Part shown: piece after piece, positions 1 to 64,000 of the stretch | How the letters are laid out: the number at the start of each line of letters is the position of its first letter | Position numbering within the stretch: the first letter of the stretch is position 1 | Assembly: GCA_964551605.1 (NCBI GenBank) | Contig: CAZKCV010000005.1 | Coordinates: forward strand, 7,104 to 71,103 | DNA length: 64,000 nt | Direction of reading: 5' to 3' | From: an uncultured Gammaproteobacteria bacterium | Lineage (GTDB): Bacteria > Patescibacteriota > Microgenomatia > Daviesbacterales > UBA10151 | Made by a program: the position numbers and the translations under genes | Notes under the pieces: model-generated | The model's input: only the letters and a program-made list of their open reading frames with translations | What the model was told of the DNA's origin: nothing | Databases searched by the model: none

Positions 1-2601
1 ATCTTCCATTCTGATAATGACATCATGAGCTACATCCACTAGCCTCCTGGTTAAATATCCGGCATCTGCTGTTTTCAAGGCTTTGTCAGCCACACCTTTT
101 CTGGCTCCCCGGGCGGAAGTAAAGTATTCAAAGACAGATAAGCCTTGTCTGTAATTTGACTTAGTCGGCAATTCCACAATTTTACCTGTCGGATCAGTTG
201 ACAGACCCCTCATGGCAGAAAGCTGCTTTGCCTGATCTCTGGACCCCCGGGCTCCTGCTTCAACCATCATTCTAATCGGGTTTTTAAGACCCAAGTATTC
301 CCAAGTGGCATTAGCCAGCTCTTCCGTTACTTTAATCCAAACCATCTGGCTAAGTTGCGATTTTTCCTGAGGCGTGATCAAACCTTTGGCAGTATTTGCC
401 TCAATGGCAGCAATTTCCTTCATGGCATTATCCAGGTACTTTTGTTTATCCGGAACCACCCTGGCATCGAATATGGAAATTGAAATACCGGCAATGGTAG
501 CTCCCCAGAAACCCAAAGACTTAATACTGTCAATTAAATGCGTAACTTCTTCTTTACCTAAAGACTCCATCGCCCTCAGGATAATATCGCGGATAGTAAA
601 TCCTTTGATCACAATGTTTAAGTACCCCATCTGGGCCGGCAATACCTGATTAAATAAAATCCTGCCGACCGATGTTTCCATTACTTCACCGTCTATCTTA
701 ACTTGGATTTTTTCTTGGATCCCAACTTTATCAAGTGTATAGGCCCTGACCGCATCATCAGACAGTGCAAAAAACTTTAAGTCTTTCTGTTCGGGGTTAT
801 CCTCAATAAAGGTCAGATAATAACAACCCAAAGCCATTTCCCGGTTAGGTACGGTAATCGGCTGAGCATTAGCCGGCCCAAAGATATTTTCTTTGGCCAT
901 CATTAGCTGTTTAGCTTCTTCCTGAGCTTTGGCAGAAAGCGGCACATGTACAGCCATCTGGTCGCCGTCAAAATCTGCATTAAATCCGGCACAAATACAG
1001 GGATGAATGGCAATGGCATTACCATCTACCAAGGTGGGATAGAAAGCCTGAATACCTAATCTATGCAGAGTAGGCGCCCTATTGATTAAAATTGGATGCC
1101 CGGTGATGATCTCTTCTAAAATATCCCAAACCTCAGCCGGCCTAAGCTCTAAAACATTCTTCGCACCCTTAACGTTAGAGGCCAACCCCCTGGCTATCAT
1201 CTCACGCAACACAAAAGGCTTAAACATCTCAAGCGCCATTTCCTTTGGCAGTCCGACCTGATCCAAACCGAGTTTTGGTCCGATCACAATGACCGATCTT
1301 CCGGAATAATCAACCCTTTTACCCAAAAGGTTCTGCCTGAATCTGCCTTGTTTACCCCGTAACATGTCGGACAAAGAACGCAAGACATGGGTGGTGGCTG
1401 CACCGCCCCGCCTGGAAGTTCTGGATGAAGCATCAATCAAGCTGTCTACGGCTTCCTGCAGCATCCTTTTTTCATTCCGTAAAATAATTTCCGGAGCACC
1501 CAGATTAATCAACCGGTTTAACCTGTTATTCCTGTTAATAACCCTCCGGTATAGATCGTTCAGATCAGAAGTGGCAAATCGCCCTCCGGGCAACTGCACC
1601 ATCGGCCTAAGGTCAGGCGGCAAAACCGGCAGTACCCGCAAAATTAACCAGGTCGCCGAGATTCCCGACGAACGCATCCCTTCAATAACCCTGAGCCTTT
1701 TGGTGGCTTTAATATGTTTCTGGCCGGTGGATTTTCTGACCTCTTCCCGCAAATTAGCCGCTAATTTATCCAGGTCTAATTTCTCCAATATAGCAAGCAG
1801 GGCTTCTGCCCCCATGCCTACTTCGACAAAATCAGATACTCCGTATTCGGAAAGTTTATAGTATTCTTCTTCCGATAACAGCTTCAGCAGTGTTACAGCC
1901 TTAACCAAATCAGCAACTGCTTTGAAAATACTTTCCAGAGTAGTAATTTCCCCGACTAAACCATCCCTGAGCTTTTGAATCTCTGACCTGACTTTCAATT
2001 CATGTTCCTGTGCTTCCAGCTCAAACTTTTCTTTTTCCGATTTCTTCTTTAAGTCGGCCAATTCTTTTTTCAGATTATCTTCTAACTGCTTGATGCCATC
2101 CTCTAGGTTCTCTTTATACTCTGCGGTCTTAGCTTCCAAATCTTTTTCTAATTTTTCTAAGGCCTTGGTTTTACCGTTCGGGTCAATATTAGTAACAACA
2201 TATGAAGCGAAATAAATAACCGCTTCCAGGTTTTTGGGCGAGATATCCAAAATCAAGGAAAGCTTGGAGGGCGCCCCCTTCACAAACCAACTGTGAGCAA
2301 CCGGGGTGGCCAGATTAATATGTCCCATTCTTTCTCGCCTGACCTTGCTCTGGGTCACTTCAACTCCGCATTTGTCACAAATAACCCCTCTAAATCTGAT
2401 CCTCTTATATTTACCGCAGTAACATTCATAATCTTTAGTCGGACCGAAAATATTTTCGGAGAATAAACCGTCTTTTTCAGCTTTTAAGGTTCTGTAGTTA
2501 ATTGTTTCCGGTTTGGTTACCTCGCCAAAAGACCAGCTACGGATTTGTTCCGGGCTGGCAACAGTTAATCTTAAGCTTTCAAAATCTAATAGATCGTTCA
2601 T
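1..2601 (-). CDS. rpoC: DNA-directed RNA polymerase subunit beta' (N-terminal ~867 codons; gene continues past window start)
   Basis: Minus-strand frame is open from 2601 to position 1. N-terminus reads MNDLLDFESLRLTVASPEQIRSWSFGEV and the zinc ribbon CYCGKYKRIRFRGVICDKCGVEV follows. Near the window edge it reads ...GYLTRRLVDVAHDVIIRMED, the conserved beta' region. The ATG overlaps the rpoB stop (ATGA at 2598-2601). Confidence 0.9.
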   Translation of the reverse strand, partial: MNDLLDFESLRLTVASPEQIRSWSFGEVTKPETINYRTLKAEKDGLFSENIFGPTKDYECYCGKYKRIRFRGVICDKCGVEVTQSKVRRERMGHINLATPVAHSWFVKGAPSKLSLILDISPKNLEAVIYFASYVVTNIDPNGKTKALEKLEKDLEAKTAEYKENLEDGIKQLEDNLKKELADLKKKSEKEKFELEAQEHELKVRSEIQKLRDGLVGEITTLESIFKAVADLVKAVTLLKLLSEEEYYKLSEYGVSDFVEVGMGAEALLAILEKLDLDKLAANLREEVRKSTGQKHIKATKRLRVIEGMRSSGISATWLILRVLPVLPPDLRPMVQLPGGRFATSDLNDLYRRVINRNNRLNRLINLGAPEIILRNEKRMLQEAVDSLIDASSRTSRRGGAATTHVLRSLSDMLRGKQGRFRQNLLGKRVDYSGRSVIVIGPKLGLDQVGLPKEMALEMFKPFVLREMIARGLASNVKGAKNVLELRPAEVWDILEEIITGHPILINRAPTLHRLGIQAFYPTLVDGNAIAIHPCICAGFNADFDGDQMAVHVPLSAKAQEEAKQLMMAKENIFGPANAQPITVPNREMALGCYYLTFIEDNPEQKDLKFFALSDDAVRAYTLDKVGIQEKIQVKIDGEVMETSVGRILFNQVLPAQMGYLNIVIKGFTIRDIILRAMESLGKEEVTHLIDSIKSLGFWGATIAGISISIFDARVVPDKQKYLDNAMKEIAAIEANTAKGLITPQEKSQLSQMVWIKVTEELANATWEYLGLKNPIRMMVEAGARGSRDQAKQLSAMRGLSTDPTGKIVELPTKSNYRQGLSVFEYFTSARGARKGVADKALKTADAGYLTRRLVDVAHDVIIRMED

Positions 2602-5600
2602 TCCCCCTCCTCCTTTTCTTTCTCTGCTTCTGCATTTGCATCAACTACTTCAAAAGAACTGCCTTCAGCTTCAAGCTCTCCTTCACCGGCAATCGGCTTC
2701 ATTTCTAAAGCTTCTTCCATTTGCGCTACCTCAGCTGCTACGCCGGCTGCCTCTTCAACTTCCGGAGCTGAGACTATCTTAGCACCGAGTGTATCTACGG
2801 ATAAACCTAAAGCCTGCAACTCTTTAACTAAAACCTTAAAAGATTCCGGAATTAAAGCCTGCGGGATATCTATCCCTTTAACAATTGCTTCAAAAGTCTT
2901 AGCCCTGCCTACCACATCATCGGATTTTATTGTCAACATCTCCTGTAAGATATGGGCAGCACCATATGCTTCCAGCGCCCAAACTTCCATCTCTCCTAAA
3001 CGCTGACCGCCCATTTGAGCTTTTCCGCCCAAAGGCTGCTGGGTAACCAGGGAATATGGTCCGGTGGAACGGGCATGAATTTTTTCTTCCACCATGTGGA
3101 TTAGTTTGAGAATGTAATTCCTGCCTACTACTACGGTATTGCCGAACGGTTGCCCTGTCCTACCGTCAAAAAGCTGAGTTTTGCCGTCTGTTGAAAATCC
3201 TGCTTTTTGCAACTCTTCGATTAGTTTCTCTTCAGGAACTTTCTCAAAAACAGGAACAGCTATTTTATAGCCTAATTTCTTGGCTGCAAAACCCCAGTGT
3301 GTTTCCAGCAATTGTCCCAAATTCATCCTGGACAACACTGATAAAGGAGAAATAATAATGTCAATCGGTGTACCGTCTGCCAAATGGGGCATGTCTGCAA
3401 CAGGCACAATCCTGGAGATAACACCTTTATTACCATGCCGGCCGGCCAGTTTATCTCCGGCAGTAACTTTTCTAAGTTGGGCTACCTTAACCTTAATCCT
3501 CATCAAAGTTCCTGTATCCAGTTCATCACCTTCGTCACGCGAGAGGATCTGCACACCGATTACAGTACCCCTTTCGCCGTGGGGAATCCGCAGGGAAGTA
3601 TCCCTGACTTCTTTAGCCTTTTCTCCGAAAATAGCCCTTAGCAACCTCTCTTCTGCCGTCAGTTCGGTTTCACCTTTAGGCTGAACCTTACCAACTAAAA
3701 TATCATTCGGTCCCACCTCTGCTCCGATCCTAACAATGCCACCCTCATCCAAGTTAACTAAGGCTTCTTCTGAAACATTGGGAATATCATTGGTCAGCTC
3801 TTCCGGACCAAGCTTAGTTTCTACTACATCAACTTCATATTCCTCAATGTGGATGGAGGTTAATACATCATCTTTGACTAATCTATCGGAGATCACAATA
3901 GCATCTTCATACCCCAAACCGTCAAAGCTCATGTAGGCAATAAGCAGATTCTGCCCCAGTGCCAACTCCCCGCCTTCAGAAGCTACGCCGTCAATCAGCA
4001 AATCGCCTTTTTTTACCTTTGTCCCTGAATTTACAACCGGCCTTTGTGAATAACAGGTCCCTTGCGGAGAATGTACGAACTTCTTGATCTCATATTTGAA
4101 CTCCTCATTTTTACCTCCAGAGGAGGGGCGTGTTGTTTTTAAGATCAGCTTTTTACCGTCTACGTATTTTATTTCCCCATCTTCAGGTGCCCGTACTACC
4201 CTCCCCATATTATCGGCCACTATCTTCTCCATACCAGTTCCGACAATCGGAGCAGCAGGCTTAAGTAAAGGCACTGCCTGGCATTGCATTTGGGTACCCA
4301 TCAAAGCCCTATTAGCATCATCATTCGCTAAGAATGGGATCAAAGCAGCCGAAGTCCCAAAAATCTGTTGAGGAGAAATATCTATTAAGGAAATATTTTC
4401 TACCGGCCCTTCAAAGAAACTGCCTCGGAAACGGGTTGGTACCCTTTTATCTAAAATGTAGCCTTTGTCATCTGTATTTACTGTGGCTTCGGTAATATAG
4501 GAATCCTCCTCATCATCAGCGGTAAAATAAACCACCTCGTTGGTAACCCGCGGCCTGCCTTTTTCTTTTACCACCTTTCTATAAGGGGTTTCCAAAAAGC
4601 CATACTCGTTGATACGGGCGTATAAAGCCAAGTATGTCACCAAGCCAATATTTTGCCCTTCAGGGGATCGAATCGGATCGATTCTGCCGTATTGAGAATG
4701 ATTAATATCCCTGACGGAGAAGCTGGCTCTGTCCCGGGTAATACCGCCTGCTCCCATAACGGATAATCTCCTCAGATGGTCCAGTTCCGATAAAGGATTA
4801 ACCTGATCCAAAATGGAGGATAGTTGTGAAGAGCGGAAAAATTCATTAATGGCAGCAATGACAGGTTTAGCATTAATTAATCCACCGGGAGTAACTTCCT
4901 GGTCAACGGCTGTTAAACTCATTCTTTCCTTGATAATTCTTTCCAGCCTTAACACTCCGATCCGGAAAGCATTTTGCTGAACCAGTTCACCGGCACACCT
5001 GACCCTTCTGTTGGCCAAATGATCTATGTCGTCTAATTTGCCCTCACCGAGACTTAATTTAATCAGATACTTTAGAGTGGCAATTATATCTTCTTTGGTT
5101 AAAATCCAATTCTCCGAGGTATTAGGTAAACTTAAGTTTAATCTTTTATTGATTTTATATCTGCCCACCCGGATCAGATTATAACGGCGGGAGTTAAAAA
5201 ACATGCCGTCCAGTAAAGCCTTGGCATTATCCAAAACTACCGGATCTCCCGGACGCATCTTCCTGAAGATTTCTAAAAGTGCCTCATCCGTACTGGTAGT
5301 TGGGTCTTTAGATAAGGTATTGGCGATAAAATTATCCTCTTCCGTTTCAACATCGGCAAAAAGTTCTTTAATCGCTTCATTATCGGAAAATCCCAAAGCG
5401 CGAAGTAAAGTAGTGGCGGCAAATTTTCTCCTTCTGTCGATTTTAGCAGTTAAAACACCACCCCTGGTGATGGAAAATTCCAGCCAGGAACCCCGATACG
5501 GCCTGATCTCTGCCGAAAATAACCTTCTTCCGGTAATCGGATCATCACTGGCCTGAAAAAAGACACCGGGGGAGCGAACCAACTGGTTAATTATCACTCT

Positions 5601-5984
5601 TTCTACCCCGTTTATAATAAATGTTCCCTTATCGGTCATCTGCGGTATATCGCCCAGGAATACATCCTGTTTGTATTCCTGCCCTGTTTGCTTATTTAAT
5701 AAGATGGCCTCAATTTTTAAGGGAGCATCATAGGTAACACCTTTTTCGCTGGCGACCTCCGGAGTGTATTTGGATTTACCGAAATAAAAGGACCCTAGTG
5801 CTAGGGTCCAATTCTTTCCTGTAAAATCTTCTACAGGAGAGATCTCCTCGAGGACTTCTTTAATCCCGGTTTTAAGGAACCAATGATAAGAATCAAGTTG
5901 AATTTTAATTAAATTAAGCTCAGGAAGAGAAACGGGTGCTTTACTCCAATATTTACGATCATTAATAGATGAGTTTAATGACAT
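2598..5984 (-). CDS. rpoB: DNA-directed RNA polymerase subunit beta, with an acidic C-terminal tail
   Basis: 1128-aa ORF with hallmark beta-subunit blocks (GEMEVWALEAYGAAHILQEMLTIKSDD, NMGRVVRAPEDG, rif-region QLSQFMDQ-like). It sits directly upstream of rpoC. Confidence 0.95.
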   Translation of the reverse strand: MSLNSSINDRKYWSKAPVSLPELNLIKIQLDSYHWFLKTGIKEVLEEISPVEDFTGKNWTLALGSFYFGKSKYTPEVASEKGVTYDAPLKIEAILLNKQTGQEYKQDVFLGDIPQMTDKGTFIINGVERVIINQLVRSPGVFFQASDDPITGRRLFSAEIRPYRGSWLEFSITRGGVLTAKIDRRRKFAATTLLRALGFSDNEAIKELFADVETEEDNFIANTLSKDPTTSTDEALLEIFRKMRPGDPVVLDNAKALLDGMFFNSRRYNLIRVGRYKINKRLNLSLPNTSENWILTKEDIIATLKYLIKLSLGEGKLDDIDHLANRRVRCAGELVQQNAFRIGVLRLERIIKERMSLTAVDQEVTPGGLINAKPVIAAINEFFRSSQLSSILDQVNPLSELDHLRRLSVMGAGGITRDRASFSVRDINHSQYGRIDPIRSPEGQNIGLVTYLALYARINEYGFLETPYRKVVKEKGRPRVTNEVVYFTADDEEDSYITEATVNTDDKGYILDKRVPTRFRGSFFEGPVENISLIDISPQQIFGTSAALIPFLANDDANRALMGTQMQCQAVPLLKPAAPIVGTGMEKIVADNMGRVVRAPEDGEIKYVDGKKLILKTTRPSSGGKNEEFKYEIKKFVHSPQGTCYSQRPVVNSGTKVKKGDLLIDGVASEGGELALGQNLLIAYMSFDGLGYEDAIVISDRLVKDDVLTSIHIEEYEVDVVETKLGPEELTNDIPNVSEEALVNLDEGGIVRIGAEVGPNDILVGKVQPKGETELTAEERLLRAIFGEKAKEVRDTSLRIPHGERGTVIGVQILSRDEGDELDTGTLMRIKVKVAQLRKVTAGDKLAGRHGNKGVISRIVPVADMPHLADGTPIDIIISPLSVLSRMNLGQLLETHWGFAAKKLGYKIAVPVFEKVPEEKLIEELQKAGFSTDGKTQLFDGRTGQPFGNTVVVGRNYILKLIHMVEEKIHARSTGPYSLVTQQPLGGKAQMGGQRLGEMEVWALEAYGAAHILQEMLTIKSDDVVGRAKTFEAIVKGIDIPQALIPESFKVLVKELQALGLSVDTLGAKIVSAPEVEEAAGVAAEVAQMEEALEMKPIAGEGELEAEGSSFEVVDANAEAEKEKEEGE

Positions 5985-6109
5985 GTTGTAGATGGCCTAT
6001 TGAGCAGATCTGTCTTGCCTACGGCACCAACAAAAGAAAGCATACGTACACGTACGCCTCCGTTTTTTATATTTAGTTGTGGTCAATATATCATGAAAAA
6101 CCTCATCCG

Positions 6110-6469
6110 TCAAGAGGCCAAATACTCCCTGGCTAAAGCTTCGTCTTTTTTCATCTGATCAATTAACTCTTTAGCAGAACTAAATTTTTTGTTACCTCTG
6201 ATTTTTTTTAGCAGTTTTATAGAAATCCATCTACCATAAAGGTTTTGCTTAAAATCCAAAATATATGTCTCAGCCTGGAAAGTTTTTTCATTAAAAGTTT
6301 TGGCTTTGCCTACAAAAGTGAGGGCCGGGTAGATTAAGTTGCCAATTTTAGCTTGGGAAACATAAATGCCTTCGGGGATATTTTTGCTTAAACTTATATT
6401 AGCTGTCGGAAAGCCTAATTTTTTACCCCTTTGGTTATGCTTCCTGACCTTTCCCCAAAACTTATCCAT
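6110..6469 (-). CDS. Monofunctional riboflavin kinase (RibF C-terminal domain only; no FMN adenylyltransferase domain)
   Basis: 119 aa with the GFPTANI motif and an overall riboflavin kinase domain pattern (KKLGFPTANISL...YGRWISIKLLKKIR). Confidence 0.75.
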   Translation of the reverse strand: MDKFWGKVRKHNQRGKKLGFPTANISLSKNIPEGIYVSQAKIGNLIYPALTFVGKAKTFNEKTFQAETYILDFKQNLYGRWISIKLLKKIRGNKKFSSAKELIDQMKKDEALAREYLAS

Positions 6470-6472
6470 AAA

Positions 6473-7429
6473 TTATCGATACTTAGACACATTCCGATTA
6501 TGCTCATCAAGGGTTTTAGCATAGTAGGAGTTGCCTTTTGAATCATGAAAATAATAAAGATAAGAGGTAGAAGAATCCGCATTAGCTACCGCTTTCAAGG
6601 AGGAAACAGACGGATTACTGATTGGGGCAGGCGGCAAACCGGTATGAAGGTAGGTGTTATAAAGAGAATCCACCTTTAGATCATCAAAGGTTAGATTTCT
6701 CTTCCACCAGCTTTTTTCTTTCTCTTGAAAACCAAGGGCGTATTGAACTGTCGCATCCGCATTAAGCGGCATATCTATTTTTAATCTTTTCAAAAGTATC
6801 GAGGCCACCATTTGCCTGACTTCATCTGAACGGGCCTCCCGTTCTACGATTGAAGCCAAAATTACCCCTTCTGCCTCAGTTAACCCTTGAGAGCGGATTT
6901 TTGAACGAAGCTCCGGAGTAAACCGGCTGTCAAAAGTATCTCTTAGAGTTTCTGCAATATAGCCGGCCGTAGCTTCCTTTGGAAAAAGATAGGTATCCGG
7001 AAACATATAACCCTCTTCTGTTAGTTCTAAGAATTTGGAATTTGGAATTTGGAATTTGGAATTTATTTCTGCAGCTATCTCTTCCACCCGCCACCCTTCT
7101 ATTAAGGTAATCCAGATATCTTCACTACCGGTTTGCAAAGTTCTGATAATTTCCGGTGTAGACATGGAAGAAGATAACTTATATGAGCCTGCTTGTAGTT
7201 TATTGGTCAAATTATTTTGCCTGACATAAATCTTAAAAGCCAGCTTTGATTTAATCAAGTTGTCTGCTTTTAGCCCTCGGGCAATTTCCGAAACACCGGC
7301 TCCTTTGGCTATAATAAATACTTGGGTATCTTTATTGGCAGAAACCGGGGCAAACTGACCCTCCCACCAACTCTTGGCAAAAAAAGTTATAATTATTATA
7401 AAGATTATAATTGTTATAAATCTTTTCAT
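6473..7429 (-). CDS. mltG: Endolytic murein transglycosylase MltG/YceG family
   Basis: N-terminal TM segment, YceG-like domain and C-terminal YNTYLHTGLPPAPISNP motif. It contains an in-frame (GAATTTG)4.x heptamer tract. Confidence 0.8.
   Translation of the reverse strand: MKRFITIIIFIIIITFFAKSWWEGQFAPVSANKDTQVFIIAKGAGVSEIARGLKADNLIKSKLAFKIYVRQNNLTNKLQAGSYKLSSSMSTPEIIRTLQTGSEDIWITLIEGWRVEEIAAEINSKFQIPNSKFLELTEEGYMFPDTYLFPKEATAGYIAETLRDTFDSRFTPELRSKIRSQGLTEAEGVILASIVEREARSDEVRQMVASILLKRLKIDMPLNADATVQYALGFQEKEKSWWKRNLTFDDLKVDSLYNTYLHTGLPPAPISNPSVSSLKAVANADSSTSYLYYFHDSKGNSYYAKTLDEHNRNVSKYR
7031..7065. repeat. Heptanucleotide tandem repeat (GAATTTG) x4 perfect + 1 imperfect inside mltG
   Basis: Direct reading of gaatttggaatttggaatttggaatttggaattta. 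On the minus strand it encodes IPNSKFQIPNSKF. Confidence 0.9.
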
Positions 7430-7803
7430 AGGCTATCCAAATAATTCTGTAGGATGCCTGCGGCAGAGTAAGCATCTTCATGCCGGCGTTTTTTCCGCTT
7501 TAATCCCTGCTCAATCATTACCTCTAAGGCCTTTTTACTGGACAGGGTCTCTTCAAAAGTTTCCACCTCAAACCCCTGTTTTCTTAAAGCCTTAACAAAA
7601 CCCATTACATTTTGACCCATTTTGCCCTCAGGCAAACCAACCACAATTTTATCAAACTCTCCACCTTTGATAACTTTTATAACCTTTTTCACTGCTTCAG
7701 AAAAACCTTTTACTTGAAGAATTTGCCATGGAGAAGCTAACTCGCCTTCTGATATAGCTAATCCAATTCTCGTTAAGCCAAAATCTATACCTAGATATCG
7801 CAT
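7426..7803 (-). CDS. ruvX: YqgF/RuvX-family putative pre-16S rRNA nuclease / Holliday junction resolvase-like
   Basis: 125 aa starting MRYLGIDFGLTRIGLAISEG, the typical YqgF N-terminus. Start/stop overlaps both neighbours. Confidence 0.8.
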   Translation of the reverse strand: MRYLGIDFGLTRIGLAISEGELASPWQILQVKGFSEAVKKVIKVIKGGEFDKIVVGLPEGKMGQNVMGFVKALRKQGFEVETFEETLSSKKALEVMIEQGLKRKKRRHEDAYSAAGILQNYLDSL

Positions 7804-8432
7804 CAGACTATTTTACCTAACACAACAAGCCTTTTGAGATTTAATCCCGGCGGCACACAGGTCATCAAAGAAATGTACCTACCCTGTTCATCAGGCGACG
7901 CAATAACGGACAGGTCACTGGGGTCAACAATTTTAAACCCTACCACCTTATATGTAAACCTGCTTCCGGCCGCTTCTACCACAATCTCGTCATCTTTTTT
8001 TAAGTCTGTCAGTTTGGCAAAGATTGCATTCTGACCAGGGATGAATTTACTGAATGCGGAATGACCGGAGATAAAAAGGTTACCCTTTTCTCCCGGCATA
8101 GCAGAACCGGGCAGTTGTACCAGCCCCCAGGACAGTTCGTTGCTGTCTACAAAAACGGTCTTCTGATCTATCTTTAACCGGGGTATGGTAATTAAAAACT
8201 GGTTATAACTCGGTCTTTCACTCCTGGTTGAATTTGAAACAAAAGCCGGAAAATTATTATTATCCCTAACTGAAACTCCCAACACTTGTCCGCTAGACTG
8301 CGTGGGACTAATTAGATCCTGATTATTATATTGCTGCCCAATAAACCATAACTGGAATGAAATAACCGGTAAAATTATCTGCAGAAGCAAAAAAACACCG
8401 ATTGATAAAAATGCTAGGGCCGCAAACTTCAT
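7803..8432 (-). CDS. Sortase-family transpeptidase (membrane anchored)
   Basis: N-terminal TM segment, conserved His (ISGHSAF) and catalytic-Cys motif LMTCVPPG (TLxTC-like), and a C-terminal Arg. Confidence 0.75.
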   Translation of the reverse strand: MKFAALAFLSIGVFLLLQIILPVISFQLWFIGQQYNNQDLISPTQSSGQVLGVSVRDNNNFPAFVSNSTRSERPSYNQFLITIPRLKIDQKTVFVDSNELSWGLVQLPGSAMPGEKGNLFISGHSAFSKFIPGQNAIFAKLTDLKKDDEIVVEAAGSRFTYKVVGFKIVDPSDLSVIASPDEQGRYISLMTCVPPGLNLKRLVVLGKIV

Positions 8433-10660
8433 TTAAGACCAACCTCAATTTTGATGTTCTTCGATAAAATCGGCAAGCGCTCCAGCGCTTTTGGCAACTT
8501 AGGATTTAAGTTAATTTCCGCACTCAAAATATTTTCCATCCCCTTTAAGATTTTTGTCACTTCTTCGGGTGGCTTAAATTTAATTTCCTTTCTTATTTTG
8601 TCCGTATTTAACTGAGGCATTAGTTTAGCCCTGAATTTTGCCAAAAATATTAACTTGCCGTCTTTTTCCAGCTTTGAAACGTCAGCCTGTGTTTCTGTTT
8701 CCGAGATATTTAAACTAAATCCCTCAGGTACCTGTGTTGTAACCAATTTTGAAACTATGGTTTTTAGGTCAATATCATCAAAAGCGGTTCCCTTATACTT
8801 AACTGTCATATTTAAAGAGAACTCGCTGGCTTGATCATTGATATTTTTGCTATAACTTTTTCTTACCGCACCCTCGGACAAAGCTTCCTGCAGTATCTTT
8901 TTGTTAGGATATTTTTCCTGCAACTTTTGTTGGGCCTGCTGCCTTAAATCCGAAGTCAGTTTAGCCAGCAATCTTTGTTGGTCTTCGCTCGAAACAACCG
9001 TCACGTCTTTAGATGTACCTCCGGAAAAATTCCCCTGTGCCTTACCTACGAACTGAGAGCTGGAAAAATTCCCTACGGTTAAGTTGGTATCTGACGGGAT
9101 ATTGCCGTCAGCACCGATATCACTTGCAGTTACCCTAACCGTGACTTTACTTTTTGAATCAGCATCAAGCAGTGTGGCAGAAACTGAAGCCGTATTATCT
9201 AACTTGAACTTGATACCGCCGGGGGTTGTGAAAGTCGTCCCGGCTGAAAAATTCTGCCCTTGCGTAGTATTATTAATGATTACTACCGTGCCTTTCGCAG
9301 GATCTCCGATTTGTCTTTTACCGGAAGCCGGACCTTTGGCTGAACCGGATACTTCCGTTTCGACTATTTGTCCGGGAATTATTCTGGCTCCTTCATCAAC
9401 AGCTTTCTGGTTTGGATCAGCTATTACCTGTGCATCTTTTTCCAAAACTTTAGGTTCCACAAAAATCTTTACCCGAGCTGTAGGCAAGAAAATATAAGCA
9501 CCTAAAAGTAAACTTAAACCTATCCCTGCTGCCAATGGAATAATGAATTTTCTTGGGATAAAACTTCTGCCCTGTCGCGGCAAAGGGGGAGTAGCAACTG
9601 AAGGAGTTGTTTCTTCATCGAAATCTTCCATTTTTAAGGGTTGTTCCGCCGGCGCTACCAGCTCTTCACTATTTAGCTTCTCCTGCTCTGATAACTCTTC
9701 ATTTATTAAAGTCTCTTGACTGTCTTCCTGTGCCTCCTTTGAAACATCCCCTACTACAAATCCCAGATTATCTTCCTGGGTCACTTCCTGCTTCTTTGTT
9801 TCCTCCTCTGTATTTTCTGTTTCCTCTGTTTCCGGGCCTTTCGATTCTTCCGGACTTTTTGCTTCATCAATAGTCACTTTTTCAGTTTCTCTGTCTTGAG
9901 GAGCATCTACATAAGAGATATCTGTATTTATTTCTGACCCGCCTGCCAGACAAACGCTTTTAATTTCCAAATCCTGCTCCAGAACTTCTATCTTCGGCAG
10001 ATGCAGAAATGAAAGTTTAGACATCCAGGAAAAAGATAAAAGCTCTGATTTAAGTTTCGAAGTGGTATCGCCATATATCAATATCTTAGAAGGCAATGTT
10101 TCAACATCAGTAAAGGTTAATAAAGCCTTTTCTATATCAGAGCCCGCGGTTTCCCCTCTTTTGATTACTTTTACACCGTCAATCTTGCCTGCCCGAGCTA
10201 CGGTTACAGTCAGATGTTCTTTCTCAAAACCTACCAAAATAGCAGTGGTAGGAACACCATCCTGTCTTTCCAGAAAATGGACTAAGGCATTGCTGGTAGA
10301 AACATAGGCCATTGGGGTTAACTCTAGTTCTTTTACTAATTGACGAAGTATTCTTAAATATTCATCTTTTAAGTTATCGTCTGTTAGCCAGGAAGAGGGT
10401 ACTCCGAAAAGGATTTTTTGAGGTTCAATTTCCTTTAAGCCCAATACTTGATCCAGAAGCTTATCTAAAACCGTGGCAATTTCATCATTTGATGAGTATT
10501 CGGCGGAAGATAAACCTAAAATCTTTAAATCCTTGCCTTCTATCAACCAAAGGGCGGCAGTAATCCTTTCTGCACTGATATTGGTAGCAAAAAAATATTC
10601 TTTTTTTTCTTCCTTCTTCCCTATCGGTAAAAAGGCAGTTACTTTATTAAGGAAGTCCAT
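8429..10660 (-). CDS. Hypothetical bitopic membrane protein (cytoplasmic N-domain, acidic E/T-rich linker, one TM, ~350-aa extracytoplasmic domain)
   Basis: 743-aa ORF with a TM segment FIIPLAAGIGLSLLLGAYIFL and a long EETENTEEETKKQE linker. The N-domain is vaguely FtsA/PilM-like but not assignable from sequence alone. Confidence 0.45.
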   Translation of the reverse strand: MDFLNKVTAFLPIGKKEEKKEYFFATNISAERITAALWLIEGKDLKILGLSSAEYSSNDEIATVLDKLLDQVLGLKEIEPQKILFGVPSSWLTDDNLKDEYLRILRQLVKELELTPMAYVSTSNALVHFLERQDGVPTTAILVGFEKEHLTVTVARAGKIDGVKVIKRGETAGSDIEKALLTFTDVETLPSKILIYGDTTSKLKSELLSFSWMSKLSFLHLPKIEVLEQDLEIKSVCLAGGSEINTDISYVDAPQDRETEKVTIDEAKSPEESKGPETEETENTEEETKKQEVTQEDNLGFVVGDVSKEAQEDSQETLINEELSEQEKLNSEELVAPAEQPLKMEDFDEETTPSVATPPLPRQGRSFIPRKFIIPLAAGIGLSLLLGAYIFLPTARVKIFVEPKVLEKDAQVIADPNQKAVDEGARIIPGQIVETEVSGSAKGPASGKRQIGDPAKGTVVIINNTTQGQNFSAGTTFTTPGGIKFKLDNTASVSATLLDADSKSKVTVRVTASDIGADGNIPSDTNLTVGNFSSSQFVGKAQGNFSGGTSKDVTVVSSEDQQRLLAKLTSDLRQQAQQKLQEKYPNKKILQEALSEGAVRKSYSKNINDQASEFSLNMTVKYKGTAFDDIDLKTIVSKLVTTQVPEGFSLNISETETQADVSKLEKDGKLIFLAKFRAKLMPQLNTDKIRKEIKFKPPEEVTKILKGMENILSAEINLNPKLPKALERLPILSKNIKIEVGLK

Positions 10661-10665
10661 ATAAA

Positions 10666-12510
10666 TTATTTTAACACAATTTGTGCCCTAATCCGCCTGA
10701 TTCCCGAGGAGACTGCTTCTTCTTTAGTAATCTTAATTTTACCAATGACTGCGGTACGTTCAACGTGTGGCCCGCCGCAAACTTCCAGAGAATAATAACC
10801 GCCCCGCTCCCGCTGGTCCTTTGCGCTGGAGTCTAAATGATAATCAGGCCCAATTCCGTAAATACTTATTTCCGTACCATATTTTTCGTCAAACAACCCA
10901 ATAGCGCCCATACTTTTGGCCTCAGCCGGACTGACAATTTTCTTGTCTACTTTTAAATCTTCCTCAATTTTTTTATTTACCAAATCTTCAGTTTGTTTAA
11001 TTTCTTCATCTGTCAGTTTTCGACCAAAAGAAAAATCAAACCTGAGTCTCTCAGCAGTTATATTAGATCCCTTCTGAAAAACTTCCGGCCCCAGCACATC
11101 CCGCAGCGCCTGGTGCAGAAGATGGGTCGCTGTATGGTATTTGGTAACTACCTCACTCTGATCAGCCAATCCCCCTTTAAATATTCCCGCAGAAGCAGTC
11201 CGGGAGAGTTCTTTATGTTTTTCAAATTCTGCTTTAAATTGTTCCCTATCAATCTCCTGCCCTTTTTGCCTAAACAACTCTTCCGTCACCTCAAAAGGAA
11301 AACCAAAAGTTTGGTACAAATCAAAAGCTGCTTTACCGTCAATTTTTTCAATTTTGGCAATTTCCTTCAAACCATTATCTAATGTCTTGGAAAACCGATC
11401 CATTTCCCCTTCAATTTCTAATTTAATTTTCTCCTTCAGTGAAATATCTAATAACCCTGTATCTGAATAAGTATCAATTACACTCTCACTTACTTTTGCT
11501 AAATCTTTTAGATCTTTTACAGTAAAACACTCATCGATTTTCAATCTGACTGCTGATCTGCGCAGTAACCTCCTTAGGACATATCCTTGTAGCTTGTTTG
11601 ATGGTGTAACACCGTTAGCCATCAAAAACGTTACTGCTCTTATATGATCTGTAATTATTCTAAAATCATCATTAACTACCGGGTCCTGGTAACTTCGTCC
11701 GGTAATATTTCCAATACTAGCAGTTATTTTCTCAAATAAATCAGATTCAAAGAGATCGGGATTGTTGTTTACGGCAGCAGTAATCCGTTCCAATCCACCT
11801 CCAAAGTCAACATTTTTCTGGGGCAATTCTTCCAATCTTCCATCTGTCTTTTTACGATATTGGATAAAAACTGAATTACCGATTTCTAAGAATCTTCCGC
11901 ATTCACAATTTGGGTGACATTTTTCTCCGTAATTTGAATCATGTTCAACTTGAGTAAATTCAAAAAATATTTCACTGTCCGGCCCACCAATTTCTTCTGT
12001 CGGCATTTTTTCCGGACTCCCCGACCTTGACCACCAATTTTTGTCCACCCCGTAAAAGTGGATATGATCTTCCGACACTCCTAAATCTCTCCAAATCTCA
12101 TATGATTCCACATCCTTCGGCACATCCTCATTTCCTTTAAAAACAGAGACATATAATTTTTCTTTTGGCAGACCTAATTCTTTTATTAAAAACTCCCAAA
12201 TCCAAGGAAGTTGCTCCTTCTTAAAATAATCTCCCAAAGACCAATTACCCAACATTTCAAAAAAAGTGGTATGGCGATTATCACCCACTTCTTCAATGTC
12301 TTCTGCCCGGAAGGAGGGCTGAGAATTTACTAATCTTTTACCGACCGGATGGGATTGACCTAACAAATAGGGAACTAACGGCTGCATACCGGAAGAGGTA
12401 AAAAGGGTAGAAGGATCATTTTCCGGCACCAACTTAGCAGGCGCAATCTCCTTATGCCCTTTATCCACAAAAAATTTAATATATTTTTCCCTAATCTGCT
12501 TGGATGTCAT
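10666..12510 (-). CDS. alaS: Alanine--tRNA ligase (short form lacking the C-terminal oligomerisation domain)
   Basis: Class II core motifs FTSSGMQP and RHTTFFEMLGNWSLGDYFK. Editing-domain motifs HTATHLLHQALRDVLG and CGGPHV are present. Confidence 0.9.
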   Translation of the reverse strand: MTSKQIREKYIKFFVDKGHKEIAPAKLVPENDPSTLFTSSGMQPLVPYLLGQSHPVGKRLVNSQPSFRAEDIEEVGDNRHTTFFEMLGNWSLGDYFKKEQLPWIWEFLIKELGLPKEKLYVSVFKGNEDVPKDVESYEIWRDLGVSEDHIHFYGVDKNWWSRSGSPEKMPTEEIGGPDSEIFFEFTQVEHDSNYGEKCHPNCECGRFLEIGNSVFIQYRKKTDGRLEELPQKNVDFGGGLERITAAVNNNPDLFESDLFEKITASIGNITGRSYQDPVVNDDFRIITDHIRAVTFLMANGVTPSNKLQGYVLRRLLRRSAVRLKIDECFTVKDLKDLAKVSESVIDTYSDTGLLDISLKEKIKLEIEGEMDRFSKTLDNGLKEIAKIEKIDGKAAFDLYQTFGFPFEVTEELFRQKGQEIDREQFKAEFEKHKELSRTASAGIFKGGLADQSEVVTKYHTATHLLHQALRDVLGPEVFQKGSNITAERLRFDFSFGRKLTDEEIKQTEDLVNKKIEEDLKVDKKIVSPAEAKSMGAIGLFDEKYGTEISIYGIGPDYHLDSSAKDQRERGGYYSLEVCGGPHVERTAVIGKIKITKEEAVSSGIRRIRAQIVLK

Positions 12511-12574
12511 GAAGCCATTTTAACACTTATCGCCCTCTGAACGAAATTCAATATCATACCCTACAAAACATGCA

Positions 12575-12625
12575 ACGATCGTGGAATTTTTTGTAGTCGT
12601 AACACTAACGAAATGCTACGATCGT
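12575..12625. repeat. Two copies of the palindromic octamer ACGATCGT, 43 bp apart, in the alaS upstream intergenic region
   Basis: caACGATCGTggaatttttt ... ctACGATCGTtttggaaa. The same core recurs at 21226-21235 and inside the 14-bp palindrome at 34637-34650. Confidence 0.8.
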
Positions 12626-12651
12626 TTTGGAAACTCGTTTGAAAGCGAAGC

Positions 12652-12942
12652 TTACAAACTGCGTTTATAGAAGCGTTTGGGTTTTGGCTTAATTATTTTA
12701 CGGAGTATATTAGCTGCTCCGGCCGCTACTCCGGTTTCAGCAACAGTAACTAACTTACTGGCTACTGCCACCGGCTTCTCAATATCTTCGGCTATATTTT
12801 CCCCCATCTGCAAAATAGTATTAAACTTATCCAAAGCTTTTTTTAAATCCCGCAAGATAAAGAATACTTGAATTCCGGTGATGGCCAAAAAAATGGAGAG
12901 AAGAAGTATTAAGAATATTAGAGCTATTTGTAAAAAGTCCAT
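12652..12942 (-). CDS. Small membrane protein (N-terminal TM + coiled region; DUF948-like), hypothetical
   Basis: 96 aa with an N-terminal hydrophobic helix LIFLILLLSIFLAITGIQVFFIL. Confidence 0.4.
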   Translation of the reverse strand: MDFLQIALIFLILLLSIFLAITGIQVFFILRDLKKALDKFNTILQMGENIAEDIEKPVAVASKLVTVAETGVAAGAANILRKIIKPKPKRFYKRSL

Positions 12943-12975
12943 GGGTTCTCAATATATCATAGCGCCATCACTCTG

Positions 12976-13635
12976 TCATTTCTGCCTTAAAAAAACTGTT
13001 CTTTCAACTTTAGTCACCTGGCCGCTTTTTGAAACTGCAGTTATCTCAATGGTATTAATATCGTCAGACAATTTAATTTCCTGGGAAAACTTACCGGAAG
13101 GGTCTACCCCGATTTCCTGATTGTTAATGCTTAACTTTGCTTCAGGATCAGTCCTACCTTCAACAGAAACTACCGGGGAACTGGTACTAAACTGGTTAAC
13201 CGGTTCTTTTACCTCTAAGAACGGACCACCTACTAAAAACCTGTATTCAAACCAGAGGTAAACAAAAAAGCTTATGATTAAAATAAGAATAACTCCTCCC
13301 AAAGCCCTTGAGGGGGTTAACCTGAATTTTTTTTTATCAACCGGATTGCTGAAAGTTTCCAAAACCCTGGGCGGGTGCTTGCCTTCAGAAAATTCCCGCC
13401 TAAATATCGCCAAAAGCTTCTCAGTATCTAATTTTAAGAATCTGCCGTAATTTTTAATAAATCCCTGAATAAAGGTAGGCGGAGGCAGCTTAGCATATTG
13501 CCCTGCTTCCAATGCTTCTAAAAGTTCTTTTCTGATTTTGGTAGCCTTTTCGATTTCCTCTAAAGATAAAAGCCTTTTTTCCCTTTCTTCTTTCAGGATC
13601 TGTCCGACCGTCCGCATATTAAGGAATTTTACCAA
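12976..13635 (-). CDS. RodZ-like cytoskeleton protein (N-terminal HTH, single TM, C-terminal domain)
   Basis: XRE-type HTH (RTVGQILKEEREKRLLSLEEIEKATKIRKELLEALE), followed by the TM segment GGVILILIISFFVYLWF. Confidence 0.55.
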   Translation of the reverse strand: MVKFLNMRTVGQILKEEREKRLLSLEEIEKATKIRKELLEALEAGQYAKLPPPTFIQGFIKNYGRFLKLDTEKLLAIFRREFSEGKHPPRVLETFSNPVDKKKFRLTPSRALGGVILILIISFFVYLWFEYRFLVGGPFLEVKEPVNQFSTSSPVVSVEGRTDPEAKLSINNQEIGVDPSGKFSQEIKLSDDINTIEITAVSKSGQVTKVERTVFLRQK

Positions 13636-13680
13636 AATGCCCAGTTGACATAAAGGAGCTAACTTCTTAAGATACAGCTA

Positions 13681-14265
13681 ATGTCCGGTCAACCTCTACA
13701 AACAGATACCTCTCTTCCGCCTCCCAGTGGCGATACCGAGAAGGCAGATAAATACCTTGCGCAACTTATTGAATTAATTAATGAAGATAAACTAATAGTT
13801 TCTCACACTGACCTTTCTAAATTCGACCCCACCTCGCTACAGGATCACTACCGGCTGGACTTAAAAGACTACGAGGTAGAAGTAAGTCATAATAAACAGG
13901 CAAATACCGGCAAGGATTCGTACATTATTTTATTTAATAACTTAAAATCCCTAAATGAAAAGTGCACGGAAAAAGTCATCTTAGCCTACCTTTATCTAAC
14001 AGCTGATCAATTTGCCAAATTTAAGACTATTGCGGATGATCAGATTGAAAGGAAAAGAAAAGAAGCGGAAGAAAAAAGATTCAAAGAAGCCATGGCTCCT
14101 GTTGACCAGGCCCTTGAACAACTAACCGCTTCCAGCCCGGCTGTAACCATAGAGGAAGATACTGACAACCTGGCAGAAACACCAAGCCCAAATGAGCAAC
14201 AAACTCCCCTTAATTCTCAAGTAGCTCCGCTTGATGATACTCCGTCTGCTTTCGCTGTCTCTTAA
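13681..14265 (+). CDS. Hypothetical protein (the only plus-strand gene inside the long minus-strand block)
   Basis: 194-aa ORF with a low-complexity C-terminus and no recognisable motif. Confidence 0.4.
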   Translation: MSGQPLQTDTSLPPPSGDTEKADKYLAQLIELINEDKLIVSHTDLSKFDPTSLQDHYRLDLKDYEVEVSHNKQANTGKDSYIILFNNLKSLNEKCTEKVILAYLYLTADQFAKFKTIADDQIERKRKEAEEKRFKEAMAPVDQALEQLTASSPAVTIEEDTDNLAETPSPNEQQTPLNSQVAPLDDTPSAFAVS

Positions 14266-14270
14266 CCATT

Positions 14271-14834
14271 TCAAGAGACTGAAAAACTACCCTGGCGCAG
14301 CACTATTCTTGAACCGTCCTCATACAACCGGATAATGGTTGAGGGTTTTGATTTTAACTTCCCCCCATCTTCATAAAAGCTGACCTGGCTACCAAAGTAT
14401 TTTTTAGCTTCTGCTAGGGCTTCTGCTGGTTTACTTCCTGCCGGATTAGCAGATGGGGCCACCACAGGGCCTACTTCCTTAAGCAGTTCCAATAATTTTT
14501 CATCTTGCGGCATTCGAAATGCCAAAGAGTTTTTACCTCTGTGAAGATATTTAAATTTCTCATTATTTACTGCTAAAATAACACTTAAGGGATTCGGCCA
14601 ATTTTTTTCTAGAAATTCCTTTTGTTCTTTGGTTAAGGAAACTTCGAACCTTTCCAGGTCATCGACAGAGGATATCAAAATAATAAAGGGCTTACCTTTT
14701 TCCCTTTTCCGCAAAGCATAGATTTCTTCCACAGTTTCCGGGTTTAAGGCAGATCCGACAATGCCGTAGATAGTATCCGTCGGCATCACCCCGATTTTAC
14801 CAGCCTTTAATAATTGAATGACTTGGTTTTCCAC
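14271..14834 (-). CDS. tsaC: L-threonylcarbamoyladenylate synthase TsaC/YrdC
   Basis: YrdC signature MPTDTIYGIVGSA and the PSANPAG motif. GTG start. Confidence 0.8.
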   Translation of the reverse strand: MENQVIQLLKAGKIGVMPTDTIYGIVGSALNPETVEEIYALRKREKGKPFIILISSVDDLERFEVSLTKEQKEFLEKNWPNPLSVILAVNNEKFKYLHRGKNSLAFRMPQDEKLLELLKEVGPVVAPSANPAGSKPAEALAEAKKYFGSQVSFYEDGGKLKSKPSTIIRLYEDGSRIVLRQGSFSVS

Positions 14835-14861
14835 CTGCCCATTGTACCATGCCTATCTCTG

Positions 14862-14939
14862 CTTCCACCTCGGAGGTGGAAGTGTAGCTACACCTCGGTA
14901 TGTCCACCCTTGAGGTGGATTCATATTGACACCTGCGGA
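14862..14939. repeat. Copy 1 of a ~80-bp dispersed repeat with nested perfect palindromes (CTTCCACCTC-G-GAGGTGGAAG, then GTGTAGCTACAC)
   Basis: A 40-nt stretch (cttccacctcggaggtggaagtgtagctacacctcggtat) is identical to 25424-25463. The rest, ending ...ccttgRggKgatt...tattgacaSctgcgga, is ~85% identical. Confidence 0.85.
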
Positions 14940-14972
14940 TATGGAAATACTGTTGAGTCTATATCCATTATC

Positions 14973-14993
14973 TTCACGGCCGTGAACATTTTG
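14973..14993. repeat. 14-bp perfect palindrome TTCACGGCCGTGAA followed by CATTTTG (repeat family shared with 34637-34657)
   Basis: tcttcacggccgtgaacattttg here versus tcttcacgatcgtgaacattttg at 34635. Both lie at the 3' end of a convergent gene; they may be a terminator or an operator. Confidence 0.6.
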
Positions 14994-15024
14994 TCAGAAT
15001 TATAACTTGCTACGTTGGAAAATA

Positions 15025-15618
15025 CTACCTAACTCTGCAAAGCACAAACTCACCAAGTCTGATTTGCTTAAGGATGCCTCCAATCTTTTCGTAATCACCC
15101 ACTTCAAGAGCCATTGGTTTTGTTGATGCCTCTTCGCTTGGCATAAAATTTAGTCTTGGATAACAATACACACCTGTCCTGATTTTCTCTGCTTCATCGT
15201 CATCAAGAATATCATACTTGATTATCTGCCCGACCTTCATCGCTTGACCATATTCATTAAAAAAGTATTTCTCCTCTATCACATAGACATCACCATTAGA
15301 AGCGATGAATTCAACAGGTAAAACTCCCAATGGGGTAATTACTTGTCTCCCGCTTGCACCGTTTGAGTGATCAAAATTTCCTATCGCAAAAGCAGGTAAC
15401 CTCAAAATATCAGTTATACCTGGGTAATCATCACTGGGTTCATCTATGAGAAGTCTTATGTCCACATTCTCATGATATGGACCAGAAACACGTTTAAACA
15501 CAACTGTATCAATAACATCAGACCTTCCTTTTGCTGCTTCTTGAAAGACTAAGTGAATCTGTTTTGCCAAATCACTATTTTCTTTCACAAATCTATCAAA
15601 TCCAACTTCTTTTTCCAT
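15025..15618 (-). CDS. Hypothetical protein
   Basis: 197-aa ORF with a 2-bp gap to ftsK upstream and no recognisable motif. Confidence 0.45.
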   Translation of the reverse strand: MEKEVGFDRFVKENSDLAKQIHLVFQEAAKGRSDVIDTVVFKRVSGPYHENVDIRLLIDEPSDDYPGITDILRLPAFAIGNFDHSNGASGRQVITPLGVLPVEFIASNGDVYVIEEKYFFNEYGQAMKVGQIIKYDILDDDEAEKIRTGVYCYPRLNFMPSEEASTKPMALEVGDYEKIGGILKQIRLGEFVLCRVR

Positions 15619-15620
15619 AC

Positions 15621-17717
15621 CTATTCACCATCTGAACCACTATTTTGGCTAGCAAAATAGTCATCGGCATTTCTGACTAATACATCCCGGGGTTTGGAAC
15701 CGTCTCCCGGGCCGATGATACCGGCCATTTCCAGCTCATCAATAATCCTGGCTGCCCTGGCATAACCCACCTTTAATCTTCTTTGGAGAAGTGATGCCGA
15801 AGCACGGTCATATTGACAAACAGTCCTGACTGCTTCCTCAAACAAATCATCCCGCTCCCCCGAATCCCTTCCTCCTAATCTGCCCAGTGGCATCTCCGTC
15901 ACCTCAGCCGTATATTGCGGAGCAATGCCGGTATCTTTTAAGTATTTTATAAGATTATTAATCTCGCTATCCTGTACAAACACTCCCTGAATACGCATCG
16001 GTTTGGAAGCATCTGGCGGCAAAAATAACATGTCTCCCCGACCCAATAGCTTTTCTGCTCCCGGCCCATCTAAGATCACTCTGGAATCAATCATGGAAGA
16101 AACATTAAAGGCAATCCTACAGGGGATATTAGCTTTAATTAAACCGGTAATCACATCTACTGATGGCCGCTGAGTTGCCACCACTAAATGAAGTCCTGTT
16201 GCCCGGGCTAACTGGGCAATTCTGGTAATGGCATCTTCTATTTCCACCGGCGCAAACATCATCAAATCTGCCAGTTCATCTATCACAATCACAATATAAG
16301 GTAGGGCCTGAAAACCTGACATCTCATTGTAACCGGTGATATTTCTTACTCCTACTGACTGGAATAACTTATAACGCCTGTCCATTTCTGCCATCGCCCA
16401 TTTCAGTGAAGATAAAATCTTTTCCGGTTCGGTAATTACAGGTGTCAATAGGTGGGGGATACCATTATAGTTAGTTAACTCCACTCTTTTCGGGTCGATT
16501 AAAATTAATTTAAGCTCATCAGGGGAGTTACGGAAAAGCAAAGATGTAATAAAAGCATTAAGCATGATGGATTTTCCGGAACCGGTAGTTCCGGCAATTA
16601 AACAATGCGGCATTTTATCAAGATCTACCACCATAGGCTTAGAGGAGGTATCCCGGCCCAAAGCCACCGCCAGTTTTGACTTATGCTTCTGTATCTCTTC
16701 AGATGCCAGAACCTGCTTCAGTCCCACAATTTCCAAAGACCGGTTTGGCACTTCAATACCCACCAAAGATTTGCCGGGGATAGGCGCCTCAATCCTGACA
16801 GTTCCGGTAGGAGTAGCTAAAGCTAAAGCAATATCATGTTGTAAATTGGCAATTTTGGAAATCTTAGTACCGGCGGAAATCCGCAGGGCATATTGGGTAA
16901 CTGCCGGGCCGCCGTTTACCTCTGCCACACCGGCCTGAATACCAAACGAATCCAGTGTTTTTTCAATAATATCGGCATTCTTTTTGACATCACCCCGCTC
17001 TGCAGCAGCACCGACTTTATCAGATAATAAATTAGCCGGCGGATATTTCCAAACTTTACTTTGCCCGGCTACGTTTTGCACTAACACATCAGCAATGACC
17101 GGTTCTTTATGCTGCTGCGGCTGGGCCTTGGAGGCCGGCCTATCATCAACTCCAGAAACTTTAATCGGAATATGCTTTGCCTCAAAAGTTCGCTGCCTGT
17201 TGAAAAGCGGCCTAAGCAATTTCTGCAATAAACTAAATAACCCTACAAAGATACTAAAAATCTGCTGCAGTGAGGTATTAAAAAGTACCACCAACCCTAC
17301 TAAAAAGATCAACAACAGTAAAGCCATTGCACCTAAAGGAGTAACAAATGAGGCTAACTGCACCCATAAAGTTTGTCCAATCAGCCCGCCATTTTCCAGC
17401 TTAACGGCGGCTATTAAAGAAGCAGCAGCCAGCACCAATAAAATAAATCCCAGCAAGACATTTGTTTGGGCAACTCTCCATTTAGCCTTGGTCAAAACCA
17501 TTCCGGACAAGAAAAATATTACCGGCGAAGCAAATCGCATAACCCCTAAATAATTGCCCAATAAATCTCTCCAAAAAGACAAGGTCGGAGAAGAGGTAGA
17601 GATGGCTACGGCAGATAAAACAGCTAGGATAAAAGCAACTAATGTACCAACAGCGGTAATGGTTTTGGACTTTAGCTTAAATTTAGGTAACTTATAAATA
17701 GATCTTCTTCTAGCCAT
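15621..17717 (-). CDS. ftsK: DNA translocase FtsK/SpoIIIE
   Basis: N-terminal polytopic membrane domain, Walker A LIAGTTGSGKSIMLN, FtsK-alpha/beta motor motifs and a C-terminal winged-helix gamma domain (LLQRRLKVGYARAARIIDELE). Confidence 0.9.
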   Translation of the reverse strand: MARRRSIYKLPKFKLKSKTITAVGTLVAFILAVLSAVAISTSSPTLSFWRDLLGNYLGVMRFASPVIFFLSGMVLTKAKWRVAQTNVLLGFILLVLAAASLIAAVKLENGGLIGQTLWVQLASFVTPLGAMALLLLIFLVGLVVLFNTSLQQIFSIFVGLFSLLQKLLRPLFNRQRTFEAKHIPIKVSGVDDRPASKAQPQQHKEPVIADVLVQNVAGQSKVWKYPPANLLSDKVGAAAERGDVKKNADIIEKTLDSFGIQAGVAEVNGGPAVTQYALRISAGTKISKIANLQHDIALALATPTGTVRIEAPIPGKSLVGIEVPNRSLEIVGLKQVLASEEIQKHKSKLAVALGRDTSSKPMVVDLDKMPHCLIAGTTGSGKSIMLNAFITSLLFRNSPDELKLILIDPKRVELTNYNGIPHLLTPVITEPEKILSSLKWAMAEMDRRYKLFQSVGVRNITGYNEMSGFQALPYIVIVIDELADLMMFAPVEIEDAITRIAQLARATGLHLVVATQRPSVDVITGLIKANIPCRIAFNVSSMIDSRVILDGPGAEKLLGRGDMLFLPPDASKPMRIQGVFVQDSEINNLIKYLKDTGIAPQYTAEVTEMPLGRLGGRDSGERDDLFEEAVRTVCQYDRASASLLQRRLKVGYARAARIIDELEMAGIIGPGDGSKPRDVLVRNADDYFASQNSGSDGE

Positions 17718-17750
17718 AACTTAATTATACCATATTGCACTATGGGTTAC

Positions 17751-19445
17751 TTAAACCTCTACCACTACTGATAAGATTAGCGGTCGACGTTCCGTGACCC
17801 GATAAAAAAATTTATCTAAGGAGTCTTCAATAATCCTTCTGATAAAGCGCCAGTCAGAAGCTTTATGGGTATGTTGTTGTAAAGCTTCTTTCACTACCGC
17901 CTTGGCCTCGGTTAAAAGCTCTTTTGCCATTTCTTCAAATACAAACCCCCGGGAAATAATATCCACCTCAGAAACCAGCTGCCGCGTCTGTTGGTCTACT
18001 GACACTACCACCACCACTACCCCTTCCTCACTCATTTTTTGCCTGTCCCGCAGCACCACATGTCCGATATCACCAATCCCCAACCCATCCACATAGACAT
18101 TTTGCACATCAACTCTACCGGCAAGTTTTATGTCTTCACCTTTGATCTCTAAAATATCTCCGTCTTCTATCTGCAGAACCTGCTTTTTATCATAACCCAT
18201 ATCTACAGCCATTTTTGAGAACGCCTCCATGTGCCTGAAAGTTCCCCCGATGGGAAACAAGGATTTGGGTTTTATTAAATTAACCATTAATCGAAGTTCC
18301 TCCAGTGCGGCGTGGCCGGAGACATGCAAATCAGAAGCCACCGCTGAATAGTAGACATTAAGTCCCAATCTTGACAGTGAATCAATTAAAGCGCTCTGGG
18401 CAGATTCGGTCGACGGGATGGGATCAGCGGAAAACACCACGCTATCCCCTTCTTTTAGTTTAACCTGCTTGTGTTCTTCGTTAGCTGCCCTCGATAATGA
18501 TGAGTCAGATTGACCCTGGGCACCGGCGATTAAAATTAAGAGCTTCTGGGGCGGGAATGTTTGAATTGCCTCAGGCGCAACTATAATTCCGGGCGGGACT
18601 GACAGATAGCCTAAATCCCTGGCCACCTGGAAGTTATTTTCAAAAGACCGACCCACTATTGTCACTTTCCTGCCTTGTCCGGCAGCCACATTAATTGCCT
18701 GTTGCATCCGGGAGACATTCGATGAAGTCATAGTAATCAATAGTTTCCCCGAAGTTTCCTGGGCGGCTTTTTCAAAAGAGTCCTCAATAGATTTTTCTGA
18801 TTTATTAAAACCGGGTTTATCCACCCGCAAACAATCAATTAATAACAACCGCACCCCTTCACTGCCCAAACTTGCTGCTGCACCAACATCAGTCACCTGG
18901 CCGGAGACCGGCGTCCAGTCAATCTTAAAATCAGCCTGGTGAATGACAGTTCCCTGAGGTGTTTTTATCACTATGCCGGTCGAATCAGGCACTGAATGGG
19001 AAACCTGGTAAAAGGAAATCTTAAAGCAACCCAAATCTAACTTCTGATCAATTTTAGTTTCAATGATTTTATCTTTAGGCAGGTTATGCTCAGTAAATTT
19101 TGCCCGGATAAAACCGGCTGTCAGTCTTTGGGTATAAATCGGAGCCTGGATCTCCGGCCAGATATAGGGGAGACTGCCGATGTGATCCTCATGACCGTGA
19201 GTGATAATAATACCTCTGATTTTATTGATTTTATCCCGCAGGTAGGTGATGTCAGGAATCACCAAATCCACTCCTGGCATCGCCTCATCCGGAAAGCCAA
19301 CTCCGCAATCAATAATAATAATGTCATTGCCGCACTCATAAACATACATGTTCTTAGTCACATCACCAACGCCGCCTAAGGGAATAATCCTGAGCGGTTG
19401 ATTTTTATTCAGTTGCGGTATAAATCTTGGCTTAAACGATTTCAT
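17751..19445 (-). CDS. rnj: Ribonuclease J (metallo-beta-lactamase / beta-CASP)
   Basis: HGHEDHIG zinc motif, beta-CASP region and C-terminal domain. 564 aa. Confidence 0.85.
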   Translation of the reverse strand: MKSFKPRFIPQLNKNQPLRIIPLGGVGDVTKNMYVYECGNDIIIIDCGVGFPDEAMPGVDLVIPDITYLRDKINKIRGIIITHGHEDHIGSLPYIWPEIQAPIYTQRLTAGFIRAKFTEHNLPKDKIIETKIDQKLDLGCFKISFYQVSHSVPDSTGIVIKTPQGTVIHQADFKIDWTPVSGQVTDVGAAASLGSEGVRLLLIDCLRVDKPGFNKSEKSIEDSFEKAAQETSGKLLITMTSSNVSRMQQAINVAAGQGRKVTIVGRSFENNFQVARDLGYLSVPPGIIVAPEAIQTFPPQKLLILIAGAQGQSDSSLSRAANEEHKQVKLKEGDSVVFSADPIPSTESAQSALIDSLSRLGLNVYYSAVASDLHVSGHAALEELRLMVNLIKPKSLFPIGGTFRHMEAFSKMAVDMGYDKKQVLQIEDGDILEIKGEDIKLAGRVDVQNVYVDGLGIGDIGHVVLRDRQKMSEEGVVVVVVSVDQQTRQLVSEVDIISRGFVFEEMAKELLTEAKAVVKEALQQHTHKASDWRFIRRIIEDSLDKFFYRVTERRPLILSVVVEV

Positions 19446-19527
19446 AACTTCTTTGTATCATGTATCAGGTATTATGTATAAAGGTTAATGCTACTTTCCC
19501 ACTATACTCTATACACTATACTTGATA

Positions 19528-20550
19528 CTAACTCTGCAAATACTCCCCCAAATTCTCATTAGTCACCTTAAACGGCCCCACCTCCCCTTCTACTTTTTTC
19601 CTGGCTACTTTGCGGCAAATTGCCTGTAAAGACCGAGAGAGAGACCTAATTCCTGAGTCAAAACCTAAAGGCCGAAGGATGGATGGCCAGGTAGCTTCAT
19701 CAATTACTAGCAAACCCTGATCGATCCCCGATTCTTTAATAGCCTTAGGCAACAGGTAATTTTTCCCAATCATTAACTTTTCTTCATCAGAATAAGACGG
19801 CATAAGAATTGGTTCTAACCTATCTAATACGGCAGTGGCAATATTGCCGGTATTGTTGGCTGTAGCAATAAAAAGCACCTGAGATAAATCATAAGGAAAA
19901 TCCAAATAATGATCCAGAAATGCCTGATTTTGGGCCGGATCCAAAAGCTCTACCAATACCCCCATAATATCTACCCGCTGTTCAACAGCCACCCGATCTA
20001 TTTCATCTAAAAGTATCACCGGATTTGATACCTGAGCAGACTTAATGGCTTTCATAATTTGTCCCGGTTCAGCGTCCGGGCGGATGCGCGAGGTGCCCCT
20101 TAAGCTGGCCGGGTCTCCCAAACCGCCAAACGGAATCCTGATTAAGGGTCGTCCTAAACTCTCTGCAATAGAATAAGCCAGGGAAGTTTTGCCGGTACCG
20201 ACTAAACCGATAAATGCCAAAATCGGGGCATGAAAATCATTTTCCTGACCGGAGCTTTTATGCAGGATCAGTACTGACAAATATTCTAATATCCGGTCTT
20301 TCACTGATTGCAAACCGTAATGGTTTTTATCCAAAATCTGTTTGGCCCGGTTAATATCTAAAATGTCTTGTGAATTTTTTCCAAAAGGCAAAGAAATTAC
20401 AAAATTAATATAAGAAGTTAAACCAGCCAACTCTAGTCCTGATCCGCTAAATTGCAAATAATTAAGCAGCTTTTCCTCAATTTCTTTAGGAAGACCAACT
20501 TGGGTAATCTTTATCTTTAACTGTTCAATCGTACTATGGGCAGAATCCAT
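19528..20550 (-). CDS. Lon-like AAA+ ATPase module with no N-terminal substrate domain and no protease domain
   Basis: Walker A GLVGTGKTSLAYSIAESLGRP, Walker B VILLDEIDR, sensor-2/helical region ending ...GIRSLSRSLQAICRKVARKKV...NENLGEYL. This matches the end of the LonA ATPase domain; the ORF stops where the protease domain would begin. Confidence 0.7.
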   Translation of the reverse strand: MDSAHSTIEQLKIKITQVGLPKEIEEKLLNYLQFSGSGLELAGLTSYINFVISLPFGKNSQDILDINRAKQILDKNHYGLQSVKDRILEYLSVLILHKSSGQENDFHAPILAFIGLVGTGKTSLAYSIAESLGRPLIRIPFGGLGDPASLRGTSRIRPDAEPGQIMKAIKSAQVSNPVILLDEIDRVAVEQRVDIMGVLVELLDPAQNQAFLDHYLDFPYDLSQVLFIATANNTGNIATAVLDRLEPILMPSYSDEEKLMIGKNYLLPKAIKESGIDQGLLVIDEATWPSILRPLGFDSGIRSLSRSLQAICRKVARKKVEGEVGPFKVTNENLGEYLQS

Positions 20551-20572
20551 TTCATGCTATATTTTACCCTAA

Positions 20573-20598
20573 TTGTCATTCCTGCGAAAGCAGGAATC
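20573..20598. repeat. GTCATTCC-hairpin element (TTGTCATTCCTGCGAAAGCAGGAATC), short member of the GTCATYC family
   Basis: 8-bp stem ATTCCTGC/GCAGGAAT with a GAAA loop, between the 193-aa paralog and the lon-like gene. It shares the GTCATYC head with elements at 32642, 52803 and 63331. Confidence 0.6.
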
Positions 20599-20615
20599 TA
20601 TACAAATAATAATTA

Positions 20616-21197
20616 TTACTGGGTAAATTTAAAGGTGGAAAGAATTTTCTCAGTGTATGACTCTGCTGCTTTTAAACCTCCCACTATGGTCAGTTGACTC
20701 TTTCCTGAAACTTTAACAATAATTAAGCCAAAAGAGGTCTTTAGTGTTGGCTTATCTGCAATTGTGGTAAAACTGGCATCAGGATAATAATTGTTTTTAA
20801 GGAGCTGTAGGGAGCGATCATCGTCAGTTATATCCACAGTAAAAACTTCATTTCCTTTATGGTCCCCATAACCATGGTCTGCTTTAGTGCCATTTAGAAA
20901 GAAGCTTACCTCATGTGCTTCATATCCCGGGACAGGTTCATAATACCAATCAGCAGGGTATTTAAAACTAAATTCGTTATTTTTAGCTGTATATATTTTC
21001 CAGTTAGCAGTTTCATCAACAATAGGCATAGGTTCAACTACGCTTTGCAAAGAATCATTTTTGGGAATTGTTTGCGTACGAATACTCAAACCCCTGAATT
21101 TACCAAAAAAATAGACACCAATAATGACTAACAATAAAACCAATACACCCACTAAAAAGAAGGTTGAAACCGAGCCTTTTTGCATTAAATTGATCAT
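20616..21197 (-). CDS. N-terminally anchored secreted protein, member of a paralogous family (WK[TI]YT...FS[FI]KYP...W ... ILSTFKF)
   Basis: MxxQKG + TM N-terminus, ANWKIYTAKNNEFSFKYPADW block and C-terminal ILSTFKFTQ. Paralogs lie at 54351-55289, 55863-57329 (two domains) and 57331-57993. Confidence 0.5.
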   Translation of the reverse strand: MINLMQKGSVSTFFLVGVLVLLLVIIGVYFFGKFRGLSIRTQTIPKNDSLQSVVEPMPIVDETANWKIYTAKNNEFSFKYPADWYYEPVPGYEAHEVSFFLNGTKADHGYGDHKGNEVFTVDITDDDRSLQLLKNNYYPDASFTTIADKPTLKTSFGLIIVKVSGKSQLTIVGGLKAAESYTEKILSTFKFTQ

Positions 21198-21271
21198 AGC
21201 ATAACTATTGAAATAACATTAATGAAACGATCGTTCAACTAATGTTATTAAAAATGTATATTTCTATAAGA

Positions 21272-21300
21272 GTATGTTCTCGACTACGCTCGAAGAATAA
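21272..21300. repeat. pnp 3'-flank motif GTATGTTCTCGACTACGCTCGAAGAATAA (direct repeat of 23711-23738; its CGCTCGAAGAATA core is the inverted complement of 23666-23678 just upstream of the pnp ATG)
   Basis: Direct comparison: ~85% identity in direct orientation to 23711-23738, and a perfect 13-nt reverse complement to 23666-23678. Confidence 0.7.
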
Positions 21301-21319
21301 TTAAGAATAAGAAGAAGAT

Positions 21320-23662
21320 TTACCTGTTGAAGCCGCCACGGCCGCCGCGATCCCTGCTACCACCGCCACTACGACCCCGGTCAAATCCACCAGACCTGGA
21401 AGAACCGCCTCTGTTAAAACCACCACTTCGTGGTCTGTCTCCAAATGGGCGTCTTTCACCGCCGCCAAACCTAGGTCTATCTCCGTATGGGCGTCTTTCG
21501 CCTCCGCCCCTGCTAAATCCTCCGCTTCTGGGCCTAAAACCTCCGCCGGAAGGCCTGCCTTCTGATTCCGGCTTGATATCTGCCCCAAACAGCATTGATA
21601 AACCAACCTTACCTTCGGGAGAAACTTCCGTTACCCGCACCTTAACTTCCTGACCCTCAGTGACTACATCTTCCGGCCTTTCTACATGACCGGGAGCCAT
21701 CTGGGAAATATGAACTAACCCATCCTTGCCGGGAGCAATCTCCACAAAAGCTCCAAAAGGTGCCAGCCTCACTACTTTACCGGTGAATTCTTCCCCCACA
21801 TTTACTGTTTTAAACATCCCTTCAATTTCGGCAATTGCTTTATCTACTCCCACCGAATCAGTTCCGGATACCATCACTGTCCCATCATCTTCAATATCAA
21901 TCTGAGCACCGGTTCTGGCAATAATGGCATTGATGTTTTTGCCGCCCGGCCCGATCAAAAGCCCGATCTCTTCCGGTTTAATATGCAATGTTTCTACTCT
22001 GGGCGCATAAGGCGACAGGGGGCCAGCACTAGGTATAACCGCTGCCATTTTTTCCAAAATCTCCAATCTGGCCTTTTTCCCCATCTTTAGCGCTTCCTCA
22101 ATAATTTCAAAACTTAATCCCGTCAGCTTAGTATCCATCTGGATTGCAGTTACCCCGTTTTTAGTTCCGGCAACCTTGAAATCCATTTCACCATAGAAAT
22201 CTTCTACTGCTCTCATGTCCGTTACCACTTGGAACTTTTTCTCATTGGAAAACAGTCCCAAAGCAATACCTGCCACCGGTTCAACAAGCGGGACTCCGGC
22301 ATTAAACAAAGCCAAAGTCATAGCACAAACAGAAGCCATTGAAGTAGAAGCATTGGCTGCCAAAACCTCGGATACTACCCTAATGGCATAGGGGAAATTT
22401 TCTTCAGCTGGAATTACACTGGCCAATGCTTTCTCGGCTAAAGCACCATGACCAATATCCCGCCTGTTAGGTGGACCTATTCTTTTCACTTCTCCGACAG
22501 AGAATGGGTTAATACCCATGTTGTAATGATGCATGAATCTTTTTTCCCGTTCTCCCTCCATACCATCCAGAGTTTGCTTAAGTGACGGAGCGCCTAAAGT
22601 CACAATAGATAATACTTGGGTATCGCCGCGATTAAACAAACCACTGCCATGGGTCCTTGGCAAAAGCCCCACTTCCATCTCCAGAGGTCTAATTTCCTCC
22701 ATAGACCGGCCATCTACGCGTTTGCCTTTTTCAAGCACGGTTTCATGGACAATTTCCTTGGCCACTTTATCGAAAATTCCGGCAATAATTTGGGGAGTTA
22801 GAGTTTCCGTATACTGAAGTGCTAATTCTTTTTTAATCTGATCACCGGTTGCCTCATGCCAAGGATGATCGTTATCAAAAAGGGCCGCTTCAATCCTTTC
22901 CTTGGTAATTTTGGTAACCTCAACAATTAAAGCCTCTTCAATCTCTTCTGCCAAATGTGAAACCGGCAGTTTTTCCTTACCGGCTTCTTTGGTAAATTCT
23001 TCAATCAAAGAAATTATCGGCTGTGAAGCAGCGTAAGCTTCTTTGATACCGGCAAAAACCTGGGTTTCATCAACTTGTTTACTGGCGGTTTCTATCATGA
23101 CGACTTTTTCGCTGCCGCACGCCACCAAAAGATCCATCTTCAATTTTTCCATCTCCTCCATGGGAGGATTTACAATCAATTTACCTTCTTCTTCCCCTAC
23201 CCGAACTCCGGCAATCGGGCCGTTCCAGGGCACGGAAGAAATAGACAGCGCAGCAGAAGCACCGATTAAACCGACAATATCCGGATCATTGGCCTGATCA
23301 ACGGACAGAACAGTTAAAATTACCTGGACTTCATTATTCTTAAATTCTTTGGGGAAAAGCGGGCGGATGGAACGGTCGATTAATCTGCCGGTTAAGACAG
23401 CCTCATCTGTGGGCTTAGTTTCTCTTTTGATAAACCGGGAAGAGGAAATTCTGCCTCCGGCGTAGTGTTTTTCTACATATTCTACAGACAGGGGAAAATA
23501 ACCGATATCTTCAGCCAGAGGACGGGTAGCTACAGTTGCTAAAATGACTGTCTCCCCCCAGGAAACCACAACAGAGGCATCTGCTTGCATAGCCAGCTTG
23601 CCTGTCTCTAACTTTAATTTTCGACCATTAAGGTCGATTTCTTTTGTAATAATTTTTTTCAT
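21320..23662 (-). CDS. pnp: Polyribonucleotide nucleotidyltransferase (PNPase) with an ~90-aa C-terminal RGG/RG-rich extension
   Basis: Two RNase PH domains, KH and S1 (FGAFVEIAPGKDGLVHISQ). It is followed by GGFRPRSGGFSRGGGERRPYGDRPRFGGGERRPFGDRPRSGGFNRGG...RGGFNR. Confidence 0.9.
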   Translation of the reverse strand: MKKIITKEIDLNGRKLKLETGKLAMQADASVVVSWGETVILATVATRPLAEDIGYFPLSVEYVEKHYAGGRISSSRFIKRETKPTDEAVLTGRLIDRSIRPLFPKEFKNNEVQVILTVLSVDQANDPDIVGLIGASAALSISSVPWNGPIAGVRVGEEEGKLIVNPPMEEMEKLKMDLLVACGSEKVVMIETASKQVDETQVFAGIKEAYAASQPIISLIEEFTKEAGKEKLPVSHLAEEIEEALIVEVTKITKERIEAALFDNDHPWHEATGDQIKKELALQYTETLTPQIIAGIFDKVAKEIVHETVLEKGKRVDGRSMEEIRPLEMEVGLLPRTHGSGLFNRGDTQVLSIVTLGAPSLKQTLDGMEGEREKRFMHHYNMGINPFSVGEVKRIGPPNRRDIGHGALAEKALASVIPAEENFPYAIRVVSEVLAANASTSMASVCAMTLALFNAGVPLVEPVAGIALGLFSNEKKFQVVTDMRAVEDFYGEMDFKVAGTKNGVTAIQMDTKLTGLSFEIIEEALKMGKKARLEILEKMAAVIPSAGPLSPYAPRVETLHIKPEEIGLLIGPGGKNINAIIARTGAQIDIEDDGTVMVSGTDSVGVDKAIAEIEGMFKTVNVGEEFTGKVVRLAPFGAFVEIAPGKDGLVHISQMAPGHVERPEDVVTEGQEVKVRVTEVSPEGKVGLSMLFGADIKPESEGRPSGGGFRPRSGGFSRGGGERRPYGDRPRFGGGERRPFGDRPRSGGFNRGGSSRSGGFDRGRSGGGSRDRGGRGGFNR

Positions 23663-23665
23663 AAA

Positions 23666-23738
23666 TATTCTTCGAGCGATTAGCGAGAAGTTACCTTAAG
23701 AATATTAATAATCTTTATGGTATGTTCTCGCTACATTC
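23666..23738. repeat. pnp leader motifs: TATTCTTCGAGCG (23666-23678, 4 nt upstream of the pnp ATG) and GTATGTTCTCGCTACATTCGAACAATAA (23711-23738)
   Basis: See 21272-21300. On the mRNA strand the leader 13-mer CGCUCGAAGAAUA and the 3'-UTR 13-mer UAUUCUUCGAGCG are perfectly complementary. Confidence 0.65.
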
Positions 23739-23862
23739 GAACAATAAACTCTTAAGGATTTGGAAACTGTGGAAGAGGTAATTAGCTTTCAGACTTTGGT
23801 CTGACGACTACTTCTCTCTTTGCAATCCCCAAATCTCTCTTACATCATTAAGTATAACACAA

Positions 23863-24132
23863 TTACTTAGATAATCCTAATTTCTCAATAACCACACTAT
23901 ACCTATCAGTCTCTTTTTTGAATAAATACTGAAGCAACCTGCGGCGCTTATTAACCATTGATAAAAGGCCGCGTCGGGAGTGAATATCGTGTGGATGTTC
24001 TTTCAAATGGTCAGTTAAATTCTTAATCTGTTCACTGAGTAGTGCAACCTGCACTTCCGGGGAACCTGTATCACCGCTTTTGGTAGCAAACTCTTTAATT
24101 ATTTTCTGCTTAATCTTCGGATCAAGTGGCAT
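23863..24132 (-). CDS. rpsO: 30S ribosomal protein S15
   Basis: 89 aa, ...[29 protein letters not shown]..., with the classic rpsO-pnp arrangement and a 200-nt leader before pnp. Confidence 0.9.
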
Positions 24133-24247
24133 CTAAAAATCCTTTCTGAGACAACCTCGGTGCCAAGACGTTGCTCTAATTTACAATGCGTTCTTCGCAT
24201 TGCACTTTGTTTGGGGTATTGTAACAGAAATACTAAAAATATGCAAG

Positions 24248-25297
24248 TTATCCGATTGAGGTGCCTTTGAAGATTTTCGGAGTCAGCCATTCCGGTTCAA
24301 CTGTTTCGGAAACCACCCCTTCTCCGGCCGGACGTTCTTCCGGTGAAGACTGGTTTTGATCACCAGCATTAGAAGCCGGTGTTGAGGGGGTGGACGATAC
24401 CACTGGCGGTACGGTAAATTCTGAGCTGGAAGATGGTGGTTGGGGTACACTTTGGCCAATGGCCGCTGCTACCGCATTCCAGTCATAAGTCGGCTGCTGG
24501 GGTACAGAAGGAGCAACTTGAACAGGTTGACCCTGTGCACCCTCCGAAGGCTTTCTACCTCCTACCCGAAGACAGTTGGCTACTGCCATATAAGTGTCTG
24601 CTGTTACTTTCGGGTCAGCTAAATTATGGGTGGCTTCAAAAATGCCGGCCAATATATTGCTGGCTATGTCGGCATCTAAATTAAAACCCAAATCAGTAAT
24701 TACCAAAGCTACTACTTCTGATAAAGAAGCGGCTTGCGGATCCAAAACATTGGTTTGGCCAAAACTGGTATTAGCCGGCTGGGTATCAATATTAACCAGG
24801 TGAGTACCGGAAAAAGCCTGGGGGTTTGAGGAGTAAATATTTCCCAAGGCATTTAAGTTAGCTGCCCCGATCACAAAAATTAAATTAAAACCAGAACCTT
24901 GATAATGAGGAACAATGCGGGCCGGTTGGAAAGTTTGGTTTGGTAAAACATGAAAGACTAAATTTAAGTTATTGTTTTCCGCATACCAATCCAGCTTTTC
25001 TAAGGCCGGCACCGTTCCATCAGAACTTGCCACACCTTCCAAAGTCAAGGTTAAATTACCACCATCTGTGGAAGGAAGGGTTTTTTGGACATGGTCTATC
25101 CCAAAAAGATGCCCGTGAGAAACCAAGACAGAGTCATCAGACACAATGCTGACTTGTTTTCCCTGGGCTTCAAAGGTTAAAAACAAAGCCAAACCGGCTG
25201 CCAGCCTATCCACATCTCCAGCTGCCACTGCAATCAGGATATTTTTAGCAGAAGGAAGCAGGTTTTTAAGCTCCGCAAGCTGTGAGTCGTATTTCAT
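24248..25297 (-). CDS. DHH/DHHA1-like (NrnA-like) protein with degenerate catalytic motifs and a Pro/Ser-rich C-terminal tail (tentative)
   Basis: Its position upstream of rpsO-pnp and an N-terminal fold pattern (ILIAVAAGDVDRLAAGLAL...VSHGH) resemble NrnA, but the DHH motifs are not conserved. The C-terminal ~90 aa are low complexity. Confidence 0.3.
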   Translation of the reverse strand: MKYDSQLAELKNLLPSAKNILIAVAAGDVDRLAAGLALFLTFEAQGKQVSIVSDDSVLVSHGHLFGIDHVQKTLPSTDGGNLTLTLEGVASSDGTVPALEKLDWYAENNNLNLVFHVLPNQTFQPARIVPHYQGSGFNLIFVIGAANLNALGNIYSSNPQAFSGTHLVNIDTQPANTSFGQTNVLDPQAASLSEVVALVITDLGFNLDADIASNILAGIFEATHNLADPKVTADTYMAVANCLRVGGRKPSEGAQGQPVQVAPSVPQQPTYDWNAVAAAIGQSVPQPPSSSSEFTVPPVVSSTPSTPASNAGDQNQSSPEERPAGEGVVSETVEPEWLTPKIFKGTSIG

Positions 25298-25423
25298 AGA
25301 ATTGTAGTCGCATTCTACACTTCTAGCCCATAATAGTCAAGTACCACGCTGACTATTTCAAGGTTCTGCCGAAGGCAGGTTCTTATAAAGATCAAGTCCT
25401 CGGTCTTCATTACTCTGAAGGAA

Positions 25424-25504
25424 CTTCCACCTCGGAGGTGGAAGTGTAGCTACACCTCGGTATATTCACTCTATGTTCACCCTTGGGGGATTTTGTATTG
25501 ACAG
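25424..25504. repeat. Copy 2 of the ~80-bp nested-palindrome repeat (see 14862-14939)
   Basis: gaaCTTCCACCTCGGAGGTGGAAGTGTAGCTACACCTCGGTAT...ccttgggggattttgtattgacagctgcgga. It lies between the divergent DHH-like gene and the Phd/RelE operon. Confidence 0.85.
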
Positions 25505-25536
25505 CTGCGGAAAACGATAAATAACAAATTGCACTA

Positions 25537-25565
25537 TTGACATACAATTGTATATACAATAATAT
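25537..25565 (+). promoter_or_regulatory. Sigma-70-type promoter TTGACA-N17-TAATAT with a palindromic operator-like TACAATTGTA in the spacer; it drives a near-leaderless antitoxin mRNA
   Basis: TTGACA at 25537-25542, 17-nt spacer, TAATAT at 25560-25565. The ATG of the Phd/YefM gene is at 25575, about 3 nt after the predicted TSS. Confidence 0.55.
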
Positions 25566-25574
25566 ACACATACT

Positions 25575-25817
25575 ATGTTTACGTTTCCTAGAACAACTAC
25601 AGCCAGAGAGATACAAAGAAATTACCGAAAAATTTTTGATTTGGTTAAGAAAACCAAAGAACCGGTGGTAGTAATGAAAAACAATAAACCGGAGGTAGTT
25701 ATTATGGACCCCAAGAAATTGGCAAAAATGCAGGCCATACTCGATGTCTTGGAAAGCCGTGAACAGGCCAGGCAAGGTAAAGTAAAGGAAGTAAAATCTT
25801 TCAAAGACCTTCGTTAA
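25575..25817 (+). CDS. Type II antitoxin, Phd/YefM family
   Basis: 80 aa, TTTAREIQRNYRKIFDLVKKTKEPVVVMKNNKPEVVIM, typical of Phd/YefM. Its stop abuts the toxin start. Confidence 0.75.
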   Translation: MFTFPRTTTAREIQRNYRKIFDLVKKTKEPVVVMKNNKPEVVIMDPKKLAKMQAILDVLESREQARQGKVKEVKSFKDLR

Positions 25818-26075
25818 GTGAAAATTTACCGGACTGAAAAATTCACAAAGGCCTACAGAAAGATACCTAAACAGGTTAAATTAGCTACCGAAGCTAAAGA
25901 AGAAATTTTCCGCCAAAATCCCTTTGATCCAAGGTTAAAAACGCACAAGCTAAAAGGTGAGCTAAAGGATTCGTATTCTTTCTCTGTTTCATACCACTGG
26001 AGAATAGTATTTCACTTCGAAAAAAATGACACTGTAGTCTTGGATATGATAGGGACTCATCAAGTCTACAAATAA
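25818..26075 (+). CDS. Type II toxin, RelE/ParE (YoeB/StbE-like) family mRNA interferase
   Basis: 85 aa with a GTG start directly after the antitoxin stop and the RelE-like C-terminal pattern ...SYHWRIVFHFEKNDTVVLDMIGTHQVYK. Confidence 0.7.
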   Translation: MKIYRTEKFTKAYRKIPKQVKLATEAKEEIFRQNPFDPRLKTHKLKGELKDSYSFSVSYHWRIVFHFEKNDTVVLDMIGTHQVYK

Positions 26076-26091
26076 GATATAATAACCAAGC

Positions 26092-26523
26092 ATGAAAATA
26101 GGCATTGGATTGATAATAATTTCTGTATCGACAGTGATTTATAGTCTTTTACCTGTTTTATTTAAAAAAGTAAACCAAAATATACCACCATTTACTGTCA
26201 TGGCTGTCTCTATGTTTGCTCTTTTTATTGCTGCGCTTATTTTAAGTTTATTATTCGAAAAAAGCATCAATTGGAAGTTTATAAATGACAACCGGAACCT
26301 TTTTCTGGTTTTGATAACAACAGGATTAATCAATGCTGCAGGGTTTTGGCTGGCAATTCAGGCTTTTAAATACATGCCTCTTTGGCAACAAACTTTATTT
26401 GGTTTATTTATACCCATTTTAACCGGTATTTTTGCCTATCTTATACTAGGAGAGACACTCAATCCCAAGCTATTTGTTGGTCTCTTAATTATGGCGCTTG
26501 GTCTCGTGATAGCAATTAGATAA
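26092..26523 (+). CDS. Small EamA/DMT-superfamily transporter (4-TM half-unit)
   Basis: 143 aa with four hydrophobic helices and the EamA-like segment GLINAAGFWLAIQAFKYMPL. Confidence 0.5.
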   Translation: MKIGIGLIIISVSTVIYSLLPVLFKKVNQNIPPFTVMAVSMFALFIAALILSLLFEKSINWKFINDNRNLFLVLITTGLINAAGFWLAIQAFKYMPLWQQTLFGLFIPILTGIFAYLILGETLNPKLFVGLLIMALGLVIAIR

Positions 26524-27979
26524 CTCTAAATGATTCCACGATGTCACCAATTGCAAAATCTACCTGGGGATCAAAGAGCATGCCACAGTCATTACCTTTT
26601 TCCACCTTATTTACCTCTTCTTTGACCTTTTTCAAGGATTTCAATTTAGTTTCACCAATTATCTCTTCTTCTCTGACTATCCTAATTCTTTGTCCTTTGG
26701 CAATACTGCCTTCAGTCATTCGGCATCCGGCAATTTTCTCATTTTTGCCATGAGGAAATTCGGCAATGATACCGGCCCGACCGATAACCTCTTCCAATTG
26801 TCCTACTTCAAGCAAAGTCTTAACTACATCTTCTACATCTTCTAAAAGCTCATAAATAATATTGTAGGTCCGGATTAAAACATGCTCATTTTCCGCCAAC
26901 CTCTGGGCTGTGGGCGCTACTTTAACATTAAAACCAATCACAATTGCTCCCACTGAAGCAGCCAGCTTAATATTTTCTTCACCAATATCCCCGGTGCCGG
27001 TAGAAACATAATCTACCACCTTTTGTTCAGCATTATATTTGTCCAAAGAAGCCTGAATTGCTTCCAATGAGCCTTGCTTATCAGCTTTGATAATCACTTT
27101 CAGGGTTTTAGTATCTCCCTGCTTTAACTTCTCTACCAGTGATTGTATTGCCTCCGCCTCTTTTACTTCAGCCAACTCCCCTAAGACTGCACCGACAGCC
27201 GGTACAGCTTCCAAACCTAACACCTCCACCGGGGTTGAAGGTCCTGCCGAATCGACAGGTTTACCGCTAAAATCAAATATCCCCCGGACCTTACTTTTAA
27301 TTTCCCCTATTTCTATTTGATTTCCTTTTTTCAAAGTGCCATTCCTGATCAAAATTGTAGCAATCGGCCCTTTAAACTTATCCAGGGTAGATTCAATTAC
27401 CACTCCGGCTGCCGGAAGAACCGGATCACCTTTTAGCTCATGCAATTCAGCCACCAAAAGAATAATTTCCAAAAGTTTATCCACCCCTTCGCCGGTTTTG
27501 GCCGACAGTTCTACTAACGGTATATCCCCACCGTACTCCTCAATATTAATTTTTTGATCTGCCAGCTGTTTTTTAATCTTGAGTAACTGAACATTTTTAT
27601 CTATCCCCGGTAAGTCAATTTTGTTCACTGCCACAATAATTGGCACCTTAGCCTCCTGGATATGTTTTATTGCCTCAACGGTTTGCGGCATAACGCCGTC
27701 ATCTATGGCTACCACTAAAACCGCAATATCTGCAACTTTGGCCCCGCGGGAACGCATCTGCTCAAAAGCGGCATGACCGGGTGTATCAATGAAAGTTATC
27801 ATCTTACCATCAAGAGTGACTTGATAAGCTCCGATATGTTGGGTGATGCCGCCGTGTTCTTTAGCTGCTACCGAGGATTTACGGATAAAATCAAGCAAAG
27901 TAGTCTTGCCATGATCAACATGGCCTAAGATAGTCACTATAGGTGGTCGTGTTTGTTCTGCCATCAATTCATCTCCCAA
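26516..27979 (-). CDS. infB: Translation initiation factor IF-2 (N-terminally short form)
   Basis: G-domain [19 protein letters not shown]...[24 protein letters not shown], and the IF-2 C-terminal beta-barrels. It follows nusA as in the conserved nusA-infB operon. Confidence 0.9.
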
Positions 27980-28013
27980 TAAAATATTTTACCCTAAGAA
28001 GAATTAAGCGGTT

Positions 28014-28034
28014 AGAATTAAGAATTAAGAATTT
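28014..28034. repeat. AT-rich heptamer tandem repeat (AGAATTA)x3 in the nusA-infB intergenic spacer
   Basis: agaattaagaattaagaattt. A related tract lies in the opposite orientation at 33187-33214 (aattcttaattcataattcttgattcta). Confidence 0.7.
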
Positions 28035-28054
28035 GAAAAATAATTTTCATAGCT

Positions 28055-29389
28055 TTATTCTTTATTCTTATTGCTTGATTCTTTCTCAGTATCAGCTTCT
28101 TCTGTCTCTCCGATAGCTTCTTCCAATTGCTCTTTTTCCTGCTCAGGATTTTCCTCATCAATGGCTTTTTCCAACACTTCGCCTGCCTCTTCTGCTGCTT
28201 CTTTTTCCGAAGTCTCAGTTGTATTCTCCTCAGCCTCAGCCACTTCTTGCTCTACCGCCTCTTTGGCCTCTTTCTTTTCTTCGTCTGCTGCAATGTTCGT
28301 GTCATCAGCAGCCTGAGCTGATGTGCTGGCAGGCTCCTCTTTTTTCTCACCAGTACCTTCAGCCGGCGCTTCTTCCGCTTTTTCTTCTTTCACCTCAGCT
28401 ACTTTTGGCTCTTCAACAATCTCCGGTTCCTCTGCCCCTTCAATATCTATCTTCCAACCGGTCAATTTGGCGGCCAACCTGACATTTTGTCCGCCTTTAC
28501 CGATTGCCAAAGACAATTGGCTTTGGGGAACTGTCACTGTGGCTATGTTATCTTTCTCATTTAATCTGACTTGAATATCCTTGGCTGGAGACAAAGCAGC
28601 AGCAATAAACCTGGCCGGATCATCAGAGTAACTAATAATGTCAATTTTTTCCTCACTCAACTCACCTATTACCGCCTGCACCCGGACTCCCTTTTGTCCA
28701 ACTAAACTGCCCACCGGATCAACCCCGTCTTGAGTAGAAATAGCGGCGATTTTAGTCCGGGATCCGGCCTCCCGGGCAATAACTTTAATTTCTACTGCCT
28801 CGGATTGAATTTCCGGCACTTCTAAGGCAAACAGCGCTTTCACCAAATTCGAATCAGACCGTGAAACAACTACTTCCGATCCTCTGCCGCCTTCACGTAT
28901 TTCTTTAACTAAGAACTTCAGCCGCTGGTTTTGATGATACATTTCAGTATGGACTTGTTCAGACGGAGGCAAAACCCCTTCCGCCCGGCCTAAATCAACA
29001 AAAAAGGTATTCCCTTCCTGCCTCTGGATAGTACCTGATATAACCGTGCCAACCTTACCCTCATACTCTGCCAAAATAGTCCCCCGTTCAGCCTCATTTA
29101 GCTTTTGCATTATCACTTGCTTGGCAATGGAAGCGGCAATTCGGGCAAAGCCGGGCGGGGTTACGTTATCTTTACCATGAAAAACGGAGATTTCACCGGT
29201 TACCGGATCAACCGCAGAAGTAAATTCTTCAAAATCTTCCGGAATAGGTTCATTTCGAAGCATTAAATCCTTTTTATAAGCAGCCAAAGCCGCTACCCGA
29301 ATGGCATCCAAGACCACTTCCACCTCTACCCCTTTTTCAGAGGCGATTTGATTTAATGCAGCAGCAAATTCAGTGCGTGCTTGTGCCAT
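28055..29389 (-). CDS. nusA: Transcription termination/antitermination factor NusA with a long acidic E/K-rich C-terminal tail
   Basis: N-terminal domain, S1 and two KH domains ([21 protein letters not shown]), followed by ~110 aa of E/K/A-rich low complexity. Confidence 0.9.
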
Positions 29390-29475
29390 TTGTTTTAGCG
29401 TATAGTAAATAGCGTTTAGCGTTCAATTGAAATTACAACTATACGCTGTACGCTTCTCTCTATCCCCTTTCTACT

Positions 29476-29499
29476 AAAAAGGTGGGACTAGCCCACCTT
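29476..29499 (-). terminator. Rho-independent terminator downstream of dnaJ
   Basis: On the minus strand: AAGGTGGG-CUAGU-CCCACCUU followed by UUUUAGUAG. An 8-bp GC-rich stem, 65 nt after the dnaJ stop. Confidence 0.6.
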
Positions 29500-29563
29500 C
29501 AGGTCCTTTGGATTATTAACCAGGCATATTCTAACTCTTTTGGTAACTTGAAGTCAATATTTC

Positions 29564-30511
29564 TTAAAACCAGCCTTTTTTCTTGGAAGACAGATTCTTC
29601 AATTCTTCATATAGCTGCTTCTCTTCTTTGGAGGGGTTTTTGGGCACGTCTAAGTTAACCCTGACATAGTGGTCGCCATGGCCGGCTCCACCCAAACGGG
29701 GAGCGCCTTTACCTTTTAATTTTACCAGAGAGCCGGGCTGGGTACCCGGCGGCACTTTTACTTTCACCTTACCCTGTACCGTATCGACATCAAAAACATC
29801 TCCTAAAACCAGTTGGGGGATATTCACAGTAATCTCGGAAAAAATATCCGCCCCTTCCCGCAAAAACTGGGGGCTTCTACTGACATTAAACATAATATCC
29901 AAGTCACCAAACCTCATCCTGGTCCCATTATCTACCCCTGCCGGCACCTTAATTTTCATTCTCTTTCGGGTCAACTTTCCATGTTGATCCCTTGATTCAA
30001 TCTCCACCTCTTTAGTAACACCATGAACTGCCTCATCGAAATTTAAGTTGAGCTGATAAGTCGGGCGTCTCCTGAAACCCTGGCCAAAAGGGGAGCCGCC
30101 GCCGAAAATCTGCTCAAATAACTCAAACGGGTCTTCAAAACCGCCAAAATCAAACTGGATATTAGGATTGCCACCACTGCCGGATGACCAGCTATATTGC
30201 TGCCAACCTCCCCCTCCTCCAAAAGGGTTAAACCCTCCGGCACCTCCGGCTCCGCCGGATCCACCACCCCCAAATCCGGTTGACCTATCAAAAGCGGCAT
30301 GGCCAAATTGGTCATAAGCTCCCTTTTTCTGAGGATCGGATAATACTTGATAAGCTTCTCCCAGTTCTTTAAATCTTTCAGTAGCTCCGGCAGATTTATC
30401 TATATCAGGATGGTGTTTTCTGGCCAGTCTCCGGTATGCAGATTTAATCTCCGCCTCAGAAGCAGATTTATTTACTCCCAATATTTCATAATAGTCACGC
30501 TTAGTAGCCAT
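29564..30511 (-). CDS. dnaJ: Chaperone DnaJ (J-domain + G/F region + C-terminal client-binding domains; no CxxCxGxG zinc-finger repeats)
   Basis: J-domain [31 protein letters not shown] with HPD present, and a G/F-rich linker. No Cys repeats are visible in the translation. Confidence 0.85.
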
Positions 30512-30568
30512 AAACTTTCAAATTATACAATTAAAGAGTGGCGAAGTCACAAGTCATAAAAGCAATCT

Positions 30569-30605
30569 GATGATTTTGTGTGCAGATATACGTCACAAAA
30601 TCATC
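30569..30605 (-). promoter_or_regulatory. Intercistronic stem-loop between dnaK and dnaJ (12-bp stem GATGATTTTGTG/CACAAAATCATC)
   Basis: A perfect inverted repeat seen directly, 13-nt loop. Confidence 0.5.
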
Positions 30606-30677
30606 ACATAGTGAGACTGGAGAACGCCTTAATGTTGCAGAAATTACTAGTCGAACGGTGCTTTTTGACGTGACGAG

Positions 30678-32600
30678 CTACTCTTCCTTTTTCTCTTCTT
30701 CTACCACTTCACCCTCCACTGCTTCATCTTTTTTGGGAGCTTCACCGTCAGGAGCCTGTTCTTCAGTTGGTTGCTCTCCTGATGCCTGTTGCCCACCGCC
30801 TGTTGCCTGCCCTTGGTACATGGCTGCACCCACTTTTTGCAAAGCTTCAGACAAAGCATCCATCTTAGGCTTTAAGTCTTCCGGAGATGCAGTTTTGATA
30901 ACACCTTTTAAGTCGCTGAGTTTTTGTTCTACATCTGTTCTGACATCTGCGGAGATCTTATCTCCGGCCTCTTTCAGACTTCTTTCTGCGGTAAAGACCA
31001 AAGTATCTGCCTGATTTCTGATCTCCACCTCTTCCTTTTTCTTTCTGTCCTCTTCAGCATGAGCTTCTGCTTCTTTAGTCATCTTCTCCACCTCATCTTT
31101 TGAAAGCCCGGTGGAACCGGTAATAGTAATATTCTGTTTCTTGCCTGTGGCTTTATCATGAGCAGTCACATTTAAAATACCATTGGCATCAATATCAAAG
31201 GTCACCTCAACTTGCGGCACACCCCGGGGAGCCGGCGGAATACCATCCAGGATAAAGCGACCCAGTGATTTATTATCTGCGGCCATCTCCCGTTCACCCT
31301 GCAGCACATTAATTTCAACAGAAGTCTGGTTATCGGCAGCAGTGGAGAAAACTTCTGATTTAGAAGCCGGAATAGTAGTATTTCTAGGAATTAATGGAGT
31401 TCTCACCCCACCCAAAGTTTCAATACCTAAAGTCAGAGGGGTTACGTCCAGGAGTAAAACATCTTTGACCTCACCGCCTAACACTCCACCTTGAATAGCA
31501 GCGCCCACCGCTACTACTTCATCAGGGTTAATGCCTTTGTGCGGCTCTTTGCCGAAGAAATCCTGGACTGCTTTTTGTACTGCCGGCATCCTGGTCATGC
31601 CTCCGACTAAAACCACCTCATCAATTTGCTTGGCGTCTAATTTGGCATCTTTGATGGCAGACTTTACAGCCTCAAAAGTTTTATCAATCAAAGGCGCAGC
31701 CTGTGCCTCCAGTTTAGCCCTGGACAGCTTCATTTCCAAATGCTTCGGACCGGAGGCATCTGCTGTCACAAACGGAATGGAAATCTCTGCCTCTTGGGTA
31801 GAAGATAGCTCAATTTTGGCTTTTTCGGCCGCATCCCGCAGTCTTTGCAAAGCTTGACGATCACCTTTTAGATCAATCCCCTGCTCTTTTCTAAACTCTT
31901 CTGCCAAAAAGTCTAAAATCACGGCATCAAAATCATCTCCGCCTAAGTGAGTATCACCATTAGTGGATTTAACCTCAATCACCCCATCACCCAACTCTAA
32001 AATGGAAATATCAAAAGTGCCGCCGCCTAAATCATAAACCGCAATAGTGTGGGCATGGGATTTATCCAGGCCATAGGCCAGTGCTGCTGCAGTTGGTTCA
32101 TTAATAATTCTTTGTACATTTAGGCCGGCAATTTCTCCGGCCTGTTTAGTGGCTTGTCTTTGCGCATCGTCAAAATAGGCAGGGACAGTGATCACTGCAT
32201 CAGTTACCTTTTCACCCAAATAAGATTCGGCATCGGCTTTGATCTTTTGTAAAATCTGTGCGGAAATTTCCTGGGGAGTATATTCATGGCCTTCCACTTC
32301 CACCACTGCCATGCCTTCCCGGCCTTCTTTAACAGTGTAGGGGAGCCACTTAATGTCGCGTTGTACTTCCGGGTCTTTAAACTTGCGGCCCATCAGTCTT
32401 TTTATGGAAAAAATAGTTTCTTTGGGGTTAACGATGGCCTGGCGTTTGGCCACCCGTCCGACAATATTTTTAATCGGATTAACTACCGAAGGGATAATAT
32501 TTTCCCCCTCAGCCGAATGGATCACCTTGGGTTTTCCACCCTCCATGACTGCCATTGCACTATTAGTTGTACCCAAATCAATACCAATTATCTTAGCCAT
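30678..32600 (-). CDS. dnaK: Chaperone DnaK (Hsp70)
   Basis: [22 protein letters not shown]..., Hsp70 signatures [18 protein letters not shown] and an acidic C-terminus EEEKKEE. Confidence 0.95.
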
Positions 32601-32610
32601 AGTCGTTATT

Positions 32611-32647
32611 TGACAAACAAATTACAATTTCTTAAATTTGTTTGTCA
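32611..32647 (-). promoter_or_regulatory. Intercistronic stem-loop between grpE and dnaK (13-bp AT-rich stem TGACAAACAAATT/AATTTGTTTGTCA, 11-nt loop), overlapping the grpE stop codon
   Basis: A perfect inverted repeat seen directly. Its right arm is continuous with the GTCATCCTGAG element that encodes the GrpE C-terminus. Confidence 0.5.
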
Positions 32648-33186
32648 TCCTGAGCGATTAGCGAAGGATCTCCTTCGGATTGTCCTTCCTGCTCATTTAT
32701 CTCCTTTCTTCCTACCACCACTGCCGCTGGCCTAAGTACCTTACTATTTAAAGTATACCCTTTCCTGACTACTTTTAATATTTTATTATCTTCCCCTACC
32801 TGTGTGTCAACTGCCTCGTGAAGGTTGGGATCAAATTGCCCGTCGGAGGCAATCTGCTCCAAACCCTCAATCTGTAAAACCTGATTCAACTCTTTAACTG
32901 CTAATTCTACTCCCCGAAACCAACCGGACTGCCTGTCTGTCTCATTTGCTCCAGCCAAAGCCTGTTCCAGATGATCCAATGCCGGCAGGATCTTAGTAAG
33001 AAGCTCACCGGTACCCCACCGGGTCAGCTCTGACCTGCCTTCTGCCACTCTTTTTTCCAAATTATGGTAATCAGCCACTGCTCTTTTTAGCTGATTTTCC
33101 ATCTGCACACTTAACTGTTTGACAGAATCGAGCTCGTCTTGTAATTGCTTAAATTCTTCTGTTTGTGTATTTTGCTTTTTTCCCAT
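32632..33186 (-). CDS. grpE: Nucleotide exchange factor GrpE
   Basis: Coiled-coil N-terminus and GrpE core (LDHLEQAL, DPNLHEAV). The last ~15 codons are encoded by a GTCATCCTGAGCGATTAGCGAAGGATC repeat element. Confidence 0.85.
   Translation of the reverse strand: MGKKQNTQTEEFKQLQDELDSVKQLSVQMENQLKRAVADYHNLEKRVAEGRSELTRWGTGELLTKILPALDHLEQALAGANETDRQSGWFRGVELAVKELNQVLQIEGLEQIASDGQFDPNLHEAVDTQVGEDNKILKVVRKGYTLNSKVLRPAAVVVGRKEINEQEGQSEGDPSLIAQDDKQI
32642..32690. repeat. GTCATYCTGAG-family element (TTGTCATCCTGAGCGATTAGCGAAGGATCTCCTTCGG...) forming the 3' end of grpE
   Basis: ~26/30 identity with the intergenic element at 63331-63360 (TTGTCATTCTGAGTGATTAACGAAGAATCTCC). It shares its head and CGAAG core with 52803-52830 and its GAGCGATTAGCGA core with 23677-23689. 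Confidence 0.7.
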
Positions 33187-33214
33187 AATTCTTAATTCAT
33201 AATTCTTGATTCTA
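33187..33214. repeat. AT-rich heptamer tandem repeat (AATTCTT-like x4) in the hrcA-grpE spacer
   Basis: aattcttaattcataattcttgattcta, the opposite-orientation counterpart of 28014-28034. Confidence 0.6.
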
Positions 33215-33940
33215 ACTTCTCACTGCTTCATTTAATAAATTCCTAACATACTTTACATAAGGCAGCACCAGCGAAAAATTCATCCTGGCCGGCCCTATCA
33301 CTCCGATTATTCCTGTTTTATCCGCTATCACATTATACTTGGTAAAAACAAAACTGGTTGGCCGCAGGTATTCAAATTCCATATCCTCCCCAAACAAAAT
33401 ATGGACCGGGTCAGGTCCTACTGCCCTGCCGATAATCTCCAAAAGCCGCGGGTTTTCATCAAAAAGCGATAAAACAAACCTGGTGACATCAATATCATAA
33501 AACTCCGGCCAATCCAAAATATTGGCTGCTCCGGCATAATAAACCGCTCCTTCATCATCAATTGCCAAACCCAGCATATCAAGTCTTTGAGCCAGCGCAG
33601 TCACCGCCTCTTTAATCAGCTTCTCCCGCTTTAACCGCTGGGCCATCATTTTCTCTTTAATAGATACCTCTGCGGTTACCGGCAGCTGTTTTTCCTTCAT
33701 TAGCTCGGCAATATAGAATTTCATCCCCATTGAGGTAGGTGTCCTTCCGGCAGAAGTATGAGGCTGCCTTAAATACCCCATATCTGTTAAACGGCTCATC
33801 TCAATCCGAATAGTAGCAGGGGAAACTCCCAGGCTATATTTTTTTTCAATGACCTCGCTACCTACCGGCTCTGCAGCCTCAATATATTCCTCAACTATTG
33901 CCTTCAACAATGCTTGTTGTCTCTCTGTTAATCCAGCCAT
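33212..33940 (-). CDS. hrcA: Heat-inducible transcription repressor HrcA (short form)
   Basis: N-terminal wHTH LTERQQALLKAIVEEYIEAAEPVGSEVIEKKY. It is the first gene of the hrcA-grpE-dnaK-dnaJ operon. Confidence 0.8.
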   Translation of the reverse strand: MAGLTERQQALLKAIVEEYIEAAEPVGSEVIEKKYSLGVSPATIRIEMSRLTDMGYLRQPHTSAGRTPTSMGMKFYIAELMKEKQLPVTAEVSIKEKMMAQRLKREKLIKEAVTALAQRLDMLGLAIDDEGAVYYAGAANILDWPEFYDIDVTRFVLSLFDENPRLLEIIGRAVGPDPVHILFGEDMEFEYLRPTSFVFTKYNVIADKTGIIGVIGPARMNFSLVLPYVKYVRNLLNEAVRS

Positions 33941-33949
33941 AATTCAAAA

Positions 33950-33976
33950 CTAGCACTATATTACATCGACTGCTAA
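33950..33976. promoter_or_regulatory. CIRCE-like inverted repeat (cTAGCACTa-N9-GAcTGCTAA), operator for HrcA
   Basis: It matches TTAGCACTC-N9-GAGTGCTAA at 15/18 positions and lies 10-36 nt upstream of the hrcA start. Confidence 0.6.
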
Positions 33977-34014
33977 CTCTTGTCAAGGCCTTAGTTGAGT
34001 GGTAAAATCAGGTT

Positions 34015-34224
34015 ATGAAAGCAATAGATATGACCAAAATTTACAGCAATAAAAACTACAAGGGCAAATGGGTGGCTATGATTGATTATGAGACCAAACC
34101 TAAAGTAGTGGCTTATGCTAGAACACTTAAGGAAGCCTTGAAGAGAGCTGAGAAAAGAGGCCATGAACACCCAGCGGTGACACAGATTCCCCGGGAAATA
34201 TTGCCAATAGTTGGAATCATTTAA
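34015..34224 (+). CDS. DUF5678-like small protein
   Basis: 69 aa, YKGKWVAMIDYETKPKVVAYARTLKEALKRAEKRGHEHPAVTQIP, the pattern of DUF5678 proteins. Its stop overlaps the next start (TAATG). Confidence 0.5.
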   Translation: MKAIDMTKIYSNKNYKGKWVAMIDYETKPKVVAYARTLKEALKRAEKRGHEHPAVTQIPREILPIVGII

Positions 34225-34622
34225 TGATTTTCCCCTATCAAAGAATTACTACTAAAATTGCGCGTCCGCTTATCTATATCATAGTCCGCTCGGCTACCAG
34301 ATTTGCTATTTATCCTGTATTAATAGACTCTGGAGCGGATTATTGTATTTTTAGTATAGAACTGGCAAAAGATTTAGGAATCAAACTTCAAGGTAGAAAG
34401 ACTAGCTTTATGGGTGTTGGCAAAGACAAAATAATTGGATCTTGGGGAGGAATTAATTTAAAAATCGGCAATATCACTTATGATACTAAAGTAATCTTTG
34501 CAGAAATCAGTAAATTTGGTCATGGAATTTTAGGTCAAAAGGGCTTCTTTAACCACTTTGATGTAAAATTAAGCTATCATAAACAGGTAATAGAGATTGA
34601 ACCTGTCAAAGTATCCAACTAG
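34224..34622 (+). CDS. Retropepsin-like (clan AA) aspartic protease
   Basis: 132 aa with the catalytic VLIDSGADYCIF (DSGA) motif and the downstream GILG flap-like segment. Confidence 0.7.
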   Translation: MIFPYQRITTKIARPLIYIIVRSATRFAIYPVLIDSGADYCIFSIELAKDLGIKLQGRKTSFMGVGKDKIIGSWGGINLKIGNITYDTKVIFAEISKFGHGILGQKGFFNHFDVKLSYHKQVIEIEPVKVSN

Positions 34623-34636
34623 ATATCTTCATTTTC

Positions 34637-34657
34637 TTCACGATCGTGAACATTTTG
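34637..34657. repeat. 14-bp perfect palindrome TTCACGATCGTGAA + CATTTTG (see 14973-14993)
   Basis: Direct reading. It lies 15 nt after the protease gene stop. Confidence 0.6.
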
Positions 34658-34769
34658 ATTTTCCTTCTGGTAGGAATTGTTGTTCTTTCTGCCAAAGGCG
34701 AGTTCAGGATGACAGTAATGTGATTTAGTATACGCACTTTCGGGCATAAATTGTAGTATCATAAGCTAC

Positions 34770-35471
34770 ATGAAGCTACTTTTGCACGGCAAAAATGCTA
34801 CCAATATTGAGCCCCTGACAAAAAGCTTGGGTTTTGAAATAGTCACCTCTAAACCTGATGTGATCATCAGTTACGGCGGCGACGGCACTCTGCTTACTTC
34901 AGAGAGGCTATACCCAGGGATCTCAAAGCTACCTATCCGGGATAGCCTGGTTTGTAAAAAATGCCCGGACCATGATGAAAAGTTTTTACTGCAAAACTTG
35001 CTTGCCGGGAAGTTAACCTTAAAAGAATATAAAAAACTGGAAACGACCATTTTGTATAAAACCCTAACTGCACTAAATGATTTTGTAGTAAGAAACGTTT
35101 TACCAATACACGCCATCCGTTTTTTGGTAACAGGTAAAGAAAAACTACTGATTGGTGACGGAATAGTGTTATCTACCCCATTTGGCTCAACCGGTTATTT
35201 CAAAAGCATTGTGGGAGAAAGTTTTGATAATGGTTGGGGACTTAGCTTTAATAATATTACGGAAAAAGAGCCGCCTATTTTCTTAAAAGATGAAGACACG
35301 GTAACTTTCAAATTAGTCAGGGGTAATGCCACTCTATCTTTTGATAATAATCCGGATATCTTCAAAATAGATGAAGGATCGGAGCTAAAATTTAAGCTCT
35401 CTGAAAAGGTAGCTAAAATTTATGAACTAGAATCCTTAAGGTGCCCCAACTGCCATGTTGCAAGAGGTTAA
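34770..35471 (+). CDS. nadK: NAD+ kinase
   Basis: GGDGTLL motif (IISYGGDGTLLTSERL) and DGIVLSTPFGSTGY. Confidence 0.8.
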   Translation: MKLLLHGKNATNIEPLTKSLGFEIVTSKPDVIISYGGDGTLLTSERLYPGISKLPIRDSLVCKKCPDHDEKFLLQNLLAGKLTLKEYKKLETTILYKTLTALNDFVVRNVLPIHAIRFLVTGKEKLLIGDGIVLSTPFGSTGYFKSIVGESFDNGWGLSFNNITEKEPPIFLKDEDTVTFKLVRGNATLSFDNNPDIFKIDEGSELKFKLSEKVAKIYELESLRCPNCHVARG

Positions 35472-36451
35472 ACCACAGCGGATTCTAAAAAGTTTAGCTC
35501 CTTCTTTGTAGTGTCAAAAGAGACTTTAATCCCCAAAGGCATGGGGATATTAACTGTAAAATGGCCGAAATCCAAATTGGCCATAATGGGAAAATCATAA
35601 TCTTTCAAAGTATCCAAAATCATCTCTTTTAAGGTCGGTTCAATTATTTCCCCTCTTACAGCTTGCCTCAAGGGTTTTTGAAATTTAATTTTTCCTATCA
35701 GCATCCCGTTGATACTCTCAAAAATCCCCATATTTTTTAGCTGGTGAAGATATTGGTACATCTCGGATAAATCACGGCCAATTTCTTCCCAAAATAGAAT
35801 ACTTCCATTCCATAAATCTTCTCCGGGAAGATATTTTGTCCCAGCCAAGGTGGAAATCCTTTCCAAGATTCCACCCATTAAATGTCCTTCTGCCTGGCCC
35901 TCTTTCCACTGCTCCCACTCAGTGATAGGTTTGATTATTCCCGGAGCCTCAGATTTTGTTAAAAATTTTAAGAACAACTCCTGGTTTAACTTGGGCCAAT
36001 TTTCCATTCCTGCCTTTATTTCTCTGCCAAAGCCATAGCTTACATCATCCTTATGAAACCCCACCATGCCGGTCTTGGCTAGTATTGCAAGATGATAAAT
36101 AGTCATATCAGACATCCCCATGAAGGGTTTTGGGTTATTAGTTATTAGTCCGTAGTCCAGATGTTCAATTACAGAGATTGCTGAATAGCCGCCGGTGTGG
36201 GCAATAATGGCCTTAACTTGCCTGTCTGCAAACATGGCATTTAAGTCCTCTGCCACCTCTTCCGCAAACCCCGCCATCCACCATCTTCTCTGCCCGATCG
36301 TCTTCCCCTCTTTCAGCTTAAAACCCATTTCCTCAATCAATTTCTTCCCTCTTTCAAACTGATCCAGGTGTGAAGGCAAAACAGGTAAAGAAGGGGCCAC
36401 AATCCCAATAGTATCTCCGGGAGAAAGTTTTTTCGGCTTCACAATTTTCAT
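35468..36451 (-). CDS. ldcA: LD-carboxypeptidase (peptidase S66; LdcA/MccF family)
   Basis: 327 aa with GDTIGIVAPS, the catalytic-Ser region GMSDMT, and C-terminal ANLDFGH. Confidence 0.7.
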   Translation of the reverse strand: MKIVKPKKLSPGDTIGIVAPSLPVLPSHLDQFERGKKLIEEMGFKLKEGKTIGQRRWWMAGFAEEVAEDLNAMFADRQVKAIIAHTGGYSAISVIEHLDYGLITNNPKPFMGMSDMTIYHLAILAKTGMVGFHKDDVSYGFGREIKAGMENWPKLNQELFLKFLTKSEAPGIIKPITEWEQWKEGQAEGHLMGGILERISTLAGTKYLPGEDLWNGSILFWEEIGRDLSEMYQYLHQLKNMGIFESINGMLIGKIKFQKPLRQAVRGEIIEPTLKEMILDTLKDYDFPIMANLDFGHFTVNIPMPLGIKVSFDTTKKELNFLESAVV

Positions 36452-36524
36452 GCAAGTATTGTATCAGATAATTAATTCCTTTTTAGAGAATTGACAAACC
36501 TAAGGAATATGTTATGATTACATT

Positions 36525-36830
36525 ATGCAAATATATCCACTACGACGGATTTTAAACAAAAAATTTATCGGTGCTGATGATTTACGCCGAGACCTAACTG
36601 ATATTATAGATCAATTTCCTACCCAACCTAACGAGATCGTGGTTACCCAACATGGTAAACCAAAGGCTGTCCTTTTAGATCTAAATACCTACCTTGAACT
36701 AACTGACATTCAAGAAGATGTTATCCAACCAGGTTATATTAACTCATTATATAAAGAGCTGGAAAAAGTTAAAAAAGGTCAAGGGATAAAACACAAAGAT
36801 TTAGTTAAGAAATTTAACCTCAATGTTTGA
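36525..36830 (+). CDS. Type II antitoxin (Phd/YefM-like)
   Basis: 101 aa, ...IVVTQHGKPKAVLLDLNTYLEL..., overlapping the downstream toxin by 8 nt. Confidence 0.6.
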   Translation: MQIYPLRRILNKKFIGADDLRRDLTDIIDQFPTQPNEIVVTQHGKPKAVLLDLNTYLELTDIQEDVIQPGYINSLYKELEKVKKGQGIKHKDLVKKFNLNV

Positions 36831-37086
36831 TCTTGTCTATTCTCCAAAAGCTACAAAGGCAATTAAAAAATTCCCTCAAGAATACCAAAAATTAATCTTA
36901 AAAAAAATTATTATTTTACAGGAAAATCCAAGGCCAAGAGGTTATGATAAAATCGCTGCTGAAAATCCACCTATTTATAGAATTAGAGTCGGTGATTATA
37001 GAATTTTTTATTTCATTGAGGAAGATACAAAAGAAATCATTATCGTTGATATAAAACGCCGCACCAGCCAAACTTACCGCCCTTAG
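36823..37086 (+). CDS. Type II toxin RelE/ParE family
   Basis: 87 aa with YRIRVGDYRIFYFIEEDTKEIIIVDIKRR, the classic RelE/ParE C-terminal block. Confidence 0.75.
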   Translation: MFDLVYSPKATKAIKKFPQEYQKLILKKIIILQENPRPRGYDKIAAENPPIYRIRVGDYRIFYFIEEDTKEIIIVDIKRRTSQTYRP

Positions 37087-37260
37087 GTTGGAAGCTATCT
37101 AACACCGGGGGTTAGAAATGTAAAAATATTGATCCTTGATTGATCCCTGTTAGAAGAATACTCCTTAGCTACCTTGTTATAACCTTCGCGTACTAAATTC
37201 TTCATGATTTCAAAATAGACAAAAATGCTTCCTGGGGGATTTCCACTCGGCCAATCATTT

Positions 37261-37689
37261 TCATTTTTTATCATCTATTCCAAACCTGCTAAATTTATTC
37301 TTTTTGTACTGAATATCAAAACTGAAAATTGTATTAAGCCCCATCTTTTTCATAATTGCCATATTAATACAATCTGTAAACCTGGAATTTTTAGAGGTTT
37401 GTTTTTCAAAAATATCTAGCCCTTCCCTTCTTAAAACAGAATCCACTTCTATTATCTCTATTTCACTCTTTAAAACCTCTTCGGCGAATTGAACCGCTGT
37501 CTGTAAACTGGTATTCTGGCTTAAAACTGTCACTGCTTCTCCAAATGCTGGATCTGAGGTAATCAAAACAAATTTTTGTCTGTCAATTTCATCTCTGGTT
37601 GAAACTGCTTTTTTGTAGTTGGGATCGAACTGATCAACTAAAGCTACAAAGGCATCAGCATCAACGAGTATTTTCTTTACGATGTTCAT
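37261..37689 (-). CDS. vapC: PIN-domain toxin VapC
   Basis: 142 aa with ILVDADAFVAL (first acidic residues) and C-terminal FTDCINMAIMKKMGL..IFSFD. Confidence 0.75.
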   Translation of the reverse strand: MNIVKKILVDADAFVALVDQFDPNYKKAVSTRDEIDRQKFVLITSDPAFGEAVTVLSQNTSLQTAVQFAEEVLKSEIEIIEVDSVLRREGLDIFEKQTSKNSRFTDCINMAIMKKMGLNTIFSFDIQYKKNKFSRFGIDDKK

Positions 37690-37996
37690 TGATGAATTTT
37701 TCTACTCTTTTCACCTCTGCTTTAGTTAGAACAGGTCTGTTTTTGCCATAATTGGGAGATTTATCACCATAAAGATAATCAAAAAGATTGGTGGATAAGT
37801 CTCCTGGGCTCTTTTTTGCCATTCCAGTAATCTTAAACAAAACAGAAGCAGTGGAGTGTTGCTGATTATTTTTAACCCTTAAACTCTTCTCTAAAAGATT
37901 TCTAATTACTTCTGCTACGCTTTTACCTTCCTGTCTGGCAACAATCTCAAGTTCACGATCTATTTGCGGTGTTAAATATAACTGTTTTCTTATCAT
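37661..37996 (-). CDS. vapB: Ribbon-helix-helix (CopG/VapB-like) antitoxin
   Basis: N-terminal RHH KQLYLTPQIDRELEIVARQEGKSVAEVIRNLLEKSL. It overlaps vapC by 29 nt. Confidence 0.55.
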   Translation of the reverse strand: MIRKQLYLTPQIDRELEIVARQEGKSVAEVIRNLLEKSLRVKNNQQHSTASVLFKITGMAKKSPGDLSTNLFDYLYGDKSPNYGKNRPVLTKAEVKRVEKFINEHRKENTR

Positions 37997-38020
37997 ACAT
38001 TATACATTATACATTATTTG

Positions 38021-39841
38021 TCAACTCTTTAATATGCTCAGGAATGCCTCCTGAGGAATCTCAACTCTTCCAATCATCTTCATCTTTTTCTTACCCTTCT
38101 TTTGTTTTTCGAGCAGCTTATCTTTTCTGGTCCTGTCTCCACCATACAATTTGGCTATCACATCTTTCCTAAACGGGCTGATGGTTTCCCTGGCGATAAT
38201 AGTCCCCCCAATAGCAGCCTGGATAGCAATAACAAAGTTTTGCCGTGGCAACACCTCTCTTAACTTTTCTACCATTCTTCTGCCAAAGCCTTCTGCTTTA
38301 GGCCGGTAAACTATAGTTGAAAGCGCGTCCACTTTTTCTCCGGCCACTAAAATATCCACTCTGACCGCCTCCACCTCCCGAAAATCCAGCAGCTCCCAAT
38401 CCAGCGAGGCAAAACCGGAAGACACAGATTTCAACCGGTCATAAAAATTAGTTACCATCTCCGAAAGCGGCATTTCATAACTTAACTCTACCGCTACCCC
38501 AAAATGCTGCATATTTAAAAACCGACCCCTTTTCTCCTGAACTAATTCCATTACCCCACCAATATATTGCTGTGGCACAAATATTTTTAACTTTACCCAT
38601 GGTTCTTTAAGGGGTCGTCCTGAGGAGTGAAACGACGAAGGATCTAATTCTGCAGGATTAGTAATTATTTTATCTCCCCATAAATATTCTACCGAAGGAG
38701 CTGTAGCCAAAAGATCAACATTAAATTCCCCTGACAACCGCTCTTGTACCACTTCCGCATGCAACAACCCTAAGAACCCGCACCTAAAACCTGCTCCCAA
38801 AGCCTGGGAATGTTCCGGGATATAGGAAAAAGCCGGGTCAGTTAACCTGAATTTGGCCAATGCTTCTTTTAACTCAAAATATTCATCAGCGTCTATTGGG
38901 AAAAGACCTACAAACACCATGGGTTTTACCTCCTTGTATCCAGGTAAGGGAGAGGCTGAAAAATCCGTGGCTATTGTATCTCCCACCCTGACTAAATCCG
39001 GTTCTTTAATACCGGTTGCAATATAACCTATTTCACCAGCCTGTAAACCATCATTTACATTCAGCTGGGGAGCAAAAAAACCGGTTTCCAGAATATGGCC
39101 TTGGGCTTGAATCTGTAAAAAATGAATAGGAGCATTAATTGGTGGAGTTTGACCTTCAACTATTCTTACCTCCGCAATAACACCCTTAAAAGGATCGTAA
39201 AATGAATCAAAAATTAAAGCCTTAAGTCCAGGTGTAGCCTCGTTTCCACCTTCCAGGTGGATTACGTTGGCACCTGAAAGTTTGGGGGCAGGAATACGCT
39301 CAATTACCGCCTTCAAAAGATCTTCCACGCCTTCTCCGGTTTTGCCCGAGACCAACAAAATTTCCGATTCCGAAAAACCAAAGGTTTCTATTAATTGTTT
39401 TTTCGTATTTTCAATTTCCGCATTCGGCAAGTCAATTTTGTTAATAATCGGAATCAAGGTCAGGTTTTGCTCCAGTGCTGCCAGGCCATGAGCCAAAGTC
39501 TGAGCCTGAATACCCTGCGTGGCATCCACTAAAAGTATTGCTCCCTCCACTGCAGCCAAAGCCCGGGAGACTTCATAGGAAAAATCAACATGGCCGGGAG
39601 TATCTATTAAGTTAAGGGTATAGTTAGTAGCGTTCAGCGTGTAGTTTAAACGCACCGGAGCCAGCTTAATCGTAATCCCTCTTTCTCTCTCCAGAGATAA
39701 AGAATCTAATAACTGAGGCTGCAACTTATCCTTGGGCACAGTGCCGGTAATCTCCATTAACCTATCTGCTAAAGTAGATTTCCCGTGATCTATGTGGGCA
39801 ATAATTGAAAAGTTTCTAATATTCATATATTCATACGGCAT
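38021..39841 (-). CDS. lepA: Elongation factor 4 (LepA)
   Basis: NIRNFSIIAHIDHGKSTLADRL, DTPGHVDF and the LepA-specific C-terminal domain. The true start is probably the internal MNIRNF (39826). Confidence 0.9.
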   Translation of the reverse strand: MPYEYMNIRNFSIIAHIDHGKSTLADRLMEITGTVPKDKLQPQLLDSLSLERERGITIKLAPVRLNYTLNATNYTLNLIDTPGHVDFSYEVSRALAAVEGAILLVDATQGIQAQTLAHGLAALEQNLTLIPIINKIDLPNAEIENTKKQLIETFGFSESEILLVSGKTGEGVEDLLKAVIERIPAPKLSGANVIHLEGGNEATPGLKALIFDSFYDPFKGVIAEVRIVEGQTPPINAPIHFLQIQAQGHILETGFFAPQLNVNDGLQAGEIGYIATGIKEPDLVRVGDTIATDFSASPLPGYKEVKPMVFVGLFPIDADEYFELKEALAKFRLTDPAFSYIPEHSQALGAGFRCGFLGLLHAEVVQERLSGEFNVDLLATAPSVEYLWGDKIITNPAELDPSSFHSSGRPLKEPWVKLKIFVPQQYIGGVMELVQEKRGRFLNMQHFGVAVELSYEMPLSEMVTNFYDRLKSVSSGFASLDWELLDFREVEAVRVDILVAGEKVDALSTIVYRPKAEGFGRRMVEKLREVLPRQNFVIAIQAAIGGTIIARETISPFRKDVIAKLYGGDRTRKDKLLEKQKKGKKKMKMIGRVEIPQEAFLSILKS

Positions 39842-39858
39842 ATTTTAGCAGGTCGCCA

Positions 39859-41493
39859 TTAAACAGTCTCAGGAAGAATCTCTTTGGATTTAAGTTTACT
39901 TTGGAACTTGCCTAATCTCTTAAAAAGTTCAACGTAAGTATCCAACTCCCTCACCTTCAAAAACCGTACCAAAAGCACATATACGGATAAAGCAAATACC
40001 GAAGACAGCCCGGTTAAAGCTAATAAATTTATAGTCCGGGTAGTATCAAAAATTACCTGGTCTAAAAGCTTAATCGGCACATATAAAGCCACACCCATAA
40101 TCATGGTTGCCATCAACATCTTAAGAAAAGGATTTAACACTGCCTGTAAGTCAAATTTTCCGACCTTAAAGTGAAGTGTCCAGAAAAGTAAAACCGCTGA
40201 AACTATGGCAGAAACAGAATTAGCTAATCCGATACTCCAGACATCCCGCCTTAAAACCACAATCAAGTAGACACTCAGGATAATATTTAATGCTACTACG
40301 ATTAAAGAGACTCTCACCGGGGTTTTTGTATCTTTTAAGGCATAAAAACCCCGGACCAGAAGTAAGGAAACAGCCTGCGCTGTAAGACCCACAGACAAAA
40401 AAGCCAGCGTAGCACCGGTTAGGACAGTAGCTTCCCAGTCAAATCTGGAAGCACCGAAAACCAGACGGACTACCGGTATCCTTATCACAATTAGAATTGC
40501 CGCTGCCGGTAGTGTCAAAAAAAGGATCTGATGAAGTGTCGTCAAAATTGTTACCTTAAACTCTTCGAGTTTTCCTTGGGCTTTCTCGGCAGAAAGAATT
40601 GGCAAAGCGGCCTGAGCTAGGGTAGCGCCAAAAAGCCCGATAGGAACTACCTGAAGATGTTGTGCAAAAGTTAGGTAAGTAACCGATCCGATTGAAGCCA
40701 AGGAGGCCAAGGCCAAACCAACCGTCTCGTTAATTTGTTCAGCTGCCAAACCTAAAGTTCTCACACTCATTAGCCTGACTATAGTTTTTACTCCCGGGTG
40801 AAAAAAATTCAAAGACAGTTTCAGCTTAAATCCTAATGACCAAACTAAAGGCAACTGTATCAAAGCATGTAAAAATGCACCTATTACCACTCCATAAGCA
40901 ACCCCGGTAATACCAAAATATTTGGACAAAAAGGCAATCCCTAAAATCATGCCCAAGTTATAAAACACCGGTGATAAAGAAGGAATAATAAAGCGCTGAA
41001 ATGATTGTGCAATACCAATAAAAAAAGATCCCACCACTAAAATCACCTGGCCAAAAAGGATAACTCTGGTCAGCTCTGCTACTTGTAGTTGCCTAACCGC
41101 CGTGAAGCCCGGAGCTATAAAGCTGGCAATCAGCGGCTCTGCAAAAAGGTAAATGAAAATGGTGGTTAGGATAAACACCACCAGGAAAACACTCAAAACT
41201 GCCCTGGCCAACTCAAAAGCACTTTCCTTGCCCCTCTCTTGCAGATGCTCCGTAAAAACCGGGATAAAAGCAACTGACAACGCACCCAGGATAATGATTT
41301 GAAAAATCAGATCAGGTAATCTGAAGGCTGCCCAAAAAATATCTATCATGTCCGGCGGGAAAACATGGGCAAGCAGACGGTCTCGAACCAACCCCAAAAT
41401 TTTAGACAGCATCATGGTGGCCATAATTATTGAAGCGGCAGATAAAATGGACGTTTGTCGGGAATAAAGAAGAGAAAAAAGATTTTTAACCAT
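39859..41493 (-). CDS. murJ: Lipid II flippase MurJ/MviN
   Basis: 544-aa polytopic protein with N-terminal ...ATMMLSKILGLVRDRLLAHVFP, the MurJ pattern. Confidence 0.8.
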   Translation of the reverse strand: MVKNLFSLLYSRQTSILSAASIIMATMMLSKILGLVRDRLLAHVFPPDMIDIFWAAFRLPDLIFQIIILGALSVAFIPVFTEHLQERGKESAFELARAVLSVFLVVFILTTIFIYLFAEPLIASFIAPGFTAVRQLQVAELTRVILFGQVILVVGSFFIGIAQSFQRFIIPSLSPVFYNLGMILGIAFLSKYFGITGVAYGVVIGAFLHALIQLPLVWSLGFKLKLSLNFFHPGVKTIVRLMSVRTLGLAAEQINETVGLALASLASIGSVTYLTFAQHLQVVPIGLFGATLAQAALPILSAEKAQGKLEEFKVTILTTLHQILFLTLPAAAILIVIRIPVVRLVFGASRFDWEATVLTGATLAFLSVGLTAQAVSLLLVRGFYALKDTKTPVRVSLIVVALNIILSVYLIVVLRRDVWSIGLANSVSAIVSAVLLFWTLHFKVGKFDLQAVLNPFLKMLMATMIMGVALYVPIKLLDQVIFDTTRTINLLALTGLSSVFALSVYVLLVRFLKVRELDTYVELFKRLGKFQSKLKSKEILPETV

Positions 41494-41554
41494 TTATAAA
41501 TAATTTTAGCATCCTGGCTTGCGCAAAGAAAGAAGCTATGTTACTATTCCTCCC

Positions 41555-41830
41555 ATGCCAATCATTCGCTCAGCTATTAAAAAAGTCAGAAAAGATAAGG
41601 TAAGAACTACCCGCAATAAAAAACGAGAGATTGCCCTGAAGTCGTTGGTCAAAAAGGTAAGAGCCAGCAAAACTGCCAAAGATTTAACTGCTGCCTTTTC
41701 CGCCCTAGACAAAGCCGCCAAAGTCCACCTGATCCATCCTAACAAGGCTGCACGTTTAAAATCCAGATTATCAAAAGGTGGAAAGTTACCTGTAACTACT
41801 AAACCAGTCAAGAAATCCACCAAAAAGTAA
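41555..41830 (+). CDS. rpsT: 30S ribosomal protein S20
   Basis: MPIIRSAIKKVRKDKVRTTRNKK...AKVHLIHPNKAARLKSRL. The track ORF begins 12 codons upstream, but the conserved start is MPIIRS. Confidence 0.85.
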   Translation: MPIIRSAIKKVRKDKVRTTRNKKREIALKSLVKKVRASKTAKDLTAAFSALDKAAKVHLIHPNKAARLKSRLSKGGKLPVTTKPVKKSTKK

Positions 41831-41866
41831 TTAACTTTTAATCCCCGTATCTAGTATAATTAAGGC

Positions 41867-42445
41867 ATGCCCAAATCCAAGCCTCCGCTGACTATTAAAT
41901 TAAACCTGCTTAAACCCCAAAGCAACCCGGAAAAGATTTTGGTTAAATTGATCCGCTGGTTACTTTCTTCCGGACGTTTCATCTTTGTGGCGGTAAATGC
42001 CATAGTACTAATTGCTTTTGGGGCACGCTTTAAGCTTGATGCTGACTTAGCTACGAAGAAAGAGGCTATTGAACAACAAATCCCTTATATTGAAAGTCTC
42101 GGGATCTATGAAAAGTTGATTAGGGAAACTCAGTTTAAGCTGGCAACGATTGATAATGTCAAAAATAGTAATACCGATTGGATAATGATCTTAAAAAAAA
42201 TTGCTGATCAAACCCCACTTGGAGTCAAAGTGACTAGTATTAATATAAAAAAAGATATCGGTTCTGCCAGTATACATATTAATGGTGAAACCGGAACAAA
42301 TAATAATTTGACCAGCTTTATCCGTGGTCTAAAAGAAGAAGCCGTCTTTAGCGATGTAAACCTTGCCGGGATCGGATTGGAACAAGACATTATCAAATTT
42401 ACGATTGATGCTTCTGTTAAATTAACAGGAGGGAAAAAGCTTTGA
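41867..42445 (+). CDS. PilN-like type IV pilus assembly protein
   Basis: N-terminal IKLNLLKPQ (the PilN INLLP motif), followed by a TM segment and a periplasmic domain. It is translationally coupled to the next gene. Confidence 0.55.
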   Translation: MPKSKPPLTIKLNLLKPQSNPEKILVKLIRWLLSSGRFIFVAVNAIVLIAFGARFKLDADLATKKEAIEQQIPYIESLGIYEKLIRETQFKLATIDNVKNSNTDWIMILKKIADQTPLGVKVTSINIKKDIGSASIHINGETGTNNNLTSFIRGLKEEAVFSDVNLAGIGLEQDIIKFTIDASVKLTGGKKL

Positions 42446-43047
42446 AAAGCAAATCTTCGCTTTACTCCAGATATTTTACTTACATTAAGCCGATCGGCAA
42501 ATTACCTATTGTTAAAAATTATGGGCCTACAATATTCACGCTTCTAACTATGACACTCCTAATATTTTTTGCACTAAAACCTACTGTCGAAACAATCCTG
42601 GTACTACGGAAGAAGTTGGCAAATCAGGAAGAAGTCTTACAAAAAGTTACCCGAAAGGCAAATAATCTCTCTTTGGGCAAAAGAAATTTTGATAATTTAG
42701 ACCCGGTCATGAAAGAAAAAATTTCCGCGGCAATCCCGGACAAGGTCAACCTCAAATCACTAATCGAATCTTTAGAAAAGACTGCCAGGATATATGAAGC
42801 ATCAGTTTCAGCTCTGCAGATCCAACCCTTTATTATAGAAGAAAGGATAGAAAATAAGCTGGGTTCTTTAACTGAAGTTTCCTTTACTTTCAATGTGGAA
42901 GGGGAGTATGAAAACCTAACTGCTCTACTACAGGATCTCAAAAGTAGTGGTAGGCTAATCTCTATTGAGAACCTGTCTTTGTCTAAAGCCAGTGAGACGG
43001 AAAACTTAATTATGTCTTTATCAGGTAAGGCTTACCATCTAAAATAA
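42442..43047 (+). CDS. PilO-like type IV pilus assembly protein
   Basis: 201 aa with an N-terminal TM, coiled coil and C-terminal domain, in the usual position after pilN. Confidence 0.45.
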   Translation: MKSKSSLYSRYFTYIKPIGKLPIVKNYGPTIFTLLTMTLLIFFALKPTVETILVLRKKLANQEEVLQKVTRKANNLSLGKRNFDNLDPVMKEKISAAIPDKVNLKSLIESLEKTARIYEASVSALQIQPFIIEERIENKLGSLTEVSFTFNVEGEYENLTALLQDLKSSGRLISIENLSLSKASETENLIMSLSGKAYHLK

Positions 43048-43052
43048 ATCAG

Positions 43053-43223
43053 ATGACCAGAAAAGAATGGCTTATTGCTACAATTTTACTTTTTGTTACA
43101 ATCATTACCTGGGTGGTGTTGGATATACTCCACAACTACTCAAAGGTGGAGATACCGGATAAAGTACAGAAAATCATTGAACCGATTAGCCCGGACTTTA
43201 ACACCCAAAGCTTGGAAAATTAA
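43053..43223 (+). CDS. Small single-TM protein (56 aa) in the pilus-like cluster
   Basis: It is not in the ORF track (below 60 aa). ATG 43053 to TAA 43221-43223 reads MTRKEWLIATILLFVTIITWVVLDILHNYSKVEIPDKVQKIIEPISPDFNTQSLEN. Confidence 0.3.
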   Translation: MTRKEWLIATILLFVTIITWVVLDILHNYSKVEIPDKVQKIIEPISPDFNTQSLEN

Positions 43224-43226
43224 CAC

Positions 43227-44144
43227 ATGAAGGAATTTATCAGTAAATCTAAAATCCCGACCCTTTTGGGACTTAGTATAATTTTTTTCGGGCTGGTAGG
43301 AGGAGTTTATCTAGTACTCAGGGAACAAACATTTCTTTCCCAGGCTGCCCCTAACTTCACGCCCCAAAACGTCACTATTACCAATATCGCCGATAACTCA
43401 GTAGTAATTTCCTGGCAGACAAACTCCGTCGCTCCTTCTTTTATTACTTTCGGACAAAATAGCCCAAGCGGGCAAACTGCCTCAGATGACCGTGACGAAG
43501 CTGCCCCCAAGCCCCGCTTAACTCATTATGTCACCCTTAAAAATCTTCTGCCTAAGACTGGTTATCAATTTAAGATTACTTCCGGCAAACTGACTTCTGA
43601 TGTCCAAAGATTTGAAACTGCCACGCCCTTAACCAGCCAAACCGGTTTCACGCCAATCATAGGTTCTGTACTTGACGGGAATACCCCCTTAGAAGAAGGT
43701 GTGGCTTTTCTTTTTTTACCGGAAGCTACTGTCCAGTCTTCAGTAATTAAGGCAGGAAATTTTCTAATTCCCCTTACACAAATCCGCCGTGCTGACCTTA
43801 CTGATGCATACCAACTGACAGAAGGAATGATTGTTAAGCTGACTGTTAAATCAGTAAAAGGCGAGGCAAATTTGGAATTCATGCTGCGAGCCGATTCCTC
43901 CCCATTACCTCCGCTAAAATTGGGTGAAAGTGTAGACTTAACTATACAAGCGCCTTCGTCTCCGGCTTCGCCGGATCCTAGCCGATATGACTTAAACGGG
44001 GATGGAATAATAAATACTACTGACTATACCACTCTTCTGCAAAACTTAGGTGAAAATCCTAAAAATGAAAGGGCCGATATCAACGGAGATGGGGTAGTAA
44101 ATCAACAAGACCGGGATTTAATGTCCCAAAAACTTAAAGAGTAA
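43227..44144 (+). CDS. Membrane-anchored surface protein with an FN3-like domain and C-terminal dockerin-like Ca-binding repeats
   Basis: N-terminal TM, FN3-like VTITNIADNSVVISWQTN...YQFKITSG, and C-terminal DLNGDGIINTTDYTTL / DINGDGVVNQQD repeats. Confidence 0.5.
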   Translation: MKEFISKSKIPTLLGLSIIFFGLVGGVYLVLREQTFLSQAAPNFTPQNVTITNIADNSVVISWQTNSVAPSFITFGQNSPSGQTASDDRDEAAPKPRLTHYVTLKNLLPKTGYQFKITSGKLTSDVQRFETATPLTSQTGFTPIIGSVLDGNTPLEEGVAFLFLPEATVQSSVIKAGNFLIPLTQIRRADLTDAYQLTEGMIVKLTVKSVKGEANLEFMLRADSSPLPPLKLGESVDLTIQAPSSPASPDPSRYDLNGDGIINTTDYTTLLQNLGENPKNERADINGDGVVNQQDRDLMSQKLKE

Positions 44145-44781
44145 AATCTCCCTTAAACTTATTTACCAGCAAAAATTCTGCCTGGGGTTTTTCTAAGAGG
44201 CCGGATTTAAGCTTGAAATCAATTTCCAAAAGATCCTTATAGAGGTTCTCTATACCTTCTGTGCTAAATCTGGCTCGTTGCCTAGCTAGTTTTTTGCGGA
44301 CAAAATCCGGGGCATTCTTAGGGGTAGCTACTAAATTACGAAGCAGGTAAAAAGCCATTGTCAGGCAGTAATGAATATCAAACCCCGCCTGTTTTATTTT
44401 TTCCATCTCCAAAAAAGCATTCTGGTCTTTGGCTGCTAAATAATCCAGAAACGGAAATACTGAAATTTCTCTTGCCTCCGGAAAAAATAGCGGCTCAAAC
44501 CCAGGCCATTTTTTTGTATCTACCTCATGATCAAACCACAAAATTAGGGTATATGATATAGAGTATAGGGTATAGTTAGATAATTCTTCTGAAGGATTTT
44601 CTAAGATAATTAATTGTTGGTCGGGAAAAAGAGGGGATGTTACCAAACTTCCTTTGATAACTTGCAAATCCGTTCCTTCTTCAAAAACTACTATATTATC
44701 CTGACTGAACTTTTTTTTGAGTTCCTGAAGTTTTCTCCTGGAAGCGTTAATTGCGGGCCCGTGCAGCAGCTGTAGCGTCAT
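44134..44781 (-). CDS. holA: DNA polymerase III delta subunit-like (HolA), short form; start uncertain (ORF open to 44844)
   Basis: The C-terminal block FSTEGIENLYKDLLEIDFKLKSG resembles the HolA C-terminus and the N-terminal region has a HolA-like pattern. It overlaps the LCP gene's 3' end. Confidence 0.4.
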   Translation of the reverse strand: MTLQLLHGPAINASRRKLQELKKKFSQDNIVVFEEGTDLQVIKGSLVTSPLFPDQQLIILENPSEELSNYTLYSISYTLILWFDHEVDTKKWPGFEPLFFPEAREISVFPFLDYLAAKDQNAFLEMEKIKQAGFDIHYCLTMAFYLLRNLVATPKNAPDFVRKKLARQRARFSTEGIENLYKDLLEIDFKLKSGLLEKPQAEFLLVNKFKGDFTL

Positions 44782-45994
44782 ATTCGGTGATTTCTCCTGT
44801 GAGTATCTTTCTAACATATTCATGGACGGTTGAAAAGTCATCATCTTCCGAGATTAATACATAAGCCCCTCCAAAACTTCCCCGCGGGGGGTTAACCAGA
44901 AGAGATGATTTATTATCAGGCAGGCCTATTTTTGGAGAATCATCCAGTATAAAGCTCCTTGTCCGGTCAATCTTGCCGGCTAGTTTATAAAATTCTAAGG
45001 TATCTTTAATAGGTACATCTGTATCAATGCTTTTTCCCAGGGTGCTGATCAAATCTCCTATCCTTTGAGGATTGGCCAAAGTTTCCAGGGAAAGTATTTT
45101 ACCCTTAACTGCCTCCAGCACTTTTTGCTGCCTTTTTGACCTGGCAAAATCAGACCCCTCATTATTAGTTCCATGCCTGGATCTGGTAAAACTCAAAGCT
45201 ACTGCCCCGTCCATATGCATTTCTCCTGACTTAAAACTTATATGCTCATAGCGACAACTGAAATATTTAATTCCCTTATCTTCTTCTGCAGCATCTGTGG
45301 CGATTTTACCTTCTTTATCAATTAAGACCTTTTTTTTACCCGCTTCGATATTTAGATTTTTTGCTTCCTCTTCATTAAACTCCATTTCCTTTTCTTCCAT
45401 TCCGCACAAATCATTTTCTTTACCTTCAATCGGGTATAAATAATCATCAAAGGGATTCTCTACTAACACATCTATTCCGTCTATGGCATCTATTGCCTGC
45501 ACAAAACCTCTGAAATCCACTCTTAGGGCATAGTGAATTGGGATGTCCAGGATATTACCTACCACTGTCTTGGTTAGCCCCAGCCCGTCCCCTTCGGATA
45601 AACCTTTTTGATAAACTGCGTTAACCTTGCTCTGCGTAAAAGGTAACCATAAATCCCTCGGGAGGGAAATTAAATCAACTTCATTAGCTTTTAAGTTATA
45701 TGAAGCTACCATGATGGTATCAGTCAAGTTGCTGCCGTCATGCCGTCCCCCGGCAATTCCTAAAAATAAGACATTTACTCTGCCATCTGAAGATTTAAGG
45801 GAGGTACCGGAGATAATGGAAGTCACATAAGAGCCGGTTTCGGAAAAGGTAGTCAGAAAAATAGCCAAAGCCATAAATATACCAATAACTAACATCCAGG
45901 GGAAAAGTTTCTTAAAAATTTTTTCTACTCTTCTTAGCTTTAAGGGGTTATCTTTTTCGCTTTTTCCGAGTCTTAAAGGTTGCAAAGTTTTCAC
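44747..45994 (-). CDS. LCP (LytR-CpsA-Psr) family cell-envelope phosphotransferase
   Basis: N-terminal TM, the LCP core VLFLGIAGGRHDGSNLTDTIMVASYN...ISLPRDLW and the conserved Arg residues. Confidence 0.8.
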   Translation of the reverse strand: MKTLQPLRLGKSEKDNPLKLRRVEKIFKKLFPWMLVIGIFMALAIFLTTFSETGSYVTSIISGTSLKSSDGRVNVLFLGIAGGRHDGSNLTDTIMVASYNLKANEVDLISLPRDLWLPFTQSKVNAVYQKGLSEGDGLGLTKTVVGNILDIPIHYALRVDFRGFVQAIDAIDGIDVLVENPFDDYLYPIEGKENDLCGMEEKEMEFNEEEAKNLNIEAGKKKVLIDKEGKIATDAAEEDKGIKYFSCRYEHISFKSGEMHMDGAVALSFTRSRHGTNNEGSDFARSKRQQKVLEAVKGKILSLETLANPQRIGDLISTLGKSIDTDVPIKDTLEFYKLAGKIDRTRSFILDDSPKIGLPDNKSSLLVNPPRGSFGGAYVLISEDDDFSTVHEYVRKILTGEITEYDATAAARARN

Positions 45995-46000
45995 TTATTA

Positions 46001-46690
46001 TTACTCCACCACAGCTTGACAAATTTTAATAAATTCTTCCGTATCTAAAGAGGCATTGCCTACTAAAACTCCGCTGATATTTTCCTCTTTGATAAAATCA
46101 GTAACGTTTCCTGAATTAACACTGCCTCCGTAAAGTACTTCCATATCAGGTCTGACTTGTTTAAAAGAGCTTGCCATATTATTAGCATCTTCCGGGGTGT
46201 CTGCTCTTCCAGTCCCAGGAGTATTAGTTAATCCGGTACTAATTGCCCACACCGGTTCATAAGCTACCAACTTACAACCATCAGGTACTGGTGTTTCACT
46301 ACCTTGTACGCATACCAGCGGCGTAATGTCATTTGCTAAAGCCTGTTCTGTTTTTTTCGCTACTATCTCATCTGTTTCACTAAAATTTTCCCGTCGTTCA
46401 CTATGACCCAAAATCACCAAATCAATCAATCCTTTTAATAGTCCTGCTGATTCTTCACCGGTATAAGCACCCACCCCAAAAGGAGACAAATCCTGAGCAC
46501 CTGTTAACAAAGGGAAACCACCAACGGTAATAGTCTTTTTAACCTCAGCAAGATCGCTAAAAGTCGGACAAACCACCACTTTTAAATTATCCTGCTTAGG
46601 AATTTTCGGGCCAACCTGGGAAATCCAGTCTAAAGCCTCGCTAATATTTTTATTGCTTTTCCAGTTAGCAATAATCCAAATATCCTTCAT
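46001..46690 (-). CDS. tpiA: Triosephosphate isomerase
   Basis: IIANWKSN, VILGHSERR, AYEPVWAISTG and YGGSV motifs. Confidence 0.85.
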   Translation of the reverse strand: MKDIWIIANWKSNKNISEALDWISQVGPKIPKQDNLKVVVCPTFSDLAEVKKTITVGGFPLLTGAQDLSPFGVGAYTGEESAGLLKGLIDLVILGHSERRENFSETDEIVAKKTEQALANDITPLVCVQGSETPVPDGCKLVAYEPVWAISTGLTNTPGTGRADTPEDANNMASSFKQVRPDMEVLYGGSVNSGNVTDFIKEENISGVLVGNASLDTEEFIKICQAVVE

Positions 46691-46790
46691 AATTTCTAAT
46701 TTTTAATTACTAATTTCTAATCAAATCCCAATGACTAAATTTCTAAACTAGACATTAGTCATTATTTAGATCAATTAGGTTAATTAGTAA

Positions 46791-47102
46791 TTAGGTCAAT
46801 TCTTTTCCCCACCATCCATACTTTTCCAAGTTTACCATGAAATCAGTCGTCACTTCTATGCCTTCCTGCTCCAGCAGAGCTTTTTGAAGCTTTTTGGGAT
46901 GGTCAAGACACTTAGTAGAAATAAATCCATGGCGGTTGACTACCCGATGCCAAGGGGTATTTTCTCCCTGGTAATGTAAAATTCCCCCCACTAACCTGGC
47001 CCCTCTTGGAATTCCCGCTAAAATAGCCACAGTACCATAAGAGGTTACCTTACCATAGGGAATCTTTTTTACAATTTTAATGACTCGATCTTTGAAGTTC
47101 AT
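46791..47102 (-). CDS. Alkyltransferase-like protein (ATL; MGMT DNA-binding domain with PWHRV in place of PCHRV), translationally coupled to the DGR reverse transcriptase
   Basis: 103 aa, VIKIVKKIPYGKVTSYGTVAILAGIPRGARLVGGILHYQGENTPWHRVVNRHGFIS, closely resembling E. coli YbaZ/Atl. Its ATG overlaps the RT stop (ATGA at 47099-47102). Confidence 0.8.
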   Translation of the reverse strand: MNFKDRVIKIVKKIPYGKVTSYGTVAILAGIPRGARLVGGILHYQGENTPWHRVVNRHGFISTKCLDHPKKLQKALLEQEGIEVTTDFMVNLEKYGWWGKELT

Positions 47103-48106
47103 TGAATAAAGTAAACCATATTTTTCAGGTTCTGGGCAACCTTAAAACTATTCGTATGACTTAAATACCCCAAATATGATTGCAAAGACTGGTTAAAATT
47201 TTCAGAACCAACTTTTTCATTTAATTTTTTAAATATCCTTTTTTTAGTTTTGGTTCTTGGTAATACATAGTGCGGCAGGGCAATATAACCCAGAAAATCA
47301 ATTCCCCAATCAGGTCGGCGAAGAATAATCTTTTTGGGATGTAATTCTAGTTTTAGTTTTTCTTGTAGAAACATCTTCATCAACTCGATTAAATGACTTA
47401 AATTATTTTTGCTGGTGGATAAAAATAAAAAGTCATCAGCATAACGAATATAATATTTAAACTTGAGCTTTTGTTTTATGTATTGATCCAACTCATTCAT
47501 GTAGATATTTGCGAAAACTTGAGAAGTTAGGTTGCCCAGTGGGATTCCTTTCTTTTCTCCGCATTCAGAATGGAAACTATTTATTATTTCCCCTAATAAC
47601 CATAAAATGTTTTGGTCATTAATCTTTTTCCTTAAAAACTTCAACAAGTTTTCATGGTTTACATTCGCAAAGAATTTTTTAATATCACATTTTAAAGCCC
47701 AACAAGGCCTTGTATAATTTCTGCTTATTTTCCGTGCAAACTTCTCAAGCCGCAGGACTCCTTTATGCGTTCCTTTTTCTAATCTGCAAGAATAGGAATC
47801 AAAAATAAAGGTTTTGTCGAAAATTTCGTTGAGATATTTATATAAAAGGTGATGAACAACCCTATCTTGCACTGATGCTTTATGAATGTGCCTTCTTTTT
47901 GGATCATGGACAAAGAAGGCAAAATAATTTCCGTGCCGATAGGTTTTCTTTATTAAACTCTCATGTAAAGCAAACAAATTATCTTCTAAATTTCTTTCAA
48001 ACTCTTGCACATCTTTCCTTTTTCTCTTACCAGCCCTAAACTCACTCCACGCTTGAAATAAATCCTCGGCTGATGTAAGTTGAGAATACGATTTATGAGT
48101 AATCAT
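47099..48106 (-). CDS. Diversity-generating retroelement (DGR) reverse transcriptase
   Basis: 335 aa with the RT palm motifs and the DGR-RT hallmark GIPLGNLTSQVFANIYMNELD (SQ in place of the group-II QG) plus YADD (YIRYADDFLFL). No maturase or endonuclease domains. Adjacent Avd, TR and VR. Confidence 0.85.
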   Translation of the reverse strand: MITHKSYSQLTSAEDLFQAWSEFRAGKRKRKDVQEFERNLEDNLFALHESLIKKTYRHGNYFAFFVHDPKRRHIHKASVQDRVVHHLLYKYLNEIFDKTFIFDSYSCRLEKGTHKGVLRLEKFARKISRNYTRPCWALKCDIKKFFANVNHENLLKFLRKKINDQNILWLLGEIINSFHSECGEKKGIPLGNLTSQVFANIYMNELDQYIKQKLKFKYYIRYADDFLFLSTSKNNLSHLIELMKMFLQEKLKLELHPKKIILRRPDWGIDFLGYIALPHYVLPRTKTKKRIFKKLNEKVGSENFNQSLQSYLGYLSHTNSFKVAQNLKNMVYFIQ

Positions 48107-48120
48107 CTTTTAAGAAATAC

Positions 48121-48135
48121 CACACACACACACAC
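48121..48135. repeat. (CA)7 dinucleotide microsatellite between the divergent RT and avd starts
   Basis: ccacacacacacacact read directly, 15-29 nt upstream of the RT ATG on the minus strand. On the plus strand it lies in the avd frame just upstream of the conserved Avd N-terminal helix. Confidence 0.9.
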
Positions 48136-48194
48136 TGGCTAAATCTAGCCTTGATATCCCGATTTTTGCTAAACTTTATGATTTTTACAAAAAT

Positions 48195-48485
48195 TTGAGT
48201 CAATTTCTGGCATCTTTTCCAAAAAACAAACGTTATACTTTAGGTCAAAAAATAGACCAAATCACTATAGATATTATTGAGCTGACTATTACGGCGGGAT
48301 ACTTACCCAGAGAGCAAAAACTACCAATTCTGCAAAAAATCAGTACCAAGCTTGACCTTTTAAAAATACTTTTAAGAATAGCCTGGGAAACAAAAAGCTT
48401 CAATAATAATAGGTACCAACTCCTAACCTCCCAGCTAATTGAAATAGGCAAAATGCTGGGAGGCTGGATTAAAATTTTTAGGTAA
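48195..48485 (+). CDS. avd: DGR accessory variability determinant (Avd; four-helix-bundle / IVS-like protein). Homology extends ~20 codons further upstream, to a possible CTG start at 48135
   Basis: ...FPKNKRYTLGQKIDQITIDIIELTITAGY... and C-terminal LLTSQLIEIGKMLGGWIKIF match the Avd/four-helix-bundle family. The upstream in-frame translation LAKSSLDIPIFAKLYDFYKN matches Avd helix 1 but has no ATG/GTG/TTG start. Confidence 0.65.
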   Translation: MSQFLASFPKNKRYTLGQKIDQITIDIIELTITAGYLPREQKLPILQKISTKLDLLKILLRIAWETKSFNNNRYQLLTSQLIEIGKMLGGWIKIFR

Positions 48486-48494
48486 CGGATGCTT

Positions 48495-48607
48495 CCAGAG
48501 GACGAAACGCAATATTGTCATTGTGGTTATCAGTCCAATTGTAGTTTACGTTACTCAAGCCACCATTGTCAGAATTCCCGCCAATGAGACGGTTATCGAC
48601 CCCGAAT
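48495..48607 (-). repeat. DGR template repeat (TR), 113 bp; sense strand (the adenine-bearing strand) is the minus strand
   Basis: It aligns with 48951-49063 without gaps. Of 23 mismatches, 22 are at TR positions that are A on the minus strand; the remaining one is C versus T. The TR frame reads FGVDNRLIGGNSDNGGLSNVNYNWTDNHNDNIAFRPL with 9 AAY codons. Confidence 0.9.
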
Positions 48608-48909
48608 ATAGTACCCAAATCCGCAACTTAACTCCACTGTGGCTTCATAACAAACTGTCGCCACTGTATTTTATCCCTCCGCCGGTAGGCGGAGCAAAGA
48701 TTCAGGCACGTAGCTTCCTTTTCCTAATTTTACCTGAGCATCACTCCCTTAATCTCCTTGAAGATTAAAGCTCTGGATACTTGATCCGGCAAAAAACAAG
48801 GTGATCCTAAACCGTAATCTAGAATTCATGAACCTTATCGAAGGAATTGTAAAAAAATAATCCCAAGTTTTCAAGAACTAAAAATTCAAGGGTTTTTCCA
48901 AGAAAAAAG

Positions 48910-49680
48910 TTACCAGGTTACCAAGCTTTGAGGCTGGGAAAGGAAAACTACCAGAGGACGAAACGCAAGACCGTCACAGTGGTGACCAGTCCAATCGTAG
49001 AGTACGTGACTCAAGCCACCACTGCCAGAACCCCCGCCAATGAAACGGTGAGCGACCCCGAACTTATCATCAAACCCCTCCCAAGTAGGATCTTCTCCTA
49101 AATACTGATAACGGAGATTTCCTGCAAAGTTAAACTCCGCAGCTTTCGGCCTTCTTATTGCCACCAGACCGGAAGCTATATGATCAACTAAACGTAGTGG
49201 TTTTGCTAATTCCGGGAATACATGGCTATCCTGTTCATCCATTGATACACCAAAACGGGAAGTTCTCGATCTGGTGCAACTAGGATCTTTAATTTTATCC
49301 AGACCTCTACCCGTTGCCAGAATTATACCGAACTCCTTATCTCCGGCAAATTCAGGTCTTCTGCTGTCATCAAATAAAGTCCAATAAGCTCCAATTTTAG
49401 CTGCATCAGGACTAATATTCGGCTTTCTGCCTGTCATCCATTCAAAAAACAGCGGATTTAATTTTTTCCAGCCGGGAGGTGTGGGTGAATCCAATCTGGT
49501 TTCTCCTAAAGGAAAATGGAAGGGTTTAAAGAAACCATACCCTTCACCTTCGGCTACTTTTTGCGATTCTAAAAACAACTTCGTGGGTACTGCAACGGGT
49601 ACATCAACTACTCCCAGCTTCTTTCTGTATTCTTCTTTAGCTTGTTCCACTAATTGGGGTGCACTAAGAAATTCTGACAT
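48910..49680 (-). CDS. DGR target (variable) protein with a C-terminal C-type-lectin/FGE-like fold carrying the VR; no signal peptide evident
   Basis: 256 aa. The C-terminus FGVAHRFIGGGSGSGGLSHVLYDWTGHHCDGLAFRPLVV is encoded by the VR, and every VR-specific residue sits at a TR AAY/GAY/ATT codon. Confidence 0.8.
   Translation of the reverse strand: MSEFLSAPQLVEQAKEEYRKKLGVVDVPVAVPTKLFLESQKVAEGEGYGFFKPFHFPLGETRLDSPTPPGWKKLNPLFFEWMTGRKPNISPDAAKIGAYWTLFDDSRRPEFAGDKEFGIILATGRGLDKIKDPSCTRSRTSRFGVSMDEQDSHVFPELAKPLRLVDHIASGLVAIRRPKAAEFNFAGNLRYQYLGEDPTWEGFDDKFGVAHRFIGGGSGSGGLSHVLYDWTGHHCDGLAFRPLVVFLSQPQSLVTW
48951..49063 (-). repeat. DGR variable repeat (VR) at the 3' end of the target gene
   Basis: See the TR entry. 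The 3'-end (IMH-side) identity ends exactly at ...CGTTTCGTCCTCTGG. Confidence 0.9.
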
Positions 49681-49701
49681 ATAGCTGCTTATAATATCAT
49701 C

Positions 49702-51402
49702 CTATGAGATATTTGTCAATAGTTTTAAAAGTTCGGCTTTGGAAATAACCCCAATTTTTCTGCCCACTTCTTTCCCGTCTTTTAGGACAATGTAGGTTGG
49801 GATGCTCATCACTCCATGCTCACTGGCTTTAGCTTGATTATCATCAACATTAATTTTTTCTATTTCCACCTTACCAGCCAGCTCTTTTTCCAATTCTTCA
49901 ATCACAGGCTCCATTACTTTACAGGGCCCACAATTATGAGAGACCATCCCATTAGTTATAACGGTATGAGGGTCGCCGACTGTAATACCTATTACATCAC
50001 GACTATCTGCTTCTTCAATTGATAAGACTCTTTCCCACAATAAGTTTCCTTGTTGACGCTGTTCCAACCATTTTATAAATAAAGCCTCACCGCCTTTAGC
50101 AGGATACACTACTTGAGTATCTCTATTTGCATAATTCCAGCTAACTATTGTGCCAACTGGGATTTGCAAACTCTCAGCAATTTGGTTACTGCTGACTCCT
50201 AAGGCTAACTGCTGAAGAGCAATTTGCTTTGCTTGAATATAACGATTACGTTCAAAAAGTCTGTACTGTAAAAACTCCCTGATAAAAGGAATGCTAACAT
50301 TCTTTGATCTAGCATAAGCGTAGCCAATACTAGCTAAGTTAAATAGCGATTGATAGTCAGTAGCTACTCTGAGTGAAATAATTACCCCGTCTTCATCATC
50401 ACTGCTTGATATATCCCTTACTTCAACTCCCAATTGTTCAAGTAATAATCCCAGTTGTTTCGCGTAAAGAATTCCCTCTCTCTCTAAATATTTTTCTTTA
50501 TGGAATTCAATTGCATTAACAGAAAATCTAGCATCATGAGAACTGCTACCTGCATGTTTCATTTGATAAGCAATTTTGCATCCATCTCCACCCAACCAGC
50601 CACTCAGAAAAGCTTTCTTGACTAAAATATCTCCCTCCATAATCCAATCTGGGATAAAATAAGCCTGGTTCTTTTTTCTGCCTTCTGGACAACCCAAAGC
50701 TTTTAGCAGAAAAAACAATGTTCTATTGAGATTGCGGCAACGTAAAATGTGTATGGTAAATTTTCTCTCACCAATTTGACGATCTTTAACTTGCCTTTTG
50801 ATTTCTAGTTTATCAAAACCTAGAATCTGTAGATCCTCTTTTATAGTCCTGGCATCATCTTCTGTGCCCACAAAGAAATGTGTCTCGTAAATATTGTGTT
50901 TTAAATCCTCATATAGATAACCATCAGTCATCACAAACCCAAGTAGTCTGGCTAAAATGGGTAGCCGTGAATTATTAGCTTTCAGAGGCAACAAACCCAA
51001 TTGAGTAAGTATCTTATCCGCAAAGATATTGCCAACAGAAGTCAGAATTACCTGATCATTATCTGATTCAAAAACTGGATTATCCTGAGCTGGATTAACC
51101 AGAATACTATCACCAATTATTAACTCTCTCAACTTCTTAAAACCTTCTTGAGTTAAGGCTAAATGATTGATATCTCCTATTAATTCTCTACCTGTTTCCA
51201 AAACTATTTTTTTAGAAAGTGCATTTTTAAAAATTCTTATCTTTTGGACTTTTTGAATTGATTGTTTTTTGGTCTTTGGATCAATTGCGACTAATTTTTG
51301 TCCTACCTGAACTTGTAAAGCTTTTATATAACCATTTTCAGTTAAAACCGGAGTTTCCGGATCAATACACCAAGGTGCCCAAAAATCCAAAAGTTTCATC
51401 AT
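49702..51402 (-). CDS. trxA: Thioredoxin interrupted by a 479-aa intein (precursor 566 aa; mature Trx ~87 aa)
   Basis: N-extein MMKLLDFWAPW plus C-extein CGPCKVMEP...IPTYIVLKDGKEVGRKIGVISKAELLKLL reconstitute a canonical thioredoxin (DFWAPWCGPCK). The insert begins with C and ends ...VSHN before the +1 Cys. Confidence 0.85.
   Translation of the reverse strand: MMKLLDFWAPWCIDPETPVLTENGYIKALQVQVGQKLVAIDPKTKKQSIQKVQKIRIFKNALSKKIVLETGRELIGDINHLALTQEGFKKLRELIIGDSILVNPAQDNPVFESDNDQVILTSVGNIFADKILTQLGLLPLKANNSRLPILARLLGFVMTDGYLYEDLKHNIYETHFFVGTEDDARTIKEDLQILGFDKLEIKRQVKDRQIGERKFTIHILRCRNLNRTLFFLLKALGCPEGRKKNQAYFIPDWIMEGDILVKKAFLSGWLGGDGCKIAYQMKHAGSSSHDARFSVNAIEFHKEKYLEREGILYAKQLGLLLEQLGVEVRDISSSDDEDGVIISLRVATDYQSLFNLASIGYAYARSKNVSIPFIREFLQYRLFERNRYIQAKQIALQQLALGVSSNQIAESLQIPVGTIVSWNYANRDTQVVYPAKGGEALFIKWLEQRQQGNLLWERVLSIEEADSRDVIGITVGDPHTVITNGMVSHNCGPCKVMEPVIEELEKELAGKVEIEKINVDDNQAKASEHGVMSIPTYIVLKDGKEVGRKIGVISKAELLKLLTNIS
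49933..51369 (-). mobile_element. Intein with LAGLIDADG homing endonuclease domain inserted at the thioredoxin WC|GPC active site
   Basis: Block A CIDPETPVLTENGYIKAL, two dodecapeptide motifs LLGFVMTDGYL and FLSGWLGGDGCK, and terminal block DVIGITVGDPHTVITNGMVSHN followed by Cys+1. Confidence 0.8.
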
Positions 51403-51444
51403 ACAGGACTAAAATAATAACACTATTAAAAATTTTGTAAAGAC

Positions 51445-51468
51445 TTGACAAGTAAAAACTGATATACT
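51445..51468 (+). promoter_or_regulatory. Candidate uvrD promoter: extended -10 TGaTATACT (51460-51468) with an upstream TTGACA at suboptimal 12-nt spacing
   Basis: Sequence reading only. The ATG at 51480 implies a very short leader. Confidence 0.3.
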
Positions 51469-51479
51469 AGAGCCCGTTT

Positions 51480-53486
51480 ATGCCCAACTTCCTCTTAGAT
51501 GACCTAAATCCTATCCAAAAACAAGCTGTCCAAGCCACCGAAGGTCCAGTTCTAATTTTAGCGGGGGCGGGTTCCGGTAAAACTAAAGTCTTAACCCACC
51601 GGGTGGCTTATTTAATCCAAGATAAAGGTATACCGCCGGAAAATATCCTATGTCTGACTTTCACCAATAAAGCTGCTGGTGAAATGATGGACCGGATTAG
51701 GAAACTTCTCCAAACTACCAACTACCAACTACCAACTACTCCCATCATGGGCACATTCCATAGCTTTTGCGCCAGGATCCTGCGCCGTGAGGGTCGGACC
51801 CTGGGACTCCCACCGGGATTTGCCATCTATGACGAAGGTGACACGCTGGACGCAGTAAAAGAAGCCATGGGCAATTTAAACATCCCCACCCAAAAAACTT
51901 CCCCCCACTCTGTCCGGACTACCATTTCCGGCGCTAAAAATGAACTCATCTCTTCCCTGGAATACCCCCAATATGCCAGGGGTTACTTTCAGGAAACGGT
52001 CGCCAAGATTTACCTGGAATACCAGAAAATTCTAGAGCGTAATCACGCCCTGGACTTTGATGACCTACTACTGTATGTCATTAGGTTATTCCAGGCCGAA
52101 CCCGCTATTTTAACCCGCTACCAAATTCAATTCAAATACATCTTAATTGACGAATACCAGGACACCAACCCGGCTCAATATCTAATCAGTAAGTATTTAG
52201 CCAACCGCCACAAAAACATCTGCGTGGTGGGAGATGCCAGCCAATCAATTTATTCCTTCCGGGGAGCTGATTTCCGCAATATTGTGAATTTTCAAAAAGA
52301 CTACCCGAATACTAAAGTCTTTAATCTTGAGCAAAATTACCGTTCTACTCAAAATATTCTGGATGCGGCCTTTGCAGTCATTTCCAAAAATAAATCCCAT
52401 CCAATCTTAAAGCTTTGGACTGATAACGATAGCGGAGAGAAAATTGAAGTGGTGGAAGTGAGAAATGAGATTGAGGAAACCTTATTTATCCTAAATACCA
52501 TCGCTCACCTCCGAGGTGAGCTTAAGACGACACCAGGATCACACCTCGGAGGTGTAACAAAATTATCTGATTTTGCCATCCTTTACAGAACCAATGCCCA
52601 ATCCAGATCTTTAGAAGAACAATTTCTAAAAGCCGGCATTCCATATCAACTAGTCGGCGGGGTCAGTTTCTATGCCAGAAAGGAAATTAAAGATGTTTTA
52701 GCTTATCTTCGCTTACTGCAAAACCCCAAAGATTCCGTATCCTTAAAACGGGCAGAGAAAATCGGTAAAGGAAGGCTCACCAAAATCATGGAACTCCAAA
52801 ACGTCATTGCGAGCGAAGCGAAGCAATCTGGCCCAGATAATAACCCCACCCAGATTGCTTCGTCGCCCCGTACCGTACGGTACGGGGCTCCTCGCAATGA
52901 CGACTTGTCTTGCACTACCCTTGAACTTCTGGACAAGATCCTAGAGGTAGCAGGTTATTTGACTTACCTGGACGATAGTACCGAAGAAGGAAAAATCCGG
53001 ATAGAAAACGTCAAAGAGCTACGCTCTGTAGCAGAAGAATTTCCTGATCTAACTAACTTTTTAGAAAACGTTGCTTTAATGGAAGCTTCCGATACACCGA
53101 AACACCGAAACACTGAAACGCTGAAAAAAGATGCCGTTACCTTAATGACCTTGCATTCCGCCAAAGGCTTAGAGTTTCCGGTCATTTTTATGGTTGGCAT
53201 GGAAGAAGGTCTATTCCCCCATTCAAGGTCTATGTTAGATCTTCATGAACTGGAAGAAGAAAGAAGACTTTGTTATGTTGGCATTACTAGGGCTAAAGAA
53301 AAATTGTACTTAACTTATACCAAGCAAAGGTTATATTTTGGCCAAAGAAGCAATAATTTAGTATCCAGATTTTTAGGAGATATCCCTCAGGATTTAATTT
53401 TAAGCAATACCAATTTTCGGGATCAGGATAGCTTTTTAGATGATGTTACTAGTAATATCAATGAGGACGATTGGCTAAAGATTTGA
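51480..53486 (+). CDS. uvrD: ATP-dependent DNA helicase UvrD/PcrA family, carrying several in-frame repeat insertions
   Basis: Walker A AGAGSGKTKVLTHRVAYLI, motifs TFTNKAAGEM, GTFHSFC, DEYQDTNPAQY, VGDASQSIYSFRGAD, TLHSAKGLEFPVIF, and VGITRAKEKLYLTY. Confidence 0.85.
   Translation: MPNFLLDDLNPIQKQAVQATEGPVLILAGAGSGKTKVLTHRVAYLIQDKGIPPENILCLTFTNKAAGEMMDRIRKLLQTTNYQLPTTPIMGTFHSFCARILRREGRTLGLPPGFAIYDEGDTLDAVKEAMGNLNIPTQKTSPHSVRTTISGAKNELISSLEYPQYARGYFQETVAKIYLEYQKILERNHALDFDDLLLYVIRLFQAEPAILTRYQIQFKYILIDEYQDTNPAQYLISKYLANRHKNICVVGDASQSIYSFRGADFRNIVNFQKDYPNTKVFNLEQNYRSTQNILDAAFAVISKNKSHPILKLWTDNDSGEKIEVVEVRNEIEETLFILNTIAHLRGELKTTPGSHLGGVTKLSDFAILYRTNAQSRSLEEQFLKAGIPYQLVGGVSFYARKEIKDVLAYLRLLQNPKDSVSLKRAEKIGKGRLTKIMELQNVIASEAKQSGPDNNPTQIASSPRTVRYGAPRNDDLSCTTLELLDKILEVAGYLTYLDDSTEEGKIRIENVKELRSVAEEFPDLTNFLENVALMEASDTPKHRNTETLKKDAVTLMTLHSAKGLEFPVIFMVGMEEGLFPHSRSMLDLHELEEERRLCYVGITRAKEKLYLTYTKQRLYFGQRSNNLVSRFLGDIPQDLILSNTNFRDQDSFLDDVTSNINEDDWLKI
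51713..51740. repeat. Heptanucleotide tandem repeat (AACTACC) x3 perfect + 1 imperfect, in frame within uvrD (encodes TTNYQLPTTP between helicase motifs Ia and II)
   Basis: aactaccaactaccaactaccaactact read directly. Related CTACCA-type heptads occur in the FemAB-like gene (59408-59476) and sbcD (62894-62914). Confidence 0.85.
52503..52557. repeat. Two CACCTC-N-GAGGTG palindromes (GCTCACCTC-C-GAGGTGAGC and ACACCTC-G-GAGGTGT) in frame within uvrD; same core as the 14862/25424 repeat
   Basis: Direct reading. They encode HLRGELKTTPGSHLGGVTKL, a segment absent from typical UvrD alignments at this position. Confidence 0.7.
52803..52901. repeat. 99-bp in-frame palindromic (MITE-like) element in uvrD, with perfect 11-bp TIRs GTCATTGCGAG / CTCGCAATGAC, an internal 13-bp inverted repeat and a 22-bp perfect palindrome
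   Basis: gtcattgcgagcgaagcgaagcaatctgg...ccagattgcttcgtcgCCCCGTACCGTACGGTACGGGGctcctcgcaatgac. It is exactly 33 codons (VIASEAKQSGPDNNPTQIASSPRTVRYGAPRNDD) and belongs to the GTCATYC family. Confidence 0.85.
53098..53127. repeat. Octamer-like tandem repeat ACCGAAAC/ACCGAAAC/ACTGAAAC/GCTGAAAA in frame within uvrD
   Basis: accgaaacaccgaaacactgaaacgctgaaaa encodes TPKHRNTETLKK just before the conserved motif V region. Confidence 0.6.
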
Positions 53487-53487
53487 T

Positions 53488-54234
53488 ATGGAACGCTACT
53501 TAGGCGCCCTTTTAATCATTGTGCTGGCCATATTTGCCAAAAGCTTTTGGCAGCCACCGGCTATTTTAGGCACCTCCACTCCTCCACTTACCGAAACTCT
53601 ACCGGTTAACCAACCTGTCACTACTGAATCCTCTTTTACGGAAAAGTTACAGGAAGAAGTTGAAGTCCTCGCTAAAAAAGTTATCTATGAAGATGACCCG
53701 GAAACAGAAGCCGGGGAAGAAAAAGTTCTGGAAGAAGGAGAGGATGGCAAAAAAACTAAGATATTTAAAATCACATACTCAAAACAAGACACAGACACCC
53801 CGGGGGTAGGCTTTGATTCCCCCGGGGTGAAACAGGGTGGAGAATATTCCAGAGAGTTAGTCTCTGTAGAAACTACTCCGGCTAAAGATAAAAAGGTCTT
53901 GCGCGGTACCAAAATTGTTTGGAAGACATTGGATACACCTGATGGGGAAATTAAATACTGGAAAAGAATGCGGGTTTATGCTACCCATTATGATTCCCGT
54001 TGCCCTGGTTGTAATGAATGGACCGCCATTGGCATGCGGGCTGGCAAAGGAGTCATTGCCGTTGATCCAACAGTCGTTAAACTTCGCTCTCAAGTTTATG
54101 TCCCGGGATATGGCATAGCTGTAGCCGGGGATACCGGCGGAGCTATTAAAGGAAATATTATTGATCTAGGCTTTGACGACGCCAAAACAGCCGGTTGGAG
54201 TGCTCGCTTCACGGATATCTACATAATTAACTAG
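53488..54234 (+). CDS. 3D-domain protein (YabE/YuiC/MltA-3D-like putative cell-wall lytic protein), membrane anchored
   Basis: N-terminal TM and a C-terminal 3D domain with conserved Asp residues (YVPGYGIAVAGDTGGAIKGNIIDLGFDD...). It is coupled to the uvrD stop. Confidence 0.65.
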   Translation: MERYLGALLIIVLAIFAKSFWQPPAILGTSTPPLTETLPVNQPVTTESSFTEKLQEEVEVLAKKVIYEDDPETEAGEEKVLEEGEDGKKTKIFKITYSKQDTDTPGVGFDSPGVKQGGEYSRELVSVETTPAKDKKVLRGTKIVWKTLDTPDGEIKYWKRMRVYATHYDSRCPGCNEWTAIGMRAGKGVIAVDPTVVKLRSQVYVPGYGIAVAGDTGGAIKGNIIDLGFDDAKTAGWSARFTDIYIIN

Positions 54235-54350
54235 CGAGCACGGAAACACTGAGTGTAATCGAAGTGTTGGAGTGCAAGATTTGTAGATATTTACCTAATA
54301 AATTAGTATTATCCTAATTCATAAGTCAGCTCAGACTTCTAGCAATTTAA

Positions 54351-55289
54351 TCATTTGATCTTCAGAGTATTCGCAACTTTAAGAAACAGTTCTTTGTTTG
54401 CATCTCTCACTCCGTCTGATGCAGTTGTCATAACCAATTGATAATTTCTATTGTTATATTTAGTAGTCAACACCAAATCATTTGCTTCATATTTGTACAC
54501 CTGCAGGGTCGCATTTTGCCCTATCCATTGTGTTTGTGTTGTAGAGATTAAACCCTGGTTACCTGTAAATGGTATCTCTTCGATAAACAATCTAACTACA
54601 TAACCTTTCTCCGAGGATCCTGGCTCATTCATAATATAATCCGAGCTCTCAAAGGTAATATCACCTCTGCTTAAATCTATTATCCATGAAGAAGGATAAG
54701 ATATCGAAAGTTTAGTATTTGTATATGTTTTCCAATTTTCAATAGGAGCTGTAAATTTTGCAAATCTGATGTCAATTTTATTTAGTGGCTTATCTGGATC
54801 TTCATCATAATAAACATCCATCTGAAAAGAGCGCGGGTCTCCTTCTTTGTAAATACCCGCATAGCAAATCGCTGGTGCAGGACATCCTCCGCCGCCTCCA
54901 ACTTTCCATCCCTGCTTAGATTCGTCATTTTCATACCAGTTAACTATTTTATCCTTATCGGTATCGGTATCCTTATCGGTATTTGTTACTTGAAATGTGT
55001 AGGTGATAGCCGGTTGGCAAGTTTCTGGTATCTGGCTTGGGCAGACTTTCTCAAGTTTTTTTCCAATAAAAACTGCACCCGGATAAATAGGTATTCCGGC
55101 AATCTCGGTAGGTATTGTTTTGTCGGTTGAAGAAATTATTGGGGGCTTTTTATTCTCATTATTCGTTGATTGTTTTCCCAGGTGAAGAAAATCTTCTTTG
55201 CCCTGCAAATAAAAAGCCCCAGCAGCCACAACTGCCAAAATAACAACCCCTAAAATAATAAGTTGTACAAAGCCTTTTTGTCTATTCAT
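54351..55289 (-). CDS. Paralogous N-terminally anchored secreted protein (WKTYTN family), 312 aa
   Basis: MNRQKGF + TM, ENWKTYTNTKLSISYPSSW block and C-terminal VANTLKIK. See 20616-21197. Confidence 0.5.
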   Translation of the reverse strand: MNRQKGFVQLIILGVVILAVVAAGAFYLQGKEDFLHLGKQSTNNENKKPPIISSTDKTIPTEIAGIPIYPGAVFIGKKLEKVCPSQIPETCQPAITYTFQVTNTDKDTDTDKDKIVNWYENDESKQGWKVGGGGGCPAPAICYAGIYKEGDPRSFQMDVYYDEDPDKPLNKIDIRFAKFTAPIENWKTYTNTKLSISYPSSWIIDLSRGDITFESSDYIMNEPGSSEKGYVVRLFIEEIPFTGNQGLISTTQTQWIGQNATLQVYKYEANDLVLTTKYNNRNYQLVMTTASDGVRDANKELFLKVANTLKIK

Positions 55290-55528
55290 TTAATTCTGTG
55301 AGCTACTGAAACTGGAGTCGACCAAAGTTCTCGCTGGATTTTCTTTGGAATGGCTTTGCCTAAATCTTTTATGAATTTACTGGCTTTAAAGATGTCAATC
55401 ATCACCGGCTCTCTATCTATGGATACACTAACAATATTACCCTCTTTGGTTTCATAAGAATCATCGATTTTTTTGTCAGAAAGGACAATCATTAAAATAT
55501 CTTCGTCACTGTCATAGCGTACTTTCAT
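55286..55528 (-). CDS. DUF2283-like small protein (putative antitoxin of a DUF4258/DUF2283 pair, BrnA-like position)
   Basis: 80 aa, MKVRYDSDEDILMIVLSDKKIDDSYE..., the N-terminal pattern of DUF2283. It overlaps the upstream DUF4258 gene by 17 nt. Confidence 0.45.
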   Translation of the reverse strand: MKVRYDSDEDILMIVLSDKKIDDSYETKEGNIVSVSIDREPVMIDIFKASKFIKDLGKAIPKKIQRELWSTPVSVAHRIK

Positions 55529-55772
55529 ATCTTCCTCTCTTTCCTATATGGAACGTGACTACTTTAATTATACCACCTTTTCGATCCAAAACGATCCTCA
55601 AAATATGCTTTTCACCAACTAAATCTAGCGCTGTTTCCTGATTATATTTAGTCGAACCTCTCCATTTAGGATTTTTAATAACTTGTCTAATCTTTCTTTT
55701 GGTTATTAAAAACCCATGCTTTGCGACTTCAGAAAATTTCTCTTCTGCATGTTTTGTGTAAACAAGCTTCAC
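55512..55772 (-). CDS. DUF4258-like small protein (putative BrnT-like toxin)
   Basis: 86 aa, MKLVYTKHAEEKFSE...HILRIVLDRKGGIIKVVTFHIG, the DUF4258 pattern. It comes first in a toxin-then-antitoxin arrangement like brnTA. Confidence 0.45.
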   Translation of the reverse strand: MKLVYTKHAEEKFSEVAKHGFLITKRKIRQVIKNPKWRGSTKYNQETALDLVGEKHILRIVLDRKGGIIKVVTFHIGKRGRYESTL

Positions 55773-55782
55773 AAAATTATCT

Positions 55783-55861
55783 TAACATGAAGGGTTAGAT
55801 TTGCTAATGCCCGTACTGCCGGCTGGAAAGCTAAATTTGTGGACATCTATTTAATGAATTA
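55783..55861 (+). pseudogene. 3'-terminal remnant of a second 3D-domain gene (~25 codons, ...VRFANARTAGWKAKFVDIYLMN*)
   Basis: Its translation aligns with the C-terminus of the intact 3D protein at 54170-54234 (LGFDDAKTAGWSARFTDIYIIN*). There is no upstream ORF; ~65% nucleotide identity. Confidence 0.5.
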
Positions 55862-55862
55862 G

Positions 55863-57329
55863 TTACTTAAATTTAAAGGTTGATACTATTTGGTTAAATA
55901 GTTCCTCTGCATCCGCAACCTGTTTTTCGTTCACATCTTCCGGTTTATTACCAACTCTTAAAGCTAATCTATAAATCCAACGGGAATCTTTGGAGAAAAA
56001 ATCTACCGCGTATAAGTTTTCACTGCCTGCTCTCGGAAATGCTTGCCTTCCTTCCTGCCCTCCAACAAAGATAGTCTTTATTTTATATGGCAAGCCAATA
56101 TACTCATCTATAGTGTTATAGGGCTTATCTGTTAATTGGTTATAATTTTCAGTACTTGAGAAAGACAATATATATTCGCTACTCGAATCGTTAAACTCCT
56201 GGATCAAACTACTGCTATTTTTTTTAATTGGTTTTTGAACCCATCCAGGAGGAAATCCAAAGAATATATCTTCTTTTTTATAAATTTGCCAGTTTGATTT
56301 ATCTAGTAACCTGAAAGTCTTATAAATGGAATATACTAAATCGCGATCACCTTTACTTACTTGGCTTGTAAAACTCGAAGATAAAATTATAATGTCTTGA
56401 CCTCGTGCTATCACCATATAAGGCCCTTGCTCAAGGACCCCACAAAGCCCCTCCAAAATAGTTACATCTAGATCCTTTAATGGATTCTGTATCTCAGAAA
56501 TAGTTTTTATACTGTTTTCACAAACAGAACCTTTCTGATAGGGAATTGTCACTTTATTGACATACTCTTCAGAGGATAATTTGTTTTCATTTCTTACTAC
56601 ATTTATAAAAATACCGGGGGCTTGCATCCCTCGAGTATCGCCTAAAACTGGGGTCAAGAAAGCTACACTTCCATAAACCCCCTCTATGGCTTCTTCATGC
56701 CATCTCTCAGGATATTTAAGAGATAATTTATTAACTTCATCTATATACGTTTTCCAGCTAATAGTTTCGTCTGCTTGACTGCTATCTAAGAATTTAAATG
56801 TTGGTATAAGTTGACTAACAACTTGAGGATTACCACTAATCACATAAGAATATTTATTGTTGTTAACAATAACAAACAAGGTTTTTCCTGTTTCCGATTG
56901 TTCAGGTGTATATTCAAGGAGTTCTGCCGAAAAACCATTTAAAGTAATTTTTTCTACTTTAGTTAATTTTGCTGGTATATGTCCTTCAACTGTCCATTTC
57001 TGATATTGTACTTCCTCAGCTAAAGTTGAATTCCTAACTTGAATACTAAATTCATTTTTATCTGTTTTATCTGCAGTTTTAAAACTGGTCAGACTTAAAA
57101 AGGTATCACTTTTTGGCTCTTCACTAATAACATAATTGGGATTATATTTGATGCTATATCCAAATTCCGGGTTTGTATATGTTTTCCAACTAGCTGTTTC
57201 ATCTAAGTTTCTTCTTTCAGCTTCAAATCTGGGAATCTGAATTAACTTGGTATACCACGCCCCTGCTATACCTAACCCAATTACCAAAATTCCCAGCAAA
57301 ATAAGTATTGGAGCAAATCCTTTTTGCAT
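55863..57329 (-). CDS. Paralogous anchored secreted protein with two tandem WKTY domains, 488 aa
   Basis: MQKGFAPILILLGILVIG..., ASWKTYTNPEFGYSIKYNPNY and ISWKTYIDEVNKLSLKYPERW, internal IPTFKFLD, and C-terminal IVSTFKFK. Confidence 0.5.
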   Translation of the reverse strand: MQKGFAPILILLGILVIGLGIAGAWYTKLIQIPRFEAERRNLDETASWKTYTNPEFGYSIKYNPNYVISEEPKSDTFLSLTSFKTADKTDKNEFSIQVRNSTLAEEVQYQKWTVEGHIPAKLTKVEKITLNGFSAELLEYTPEQSETGKTLFVIVNNNKYSYVISGNPQVVSQLIPTFKFLDSSQADETISWKTYIDEVNKLSLKYPERWHEEAIEGVYGSVAFLTPVLGDTRGMQAPGIFINVVRNENKLSSEEYVNKVTIPYQKGSVCENSIKTISEIQNPLKDLDVTILEGLCGVLEQGPYMVIARGQDIIILSSSFTSQVSKGDRDLVYSIYKTFRLLDKSNWQIYKKEDIFFGFPPGWVQKPIKKNSSSLIQEFNDSSSEYILSFSSTENYNQLTDKPYNTIDEYIGLPYKIKTIFVGGQEGRQAFPRAGSENLYAVDFFSKDSRWIYRLALRVGNKPEDVNEKQVADAEELFNQIVSTFKFK

Positions 57330-57330
57330 A

Positions 57331-57993
57331 TTACTTTAGGAATTTAAGTGTGGATAAAATTTTATCCCCATCCTCTCCTATTATCCTAAAAAGATACATC
57401 TTTTGATTTTTAGCAATATACATTAATTTCGGAGAGCCCGGCTGATAGGAAACAATTTTATACTTAGCTAATTGTCCACTAATAGTGGCTTCCTGATCCA
57501 TCACAATATGGCCTTTGGAGGTATAGTCAAACACTCCCCAAACAAAAGGATAATACCAGTATTTATCAAACCACTTATCAACTGATAAGTTATCAGGATT
57601 TTCAAAAACCCATACAGACAGCGGGCTTTTATCAAAAGTATTATTTTGATCTAATACTGCCACCGCCCCCAAAAGCAACCCCGGCTCATATCCTACATAA
57701 CCTTTAAAATTCTTCCTATAATCCCCATTTCCTCTTTTGTTGAACTCTTCTTCCGAATCCTCTTTTACGGTCAGCTCCTTAGAATACTTAAACTCAAAAC
57801 CCAGGCTCTGATTAGTATAAACAGGACTCTGCAGTAAAGGTGCTGTAGTCTTAACCGGTGCTTTGGATTCCTGGGGTAGTAATTTTGCGGGTCTGAATAT
57901 AAAAAATCCGGTAATACCTATTATTAATAAACCGACTAAAAGTAGTAGGACGGCAGAACCTTTTTGTTTACACTGAGCATAGTCGAAGTGCAT
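57331..57993 (-). CDS. Paralogous anchored secreted protein, 220 aa
   Basis: KQKGS + TM N-terminus and C-terminal ILSTLKFLK. Its stop is 2 nt from the previous paralog's start. Confidence 0.45.
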   Translation of the reverse strand: MHFDYAQCKQKGSAVLLLLVGLLIIGITGFFIFRPAKLLPQESKAPVKTTAPLLQSPVYTNQSLGFEFKYSKELTVKEDSEEEFNKRGNGDYRKNFKGYVGYEPGLLLGAVAVLDQNNTFDKSPLSVWVFENPDNLSVDKWFDKYWYYPFVWGVFDYTSKGHIVMDQEATISGQLAKYKIVSYQPGSPKLMYIAKNQKMYLFRIIGEDGDKILSTLKFLK

Positions 57994-58050
57994 AAAATAA
58001 TCATAACTCTGCTATTGCCAAGAAACAACAAGTTCTGTTATTATCGGTCA

Positions 58051-58707
58051 ATGGCTAAGAGGGTGGGAGAAAAAACAAAATCAGATATTCCATTTAGGAA
58101 AACCAACAACTTATTGGATAAATTATCCTCTTATAAAAATTTCCGCTCTTCAAAAAAGTTTTATATCATTCTTATCATTGCCGGGTTGGTACTTCTTTTT
58201 ATCTATAAGAAAAACTGGTTTGTAGCTGCAACTGTTAACGGCTCACCAATTACAAACTTGGAATTACAAATGAAGTTAAATAAACAATTCCGCACTCAAA
58301 TGCTAAACCAATTAATTAATGAAAAGATTATTCTTACTGAAGTCATGAAAAAGAATACTGTTGTCTCAGAAGCAGAAGTTAGCAACAAGATTTCAGAAAT
58401 AGAAAAAAGCGTCGGTGGAGCAGAATCTCTGAATGCACTTTTGTCCCAGCAAGGGCAAACCAGGGACGGCATCAGAGAACAGATTAGATTGCAACTGAGC
58501 ATTGAAAAGTTATATGCAAATGAAGCTTCTGTTTCCGGTGAAGAAGTAGCAGCATTTATAGAACAAAACAGTGATCAGTTAAGGGCTACTGATTCCGCCG
58601 GCCAGGAAAAAGAAGCCGCTGAACTAATTAAAAGCCAAAAATTATCTCAGATCTTTTCCCAGAAGTTCCAAGAACTCAAACAAAGAGCTAAAGTTCAAGT
58701 CTTTTAG
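58051..58707 (+). CDS. SurA-N-terminal-domain-like membrane-anchored chaperone (PrsA/PpiC-family N-domain without obvious PPIase domain), tentative
   Basis: Internal start MAKRVGEK... (the track ORF begins 29 codons earlier). TM FYIILIIAGLVLLFIY, then an alpha-helical domain. Confidence 0.4.
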   Translation: MAKRVGEKTKSDIPFRKTNNLLDKLSSYKNFRSSKKFYIILIIAGLVLLFIYKKNWFVAATVNGSPITNLELQMKLNKQFRTQMLNQLINEKIILTEVMKKNTVVSEAEVSNKISEIEKSVGGAESLNALLSQQGQTRDGIREQIRLQLSIEKLYANEASVSGEEVAAFIEQNSDQLRATDSAGQEKEAAELIKSQKLSQIFSQKFQELKQRAKVQVF

Positions 58708-58719
58708 TATAATGGTCGG

Positions 58720-59826
58720 ATGGATCTCCGGCCAATCTTGCTACAACAAAAAGCAGCATATAACAAGCTAGTTACCCATGTTATCCAATCTTGGGAGTGG
58801 GGAGAGTTTAGAAAATCCTTGGGAATTCCAGTATTACGGTATAGCATTTACCAAAACGGGAAATTATCAAAGGCTTTTCAGCTAACCTTACATAAAATCC
58901 CTTTTACCAACCAATATGTTGGTTATTTACCGAAAGGTCCTTTTCCGGATAAAGATTTAACAGAAGCCTTAAAAAAAGTTGGCAAGGAAAATAATTGCGC
59001 CTTTATAAAAATTGAGCCGGATATAAAACAGGTTACAGGCAATAAGCAGAGCTTCTCTATGAGTAAGCAGAGCTTGCGACCTAACGGTCTTAGGTTACAG
59101 GTTGCAGATGGATTCATTTCATCCCCCAAGCCATTGTTTACCAAATACAACTTTTTATTAGACCTGACCAAATCCGAAGAAGAACTTTTGAAAAGTATGC
59201 ATCCTAAAACCAGATACAACATACGAGTGGCGGAAAAACATGGGGTTAAAGTAGAAGAAAGAACTGATGACGAGGCTTTTAAGATTTATTTAAAGCTTTA
59301 TTTTGATACTACCAAAAGACAAGGCTATCACGGCCACAATGAGAATTACCACCGAGAGGTTTGGAAAACTCTCAAAAACGCAGGGATGGCTCGTTTGCTG
59401 ATTGCTTACTACCAACTACCTGCCCGCAATGCTAGCGCAAGCGCTGCAGGCGGGCCACCTACCACCTACCACCTAACCGCCTGGATGCTGTTAAATTTCA
59501 AGGGCACTTTATATTACCCTTACGGCGGCTCCTCTATAGCCCACAGGGAAGTGATGGCTAATAATTTGGTGGCCTGGGAAGCTATTAAACTTGGTAAAAA
59601 ATTAGGGCTTAAAAAGTTTGACATGTGGGGAGCACTCGGCCCTAATGCTGACCCCAAAGACCTTTGGTTTGGATTCCATAAATTCAAACAAGGATACGGG
59701 GGACAACTAGTGGAGTATATCGGCACCTATGATTTAGTCTTCAATTGGCCGGTGTATTGGATGTTTACTTTAATAGATAAATTAACACCTCTTAAGGTTT
59801 TTCTGCTAAAATTGCTGGGAAAATAA
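58720..59826 (+). CDS. FemAB-family aminoacyltransferase (peptidoglycan interpeptide-bridge formation), with an in-frame repeat insertion
   Basis: N-terminal LVTHVIQSWEWGEFRKSLG (FemAB FLQSWEWGE motif) and a ~368-aa double-GNAT architecture. The insertion at 59408-59476 encodes YYQLPARNASASAAGGPPTTYHLTAW. Confidence 0.55.
   Translation: MDLRPILLQQKAAYNKLVTHVIQSWEWGEFRKSLGIPVLRYSIYQNGKLSKAFQLTLHKIPFTNQYVGYLPKGPFPDKDLTEALKKVGKENNCAFIKIEPDIKQVTGNKQSFSMSKQSLRPNGLRLQVADGFISSPKPLFTKYNFLLDLTKSEEELLKSMHPKTRYNIRVAEKHGVKVEERTDDEAFKIYLKLYFDTTKRQGYHGHNENYHREVWKTLKNAGMARLLIAYYQLPARNASASAAGGPPTTYHLTAWMLLNFKGTLYYPYGGSSIAHREVMANNLVAWEAIKLGKKLGLKKFDMWGALGPNADPKDLWFGFHKFKQGYGGQLVEYIGTYDLVFNWPVYWMFTLIDKLTPLKVFLLKLLGK
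59408..59476. repeat. Composite in-frame insert: ACTACCA x2, a GC-rich palindrome GCCCGC...AGCGCAAGCGCT...GCGGGC, then (CACCTAC)x2 + CACCTAA
   Basis: tactaccaactacctgcccgcaatgctagcgcaagcgctgcaggcgggccacctaccacctaccacctaa read directly. Confidence 0.75.
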
Positions 59827-60332
59827 TGGATACTACACTAATAATTTCAGGCGGGATCTTACTGGGTTGTCTCATCAGTCTGTCCTGGTTTGCCGGCTCC
59901 GATGCTCCCTATGTTCCTACTAAAATAGGCCAGATTAGAAAAGTCCTAAAAATGGCCGGTGTTAAAAAGGGCAAAAAATTTTATGAGTTAGGATCAGGAG
60001 ATGGCCGGGTAGTTTTGGAGGCAGCTAAACTTGGGGCCTATTCTTTCGGCATAGAACAATCCTGGATCAGAGTCCTATATTCTAAATATAAAGCCTTCAG
60101 ATTACACCCCAAGGGTGTAATCGTAAGTTTCTACCATGGGAATATATTCGCAAAAAGTTATAACGACGCGGATATTGTTTATATTTATCTTTTACACAAA
60201 GGGGTAAGGAAATTAGAAGATAAACTACAAAAAGAATTAAAAAAGGGAACCGTTGTTATCACCCAAACTTATCACTTCCCCAACTGGAAACCTTTTAAGA
60301 AAGAGGGGGATTTCCGGTTCTACCACTCTTAA
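59826..60332 (+). CDS. Small class I SAM-dependent methyltransferase, membrane-associated N-terminus
   Basis: Motif I YELGSGDGRVVLEAAKLGA, plus an N-terminal hydrophobic segment. Confidence 0.5.
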   Translation: MDTTLIISGGILLGCLISLSWFAGSDAPYVPTKIGQIRKVLKMAGVKKGKKFYELGSGDGRVVLEAAKLGAYSFGIEQSWIRVLYSKYKAFRLHPKGVIVSFYHGNIFAKSYNDADIVYIYLLHKGVRKLEDKLQKELKKGTVVITQTYHFPNWKPFKKEGDFRFYHS

Positions 60333-60946
60333 AAACCCAATTTCTCATTAACCAAAATCAAGGTCAGCCTTTGGGGTTGAACCTCTTTATTGATAATTAA
60401 AAGTTTATTTACCGAAGAACCCGCTACACCATAAGCCTTTTTGGCTCTTTCGCTCTCCAGAGGTAAACTATGTTCATAAATACGCCTAATTCCCTCTTTT
60501 GTATTTTTAACGATTTTTTGCACCCCCACCACCCAGATTATTTTCAATGCGCCATATGCATAGGCTGGCAGCTGACTACCGGTATTTGAGGCAATTAACA
60601 CATGTCCGTCTTCCGTGACAGCATGAACACTACCCAAAGCATACTGTGGCGCTGCTCCCAGTTTATTCATCTCCTGGGCCTGGGTAGCCCGGTCCATGGC
60701 ATAGAGCTTATCTCTAACCGGCTTAAATTTGCTGTTTTCTTGGTTTATTTCTACAGACAAACCAATAGTGTCTAAGGTGGTGGAGGTCATGGTCATGACT
60801 TCGCTGCCGGCCGGAACCTCTCTCAAAACCAGCTCTTTCGCCTCCTTACCGGTTTCCACAAATTTGGCCTCAATGCCATTTGCCTTTAAACTTTCTATTG
60901 TTTTAGCAATTGTTTCTTTATTTGCCGGTTGATCCCATTTGCTCAT
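60329..60946 (-). CDS. LUD-domain protein (LutC/YkgG family, DUF162)
   Basis: 205 aa. The overall pattern (AKFVETGKEAKELV..., C-terminal ...GIRRIYEHSLPLESE..) resembles YkgG/LutC. Confidence 0.5.
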   Translation of the reverse strand: MSKWDQPANKETIAKTIESLKANGIEAKFVETGKEAKELVLREVPAGSEVMTMTSTTLDTIGLSVEINQENSKFKPVRDKLYAMDRATQAQEMNKLGAAPQYALGSVHAVTEDGHVLIASNTGSQLPAYAYGALKIIWVVGVQKIVKNTKEGIRRIYEHSLPLESERAKKAYGVAGSSVNKLLIINKEVQPQRLTLILVNEKLGF

Positions 60947-60967
60947 AGTAATTGAGTGAGGAAAAAA

Positions 60968-62053
60968 TTATATAACAATTAATTTCTTTTGTGAATGTGA
61001 CAGTTGCCTTAAGCCTTGTTTTTCCAAAACAAATAAGTCTTCAATTCTTACCCCCCCAAAATTTTCTAAGTAGATTCCCGGCTCAATCGAAAAAACCATT
61101 CCTTCTTTTAAGGCTTCCTTGCTTCTAGGTGAGAGGCTGGGATGTTCGTGAACTTCCAAGCCAATTCCATGACCTACTGAATGAGGAAGTGTCGGATACC
61201 CTTTTGAGATAATATAATCTCTGGCTACTTTATCTACTTCCGCAGCTTTAATCTGTTTATCAGTTTTGATGACATAATTTATATAATCCACTGATTTTTG
61301 CTGGGCTGCCAATACTGTCTCGTAAATTTCCTTTTGCTTACTGGTTGGTTTACCAAAAAACACCGTCCTGGTCATATCAGAACAATAATTATCATATTTA
61401 ACACCGAAGTCGAGAAGGACGAATTGCCCTTCACCAGTCAATTTTGTATTACCTGTTTGATGATGCGGCACGCTGGAGTTTTTACCAAAAGCCACAATCG
61501 GTGGAAAAGAGAGTCTCGCTCCTTTACCTTTAATGAAGTTTTCCAACTCCTCCGCCACCTGTTTTTCAGTTACTCCAGTCCTAATCTTTTTTACAATATA
61601 ATCGAAAGCCAAATCTCCAATCCTACAAGCTTTTTCTATTTTTTTTATTTCTTCCTTAGTCTTAATACTTCTTAATCCAGCAACCTCAAAATGTTTTTTT
61701 TTAAAATGCTTGCTTAAAGATTTGTGTTCTGACACCGTTAAATTGTTTTCCTCAATCCCTAACCGTTTTATTTCTTTTTGGTGTTTTTTAAAAAGATCTT
61801 TCATGGATTTTTTATGTCCTCTTTCAAAAAGGGTTAATTGGGGGACTTGTTTTTTGACTGCCTCAGAATACCTGGCATCAGTAATGATATAGGCAAAATC
61901 GCTGCCGAGAAAAATATACGCCTCCCGTTCCAGGGGTGAAAAGTTGGCATAACCGGAAAAGTAGATAATATTGGAAACTGAAGAGACTAGAACCGCATCC
62001 AATTTTTCTTTTAAAAGTTTCTCTCTAAGGCTTTGTATCCTGTGCTCAAACAT
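60968..62053 (-). CDS. M24-family Xaa-Pro aminopeptidase/dipeptidase
   Basis: Creatinase-like N-domain and pita-bread C-domain with metal ligands (DMTRT, HSVGHGIGLEVHE, SIEPGIY...VRIED). Confidence 0.8.
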   Translation of the reverse strand: MFEHRIQSLREKLLKEKLDAVLVSSVSNIIYFSGYANFSPLEREAYIFLGSDFAYIITDARYSEAVKKQVPQLTLFERGHKKSMKDLFKKHQKEIKRLGIEENNLTVSEHKSLSKHFKKKHFEVAGLRSIKTKEEIKKIEKACRIGDLAFDYIVKKIRTGVTEKQVAEELENFIKGKGARLSFPPIVAFGKNSSVPHHQTGNTKLTGEGQFVLLDFGVKYDNYCSDMTRTVFFGKPTSKQKEIYETVLAAQQKSVDYINYVIKTDKQIKAAEVDKVARDYIISKGYPTLPHSVGHGIGLEVHEHPSLSPRSKEALKEGMVFSIEPGIYLENFGGVRIEDLFVLEKQGLRQLSHSQKKLIVI

Positions 62054-62084
62054 GCCCTCATTTTACCATGATATAATCGCCTCA

Positions 62085-63323
62085 ATGAAACTACTGCATT
62101 TTTCTGACCTTCATATTGGCATGGAAAATTACTCTAAATTGGATCCGGAAACAGGGCTTTCCACCAGGCTGCTGGATTTTTTCAATACTTTTGATTTTAT
62201 AGTTGAAACAGCCTTTAAGGAAGATGTTGATGCAGTGATCTTTGCCGGGGATGCCTATAAAACCCGTGACCCTAATCCCACCCAACAAAGGGGCTTTGGA
62301 CAGAGGATTGCCAAAATAGCTAAAAAAATACCGGTGGTTTTAGTGGTGGGAAATCATGACACCCCCAATGCCGAAGGCAAAGCCAACACCTTGGATATTT
62401 ACTCAGCCCTGGAGATAGATAATGTCTGGGTCTCCCGGCATCCGGAGATTTTGCAAATTCCCACCAAATCAGGCAACCTGCAAGTAGTAACTCTCCCCTG
62501 GCTTCACAAGAACGACTACAAAACCATTGCCGAAAAACTAAAATTACTCTATGACAAAATTAAACCTCCGGCATCCGCCGGACCTGCTATTTTAGCTTCC
62601 CATGCTGAAATAACCGGGGCGCAATTTGGCAGTGAAAAAGGTATGGCCATCACCAATGATGTTACCATCCCCCTGCCGCTGCTACAGGATAAAAGGCTAA
62701 ATTATGTGGCGCTGGGCCATATCCACAAACACCAAGTGCTGTCAAAACCAGGCGACTCCCTCTTAATAGTTTACTCCGGCTCGCCCCAGCGGGTAGATTT
62801 TGGAGAAGAAAAAGAAGAAAAAGGGATCTGTCTGGTAGAAATAGGGGGTAACCCGTCGCACGTAGCACGTAGCAAATTAACTGCAACCTACAACCTACAA
62901 CCTAAGAGCGGCAGCTCGCAAGCTTCGCTTACAACCTTCCGTTTCATTCCCACCAATGCCCGCAAATTTCTAACCATTACCATAAGCCTCGATCCCAAAG
63001 ACACCGACCCCACCCAAACCATTATTAAAGAAATTGAAAGCAAAGATATCAAAGACAAAATAGTCAAAGTAGTAATCAATATTCCGGCTGAGTGTGAGCA
63101 GGAAATAGAAATGGACCAGATTAAAAAAGTTTTGAAGGATGCCAATTTTATTGCCGGCATTTCCCGAAATGTTGAAAGGGTTGAACGGGCCAGACTGGAA
63201 ACCTCCGAGGTAGAAAGCCTTACCCCTATCCAGGCTTTGCAAAAATATTTTGAAAGTAAAAAATATTCCCCTGAAAAACAGAAAAAATTAGAACAATACG
63301 CTGCCCAGTTACTGGAAAGTTAA
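62085..63323 (+). CDS. sbcD: Nuclease SbcD (Mre11 homologue) with in-frame heptamer-repeat insertions
   Basis: MKLLHFSDLHIG, GDAYKTRDP, VVGNHD and GHIHKHQV phosphoesterase motifs. The track ORF starts 38 codons upstream of the conserved start. Confidence 0.8.
   Translation: MKLLHFSDLHIGMENYSKLDPETGLSTRLLDFFNTFDFIVETAFKEDVDAVIFAGDAYKTRDPNPTQQRGFGQRIAKIAKKIPVVLVVGNHDTPNAEGKANTLDIYSALEIDNVWVSRHPEILQIPTKSGNLQVVTLPWLHKNDYKTIAEKLKLLYDKIKPPASAGPAILASHAEITGAQFGSEKGMAITNDVTIPLPLLQDKRLNYVALGHIHKHQVLSKPGDSLLIVYSGSPQRVDFGEEKEEKGICLVEIGGNPSHVARSKLTATYNLQPKSGSSQASLTTFRFIPTNARKFLTITISLDPKDTDPTQTIIKEIESKDIKDKIVKVVINIPAECEQEIEMDQIKKVLKDANFIAGISRNVERVERARLETSEVESLTPIQALQKYFESKKYSPEKQKKLEQYAAQLLES
62855..62940. 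repeat. Composite in-frame insert in sbcD: (CACGTAG)x2, (CAACCTA)x3 and an AAGCTT-centred GC-rich near-palindrome
   Basis: cgcacgtagcacgtagcaaattaactgcaacctacaacctacaacctaagagcggcagctcgcaagcttcgcttacaacc encodes SHVARSKLTATYNLQPKSGSSQASLTT. Confidence 0.8.
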
Positions 63324-63328
63324 AATAG

Positions 63329-63412
63329 TTGTCATTCTGAGTGATTAACGAAGAATCTCCAGACTCGTTCTGGAATAAATCTAGAGATCCTTCACTACGT
63401 TCAAGATGACAA
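63329..63412. repeat. 84-bp MITE-like GTCATYCTGAG-family element with imperfect TIRs (TTGTCATTCTGA ... TCAAGATGACAA) between sbcD and sbcC
   Basis: ttgtcattctgagtgattaacgaagaatctccagactcgttctgg...gagatccttcactacgttcaagatgacaa. The first 32 nt are ~85% identical to the grpE-end element at 32642. Confidence 0.75.
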
Positions 63413-63422
63413 AAAGAAAATT

Positions 63423-64000
63423 ATGATACCTAATTTACTTAAATTATCCAACTTCACCAGTTACGGCGAAGATCCTCCGGAACTGGATTTTACTAAATTT
63501 AAACTGGCGGCCATTTCCGGATTAAACGGAGCCGGCAAATCATCTCTACTTGATGCCATAACCTGGTGTTTATGGGGCACTTCCCGGGCTGGGGATTCCT
63601 CGGACGATCTTGTCCATTTGGGTGCCCAGGAAATGAGCGTGGAATTCTCTTTTGAACTGGACAACCACCTTTATACCGTTAAAAGGAAACGGATCAAAAA
63701 AGGCGGCGGCCAAACAGCTTTGGAGCTTTGGTCCAATTCCCACAATTTAACTGAGGGAACAATTAAATCCACCCAACAAAAAATAATAGATAGCCTGCAC
63801 TTAAGTTTTGAAACCTTTACCAATTCTGCCTACCTTCGCCAGGGCCATGCCGATGAATTTACCACCAAGGGTCCGACTGACAGGAAAAGAATCCTGGCAG
63901 ATATTTTGGGACTGGACCACTATGATAAGTTGGAAGAAAAAGCCAAAGAAAAATCCAAAGAAGCCCAAACTAAATTGACCCTGCTGGATTACCAGCTGCT
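63423..64000 (+). CDS. sbcC: Nuclease SbcC (Rad50-like ATPase), N-terminal part; continues past the window end
   Basis: MIPNLLKLSNFTSYGE..., Walker A AISGLNGAGKSSLLDAITWCLWG, and the start of the coiled coil. Confidence 0.8.
   Translation, partial: MIPNLLKLSNFTSYGEDPPELDFTKFKLAAISGLNGAGKSSLLDAITWCLWGTSRAGDSSDDLVHLGAQEMSVEFSFELDNHLYTVKRKRIKKGGGQTALELWSNSHNLTEGTIKSTQQKIIDSLHLSFETFTNSAYLRQGHADEFTTKGPTDRKRILADILGLDHYDKLEEKAKEKSKEAQTKLTLLDYQL

Follow-up and report, generated by a model that had tools for sequence, protein, structure and literature searches.

A thioredoxin precursor with a probable homing intein at its active-site motif in a Candidatus Daviesbacteria-like genome

The window, that is, the whole stretch of 64,000 nucleotides analysed here, contains a thioredoxin gene which is interrupted at its catalytic motif. 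The question it raises is what an insert of 479 residues is doing in the redox centre of a small protein. The host genome is Candidatus Daviesbacteria-like and belongs to the CPR. With a probability of roughly 85% we read the gene product as a thioredoxin precursor bearing a canonical class-1, probably mobile, double-motif LAGLIDADG homing intein at W↓CGPC (the arrow marks the insertion point); the best reading is of an ordinary class-1 homing intein, although both the host protein and the site are undescribed. What is shown directly is the anatomy, conservation, fold and distribution of the element, together with its presence/absence polymorphism at a single locus, purifying selection and a tract of recombination; that the protein really splices, that the endonuclease is active and which target it homes to are inferred from these.

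The precursor gene occupies 49702–51402 on the minus strand, as do all of its parts given below, and comprises 566 codons plus a stop (49702–49704). It is a single intact open reading frame with zero internal stops, and its product is identical to a 566-residue precursor present in public data (P0001). The N-extein (residues 1–11, MMKLLDFWAPW, 51370–51402) represents the first beta-strand of a short thioredoxin and ends at the Trp of WCGPC; the same short start occurs in intein-free alleles, and the strand is predicted in both models. Then follow the intein (residues 12–490, 479 residues, CIDPETPV...MVSHN, 49933–51369), a HINT domain split by a LAGLIDADG endonuclease domain, and the C-extein (residues 491–566, CGPCKVMEP... 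to the end of the thioredoxin, 49705–49932), which matches PDB thioredoxins at 1e-17; the Pfam Thioredoxin match covers residues 488–562 of the precursor [E=1.5e-18]. A sequence-only reading of this DNA had proposed a thioredoxin interrupted by a 479-residue LAGLIDADG intein which starts with Cys and ends with His-Asn, and the reading frame, the domains, the HINT fold and the terminal residues (Cys12, His489-Asn490) all agree with it. It had placed the break at WC↓GPC, which has to be corrected: the insertion point lies between Trp11 and the first Cys of CGPC, and the Cys directly following Trp in the precursor is a residue of the intein (Cys12) rather than of thioredoxin. A six-frame ORF profile search and motif scans of the window revealed no second intein, second thioredoxin or trxB, nor did Rfam and tRNA scans of it reveal other mobile or intron elements.

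Conceptual splicing yields an 87-residue product with the junction DFWAPWCGPCK, which keeps the WCGPC active-site motif and scores 107.3 bits against the TIGR01068 thioredoxin model (cut-off 96.8). The expectation that the exteins would join to a canonical thioredoxin is correct as far as this model goes, but the product is an N-terminally short form which spans profile positions 18–99 of 101; it lacks positions 1–17, and does not have the full five-stranded fold with N-terminal beta1-alpha1. The short N-terminus is the normal form of thioredoxin in this lineage, the long one being found in relatives P0056, P0058 and P0063–71. Intein-free alleles of 84–87 residues are 74–87% identical to the spliced extein (120 among the matches listed). 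Short thioredoxins from Candidatus Daviesbacteria (P0100, P0140 and P0149) have the same minimal fold and locus as the spliced product, but are without the 1437-nt insert of the window gene. The model of an intein-free orthologue (pLDDT 95.6) is beta-alpha-beta-alpha-beta-beta-alpha, with four strands and three helices, and fits solved thioredoxins of E. coli and S. aureus to ~1 Å (TM 0.91–0.92). We presume that the intein-free Daviesbacteria alleles are homing substrates; in two of them (L003 5001–5258 and L004 5001–5261) the core at the insertion point reads GATTTTTGGGCTCCYTGG↓TGCGGACCWTGY.

Conservation of the splicing domain was assessed in alignments of 20 sequences (A1), 76 sequences (A2) and thioredoxin inteins (A3). 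Block A (CIDPETPVLTENGY, 51328–51369) begins with Cys12, which is intein residue 1; this residue and Cys491, the first of the C-extein, are both invariant in the 76 sequences, and the proposal that the +1 residue is the nucleophilic Cys of CGPC is borne out. Block B (GRELIGDINHLALTQEGF, 51139–51192) aligns to that of the Ssp DnaB intein and has an invariant His80; the Thr of its TxxH motif is replaced by Asp77 in the clade of the window (DINH) and is present in the divergent clade (TDEH/TDDH). Of these two residues in block B, it is His that is the better conserved among inteins. Blocks F and G (RDVIGITVGDPHTVIT NGMVSHN, 49933–50001) align to the C-terminal splicing block of the solved DnaB, DnaX and gp41-1 inteins, with His479, Asn484, His489 and Asn490 conserved. 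Asn490 is invariant, His489 is invariant in the thioredoxin inteins of A1 and A3 and at least 90% conserved in A2, and His479 of block F is at least 90% conserved. At position F:4 the block-F Asp is absent, the residue being Gly in the window's clade and Ala or Val in the other when the register is set manually against a typical block F. This Asp coordinates steps in many class-1 inteins but is not universal, so that its absence leaves intein membership intact. A careful alignment, suggested earlier as a check for loss of splicing blocks, thus shows nucleophiles, His and Asn kept, and deviations at the block-B Thr and F:4 Asp. Cys1, the block-B His, the penultimate His, the terminal Asn and the +1 Cys are invariant across relatives which are only 30–39% identical.

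Generic intein models give scores just below their thresholds: Pfam Intein_splicing [PF14890] 35.5 bits against a cut-off of 35.8, TIGR01443 14.6 against 15.6 and, further off, TIGR01445 14.5 against 24.5. NCBIfam RtcB_rel_intein [NF038162, "intein-containing RtcB family protein"] matches residues 12–493 with E=1.7e-52, yet falls far under its full-length cut-off because the host protein differs. The marginal scores are what one could cite for a non-splicing insertion, a pseudogene or an assembly artefact, with either a disrupted thioredoxin or a chimeric contig. We regard this as scarcely conceivable, and the comparative data in effect rule it out: the frame stays open here and across ~70 independent assemblies (NCBI, JGI, ENA, Logan), the exteins are strongly constrained (dN/dS ~0.09–0.12), all splicing nucleophiles are conserved, and removal of the insert restores the exact WCGPC motif. 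The intein profile matches the solved DnaB, DnaX, gp41-1, RecA and VMA inteins (best 4e-14). With the AF2 model of the precursor (pLDDT 89.2, pTM 0.83) Foldseek ranked inteins with an endonuclease first, then LAGLIDADG enzymes of the I-DmoI type, and after these mini-inteins and thioredoxins; the mini-inteins DnaB and gp41-1 superimpose with an rmsd of 1.8–2.6 Å over ~95–105 columns. The insert is a HINT-fold intein.

Between the splicing blocks lies first a variable linker (residues 106–145, 50968–51087), from which, judging by the alignment and protein lengths, ~30 residues are deleted in relatives of ~530 residues. The two LAGLIDADG dodecapeptides that had been anticipated are present at residues 149–164 (ILARLLGFVMTDGYLY, acidic Asp160, 50911–50958) and 262–277 (KKAFLSGWLGGDGCKI, acidic Asp273, 50572–50619). 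In the first, A1 shows no variation at Asp160 or Gly161; Gly161 stays invariant in A2, where Asp160 reaches at least 90%. In the second, Gly271–Gly274, with Asp273 among them, do not vary in A1 and reach at least 90% conservation in A2. The segment at 50641–50682 (GRKKNQAYFIPDWI) we take, following intein nomenclature, to be endonuclease block D with its catalytic Lys. Gly241 and Trp253 do not vary in it, and at Lys243, Gln246 and Pro251 conservation is complete or no lower than 90%; Lys243 is invariant among the 20 sequences of A1 and keeps at least 90% among the 76 of A2. The duplicated alpha-beta-beta-alpha-beta-beta-alpha core is present in the predicted structure (Foldseek, secondary structure), and Foldseek matches to LAGLIDADG proteins include E-DreI, I-DmoI, I-SceI, I-WcaI, bI3 maturase and WhiA (prob 1.00, TMt 0.5–0.64). 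Following this core, residues 390–424 (50131–50235) form an HTH-like segment, with predicted helices at 371–400, 405–412 and 416–424; WhiA combines LAGLIDADG and HTH, and one relative has a precomputed PF08281 match. On the model, this segment is a probable extra DNA-binding module. The dN/dS values are 0.07–0.22 for the endonuclease domain and 0.09–0.27 for the splicing domain, and the endonuclease domain is under purifying selection. Such conservation suggests that both endonuclease activity and splicing have been retained.

In the precursor the junction peptides are FWAPWCIDPETPVLTENGYIK and ...GMVSHNCGPCK. Cys491 doubles as the +1 splice nucleophile and the attacking Cys of thioredoxin, and Cys494 is the resolving Cys. 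By established intein chemistry, Cys12 would carry out an N-to-S acyl shift at the Trp11-Cys12 bond, and the thioester would be attacked by Cys491, the catalytic Cys of thioredoxin, to give a branched intermediate. Cyclisation of Asn490, aided by His489, would then release the intein, and an S-to-N shift would restore the Trp-Cys peptide bond and leave an 87-residue, minimal-fold thioredoxin with WCGPC intact. The freed intein would probably act as a site-specific endonuclease on intein-free trx alleles, with the highly conserved ...TTTTGGGCNCCNTGG↓TGYGGNCCNTGY... as its predicted cleavage site, and would spread through repair-mediated gene conversion (homing). The element behaves as a selfish one, which the host presumably tolerates because it splices.

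Inteins occupy this thioredoxin site in about 70 homologues, which stem from Daviesbacteria, Curtissbacteria, a further bacterial lineage, six DPANN archaeal MAGs and a single contig (L021). The contig has a phage- or plasmid-like look, so that a phage might conceivably serve as vector. In every full-length homologue the insertion point is W↓C(G/P/M)PC. This is a thioredoxin-specific intein family, patchily distributed in CPR bacteria and DPANN archaea. Is it still mobile? The intein may instead be an immobile relic which splices but whose endonuclease no longer homes; it would be inherited vertically with occasional precise deletion, and the endonuclease domain would be conserved only for folding and splicing of the precursor. 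The correlation of intein and extein divergence (Spearman 0.57), from which much of the inheritance is vertical, fits such a relic. So does the extein tree, a neighbour-joining tree built on only ~85 residues: intein-containing and intein-free exteins are interleaved on it, which favours the homing reading, but with 28 state changes against 50 for shuffled labels the intein is more clustered than at random. Mini-intein or free-standing copies were not seen among the relatives, and a scan of IMG/VR gave no viral relative, both of which are likewise in keeping with loss of mobility. We nevertheless consider a relic unlikely. Across 30% identity and domains of life, neither catalytic Asp nor the block-D Lys varies in the 20 sequences, and all three are at least 90% conserved in the 76; the endonuclease domain also has a dN/dS no higher than the splicing domain. 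Furthermore, bacterial and archaeal hosts are intermixed within one subclade of the thioredoxin inteins, which requires horizontal transfer; occurrence at the same site in CPR and DPANN with the hosts mixed points to inter-domain transfer between organisms which share habitats.

A tract of 433 nt within the intein (50049–50481) is, by direct alignment, 100% identical to that of another Daviesbacteria MAG (L001), the flanking genes of which are ~78% identical to those of the window; against this background the tract, too, argues against a relic. It reflects either recent recombination or gene conversion. A second 150-nt window of 100% identity lies outside the intein (46670–46819), and the tract could therefore be due to general homologous recombination rather than homing. 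The intein is probably still mobile.

A second alternative concerns the host. The intein may have been domesticated as a redox switch, kept since thiol redox gates splicing and so tunes thioredoxin output post-translationally. The gate could possibly be a Cys12-Cys491 or Cys491-Cys494 (CGPC) disulfide in the precursor which blocks transesterification, and mature thioredoxin might reduce its own precursor in a positive feedback. Cys12, Cys491 and Cys494 do converge at the splice site. It had been suggested that Cys1, Cys+1 and the resolving Cys are close after splicing; Cys1 departs with the intein, and they are close only in the precursor. An engineered redox trap reportedly placed CPGC, a CxxC resembling that of thioredoxin or glutaredoxin, across the junction of the Ssp DnaE intein. 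In the thioredoxin precursor, by contrast, the CxxC occurs naturally as the redox centre of the host enzyme itself, and both its cysteines (Cys+1, Cys+4) belong to the C-extein. [quoted passage not shown] By analogy with these, the thioredoxin intein would have catalytic cysteines at both junctions which a disulfide can lock, and with such precedent redox-conditional splicing is plausible, though no sequence feature speaks for it in particular. Also in favour of a switch are the purifying selection on every part of the intein and a bacterial relative (L020) in which the intein gene lies directly upstream of a thioredoxin-reductase-like gene.

An adaptive switch is nonetheless improbable. Within this genus-level clade, and at the very same locus, alleles without an intein are no rarer than those with one, so the host does not need the intein, and a parasitic element fits better than a required regulator. 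A patchy distribution combined with conserved endonuclease residues is what marks a selfish homing element. Apart from the standard splicing set, the clades have no conserved Cys or motif in common, Cys222, Cys238 and Cys275 being clade-specific, and redox sensitivity in vitro would not by itself demonstrate an adaptive role. Rather tentatively, one may combine natural redox-conditional splicing of the thioredoxin intein with repeated moves of the family between CPR and DPANN. In that event the oxidised precursor would hold Cys+1 in a CGPC disulfide or in a Cys1-Cys+1 disulfide and splice only upon reduction; mature thioredoxin or thioredoxin reductase may reduce the precursor, with self-amplifying maturation as the result. 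If true, the repeated moves would make the family a marker of gene flow between two radiations of ultra-small episymbionts.

To return to the homing intein, its best Foldseek matches are TliVMA, PhoVMA (7qss, 7qst), PI-TkoII (2cw7) and PI-SceI (1vde, 1ef0) with E values of 1e-15 to 1e-10. They share the HINT and two-motif LAGLIDADG domains, Cys1, the C-terminal His-Asn and Cys+1, but are only 12–14% identical in sequence and reside in V-ATPase or DNA polymerase rather than thioredoxin; the thioredoxin intein differs further in its added HTH-like segment, the block-B Asp for Thr and the absence of the block-F Asp. The nearest relatives outside thioredoxin are inteins of archaeal and large-virus RtcB, RNA polymerase subunit B, ribosomal protein S12 and aRF1 (24–33% identity, E down to 1e-64). 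These have the same domain order and, for most, a +1 Cys in a conserved active-site motif, while host genes and sites differ. The thioredoxin inteins form a clade of their own on a neighbour-joining tree drawn without bootstrap support values.

That thioredoxin is not a classical intein host, as had been supposed, agrees with the literature searched. Full-text searches of freely readable papers for natural thioredoxin inteins, or for inteins of CPR and DPANN, gave no mention of thioredoxin as a host; targeted look-ups in the Novikova 2016 survey, a 2018 review and a 2025 actinophage survey gave none either. A comparison with intein HMMs for thioredoxin insertions had also been proposed, and no NCBIfam model for an intein-containing thioredoxin matched the precursor. 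Known hosts are mostly replication, repair and other ATP-binding proteins (PMC4760082), beside which a small redox protein is out of the ordinary. With a catalytic Cys as +1 nucleophile and the resolving Cys three residues on, the 566-residue precursor is a compact natural test case for inteins as redox switches, for which the many natural intein-free alleles and the divergent intein alleles at the same site are ready controls. Standard intein HMMs narrowly miss the intein, and databases name the proteins "hypothetical protein" or "thioredoxin family protein"; such genes are consequently mis-sized and mis-annotated in CPR and DPANN genomes.

The gene order G5/3D, UvrD, Trx, DNA_binding_1, TIM, LytR is shared by the intein-free loci L003 and L004 and the intein-containing loci L001 and L005; the intein-free alleles which sister genomes have at this locus are 75–87% identical. 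In the window a diversity-generating retroelement (DGR) adjoins the thioredoxin gene, its target gene ending at 49680, 21 nt from the trx stop codon. It has a reverse transcriptase [RVT_1, 5e-26], an Avd protein [bAvd, 1.9e-16] and a TR/VR pair (48481–48606 and 48937–49062) which is 81% identical, 20 of the 24 differences falling at TR adenines; the reverse transcriptase, Avd and adenine-biased repeat pair that define a DGR are thus all present. The intein had been noted to lie beside the DGR, which the 21-nt gap confirms, and a hotspot for selfish elements had been suspected. This second part fails: at eight related loci (six distinct intein-containing and two intein-free) neither reverse transcriptase nor Avd occurs, while UvrD, Trx and DNA_binding_1 are kept. 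It follows that the DGR cassette was inserted independently and is peculiar to the genome of the window, and on synteny we reject a hotspot linking the two and do not count the DGR as part of the intein system. The flanks of trx vary irrespective of intein presence, L005 having a target-like gene there and L004 an unrelated ORF.

The thioredoxin precursor gene (trx) is a single, unbroken ORF of 566 codons at 49702–51402 on the minus strand. Its translation gives an N-extein of 11 aa (MMKLLDFWAPW), an intein of 479 aa (CIDPETPV...GMVSHN) and a C-extein of 76 aa (CGPCKVMEP...TNIS). Pfam Thioredoxin covers aa 488–562 [1.5e-18], the C-extein matches PDB thioredoxins at about 1e-17, and the 87-aa product spliced in silico scores 107.3 bits against the equivalog TIGR01068 "thioredoxin," above its cut-off of 96.8. 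Pfam Intein_splicing falls just below its cut-off (aa 32–490, 35.5 versus 35.8 bits), and the NCBIfam model for intein-containing RtcB extends across aa 12–493 [1.7e-52]. Given the intact ORF, these domain matches and the score of the spliced product, the sequence-only reading of a thioredoxin interrupted by an intein is therefore right in every material point. It correctly put the break at the centre of the thioredoxin CGPC motif, but the exact point is W|CGPC rather than WC|GPC; in the precursor, the Cys directly after Trp belongs to the intein as its Cys1.

Among 76 aligned sequences (69 full-length thioredoxin-intein proteins and seven inteins of other hosts) Cys12 (intein residue 1), His80 (block B), Gly161, Asn490 and Cys491 (+1) are the same in 76 of 76. 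Asp160, Gly271–Gly274 (including Asp273), Lys243 in a K..IP-type block, Asn484 and His489 are at least 90% conserved there and invariant in an alignment of 20 thioredoxin inteins, while His479 reaches 90% or more in both. The block-B Thr is replaced by Asp (DINH) in the window intein's clade, a divergent clade has TDEH or TDDH, and the block-F Asp is missing; to our knowledge neither residue is universal among inteins. These deviations and the marginal HMM scores are probably why database entries go by "hypothetical protein" or "thioredoxin family protein."

AlphaFold2 modelled the precursor confidently (mean pLDDT 89.2, pTM 0.83), with pLDDT below 50 only at the GPCK just past the C-terminal splice junction. 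Foldseek against the PDB ranked first the endonuclease-containing inteins TliVMA, PhoVMA, PI-TkoII and PI-SceI [1e-15 to 1e-10], followed by the free LAGLIDADG enzymes E-DreI, I-DmoI, I-SceI and I-WcaI together with WhiA, the mini-inteins Ssp/Npu DnaB and gp41-1 (rmsd about 2 Å) and lastly thioredoxins (rmsd about 1 Å over about 75 residues). A profile from eight intein-only sequences matched the solved DnaB, DnaX, gp41-1, RecA and VMA inteins [best 4e-14]. In kind the element is a well-known one, a LAGLIDADG intein placed at an active-site Cys of a conserved protein. Thioredoxin as host and W|CGPC as site appear new as an intein location; neither is described in the literature searched, and no curated family model covers a thioredoxin-hosted intein or its site.

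Under established class-1 intein chemistry, Cys12 would form a thioester at Trp11, the N-extein would be transferred to Cys491, Asn490 would cyclise, and the W–C bond would be restored through an S-to-N shift. Unspliced thioredoxin would be nonfunctional, since the Cys it attacks with doubles as the splice nucleophile and about 480 residues of sequence separate it from its first strand. Redox gating is chemically reasonable. A Cys12–Cys491 or Cys491–Cys494 disulfide would block the transfer to Cys491, and other inteins offer natural and engineered precedents (cited in PMC5874633 and PMC4760082). Nothing in the comparative data singles it out, however; the alignments show no extra conserved cysteines, and close relatives often carry intein-free alleles. 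That the intein serves as an adaptive redox switch gating thioredoxin splicing seems to us unlikely, and some redox sensitivity of splicing in vitro is the likelier prospect.

The gene order G5/3D protein, UvrD, Trx, DNA_binding_1, TIM, LytR is common to two intein-containing (L001, L005) and two intein-free (L003, L004) related loci, and the intein is polymorphic for presence at one orthologous site. The DNA at the insertion point is almost invariant (TTTTGGGCNCCNTGG|TGYGGNCCNTGY). In a tree of 180 exteins, intein-plus and intein-minus sequences are interleaved (28 state changes versus a mean of 50 with shuffled labels), and for a third of the intein-containing exteins the nearest neighbour is intein-free. 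The endonuclease domain is as strongly conserved as the splicing domain and exteins, both in identity to the window protein (endonuclease 0.70, HINT N-part 0.65, C-extein 0.71) and in dN/dS (endonuclease 0.07–0.22, splicing domain 0.09–0.27, exteins about 0.09–0.12). Overall, the element fits a selfish intein in the usual homing cycle, active still or until very recently.

Against L001 the intein is a mosaic: 433 nt (50049–50481) are perfectly identical, with a sharp boundary, whereas the N-terminal half is just 58–77% identical and the flanking genes about 78% (DNA; pS 0.64–0.66). The mosaic shows that intein DNA has recombined recently between diverged genomes. A second stretch, of 150 nt and outside the intein (46670–46819), lying near the 3' terminus of DNA_binding_1 (46791–47102) and immediately downstream, is 100% identical to L001 in surroundings of 70–78%. 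Because of it the 433-nt tract is not assignable to endonuclease-driven homing over ordinary recombination; short recombination tracts may be frequent between these Daviesbacteria populations, beyond the intein too. Intein and extein divergence are correlated (rho 0.57), so vertical descent is substantial.

A search with the full precursor returned one identical protein, about 60 at 60–79% identity (named sources Daviesbacteria and Curtissbacteria) and nine at 32–36% with a full-length thioredoxin N-terminus; the insertion site is identical in every homologue. With the intein alone as query, an exhaustive HMMER search gave 635 relatives with E<=1e-3. Thioredoxin is the host of at least 17 of the top 150 cluster representatives, CPPC and CMPC variants among them; the others have RNA polymerase subunit B, RtcB, ribosomal protein S12 or similar hosts of archaeal or viral type. 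A scan in which a single genome stood for each GTDB species gave 13 loci, all thioredoxins split at W|CGPC, from MAGs of Daviesbacteria and Curtissbacteria, from three with placeholder names and from six of DPANN archaea (Nanohalobium, Nanoarchaeia, Nanoarchaeota, Diapherotrites and two Woesearchaeota). Three GTDB representatives (L011, L012, L015) hold Daviesbacteria-like or CPR-like thioredoxin-intein loci under "uncultured Gammaproteobacteria bacterium (binchicken...)" titles, which look like placeholder taxonomy. The archaeal assignment of one locus (L019) is supported by an adjoining deoxyhypusine synthase gene [1e-121]; the contig (L020) of another homologue, P0071, is bacterial, with a bacterial-type peptidyl-tRNA hydrolase and Crp.

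A neighbour-joining tree without bootstrap sets the thioredoxin inteins as a group apart from those of RpoB, RtcB and S12, and one subclade mixes bacterial and archaeal hosts at 43–50% identity. P0063 (39% identical), the closest sister to the Daviesbacteria clade, is encoded at 3410–5119 of a JGI 3300036985 contig (L021) with genes for a TubZ-like tubulin, UvsW-like helicase, DnaB and IstB. This contig looks like a phage or plasmid, and such a replicon might serve as the intein's vector; an IMG/VR scan found no relative. Real if moderate interest comes from the CPR/DPANN spread and from the natural CxxC found where the intein is spliced out.

The N-terminal beta1-alpha1 of the E. coli type is missing from the spliced thioredoxin, which matches profile positions 18–99 of 101. 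Damage is not the explanation. The spliced extein retrieved thousands of thioredoxins; the 120 matches listed are intein-free, 83–99 aa long (mostly 84–87) and 74–87% identical, with Candidatus Daviesbacteria as named sources. A model of one of them, built with 36 homologues, has the fold beta-alpha-beta-alpha-beta-beta-alpha (pLDDT 95.6) and superposes on solved thioredoxins with TM 0.91–0.92 and rmsd about 1 Å. The short form is therefore this lineage's normal thioredoxin. Directly downstream of the P0071 gene in L020 lies a gene (10907–11821) for a 304-aa pyridine-nucleotide disulfide oxidoreductase, thioredoxin-reductase-like, and P0071 therefore probably belongs to a trx-trxB pair as the main thioredoxin.

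The intein gene does lie immediately beside a diversity-generating retroelement (DGR), a bona fide and complete cassette between trx and the DNA_binding_1 gene, in the region 46791–49680. It comprises the RT (47099–48106, minus strand, RVT_1 [5e-26]), bAvd (48195–48485, plus strand), a target gene without Pfam match (48910–49680, minus strand) and a TR (48481–48606) and VR (48937–49062) of 126 nt each, 81% identical, with 20 of their 24 differences on TR adenines. In all eight related loci, intein-containing or intein-free, trx and DNA_binding_1 abut and the cassette is absent; it is thus an independent, genome-specific insertion. The proposed selfish-element hotspot is not supported as a tie between intein and DGR. 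The trx flanks do vary among genomes, irrespective of the intein, in the UvrD–trx intergenic space. There L005 has, on the side of trx opposite to the DGR target of the window, a gene (5157–5930) 61% identical to that target protein, with no RT nearby, and L004 has an unrelated 201-aa ORF (4355–4960).

Scans of the whole 64 kb (1–64000) for tRNA genes and for Rfam families at gathering threshold found neither. In the neighbouring uvrD/pcrA gene (51480–53486, plus strand), a palindromic element at 52806–52905 (GTCATTGCGAGCGAAGCGAAGCAATCTGG...CCAGATTGCTTCG...CCTCGCAATGAC) encodes an in-frame insertion of about 30 aa (IASEAKQSGPDNNPTQIASSPRTVRYGAPRNDD). The window and L001 both have the insertion, L003 has a shorter one, and L004 and L005 have none; it resembles a small palindromic repeat element that a helicase loop tolerates.

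Follow-up and report, generated by a model that had tools for sequence, protein, structure and literature searches.

A pair of inverted CGTC-tagged hairpin units in frame within uvrD of a Daviesbacteria genome: a probable gene-less relative of repeats flanking Ssn nuclease genes

In-frame palindromic repeats have been seen mainly as a Rickettsia curiosity. The closest described relatives of the repeat reported here are the CGTC-tagged REPs of Di Nocera, De Gregorio & Rocco 2013 (PMC3733652); in that survey, Rickettsia RPE-4 is equated with CGTC-4 and RPE-6 with CGTC-1, in-frame dimers with outward heads (e.g. SFLRKQES...DSRFRGND) are described, some of them in UvrD/Rep helicases, and copies are reported repeatedly in DNA repair genes. 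The survey found CGTC units beside neither RAYT nor IS200 genes, described the repeats in 2013 as being without a dedicated enzyme, and left open RAYTs or other transposases as movers (PMC3733652). A second related system is that of the GIY-YIG nuclease Ssn, which binds such hairpins only as ssDNA and cuts just upstream, has no action on RNA and is encoded in an NTS-ssnA-NTS layout (Nat Commun 2025, PMC11893778). That paper deals with cleavage and with the effect on and control of transformation, not with transposition or mobility.

A palindromic element of 99 nt in uvrD

The window, i.e. the whole 64-kb stretch of DNA analysed, contains a palindromic element of 99 nt (52803-52901) within a UvrD/PcrA ORF. 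The encoded protein matches PcrA (1pjr) at E = 6e-163 and its orthologues are annotated as UvrD-helicase of Candidatus Daviesbacteria. The features of the gene are as follows.

51480-53486, plus strand: host gene, UvrD/PcrA-type helicase, ORF of 668 aa, frame unbroken through the element
52506-52554, plus strand: second, unrelated palindromic insert in uvrD (CACCTCCGAGGTG ... CACCTCGGAGGTG; peptide HLRGELKTTPGSHLGG), hot spot 1
52802-52831, plus strand: unit 1, from the sequence and the unit detector
52832-52849, no strand: spacer between the two tails, 18 nt, CCCAGATAATAACCCCAC
52850-52902, minus strand: unit 2, inverted, from the unit detector
52865-52888, no strand: 24-nt perfect palindrome that forms the enlarged unit 2 hairpin tip and contributes 15 extra nt (5 codons)

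The element amounts to 33 codons (aa 442-474, peptide VIASEAKQSGPDNNPTQIASSPRTVRYGAPRND) and is built from one hairpin unit, CGTC-ATTGC...GCAAT-CTGG, present twice in inverted orientation with the heads facing out and the tails facing in. Perfect inverted repeats of 11 bp at the termini and 13 bp inside had been predicted, and both were recovered in full: GTCATTGCGAG (52803-52813) and CTCGCAATGAC (52891-52901) are complementary at 11/11 positions, as are 52819-52831 and 52850-52862 at 13/13. The terminal repeat stretches to 12 nt (CGTC.../...GACG), and to 17 nt at 88%. The two repeats are not independent, since both arise from two inverted copies of one ~30-nt unit. The palindrome of the original prediction is indeed perfect, but it is 24 nt long (52865-52888, GCCCCGTACCGT/ACGGTACGGGGC) rather than 22.

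In unit 1, the head CGTC (52802-52805) is followed by the stem ATTGC (52806-52810), a GA-rich interior (GAGCGAAGCGAA, including GCGAAGC), the returning stem GCAAT (52823-52827) and the tail CTGG (52828-52831). By itself this unit has a 5-bp Watson-Crick stem, and its fold under the nearest-neighbour model is no better than that of shuffles. Unit 2 reads, on the minus strand, CGTC ATTGC GAGGAGC, the tip hairpin, then GCGACGAA GCAAT CTGG; it folds alone as DNA (-14.4 kcal/mol, z = -3.9) and its base is the same as that of the common unit CGTCATTGCGAGGAGCGAAGCGACGAAGCAATC found beside Ssn genes. Both halves share a head [C/T]GTC, a stem opening with AT and a tail C-T-G-G, the tail fitting the CYRG of the published NTS.

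The complete 99-nt strand folds as a Y-shaped three-way junction, with -60.5 kcal/mol as RNA (z = -11.5, 0/200 shuffles equally stable) and -36.7 kcal/mol as DNA (z = -11.0). No shuffle ever equalled the 22-nt palindrome. The GC content of the element is 0.58 against ~0.36-0.47 across most of uvrD. A search of the whole window against Rfam 15 at gathering thresholds gave no match, and relaxing this to E = 10 on 300 nt gave only one chance match of 13.8 bits. Three other origins were considered and rejected. An intein or intron does not fit 33 aa without splicing motifs that are translated in all lineages; the signature of a terminator or promoter is absent from the uvrD element; and a tRNA-derived origin was likewise discarded on examination.

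Insertion into UvrD and further units in the window

Alignment of 120 Daviesbacteria UvrD orthologues upheld the proposal that the element is an in-frame insertion. In 80 of them the site is an empty, conserved linker of 16 residues (e.g. ELYQEVSLQLDKYPT) compared with 44 residues in the window protein, whose ORF is intact. In particular, the closest empty orthologue (L002), which is 80% identical, is uninterrupted at the site. The proposed location in domain 2B was also correct, as alignment with PcrA (1pjr) puts the insert in 2B, right after the GIG-like motif. In an ancestor of the lineage the pair entered a short linker on the surface of domain 2B, and the reading frame continues through it. 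AF2 models residues 450-479 as coil (pLDDT < 50 at 456-471); the predicted effect of the insert is to lengthen a helix slightly and to add a disordered, hydrophilic loop after it. The predicted translation of the insert includes peptides such as QSGPDNNPTQIASSPR.

One junction is common to three lineages, in which the element measures 99, 84 and 78 nt. Junctions in the window, L001, L003 and L124-L127 were searched for target duplications, and none was found. The orthologue with the 84-nt element, L001, has just GCCTACGGC at the site of the palindrome, and the 24-nt palindrome is a lineage-specific expansion of one hairpin tip. The spacer differs from that of L001 at several positions and the arms are identical; at third codon positions the arms agree in 14 of 14 cases, compared with 59% in the rest of the gene. 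Gene conversion among copies, and not function, may have kept the arms conserved. Other Daviesbacteria lineages carry different unit types, in different frames and at different junction positions, in the same uvrD linker. A second loop, hot spot 1, lies in domain 2A and has an HLRGE/HLGG signature in 19 orthologues. The differences in unit type, frame and junction, together with the second loop, imply that colonisation happened repeatedly, and 75/120 UvrD orthologues have an insert in one of the two loops. The junction shared by distant branches of the UvrD tree could mean an old insertion followed by many losses, the tree being a neighbour-joining one whose ordering is only indicative for gains and losses.

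GTCATYC-headed relatives had been noted at three other places in the window, and all proved to be real.

20574-20601, plus strand: single NTS-like unit TGTC ATTCCTGC GAAA GCAGGAAT CTAT, intergenic
32643-32673, plus strand: single unit TGTC ATCCT GAGCGATTAGCGA AGGAT CTCC, running over the final codons of grpE (grpE on the minus strand)
63330-63411, no strand: full inverted pair with heads outward, an ATTCT-type unit and an ATCTT/AGGAT unit with a G-T wobble, in the sbcD-sbcC spacer

In the unit at 20574 the 8-bp stem is perfect and closes a GAAA loop; as DNA this unit folds at -7.8 kcal/mol (z = -6.5). At the second locus the GrpE domain spans aa 4-159 of 184, and the genes beside the 63330-63411 pair match Metallophos and AAA_23/SMC_N; the same sbcD-sbcC spacer holds pairs in L124. 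Inverted pairs with outward heads are the rule in Daviesbacteria loci. The head is CGTC in both uvrD units and TGTC in the three other unit loci, and the first pairs are A-T in all window units. A loose unit detector had ~1.9% false positives per GTCAT and found 2.5 'units' in shuffled windows, and a stricter detector was used instead; with this, 5 units were seen in the window against 0.36 expected, and 0/500 shuffles reached 5. A match of the loose detector at 31594 was set aside as chance. Further copies of the exact arms or of the palindrome were sought across the window and none was found, nor did a degenerate pattern, over-specified as it was, find any there.

In-frame copies were also found in the FemAB gene of L124 and in two phage portal proteins. 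Whether most copies are multiples of three inside ORFs had been put forward as a check. Among 142 elements on viral contigs the lengths were even over the residue classes (46, 52, 44), which is uninformative, the test having used stop-free frames around the elements and nearly all 'inside ORF' cases being spurious frames on contigs of > 60% GC. The only two real host proteins among these elements, both phage portal proteins, do fit, each holding an element that is a multiple of three. A length in multiples of three is no property of the family at large.

Units beside Ssn nuclease genes and the spread of the element

At least 120 viral contigs contain the terminal repeat pair, GTCATTGCGAG-N45-75-CTCGCAATGAC. 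ATTGCGAG units stand on both sides of the gene for a 98-aa GIY-YIG protein (PF01541, E = 8e-15) in Flavobacterium beibuense. We examined 80 loci from many phyla with Ssn homologues and found a unit within 200 bp upstream in 54, downstream in 56 and on both sides in 44, an association that holds for the unit class rather than for the window copy. ATTGCGA-type units lay within 200 bp of the gene in 48/80 of these genome loci, and on both sides in 27. Of the GTCAT heads near Ssn-homologue genes, 178/275 form hairpins; in shuffled sequence 1.9% do. Flanking units closest to the gene have their heads outward in most cases, giving a layout of unit, ssn and inverted unit. The same pattern was found in 80 metagenome Ssn loci, with ATTGC as the top unit type. 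Moreover, the window's own unit classes ATTGC, ATCCT, ATTCT and ATTCC directly flank Ssn-homologue genes as unit-ssn-unit; ATTGCGAG is the commonest class beside the sampled homologues, with ATCCT and ATTCT present too. The exact 26-mer of unit 1, GTCATTGCGAGCGAAGCGAAGCAATC, adjoins Ssn-homologue genes in 8/80 genome loci and is present in 32/120 viral loci, and a 26-nt sequence with every base identical is found in a CPR bacterium, Spirochaetes, Nitrospirota, Acidobacteriota and Proteobacteria. The only Patescibacteria example found is in L156, a MAG that may carry contamination, where TGTCTTTGCGAG...GCAATCTCT units flank an Ssn homologue. Regex, tblastn, a small HMM and Pfam were used to look for an Ssn/GIY-YIG gene in the 64-kb window and in the syntenic regions, ~140 kb in all, of seven other Daviesbacteria; none was found in either.

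The published search motif (SRM, HGTCWYN(0-2)YYVSBRHN(0-5)WNVSBRGN(0-2)RNCYNB) matches the NTS and NTSvar controls. With the five window units and with the common ATTGCGAG unit it gives no match; the window units fit its head and tail segments, not its stem segment. This suggests that the motif misses unit classes that flank Ssn genes.

Because units of the ATTGCGAG class flank ssn genes, the window element looks like a gene-less, MITE-like derivative. Full-length relatives consist of the same two inverted units around a GIY-YIG gene of ~95-100 aa (Ssn), and the 18-nt spacer stands where the ssn gene stands in the full arrangement. The 99 bp are thus probably a non-autonomous, MITE-like pair of a CGTC-tagged REP/Ssn-related hairpin superfamily, lying in frame in uvrD; Neisseria dRS3/NTS and Rickettsia RPE-4/RPE-6 are members of this superfamily as well. 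Copies may have spread in trans through ssDNA intermediates that an Ssn-type nuclease, with its gene elsewhere, produced or recognised, a step that we infer given that there is no Ssn gene in the window. Joining would be left to host repair or replication, since GIY-YIG enzymes form, as far as we know, no covalent transposition intermediates. Selection would then retain only frame-preserving insertions in permissive loops, so that the two uvrD loops would be hit over and over. To UvrD the element is probably of no use. It is selfish palindromic DNA, and the type of event is already known, here in a new bacterial group.

Several other readings were weighed against this one. The hairpin with its short conserved 5′ tag, the inverted pairs, the lack of target duplication and the occasional in-frame copies are all traits of RAYT-associated REPs, and a tyrosine HUH transposase (RAYT or IS200/IS605-type TnpA) could have moved the element as with the GTAG REPs/BIMEs of gamma-proteobacteria, which would make the link with Ssn secondary. 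This route was left open by the survey of CGTC REPs, which found no RAYT/IS200 gene flanked by such units (PMC3733652). The uvrD element has no GTAG tag, its head being CGTC/TGTC, and a Y1 transposase was not noticed in the Pfam lists of the window and syntenic loci. Moreover, in 160 loci picked only by their Ssn homologue the units directly flank that gene, and we consider an HUH-driven origin improbable. About equally improbable is a functional cis-acting element of uvrD, be it an mRNA three-way junction or a cruciform sensed by the helicase, that is kept by selection. The very stable fold (z ~ -11), the full conservation of synonymous sites in the arms between two lineages, the recurrence of REPs in DNA repair genes and the further pair between the hairpin nuclease genes sbcD and sbcC would all fit such a role. 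However, two thirds of orthologues lack any insert at the linker, the inserts of the others differ in unit type, length and frame, and the same units are intergenic and lie beside Ssn genes in unrelated genomes; to this are added the lack of an Rfam match or of a terminator/promoter signature, and the inactivity of Ssn on RNA (PMC11893778).

That the 33 residues are simply an ordinary, fast-evolving part of 2B, with the palindrome incidental or the product of local duplication and inversion, is exceedingly improbable and already contradicted. The segment is longer in PcrA and UvrD1 than in the empty Daviesbacteria proteins, and the 24-nt tip arose or expanded locally in the lineage. Yet hundreds of unrelated loci contain repeats identical to the arms, as do the Ssn-flanking units, three more loci in the window have such units, and the PcrA segment has no similarity to the insert. 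A further step beyond the gene-less pair favoured here is doubtful at present: that Ssn-type hairpin pairs at large derive, with loss of the gene, from a widespread mobile element whose sole protein is the GIY-YIG nuclease of ~95-100 aa, and that the uvrD and sbcD-sbcC copies reflect a real interplay with hairpin/ssDNA enzymes, beyond mere tolerance of the site. If true, this would make for a nuclease-driven, not transposase-driven, class of mobile DNA, and would explain the 'orphan' CGTC REPs, coding palindromes of the RPE-4/RPE-6 type and the 26-nt identity across phyla.

The same in-frame process as in Rickettsia is now seen in a lineage of the Candidate Phyla Radiation whose genome is tiny, and an in-frame member of the CGTC REP superfamily gains a concrete candidate enzyme partner in Ssn. 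Such elements account for many length differences between orthologues in annotation and for many spurious small 'hypothetical proteins' in metagenome-assembled genomes.

Comparison with known systems

A literature text search with the repeat DNA/peptide strings and for CPR in-frame palindromes returned nothing relevant. The element resembles bacterial MITEs (Correia/NEMIS, RUP, ERIC, Nezha) in being short, non-coding and present in many copies, in its terminal inverted repeats and in occasional in-frame fusions. Unlike classical MITEs it has no target-site duplication, and its presumed parent has a GIY-YIG nuclease, not a DDE transposase. With NTS (CGTCATTCCCGCGMAVGCGGGAATCYRG) it shares the head CGTCAT and the tail ATC-YRG (PMC11893778); unlike the NTS/Ssn system, it has no ssn gene nearby and does not match the SRM motif.

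The original prediction had called the element RPE-like, which is right in kind: it is an in-frame palindromic repeat in a functional gene and is absent from orthologues, and the 2013 survey equates RPE-4/RPE-6 with CGTC-tagged REPs whose in-frame dimers include UvrD/Rep cases (PMC3733652). RPE-1, compared by description only, is ~100-150 bp and Rickettsia-specific (Ogata et al. 2000, 2002, as cited in reviews); it too is a palindromic repeat found in frame within unrelated housekeeping genes, where it is translated and, at surface-exposed positions, tolerated.

The likeness to CGTC-tagged REPs extends to the unpaired 5′ CGTC beside a hairpin (with TGTC and CCTC as variants in REPs), the A-T pairs that open the stem, the short unpaired tail, the mostly inverted pairs, often heterodimers, the lack of a dedicated transposase and the in-frame genic copies, many in repair genes. 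In-frame REP dimers encode 20-30 residues with mirror-image ends, to which VIASEAKQS...APRND is the uvrD counterpart. The four published families have perfect 8-9-bp stems and 4-5-nt loops, whereas the uvrD units have five Watson-Crick pairs, a GA-rich interior, then a second small stem with a variable tip. The tail is CTGG in the uvrD units against a consensus of CCA in CGTC REPs, and CCAG in most listed copies elsewhere. Finally, the host phylum, Patescibacteria/CPR, lies outside the five phyla reported for CGTC REPs.

The uvrD element and its host gene

The ORF at 51480-53486 encodes a UvrD/PcrA helicase (E = 6e-163 against Geobacillus PcrA, 1pjr) whose nearest relatives are named as UvrD-helicases of Candidatus Daviesbacteria (Microgenomates/CPR), and the gene order around it is kept in seven other Daviesbacteria contigs. 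The original prediction was that a palindromic element adds 33 codons to this gene in frame, and the 99 nt indeed form codons 442-474 of an unbroken 668-aa ORF. An orthologue alignment bears out that these residues are an insertion: a 16-residue linker (e.g. ELYQEVSLQLDKYPT) occupies the site in 80/120 orthologues, 20-56 residues are found there in 29/120, and the DNA of the closest empty orthologue (L002) runs uninterrupted across it (GAACTTTACCAAGAAGTCTCCCTGCAGCTTGATAAATATCCTACC). Two syntenic Daviesbacteria loci, L001 (83% protein identity) and L003 (78%), carry elements of 84 nt and 78 nt respectively at the window's own junction (CAAAAC, then GTCATTGCGAG). Alignment to PcrA places the site, as predicted, in the 2B domain, right after a GIG-like motif; PcrA's own longer segment at this site has no similarity to the window insert. 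In an AlphaFold2 model of the window UvrD (75 orthologues as input, mean pLDDT 69.8), helix 430-449 runs on into the first eight inserted residues and residues 450-479 are coil, with pLDDT <50 at 456-471.

Features of the uvrD element
52803-52901, palindromic element, sequence GTCATTGCGAGCGAAGCGAAGCAATCTGGCCCAGATAATAACCCCACCCAGATTGCTTCGTCGCCCCGTACCGTACGGTACGGGGCTCCTCGCAATGAC
52802-52831, + strand, unit 1: CGTC ATTGC GAGCGAAGCGAA GCAAT CTGG
52902-52850, - strand, unit 2: CGTC ATTGC GAGGAGC-[CCCGTACCGTACGGTACGGG]-GCGACGAA GCAAT CTGG
52819-52831 / 52850-52862, inner inverted repeat, perfect, 13 nt (repeat finder)
52865-52888, palindrome, perfect, 24 nt (repeat finder)

The repeat finder recovered both inverted repeats that had been described, the 11-bp terminal arms (12 nt with the flanking C and G included) and the 13-bp inner repeat, each perfect; the palindrome, given earlier as 22 bp, is 24 nt long. 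The two units lie with tails inward and heads outward across an 18-nt gap, and the terminal repeat is made of their heads and the inner repeat of their stem-tail parts. The tip of the second unit in L001 is just GCCGTAGGC, so the 24-nt palindrome reflects growth of a single hairpin tip in this lineage, by which five codons were gained. The predicted fold is a three-way junction, with strong z-scores against shuffled sequence for the element strand both as RNA (-60.5 kcal/mol, z = -11.5) and as DNA (z = -11.0), and GC within the element reaches 0.58. Taken alone, unit 1 is no more stable than shuffled sequence under the nearest-neighbour model; within its interior lies GCGAAGC, which would form an exceptionally stable DNA mini-hairpin.

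In a comparison of the window with L001, conserved residues have the same third codon base at 314/529 positions outside the element and at 14/14 in the unit arms; against L003 the arms give 9/9 over a background of 53%. Either nucleotide-level selection on the arms or uniformity through exchange with other copies would account for this. About half of all frames in 186 distinct pairs are stop-free, compared with 30-37% in controls with shuffled interiors. Direct reading of the sequence shows that, when a pair is a whole number of codons long, its arms block just one of three frames, via the TGA in CAATGAC.

Repeated insertion in uvrD and other repeats of the window

Orthologue alignment revealed two insert hot spots in uvrD, the 2B linker and a domain 2A loop near residues 343-360 (window numbering), and one or both are occupied in 75/120 orthologues. 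Linker inserts include ATTGC units (peptide VIAS...PRND), ATCCT/ATTCT units (VILS...PQND), ATTCC units (VIPAEAGIH...GMT) and ATTGC units in the next frame (SLRGASE...LGMT). In the DNA of four syntenic loci (L124-L127) the inserts are inverted pairs, often heterodimers, whose junctions fall at differing positions within the linker and show no target duplication. One pair is 68 nt long; hence divisibility by three is required of the net change and not of the element itself. When the UvrD proteins are ordered by neighbour joining, insert states are dispersed among them, which fits several gains; old gains followed by losses would be compatible with the same ordering. [quoted passage not shown] The window's own insert there is unrelated to the 99-nt element. 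Another Daviesbacteria UvrD (P0049, 1082 aa) bears a selfish insert of a different sort, an intein of 439 residues that has a homing-endonuclease region and lies directly after GSGKT of the Walker A region.

Other repeats in the window
52506-52554, palindromic insert in the domain 2A loop of uvrD, CACCTCCGAGGTG...CACCTCGGAGGTG, peptide HLRGELKTTPGSHLGG
20574, unit (strict detector)
32643, unit overlapping the last codons of grpE (strict detector)
63330-63411, inverted hairpin pair in the short sbcD-sbcC spacer (strict detector at 63330, inverted partner ending at 63411)

A strict detector ([CT]GTCAT head, closed within 50 nt by a stem of 5 bp or more that is followed by C and a pyrimidine) found five units in the window, namely both uvrD units and those at 20574, 32643 and 63330; shuffled windows gave a mean of 0.36 and reached five in 0/500. 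The related elements reported at 20573, at the grpE 3' end and between sbcD and sbcC are real. SbcCD, the product of the last two genes, is a hairpin-cleaving nuclease; a hairpin pair lies in the same spacer in at least one other Daviesbacteria genome (L124, 20022-20099), which could be chance or an ancient insertion common to both. A perfect 13-nt inverted repeat (32611-32647) is found between dnaK and grpE, TGACAAACAAATT / AATTTGTTTGTCA, whose right arm supplies the TGTC head of unit 32643. A repeat of about 40 nt, TTCCACCTCGGAGGTGGAAGTGTAGCTACACCTCGGTAT, has two intergenic copies (14860-14900 and 25422-25462), shares the CACCTCGGAGGTG palindrome with the domain 2A insert, has a second palindrome, GTGTAGCTACAC, and probably represents a further small repeat family in this genome. 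A thioredoxin gene (49702-51402, minus strand, 566 aa) contains an intein (Intein_splicing match at aa 32-490, Thioredoxin domain match at aa 488-562); the long form recurs in L001 and L125, and an intein-free form of 84-86 aa in L002, L003, L124, L126 and L127.

Units also occur in other genes. L124 has 15 in 22 kb, including a 96-nt pair within a FemAB gene, and two phage portal proteins outside the CPR (PF04860, PF05133) contain VIAS...PRND pairs read in frame, 84 and 75 nt long. The elements make up a very large family: a pattern scan of viral contigs for GTCATTGCGAG-N45-75-CTCGCAATGAC gave at least 120 stretches. Among the matches listed are 142 elements of 67-97 nt, with the consensus GTCATTGCGAG-[short GA-rich hairpin]-GCAATC(C/T)NG-spacer-inverse; the base before an element is usually C or T, and the one after it G or A.

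Association with Ssn nuclease genes and published relatives

CGTC-tagged REPs, as defined by Di Nocera et al. (2013, PMC3733652), have a CGTC or TGTC head, A-T at the stem start and short tails, occur mostly as inverted dimers, often heterodimers, and lack a dedicated transposase; they were reported from five phyla. Neisseria dRS3 and Rickettsia RPE-6 and RPE-4 are equated with them there, and in-frame copies are listed, many of which lie in repair genes, UvrD/Rep helicases among them. More recently (2025, PMC11893778) dRS3 was extended to the 28-nt NTS, CGTCATTCCCGCGMAVGCGGGAATCYRG, which the small GIY-YIG protein SsnA binds and cuts upstream, only as single-stranded DNA; related hairpins (SRMs) lie on either side of Ssn homologues across bacteria, and the authors liken this arrangement to an insertion sequence. 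The published SRM regex matches NTS controls and none of the window units.

Flavobacterium beibuense encodes a 98-aa GIY-YIG protein (PF01541, E = 8e-15) with ATTGCGAG units on either side. Relatives of this protein were collected as 80 loci from species-representative genomes, taking in Bacteroidota, Alpha- and Gammaproteobacteria, Chloroflexota, Nitrospirota, Spirochaetes, Acidobacteriota, Planctomycetota and a Rickettsia-labelled MAG. A unit lies within 200 bp of the gene upstream in 54/80, downstream in 56/80 and on both sides in 44/80; ATTGCGA-type units are on at least one side in 48/80 and on both in 27/80. The nearest units mostly have heads outward, 178/275 nearby GTCAT heads form a hairpin (1.9% in shuffles), and the exact 26-mer of window unit 1 recurs at 8/80 loci, which span at least five phyla. 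A further 80 loci, from metagenomes, agreed with this, and ATTGC units were again the most frequent there. The physical association of units with Ssn genes is strong. One Ssn locus, L156, comes from a Patescibacteria MAG, and its Ssn homologue lies between TGTCTTTGCGAG...GCAATCTCT units. On a non-CPR contig of the metagenome set (L236), two near-identical ssn genes (3291-3596 and 5974-6279, within 3 kb) each sit within arrays of ATCCT/ATTCT units, 21 in 6.4 kb, that resemble window units 32643 and 63330; the whole unit-ssn-unit module may therefore have been amplified locally.

An ordinary variable protein segment is excluded, since identical arms occur hundreds of times in other places. Origin through a tyrosine transposase (RAYT) is unlikely, as the element has the wrong tag and no such gene is associated, the Pfam lists of the window and the syntenic loci showing none. 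A dedicated regulatory role for uvrD is likewise unlikely: most orthologues lack the insert, carriers differ in the element, and Rfam, terminator and promoter signals were absent. By the flanking-unit data, the window element has the unit-ssn-inverted unit layout with the 18-nt spacer replacing the gene. Neither the window nor the seven syntenic Daviesbacteria loci contain a GIY-YIG gene. The element may have been mobilised by Ssn; the Ssn work itself demonstrated cleavage, not transposition (PMC11893778).

The original prediction was right in observation and in its RPE-like interpretation, as the insert is of the CGTC-tagged REP kind, which according to PMC3733652 includes RPE-4 and RPE-6. 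The uvrD element belongs to the CGTC-tagged REPs / Ssn-related hairpins, as a member from a new phylum and of a new unit class. New as well are the connection from an RPE-like insert read in frame to the Ssn nuclease system, and the evidence that such inverted pairs resemble unit-ssn-unit elements stripped of their gene.

Follow-up and report, generated by a model that had tools for sequence, protein, structure and literature searches.

Non-triplet microsatellites in bacterial genes are usually read as signs of phase variation, and housekeeping genes are expected to lose them. The 64,000-nt stretch of DNA analyzed here (the window; contig CAZKCV010000005.1 of assembly GCA_964551605.1), from an uncultured groundwater bacterium of Candidatus Daviesbacteria, carries 7-nt tandem repeats inside genes for DNA repair and cell-wall metabolism, and it raises the question of whether such tracts act as switches, spread as mobile elements or arise and persist in some other way. 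A preliminary description of the window had proposed the first two of these possibilities.

Heptanucleotide arrays in the window and the lineage

All of the 7-nt tracts that the preliminary description had placed in uvrD, sbcD, the FemAB-like gene and mltG exist (Table 1), with the correction that the FemAB-like (ACTACCA)2, described as perfect, has one mismatch; the gene identities proposed there agree with Pfam matches to UvrD-helicase, YceG, FemAB and Metallophos. In the window 7-nt units lie inside five ORFs and beside start codons, the genic tracts comprising 2.4-4.9 units at codons 78-312 of uvrD, mltG, FemAB-like, sbcD and holA. Gain or loss of one unit does shift the frame, as had been stated, these being genuine non-triplet in-ORF microsatellites. 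The start of the sbcD-like gene is likely the ATG at 62085. A decayed array in the holA-like gene and seven intergenic arrays were absent from the preliminary description; the intergenic array that overlaps a start codon contains TGTATAAT words and lies downstream of a TTGACA. The FemAB-like segment GNKQSFSMSKQSL was set outside the phenomenon, being a 21-nt duplication (59038-59076) without lag-7 periodicity. Rfam and tRNA scans of the window gave no matches.

Table 1. Heptanucleotide arrays of the window and the genes that carry them
Feature	Coordinates	Strand	Details
uvrD/pcrA helicase gene, 668 aa	51480-53486	+	Pfam UvrD-helicase 3.9e-90, UvrD_C 5.2e-70; PDB PcrA 5e-52
uvrD array (AACTACC)x3.9, perfect, 27 nt	51713-51739	+	encodes QTTNYQLPTT
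mltG/YceG endolytic transglycosylase gene, 318 aa	6473-7429	-	Pfam YceG 5.5e-79
mltG array, perfect; + strand (GAATTTG)x4.9, sense (AAATTCC)x4.9	7031-7064	-	encodes INSKFQIPNSKF, residues 122-133
FemAB-family peptidyltransferase-like gene, 368 aa	58720-59826	+	Pfam FemAB 7.3e-38
FemAB-like proto-array ACTACCAACTACCT	59408-59421	+	native YYQLP codons; one mismatch
FemAB-like array (CCACCTA)x3, perfect	59455-59475	+	encodes PPTTYHL
sbcD/Mre11-like phosphoesterase gene	62085-63323	+	Pfam Metallophos 6.9e-16; gene call in MAG contig L163
sbcD-like array (GCACGTA)x2.4	62858-62874	+	encodes SHVARSK
sbcD-like array (CAACCTA)x3, perfect	62884-62904	+	encodes ATYNLQPK
holA-like (DNA polymerase III delta) gene, 236 aa	44134-44844	-	Pfam DNA_pol3_delta_C 2.4e-06, 28.0 bits vs cutoff 27
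holA-like decayed array, CTATACC-like on sense strand	44545-44575	-	encodes NYTLYSISYTL
Intergenic (AATGTAT)x3.3 on sense strand	37995-38017	-	overlaps start codon of ORF 37661-37996
Intergenic imperfect (AGAATTA)-type array	33186-33213	-	adjoins ATG of ORF 32632-33186
Intergenic imperfect (GAAATTA)-type array	46690-46721	-	adjoins ATG of ORF 46001-46690
Intergenic (AGAATTA)x2.9	28014-28033		
Intergenic (CTTTATT)x2.4	28053-28069		
Intergenic imperfect (TGTATCA) array	19454-19479		
Intergenic imperfect (CTATACT) array	19502-19522		

When 10 or more self-matching bases are required, the window has 8 perfect period-7 arrays versus 0.11 expected from 100 dinucleotide shuffles; a requirement of 13 or more leaves 6 versus 0.0 expected. 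At the 10-base cut, periods 4-6, 8 and 10-12 yielded 0-1 arrays and period 9 yielded 2. A looser lag-7 scan returned 8 regions, 5 of them intergenic or at a gene edge, versus 0-1 at other lags save lag 14, the double period.

The same excess was seen in 1.5 Mb of comparison loci from Daviesbacteria, Microgenomates and other candidate phyla (CPR), where 88, 51 and 20 period-7 arrays were counted at three stringency cuts. Among the remaining periods between 4 and 12, the highest counts were 29, 4 and 1; period-7 counts in 0.46 Mb of non-CPR loci were 3, 0 and 0. Daviesbacteria and other Microgenomates had array densities of 61-65 per Mb, while more distant CPR had 36 per Mb. The looser scan of the CPR loci gave 122 lag-7 regions versus at most 19 at other lags. 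Because the locus sample was centered on uvrD, one orthologous hot spot may enter these counts through many species; for the same reason the placement of 76 of the 88 perfect arrays and 99 of the 122 lag-7 regions of the related loci in long open frames is not a genome-wide estimate of the coding/intergenic split. The period-7 excess is a property of the lineage and not of one locus. A literature search found no paper joining “simple sequence repeats” to “candidate phyla radiation.”

The 76 in-ORF arrays comprise 58 different unit classes. Their perfect tracts reach at most 5.3 units and cover a continuous length range of 17-37 nt, and loops differ by 3, 12 and 21 nt; a simple rule of growth in 21-nt multiples was therefore rejected. 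The preliminary description had noted that CTACCA-type units of different genes are alike, and this likeness is statistically real: the AACTACC class, in any rotation, accounts for 8 of the 76 in-ORF arrays versus 0.06% expected (~180-fold over-use), with members in the uvrD, holA and FemAB-like genes of several genomes. In-ORF units are also poor in sense-strand G (10% versus ~25% expected), and CTA-containing, A/C-rich units are common. Stop-codon avoidance was rejected as the cause of this composition, the G content expected being 25% against the 10% observed. The mean distance between units at different sites is 2.97 within a genome and 3.23 between genomes (permutation p = 0.027), a difference confounded by base composition. 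Neither this genuine recurrence of AACTACC-type units nor the G depletion is predicted by a sequence-blind slippage model.

Orthologous sites in other species

In mltG, the DNA of six species carries ~4.8 perfect units at a common site and in a common register. The units are AATTCCA (two species), AATTCAA, AGTTCAA, AATTCAG and AGTACCA, these five being one to three substitutions apart. Such perfect arrays of different units at one site and in one register bear out turnover of the slippage or conversion type, slippage being what the preliminary description had ascribed to the tracts. Segment length is identical in 100 of 106 orthologues, most of the 120 orthologues listed are exactly 318 aa long, and comparison with orthologues identifies the array as a replacement within a conserved-length segment, with no insertion. 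The repeat also leaves its mark on the protein: 32 of 100 orthologue peptides agree with a peptide encoded by a heptamer in at least 9 of 11 positions (shuffled maximum 7), and residues 7 apart co-vary, with 1.86 identities of 4 versus 1.05 +/- 0.065 with shuffled partners. In a structure model the array covers the last part of one helix, the turn that follows and the first part of a second helix (pLDDT ~92-94). As modeled, then, it encodes a confidently folded helix-turn-helix, which would leave a “tolerant floppy loop” no general explanation; the proposal that arrays are confined to disordered loops was rejected for mltG on this predicted structure.

The loop that contains the uvrD array is bounded by helicase motif Ia and GTFHS and is 4 aa longer than in PcrA. 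The orthologous loop measures 30, 42 or 63 nt, with other units, the difference between 42 and 63 nt being a three-unit step; many Daviesbacteria uvrD genes have no array and carry a 30-nt “IGQLPTQP” form instead. Unit identity in this loop is 0.65 within species versus 0.39 between species. The preliminary description had named a peptide conserved as protein rather than as DNA repeat as a sign against switching, and this sign is seen in a TTNY group of uvrD genes (L005, L117 and L039), where the DNA repeat has decayed and the peptide is kept as TTNYELQTTP or TTNYELPTIP. In an NHEP group (L013, L038 and L022) the repeat has likewise decayed and the peptide is retained.

At the holA site, unit identity is 0.73 within species versus 0.40 between species, and lag-7 identity across 24 species is 0.70 versus 0.22-0.29 at other lags; the perfect arrays that other species carry at the orthologous site are built from 8 or more different units. 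The FemAB-like array occupies a loop between LLIAYY and LTAWMLLNF, and that of sbcD a loop between GICLVEI and FIPTNAR, both flanked by conserved hydrophobic segments. The FemAB-like loop has a baseline of ~4 aa in orthologues and holds ACTACCA x4.3 in L047 and CCACCTA in L139. The L047 array grows from the native YYQLP codons, which read ACTACCAACTACC, and the proto-array of the window is its seed. The sbcD loop, with a baseline of 30-33 nt, reaches 105 nt in the window and in other species contains TCCACCA or AATTTCA arrays or hairpin elements; L146 and L044 encode SQVARIK, a peptide similar to SHVARSK, from DNA that lacks a perfect repeat. Palindromic in-frame elements also occupy the sbcD and uvrD loops that host arrays. 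Separate from the arrays, a 103-nt element of uvrD (52803-52905) fits an in-frame mobile palindromic element in being dispersed, forming a hairpin and appearing as an insertion.

Reading frame, copy number and competing explanations

Across ~100 related loci, each of the 76 in-ORF arrays keeps the reading frame and has no stop codon in any of the three frames, and each is thus translated into a peptide that repeats every 7 residues. None of the 12 remaining arrays coincides with a gene broken at the array, and no orthologues frameshifted at arrays were found; the holA gene of L009 is broken at a poly-T run and further downstream. Copy number was also compared among assemblies from the same population. 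The FemAB-like and sbcD copy numbers of the window recur in the MAG GCA_016187055.1 (99.96% identical, ungapped), and Logan contig SRR4343428 (100% identical) confirms the FemAB-like array; these two arrays are no assembly artefact. Exact-protein look-ups returned three Logan contigs and one MAG contig, each identical at the arrays or ending in or near them, and a metagenome contig scan returned other species only, at 76-82% amino-acid identity or lower. Two or three assemblies agree on copy number at the arrays that they cover. At mltG the Logan contigs are interrupted by the array, whose 34 nt exceed the assembler word length (assumed k=31), so that a break is expected there. A low frequency of out-of-frame alleles may be compatible with these assemblies, and the arrays look like evolving coding microsatellites without sign of on/off switching.

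Taken together, we consider the arrays to be, probably but with real room for doubt, slippage-prone coding and intergenic heptanucleotide microsatellites filtered by selection on frame and length. A 7-nt tandem-duplication tendency would be common to Daviesbacteria and other Microgenomates and, less strongly, to other CPR, and the preference for 7 nt may stem from the polymerase footprint, as Mrazek et al. (2007) are reported to have proposed (PMC4679880, PMC4692102). Arrays are born from local sequence, as with the FemAB-like YYQLP codons, and recur at particular sites, namely the uvrD Ia-Ib loop, the FemAB-like and sbcD loops, the holA loop and the mltG helix-turn-helix. Units stay uniform, one substitution being found in all copies of a species at fixed copy number, probably through out-of-register realignment in replication or repair, either as slippage or as short-patch conversion, and arrays that are no longer homogenized decay to ordinary sequence with the peptide kept. 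Selection on frame and length is the presumed cause of the filtering. Single-unit slips must presumably sometimes make null alleles, and nothing points to their use as a switch. Simple slippage does not easily account for units that are homogenized while their number stays constant: gain or loss of one or two units is a frameshift, and three-unit changes, which shift length by 7 aa, were seen only in uvrD.

A different idea is that the arrays are actively maintained, either as reversible housekeeping frameshift switches for bet-hedging in ultra-small symbionts or by a trans-acting, sequence-biased process of writing or conversion through which preferred units, those of the AACTACC type for example, pass from locus to locus of a genome. 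Perfect constant-copy arrays despite saturated flanks, the G depletion, the AACTACC over-use and the weak within-genome likeness of units are compatible with this idea, which we regard as quite unlikely. Contingency loci in the usual sense, in which gain and loss of units would reversibly switch uvrD, sbcD, mltG, the FemAB-like gene and holA and so confer the switchable mutator, recombination or cell-wall phenotype suggested in the preliminary description, are an unlikely explanation as well. A unit that is no multiple of three does shift the frame with each single slip, and the persistence of perfect arrays over large distances despite saturated flanks shows that the tracts are kept perfect by turnover or by selection. 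There is also a precedent in neuO of E. coli K1, an in-ORF heptanucleotide repeat, (AAGACTC)n, which encodes a heptad peptide and is in frame only at certain copy numbers, the gene being on only at multiples of three (PMC13001214). In contrast to the arrays described here, neuO is a surface-modification gene carried by a phage, with 3-53 copies at its 5' end; ~two thirds of genomes are off, and one culture contained 20- and 22-copy minority alleles along with a dominant 21-copy allele (PMC13001214). The present arrays have 2.4-5.3 copies, lie mid-gene in housekeeping genes, are all in frame and conserve their copy number across species. Thus 0 of 76 in-ORF arrays are out of frame whereas 65.6% of neuO genomes are off, mltG keeps ~4.8 units in six species against the 3-53 copies of neuO (PMC13001214), tracts of at most 5.3 units occupy the middle of genes and not their 5' regions, and the host genes are not of the surface, host-interaction or restriction-modification kind. 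The uvrD array is, moreover, missing from many species, and the two or three same-population assemblies share their copy number. Of the genes concerned, holA is normally essential.

The alternative also raised in the preliminary description, that CTACCA-type arrays are a short in-frame element moving by insertion or by gene conversion between arrays, draws on the presence of AACTACC-class units in uvrD, holA and FemAB-like genes far above expectation and on the slightly greater likeness of units within genomes. It is nevertheless very unlikely, given that the mltG array stands in place of a conserved-length segment and is no insertion, that units vary from site to site and, at a single site, differ between species by stepwise substitutions, that the arrays have no terminal repeats, target duplications or palindromes, and that the L047 FemAB-like array is an expansion of native codons; the within-genome likeness is itself weak and confounded by base composition. 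A dedicated writer of the reverse-transcriptase, telomerase or primase type, adding heptamers at preferred sites, would account for the extreme period specificity and for the biased units, G-poor on the sense strand and often CTA-containing and A/C-rich, yet dozens of unrelated units within and between genomes are incompatible with one template and the heptamer excess is also found in unrelated bacteria, at least as those sources describe it (PMC4679880, PMC4692102), which makes such an enzyme highly improbable. Hardly to be credited is selection at the protein level, whereby 7-residue peptide repeats would be favored and the DNA periodicity would be a by-product of 21-nt duplication. The predicted structure and conserved length of the mltG segment are in keeping with it, as is the plain 21-nt duplication of the FemAB-like gene, whose sequence gives no lag-7 signal; but the periodicity of the arrays is 7 nt and not 21 nt, third codon positions included (lag-7 identity 0.70), one or two substitutions in a 7-nt unit read in three frames predict exactly the amino-acid differences seen from species to species, and intergenic arrays have the same period.

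Relation to known repeats and significance

In prokaryotes, heptamers are described as the most abundant class of 5-11 nt repeats, for which a polymerase-footprint explanation has been proposed (Mrazek et al., 2007; PMC4679880, PMC4692102), and the heptamer long simple sequence repeats (SSRs) named in these sources include cyanobacterial STRR, Xanthomonas GGGAATC, Nostoc GGGGA(T/C)T and Beggiatoaceae TAACTGA (PMC4679880, PMC4692102). As far as those accounts go, the arrays described here resemble prokaryotic long SSRs in that 7-nt units far outnumber neighboring periods in a lineage-specific excess, in the turnover of length and sequence at one locus between relatives, and in the position of some arrays directly upstream of start codons, as with three intergenic arrays here. 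They differ from the long SSRs so described, which are mostly intergenic with one or few units, in that dozens of units occur, most sampled arrays lie in conserved housekeeping genes, and the arrays are translated in three frames with copy number conserved.

Heptanucleotide repeats upstream of hmw1A in H. influenzae reportedly vary in number and thereby change expression; there, as here, 7-nt units would be a substrate for slippage, and the intergenic arrays of the window could in principle alter promoter or 5'-UTR spacing. Ogata and colleagues are said to have described, in 2000, the Rickettsia palindromic elements as selfish DNA within protein-coding genes, dispersed palindromes of 100-150 nt reportedly inserted as units. 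In Rickettsia as here, repetitive DNA is tolerated in frame at permissive sites of housekeeping genes; the heptamer arrays, unlike those elements, are locally generated tandem repeats without a palindrome.

Against the textbook expectation, a whole CPR lineage carries such arrays at conserved sites of repair, replication and cell-wall genes. To call these tracts contingency loci in metagenome-assembled genomes would mislead, and heptamer tracts also break short-read assemblies. The preference of slippage for 7 nt has been noted since 2007 and, in the accounts cited above, never explained, and the arrays offer a natural test case. Their copy number is fixed and their units evolve in concert, so that one DNA unit is held under three reading-frame constraints, and in very small genomes the arrays are a source of loop insertions and of sequence turnover.

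Period-7 arrays in the window and across the lineage

The excess of period-7 repeats is lineage-wide and specific to that period. In the window, 8 perfect period-7 arrays (tandem 7-nt units) with at least 10 self-matching bases were found versus 0.11 expected from dinucleotide shuffles, and 6 with at least 13 versus 0.0 expected; periods other than 7 were near background. The tracts listed in the preliminary description for uvrD, mltG and the FemAB-like and sbcD-like genes are all present where it placed them, with the single correction that its "(ACTACCA)2" in the FemAB-like gene carries a mismatch. Seven intergenic arrays had been overlooked, and 5 of the 8 lag-7 regions of the window (bases identical to those 7 nt away) are intergenic or at gene edges. 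The arrays are no assembly artefact; FemAB-like and sbcD copy numbers in a metagenome-assembled genome (GCA_016187055.1, 99.96% identical, no gaps) equal those of the window, and the FemAB-like array was confirmed in a Logan contig of the public run SRR4343428 (100% identical).

Heptamer arrays of the window and related features
Feature	Position or locus	Gene	Detail
uvrD/pcrA gene, bona fide	51480-53486	uvrD/pcrA	Pfam UvrD-helicase 3.9e-90
(AACTACC)x3.9 array	51713-51739	uvrD/pcrA	encodes QTTNYQLPTT
(GAATTTG)x4.9 array	7031-7064	mltG/YceG
Unit AATTCCA	window and L166	mltG
Unit AATTCAA	L168	mltG
Unit AGTTCAA	L167	mltG
Unit AATTCAG	L169	mltG
Unit AGTACCA	L170	mltG
(CCACCTA)x3 array	59455-59475	FemAB-family gene
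Second FemAB tract, ACTACCAACTACCT	59408-59421	FemAB-family gene	one mismatch
(GCACGTA)x2.4 array	62858-62874	sbcD-like phosphoesterase
(CAACCTA)x3 array	62884-62904	sbcD-like phosphoesterase
Decayed heptamer array	44545-44575	holA-like gene	missed in the preliminary description

Judging by the relatives of its uvrD, whose best species-level matches have 79% protein identity, the window belongs to Candidatus Daviesbacteria (Microgenomates, CPR). Non-redundant loci around uvrD (101 from CPR, 1.5 Mb; 27 from outside CPR, 0.46 Mb; individual loci carry L numbers) held 88, 51 and 20 perfect period-7 arrays at three stringencies in CPR versus 3, 0 and 0 elsewhere, the maximum for any other period from 4 to 12 being 29, 4 and 1 in CPR and 8, 2 and 1 elsewhere. 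A looser scan gave 122 lag-7 regions in CPR and 3 in non-CPR loci, with maxima at any other lag of 19 and 8. Daviesbacteria and other Microgenomates had 61-65 arrays per Mb, more distant CPR 36. Long open frames, which make up 88% of the sequence, held 76 of the 88 perfect arrays and 99 of the 122 lag-7 regions, in a sample which, being centred on uvrD, counts hot-spot genes in many species.

Conserved sites and concerted units in coding arrays

Arrays recur at the same sites, and their units are uniform within species at constant or near-constant length. In mltG, the 21-residue segment has identical length in 100 of 106 orthologues, most of the 120 listed being exactly 318 aa, and in the DNA of six species about 4.8 perfect units stand in identical register. 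Differences among the corresponding peptides (NSKFQIP, NSKFKIQ, SSKFKVQ, NSEFRIQ, STKYQVP) are predicted exactly by 1-3 unit substitutions under three-frame reading. Among 100 orthologue peptides, 10 can be encoded perfectly by a heptamer and 32 agree with a heptamer-encoded peptide in at least 9 of 11 positions (shuffled maximum 7); residues spaced 7 apart also co-vary, sharing 1.86 identities of 4 versus 1.05 +/- 0.065 for shuffled partners. In the AlphaFold model of the mltG product (mean pLDDT 91.5), the array-encoded stretch of residues 122-133 takes in the last part of helix 115-126, a turn of three residues and the first part of helix 130-136, so the tract is predicted to encode structured protein.

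The uvrD Ia-Ib loop occurs as 30 nt ("IGQLPTQP", without an array), 42 nt (four units, among them AACTACC, AACCATG and CAACCTC) and 63 nt (three units more, CTCCCAG in one form). Unit identity within the 42-nt forms is 0.65 within species versus 0.39 between species. The holA-like loop ("ILENP..." to "ILWFDH") bears perfect arrays of CCAACTA, TTTCACT, CAATTGT, CTTTACC, TCATCAA, CTTATCG, CTATACC or ACCCTAT, according to species, and decayed arrays in further species. Across 24 species its lag-7 identity is 0.70 versus 0.22-0.29 at other lags, and its units are 73% identical within species and 40% between species, whether at the same or a different index. Orthologous FemAB-like and sbcD loops likewise bear arrays with differing units. 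Heptamer arrays also occupy a second FemAB-like site in L001, L007, L027, L034, L039, L116 and L118, where the window (59038-59076, +) has a 21-nt direct duplication (NKQSFSM/SKQSL) lacking 7-nt periodicity.

The preliminary description rightly noted that CTACCA-type units are alike across genes: 8 of the 76 genic arrays belong to the AACTACC rotation class, versus 0.06% expected, and the likeness is real. Sense-strand genic units across CPR loci contain 10% G and 24% C (about 25% G expected, 24% G in genes), and 40 of 76 have no G at all versus 15.5% expected. Stop-codon avoidance was rejected as the source, as it fails to account for the G shortage. Within a genome, units from different sites resemble each other slightly more than units taken from separate genomes do (p = 0.027, confounded by composition).

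Further repeats and inserts

Three intergenic arrays of the window abut or overlap start codons (33186-33213, 46690-46721 and 37995-38017, sense -; ...AAGAATTATG, ...AGAAATTATG), recalling the Beggiatoaceae TAACTGA repeats upstream of start codons; the (AATGTAT)n array at 37995-38017 contains TGTATAAT words, like an extended -10 element, downstream of TTGACA. The resemblance of intergenic (ACCCTAA)n and (CCCTAAT)n (L044:1056-1075, L010:1151-1169) to eukaryotic telomere-type repeats is probably coincidence.

Within uvrD, an in-frame 103-nt nested palindrome (52803-52905, +; about aa 442-475) encodes VIASEAKQSGPDNNPTQIASSPRTVRYGAPRNDD, and its RNA is predicted to fold at -64.9 kcal/mol (z = -10.7). 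The core of the element, CATTGCGAGCGNNGCGAAGCAATC, is found again in L002, L006, L011 and L139, and related hairpins are inserted in the sbcD loop of L006, L007, L119 and L100. Short-read contigs break at the palindrome, Logan contigs beginning exactly at 52800. It resembles Rickettsia palindromic elements and looks like a selfish in-frame element. Upstream of uvrD, a thioredoxin-domain ORF (566 aa, 49702-51402, -) appears to be interrupted by an intein (Pfam Intein_splicing over residues 32-490, 35.5 bits, slightly under the curated cutoff of 35.8). A 49-nt direct repeat (14862-14910 and 25424-25472; 94% identical, 10.5 kb apart), with the short palindrome CTTCCACCTCGGAGGTGGAAG inside, adjoins or overlaps ORF ends at both copies.

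Origin and maintenance of the arrays

A one-unit slip would, as previously noted, shift the frame, and the tracts had accordingly been proposed as switchable contingency loci. Realignment-type turnover does operate at them, as is shown by units evolving in concert. The signatures of such switches are absent, however: frame is kept in every genic array seen (0 of 76 out of frame), copy number is conserved, and the tracts are short, mid-gene and in housekeeping genes, the uvrD array being missing from many species. Among CPR arrays outside long open frames, no gene was found broken at its array. In contrast, the known in-ORF heptanucleotide switch of neuO sits at the 5' end of its gene, with a repeat number that runs from 3 to 53; 65.6% of genomes carry it out of frame, and one culture showed minor 20- and 22-copy alleles next to a dominant 21-copy allele (PMC13001214). 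Some arrays have decayed with the peptide retained (in uvrD, TTNYELQTTP and ...NHEP), so that peptides outlast the DNA repeat, one of the outcomes that the preliminary description had itself named as speaking against its reading. The alternative that the similar units are one short mobile in-frame element is contradicted by the mltG tract, which is no insertion, by stepwise unit change at fixed sites, by missing terminal features, and by L047, whose perfect FemAB-like ACTACCA array is an expansion of native YYQLP codons (ACTACCAACTACCT in the window). The holA orthologue of L009 (2117-2400) is interrupted at a stretch of 15 T and at a further point downstream, its (AGCTTTC)x5 array not being a break point; this reflects either a pseudogene or homopolymer errors in a low-coverage co-assembly.

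We infer that the arrays arise by local 7-nt slippage, with survivors filtered by selection on frame and length; a polymerase-footprint explanation for prokaryotic heptamer excess was proposed by Mrazek et al. (2007), as cited in PMC4679880 and PMC4692102. Homogenisation may proceed by out-of-register realignment, short-patch conversion or three-unit gain/loss cycles, the last of which fit the 42- and 63-nt uvrD forms; in mltG it would have to proceed without viable length intermediates. If transient frameshifted intermediates take part, populations must contain some null alleles, and our data give no evidence that these are exploited. Heptamer over-representation in bacteria is itself known (cyanobacterial STRR, Xanthomonas GGGAATC, Beggiatoaceae TAACTGA; PMC4679880 and PMC4692102). 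Our literature searches turned up no account of simple sequence repeats from CPR bacteria, and none of coding microsatellites with non-triplet units that keep their position and copy number while the units evolve in concert.
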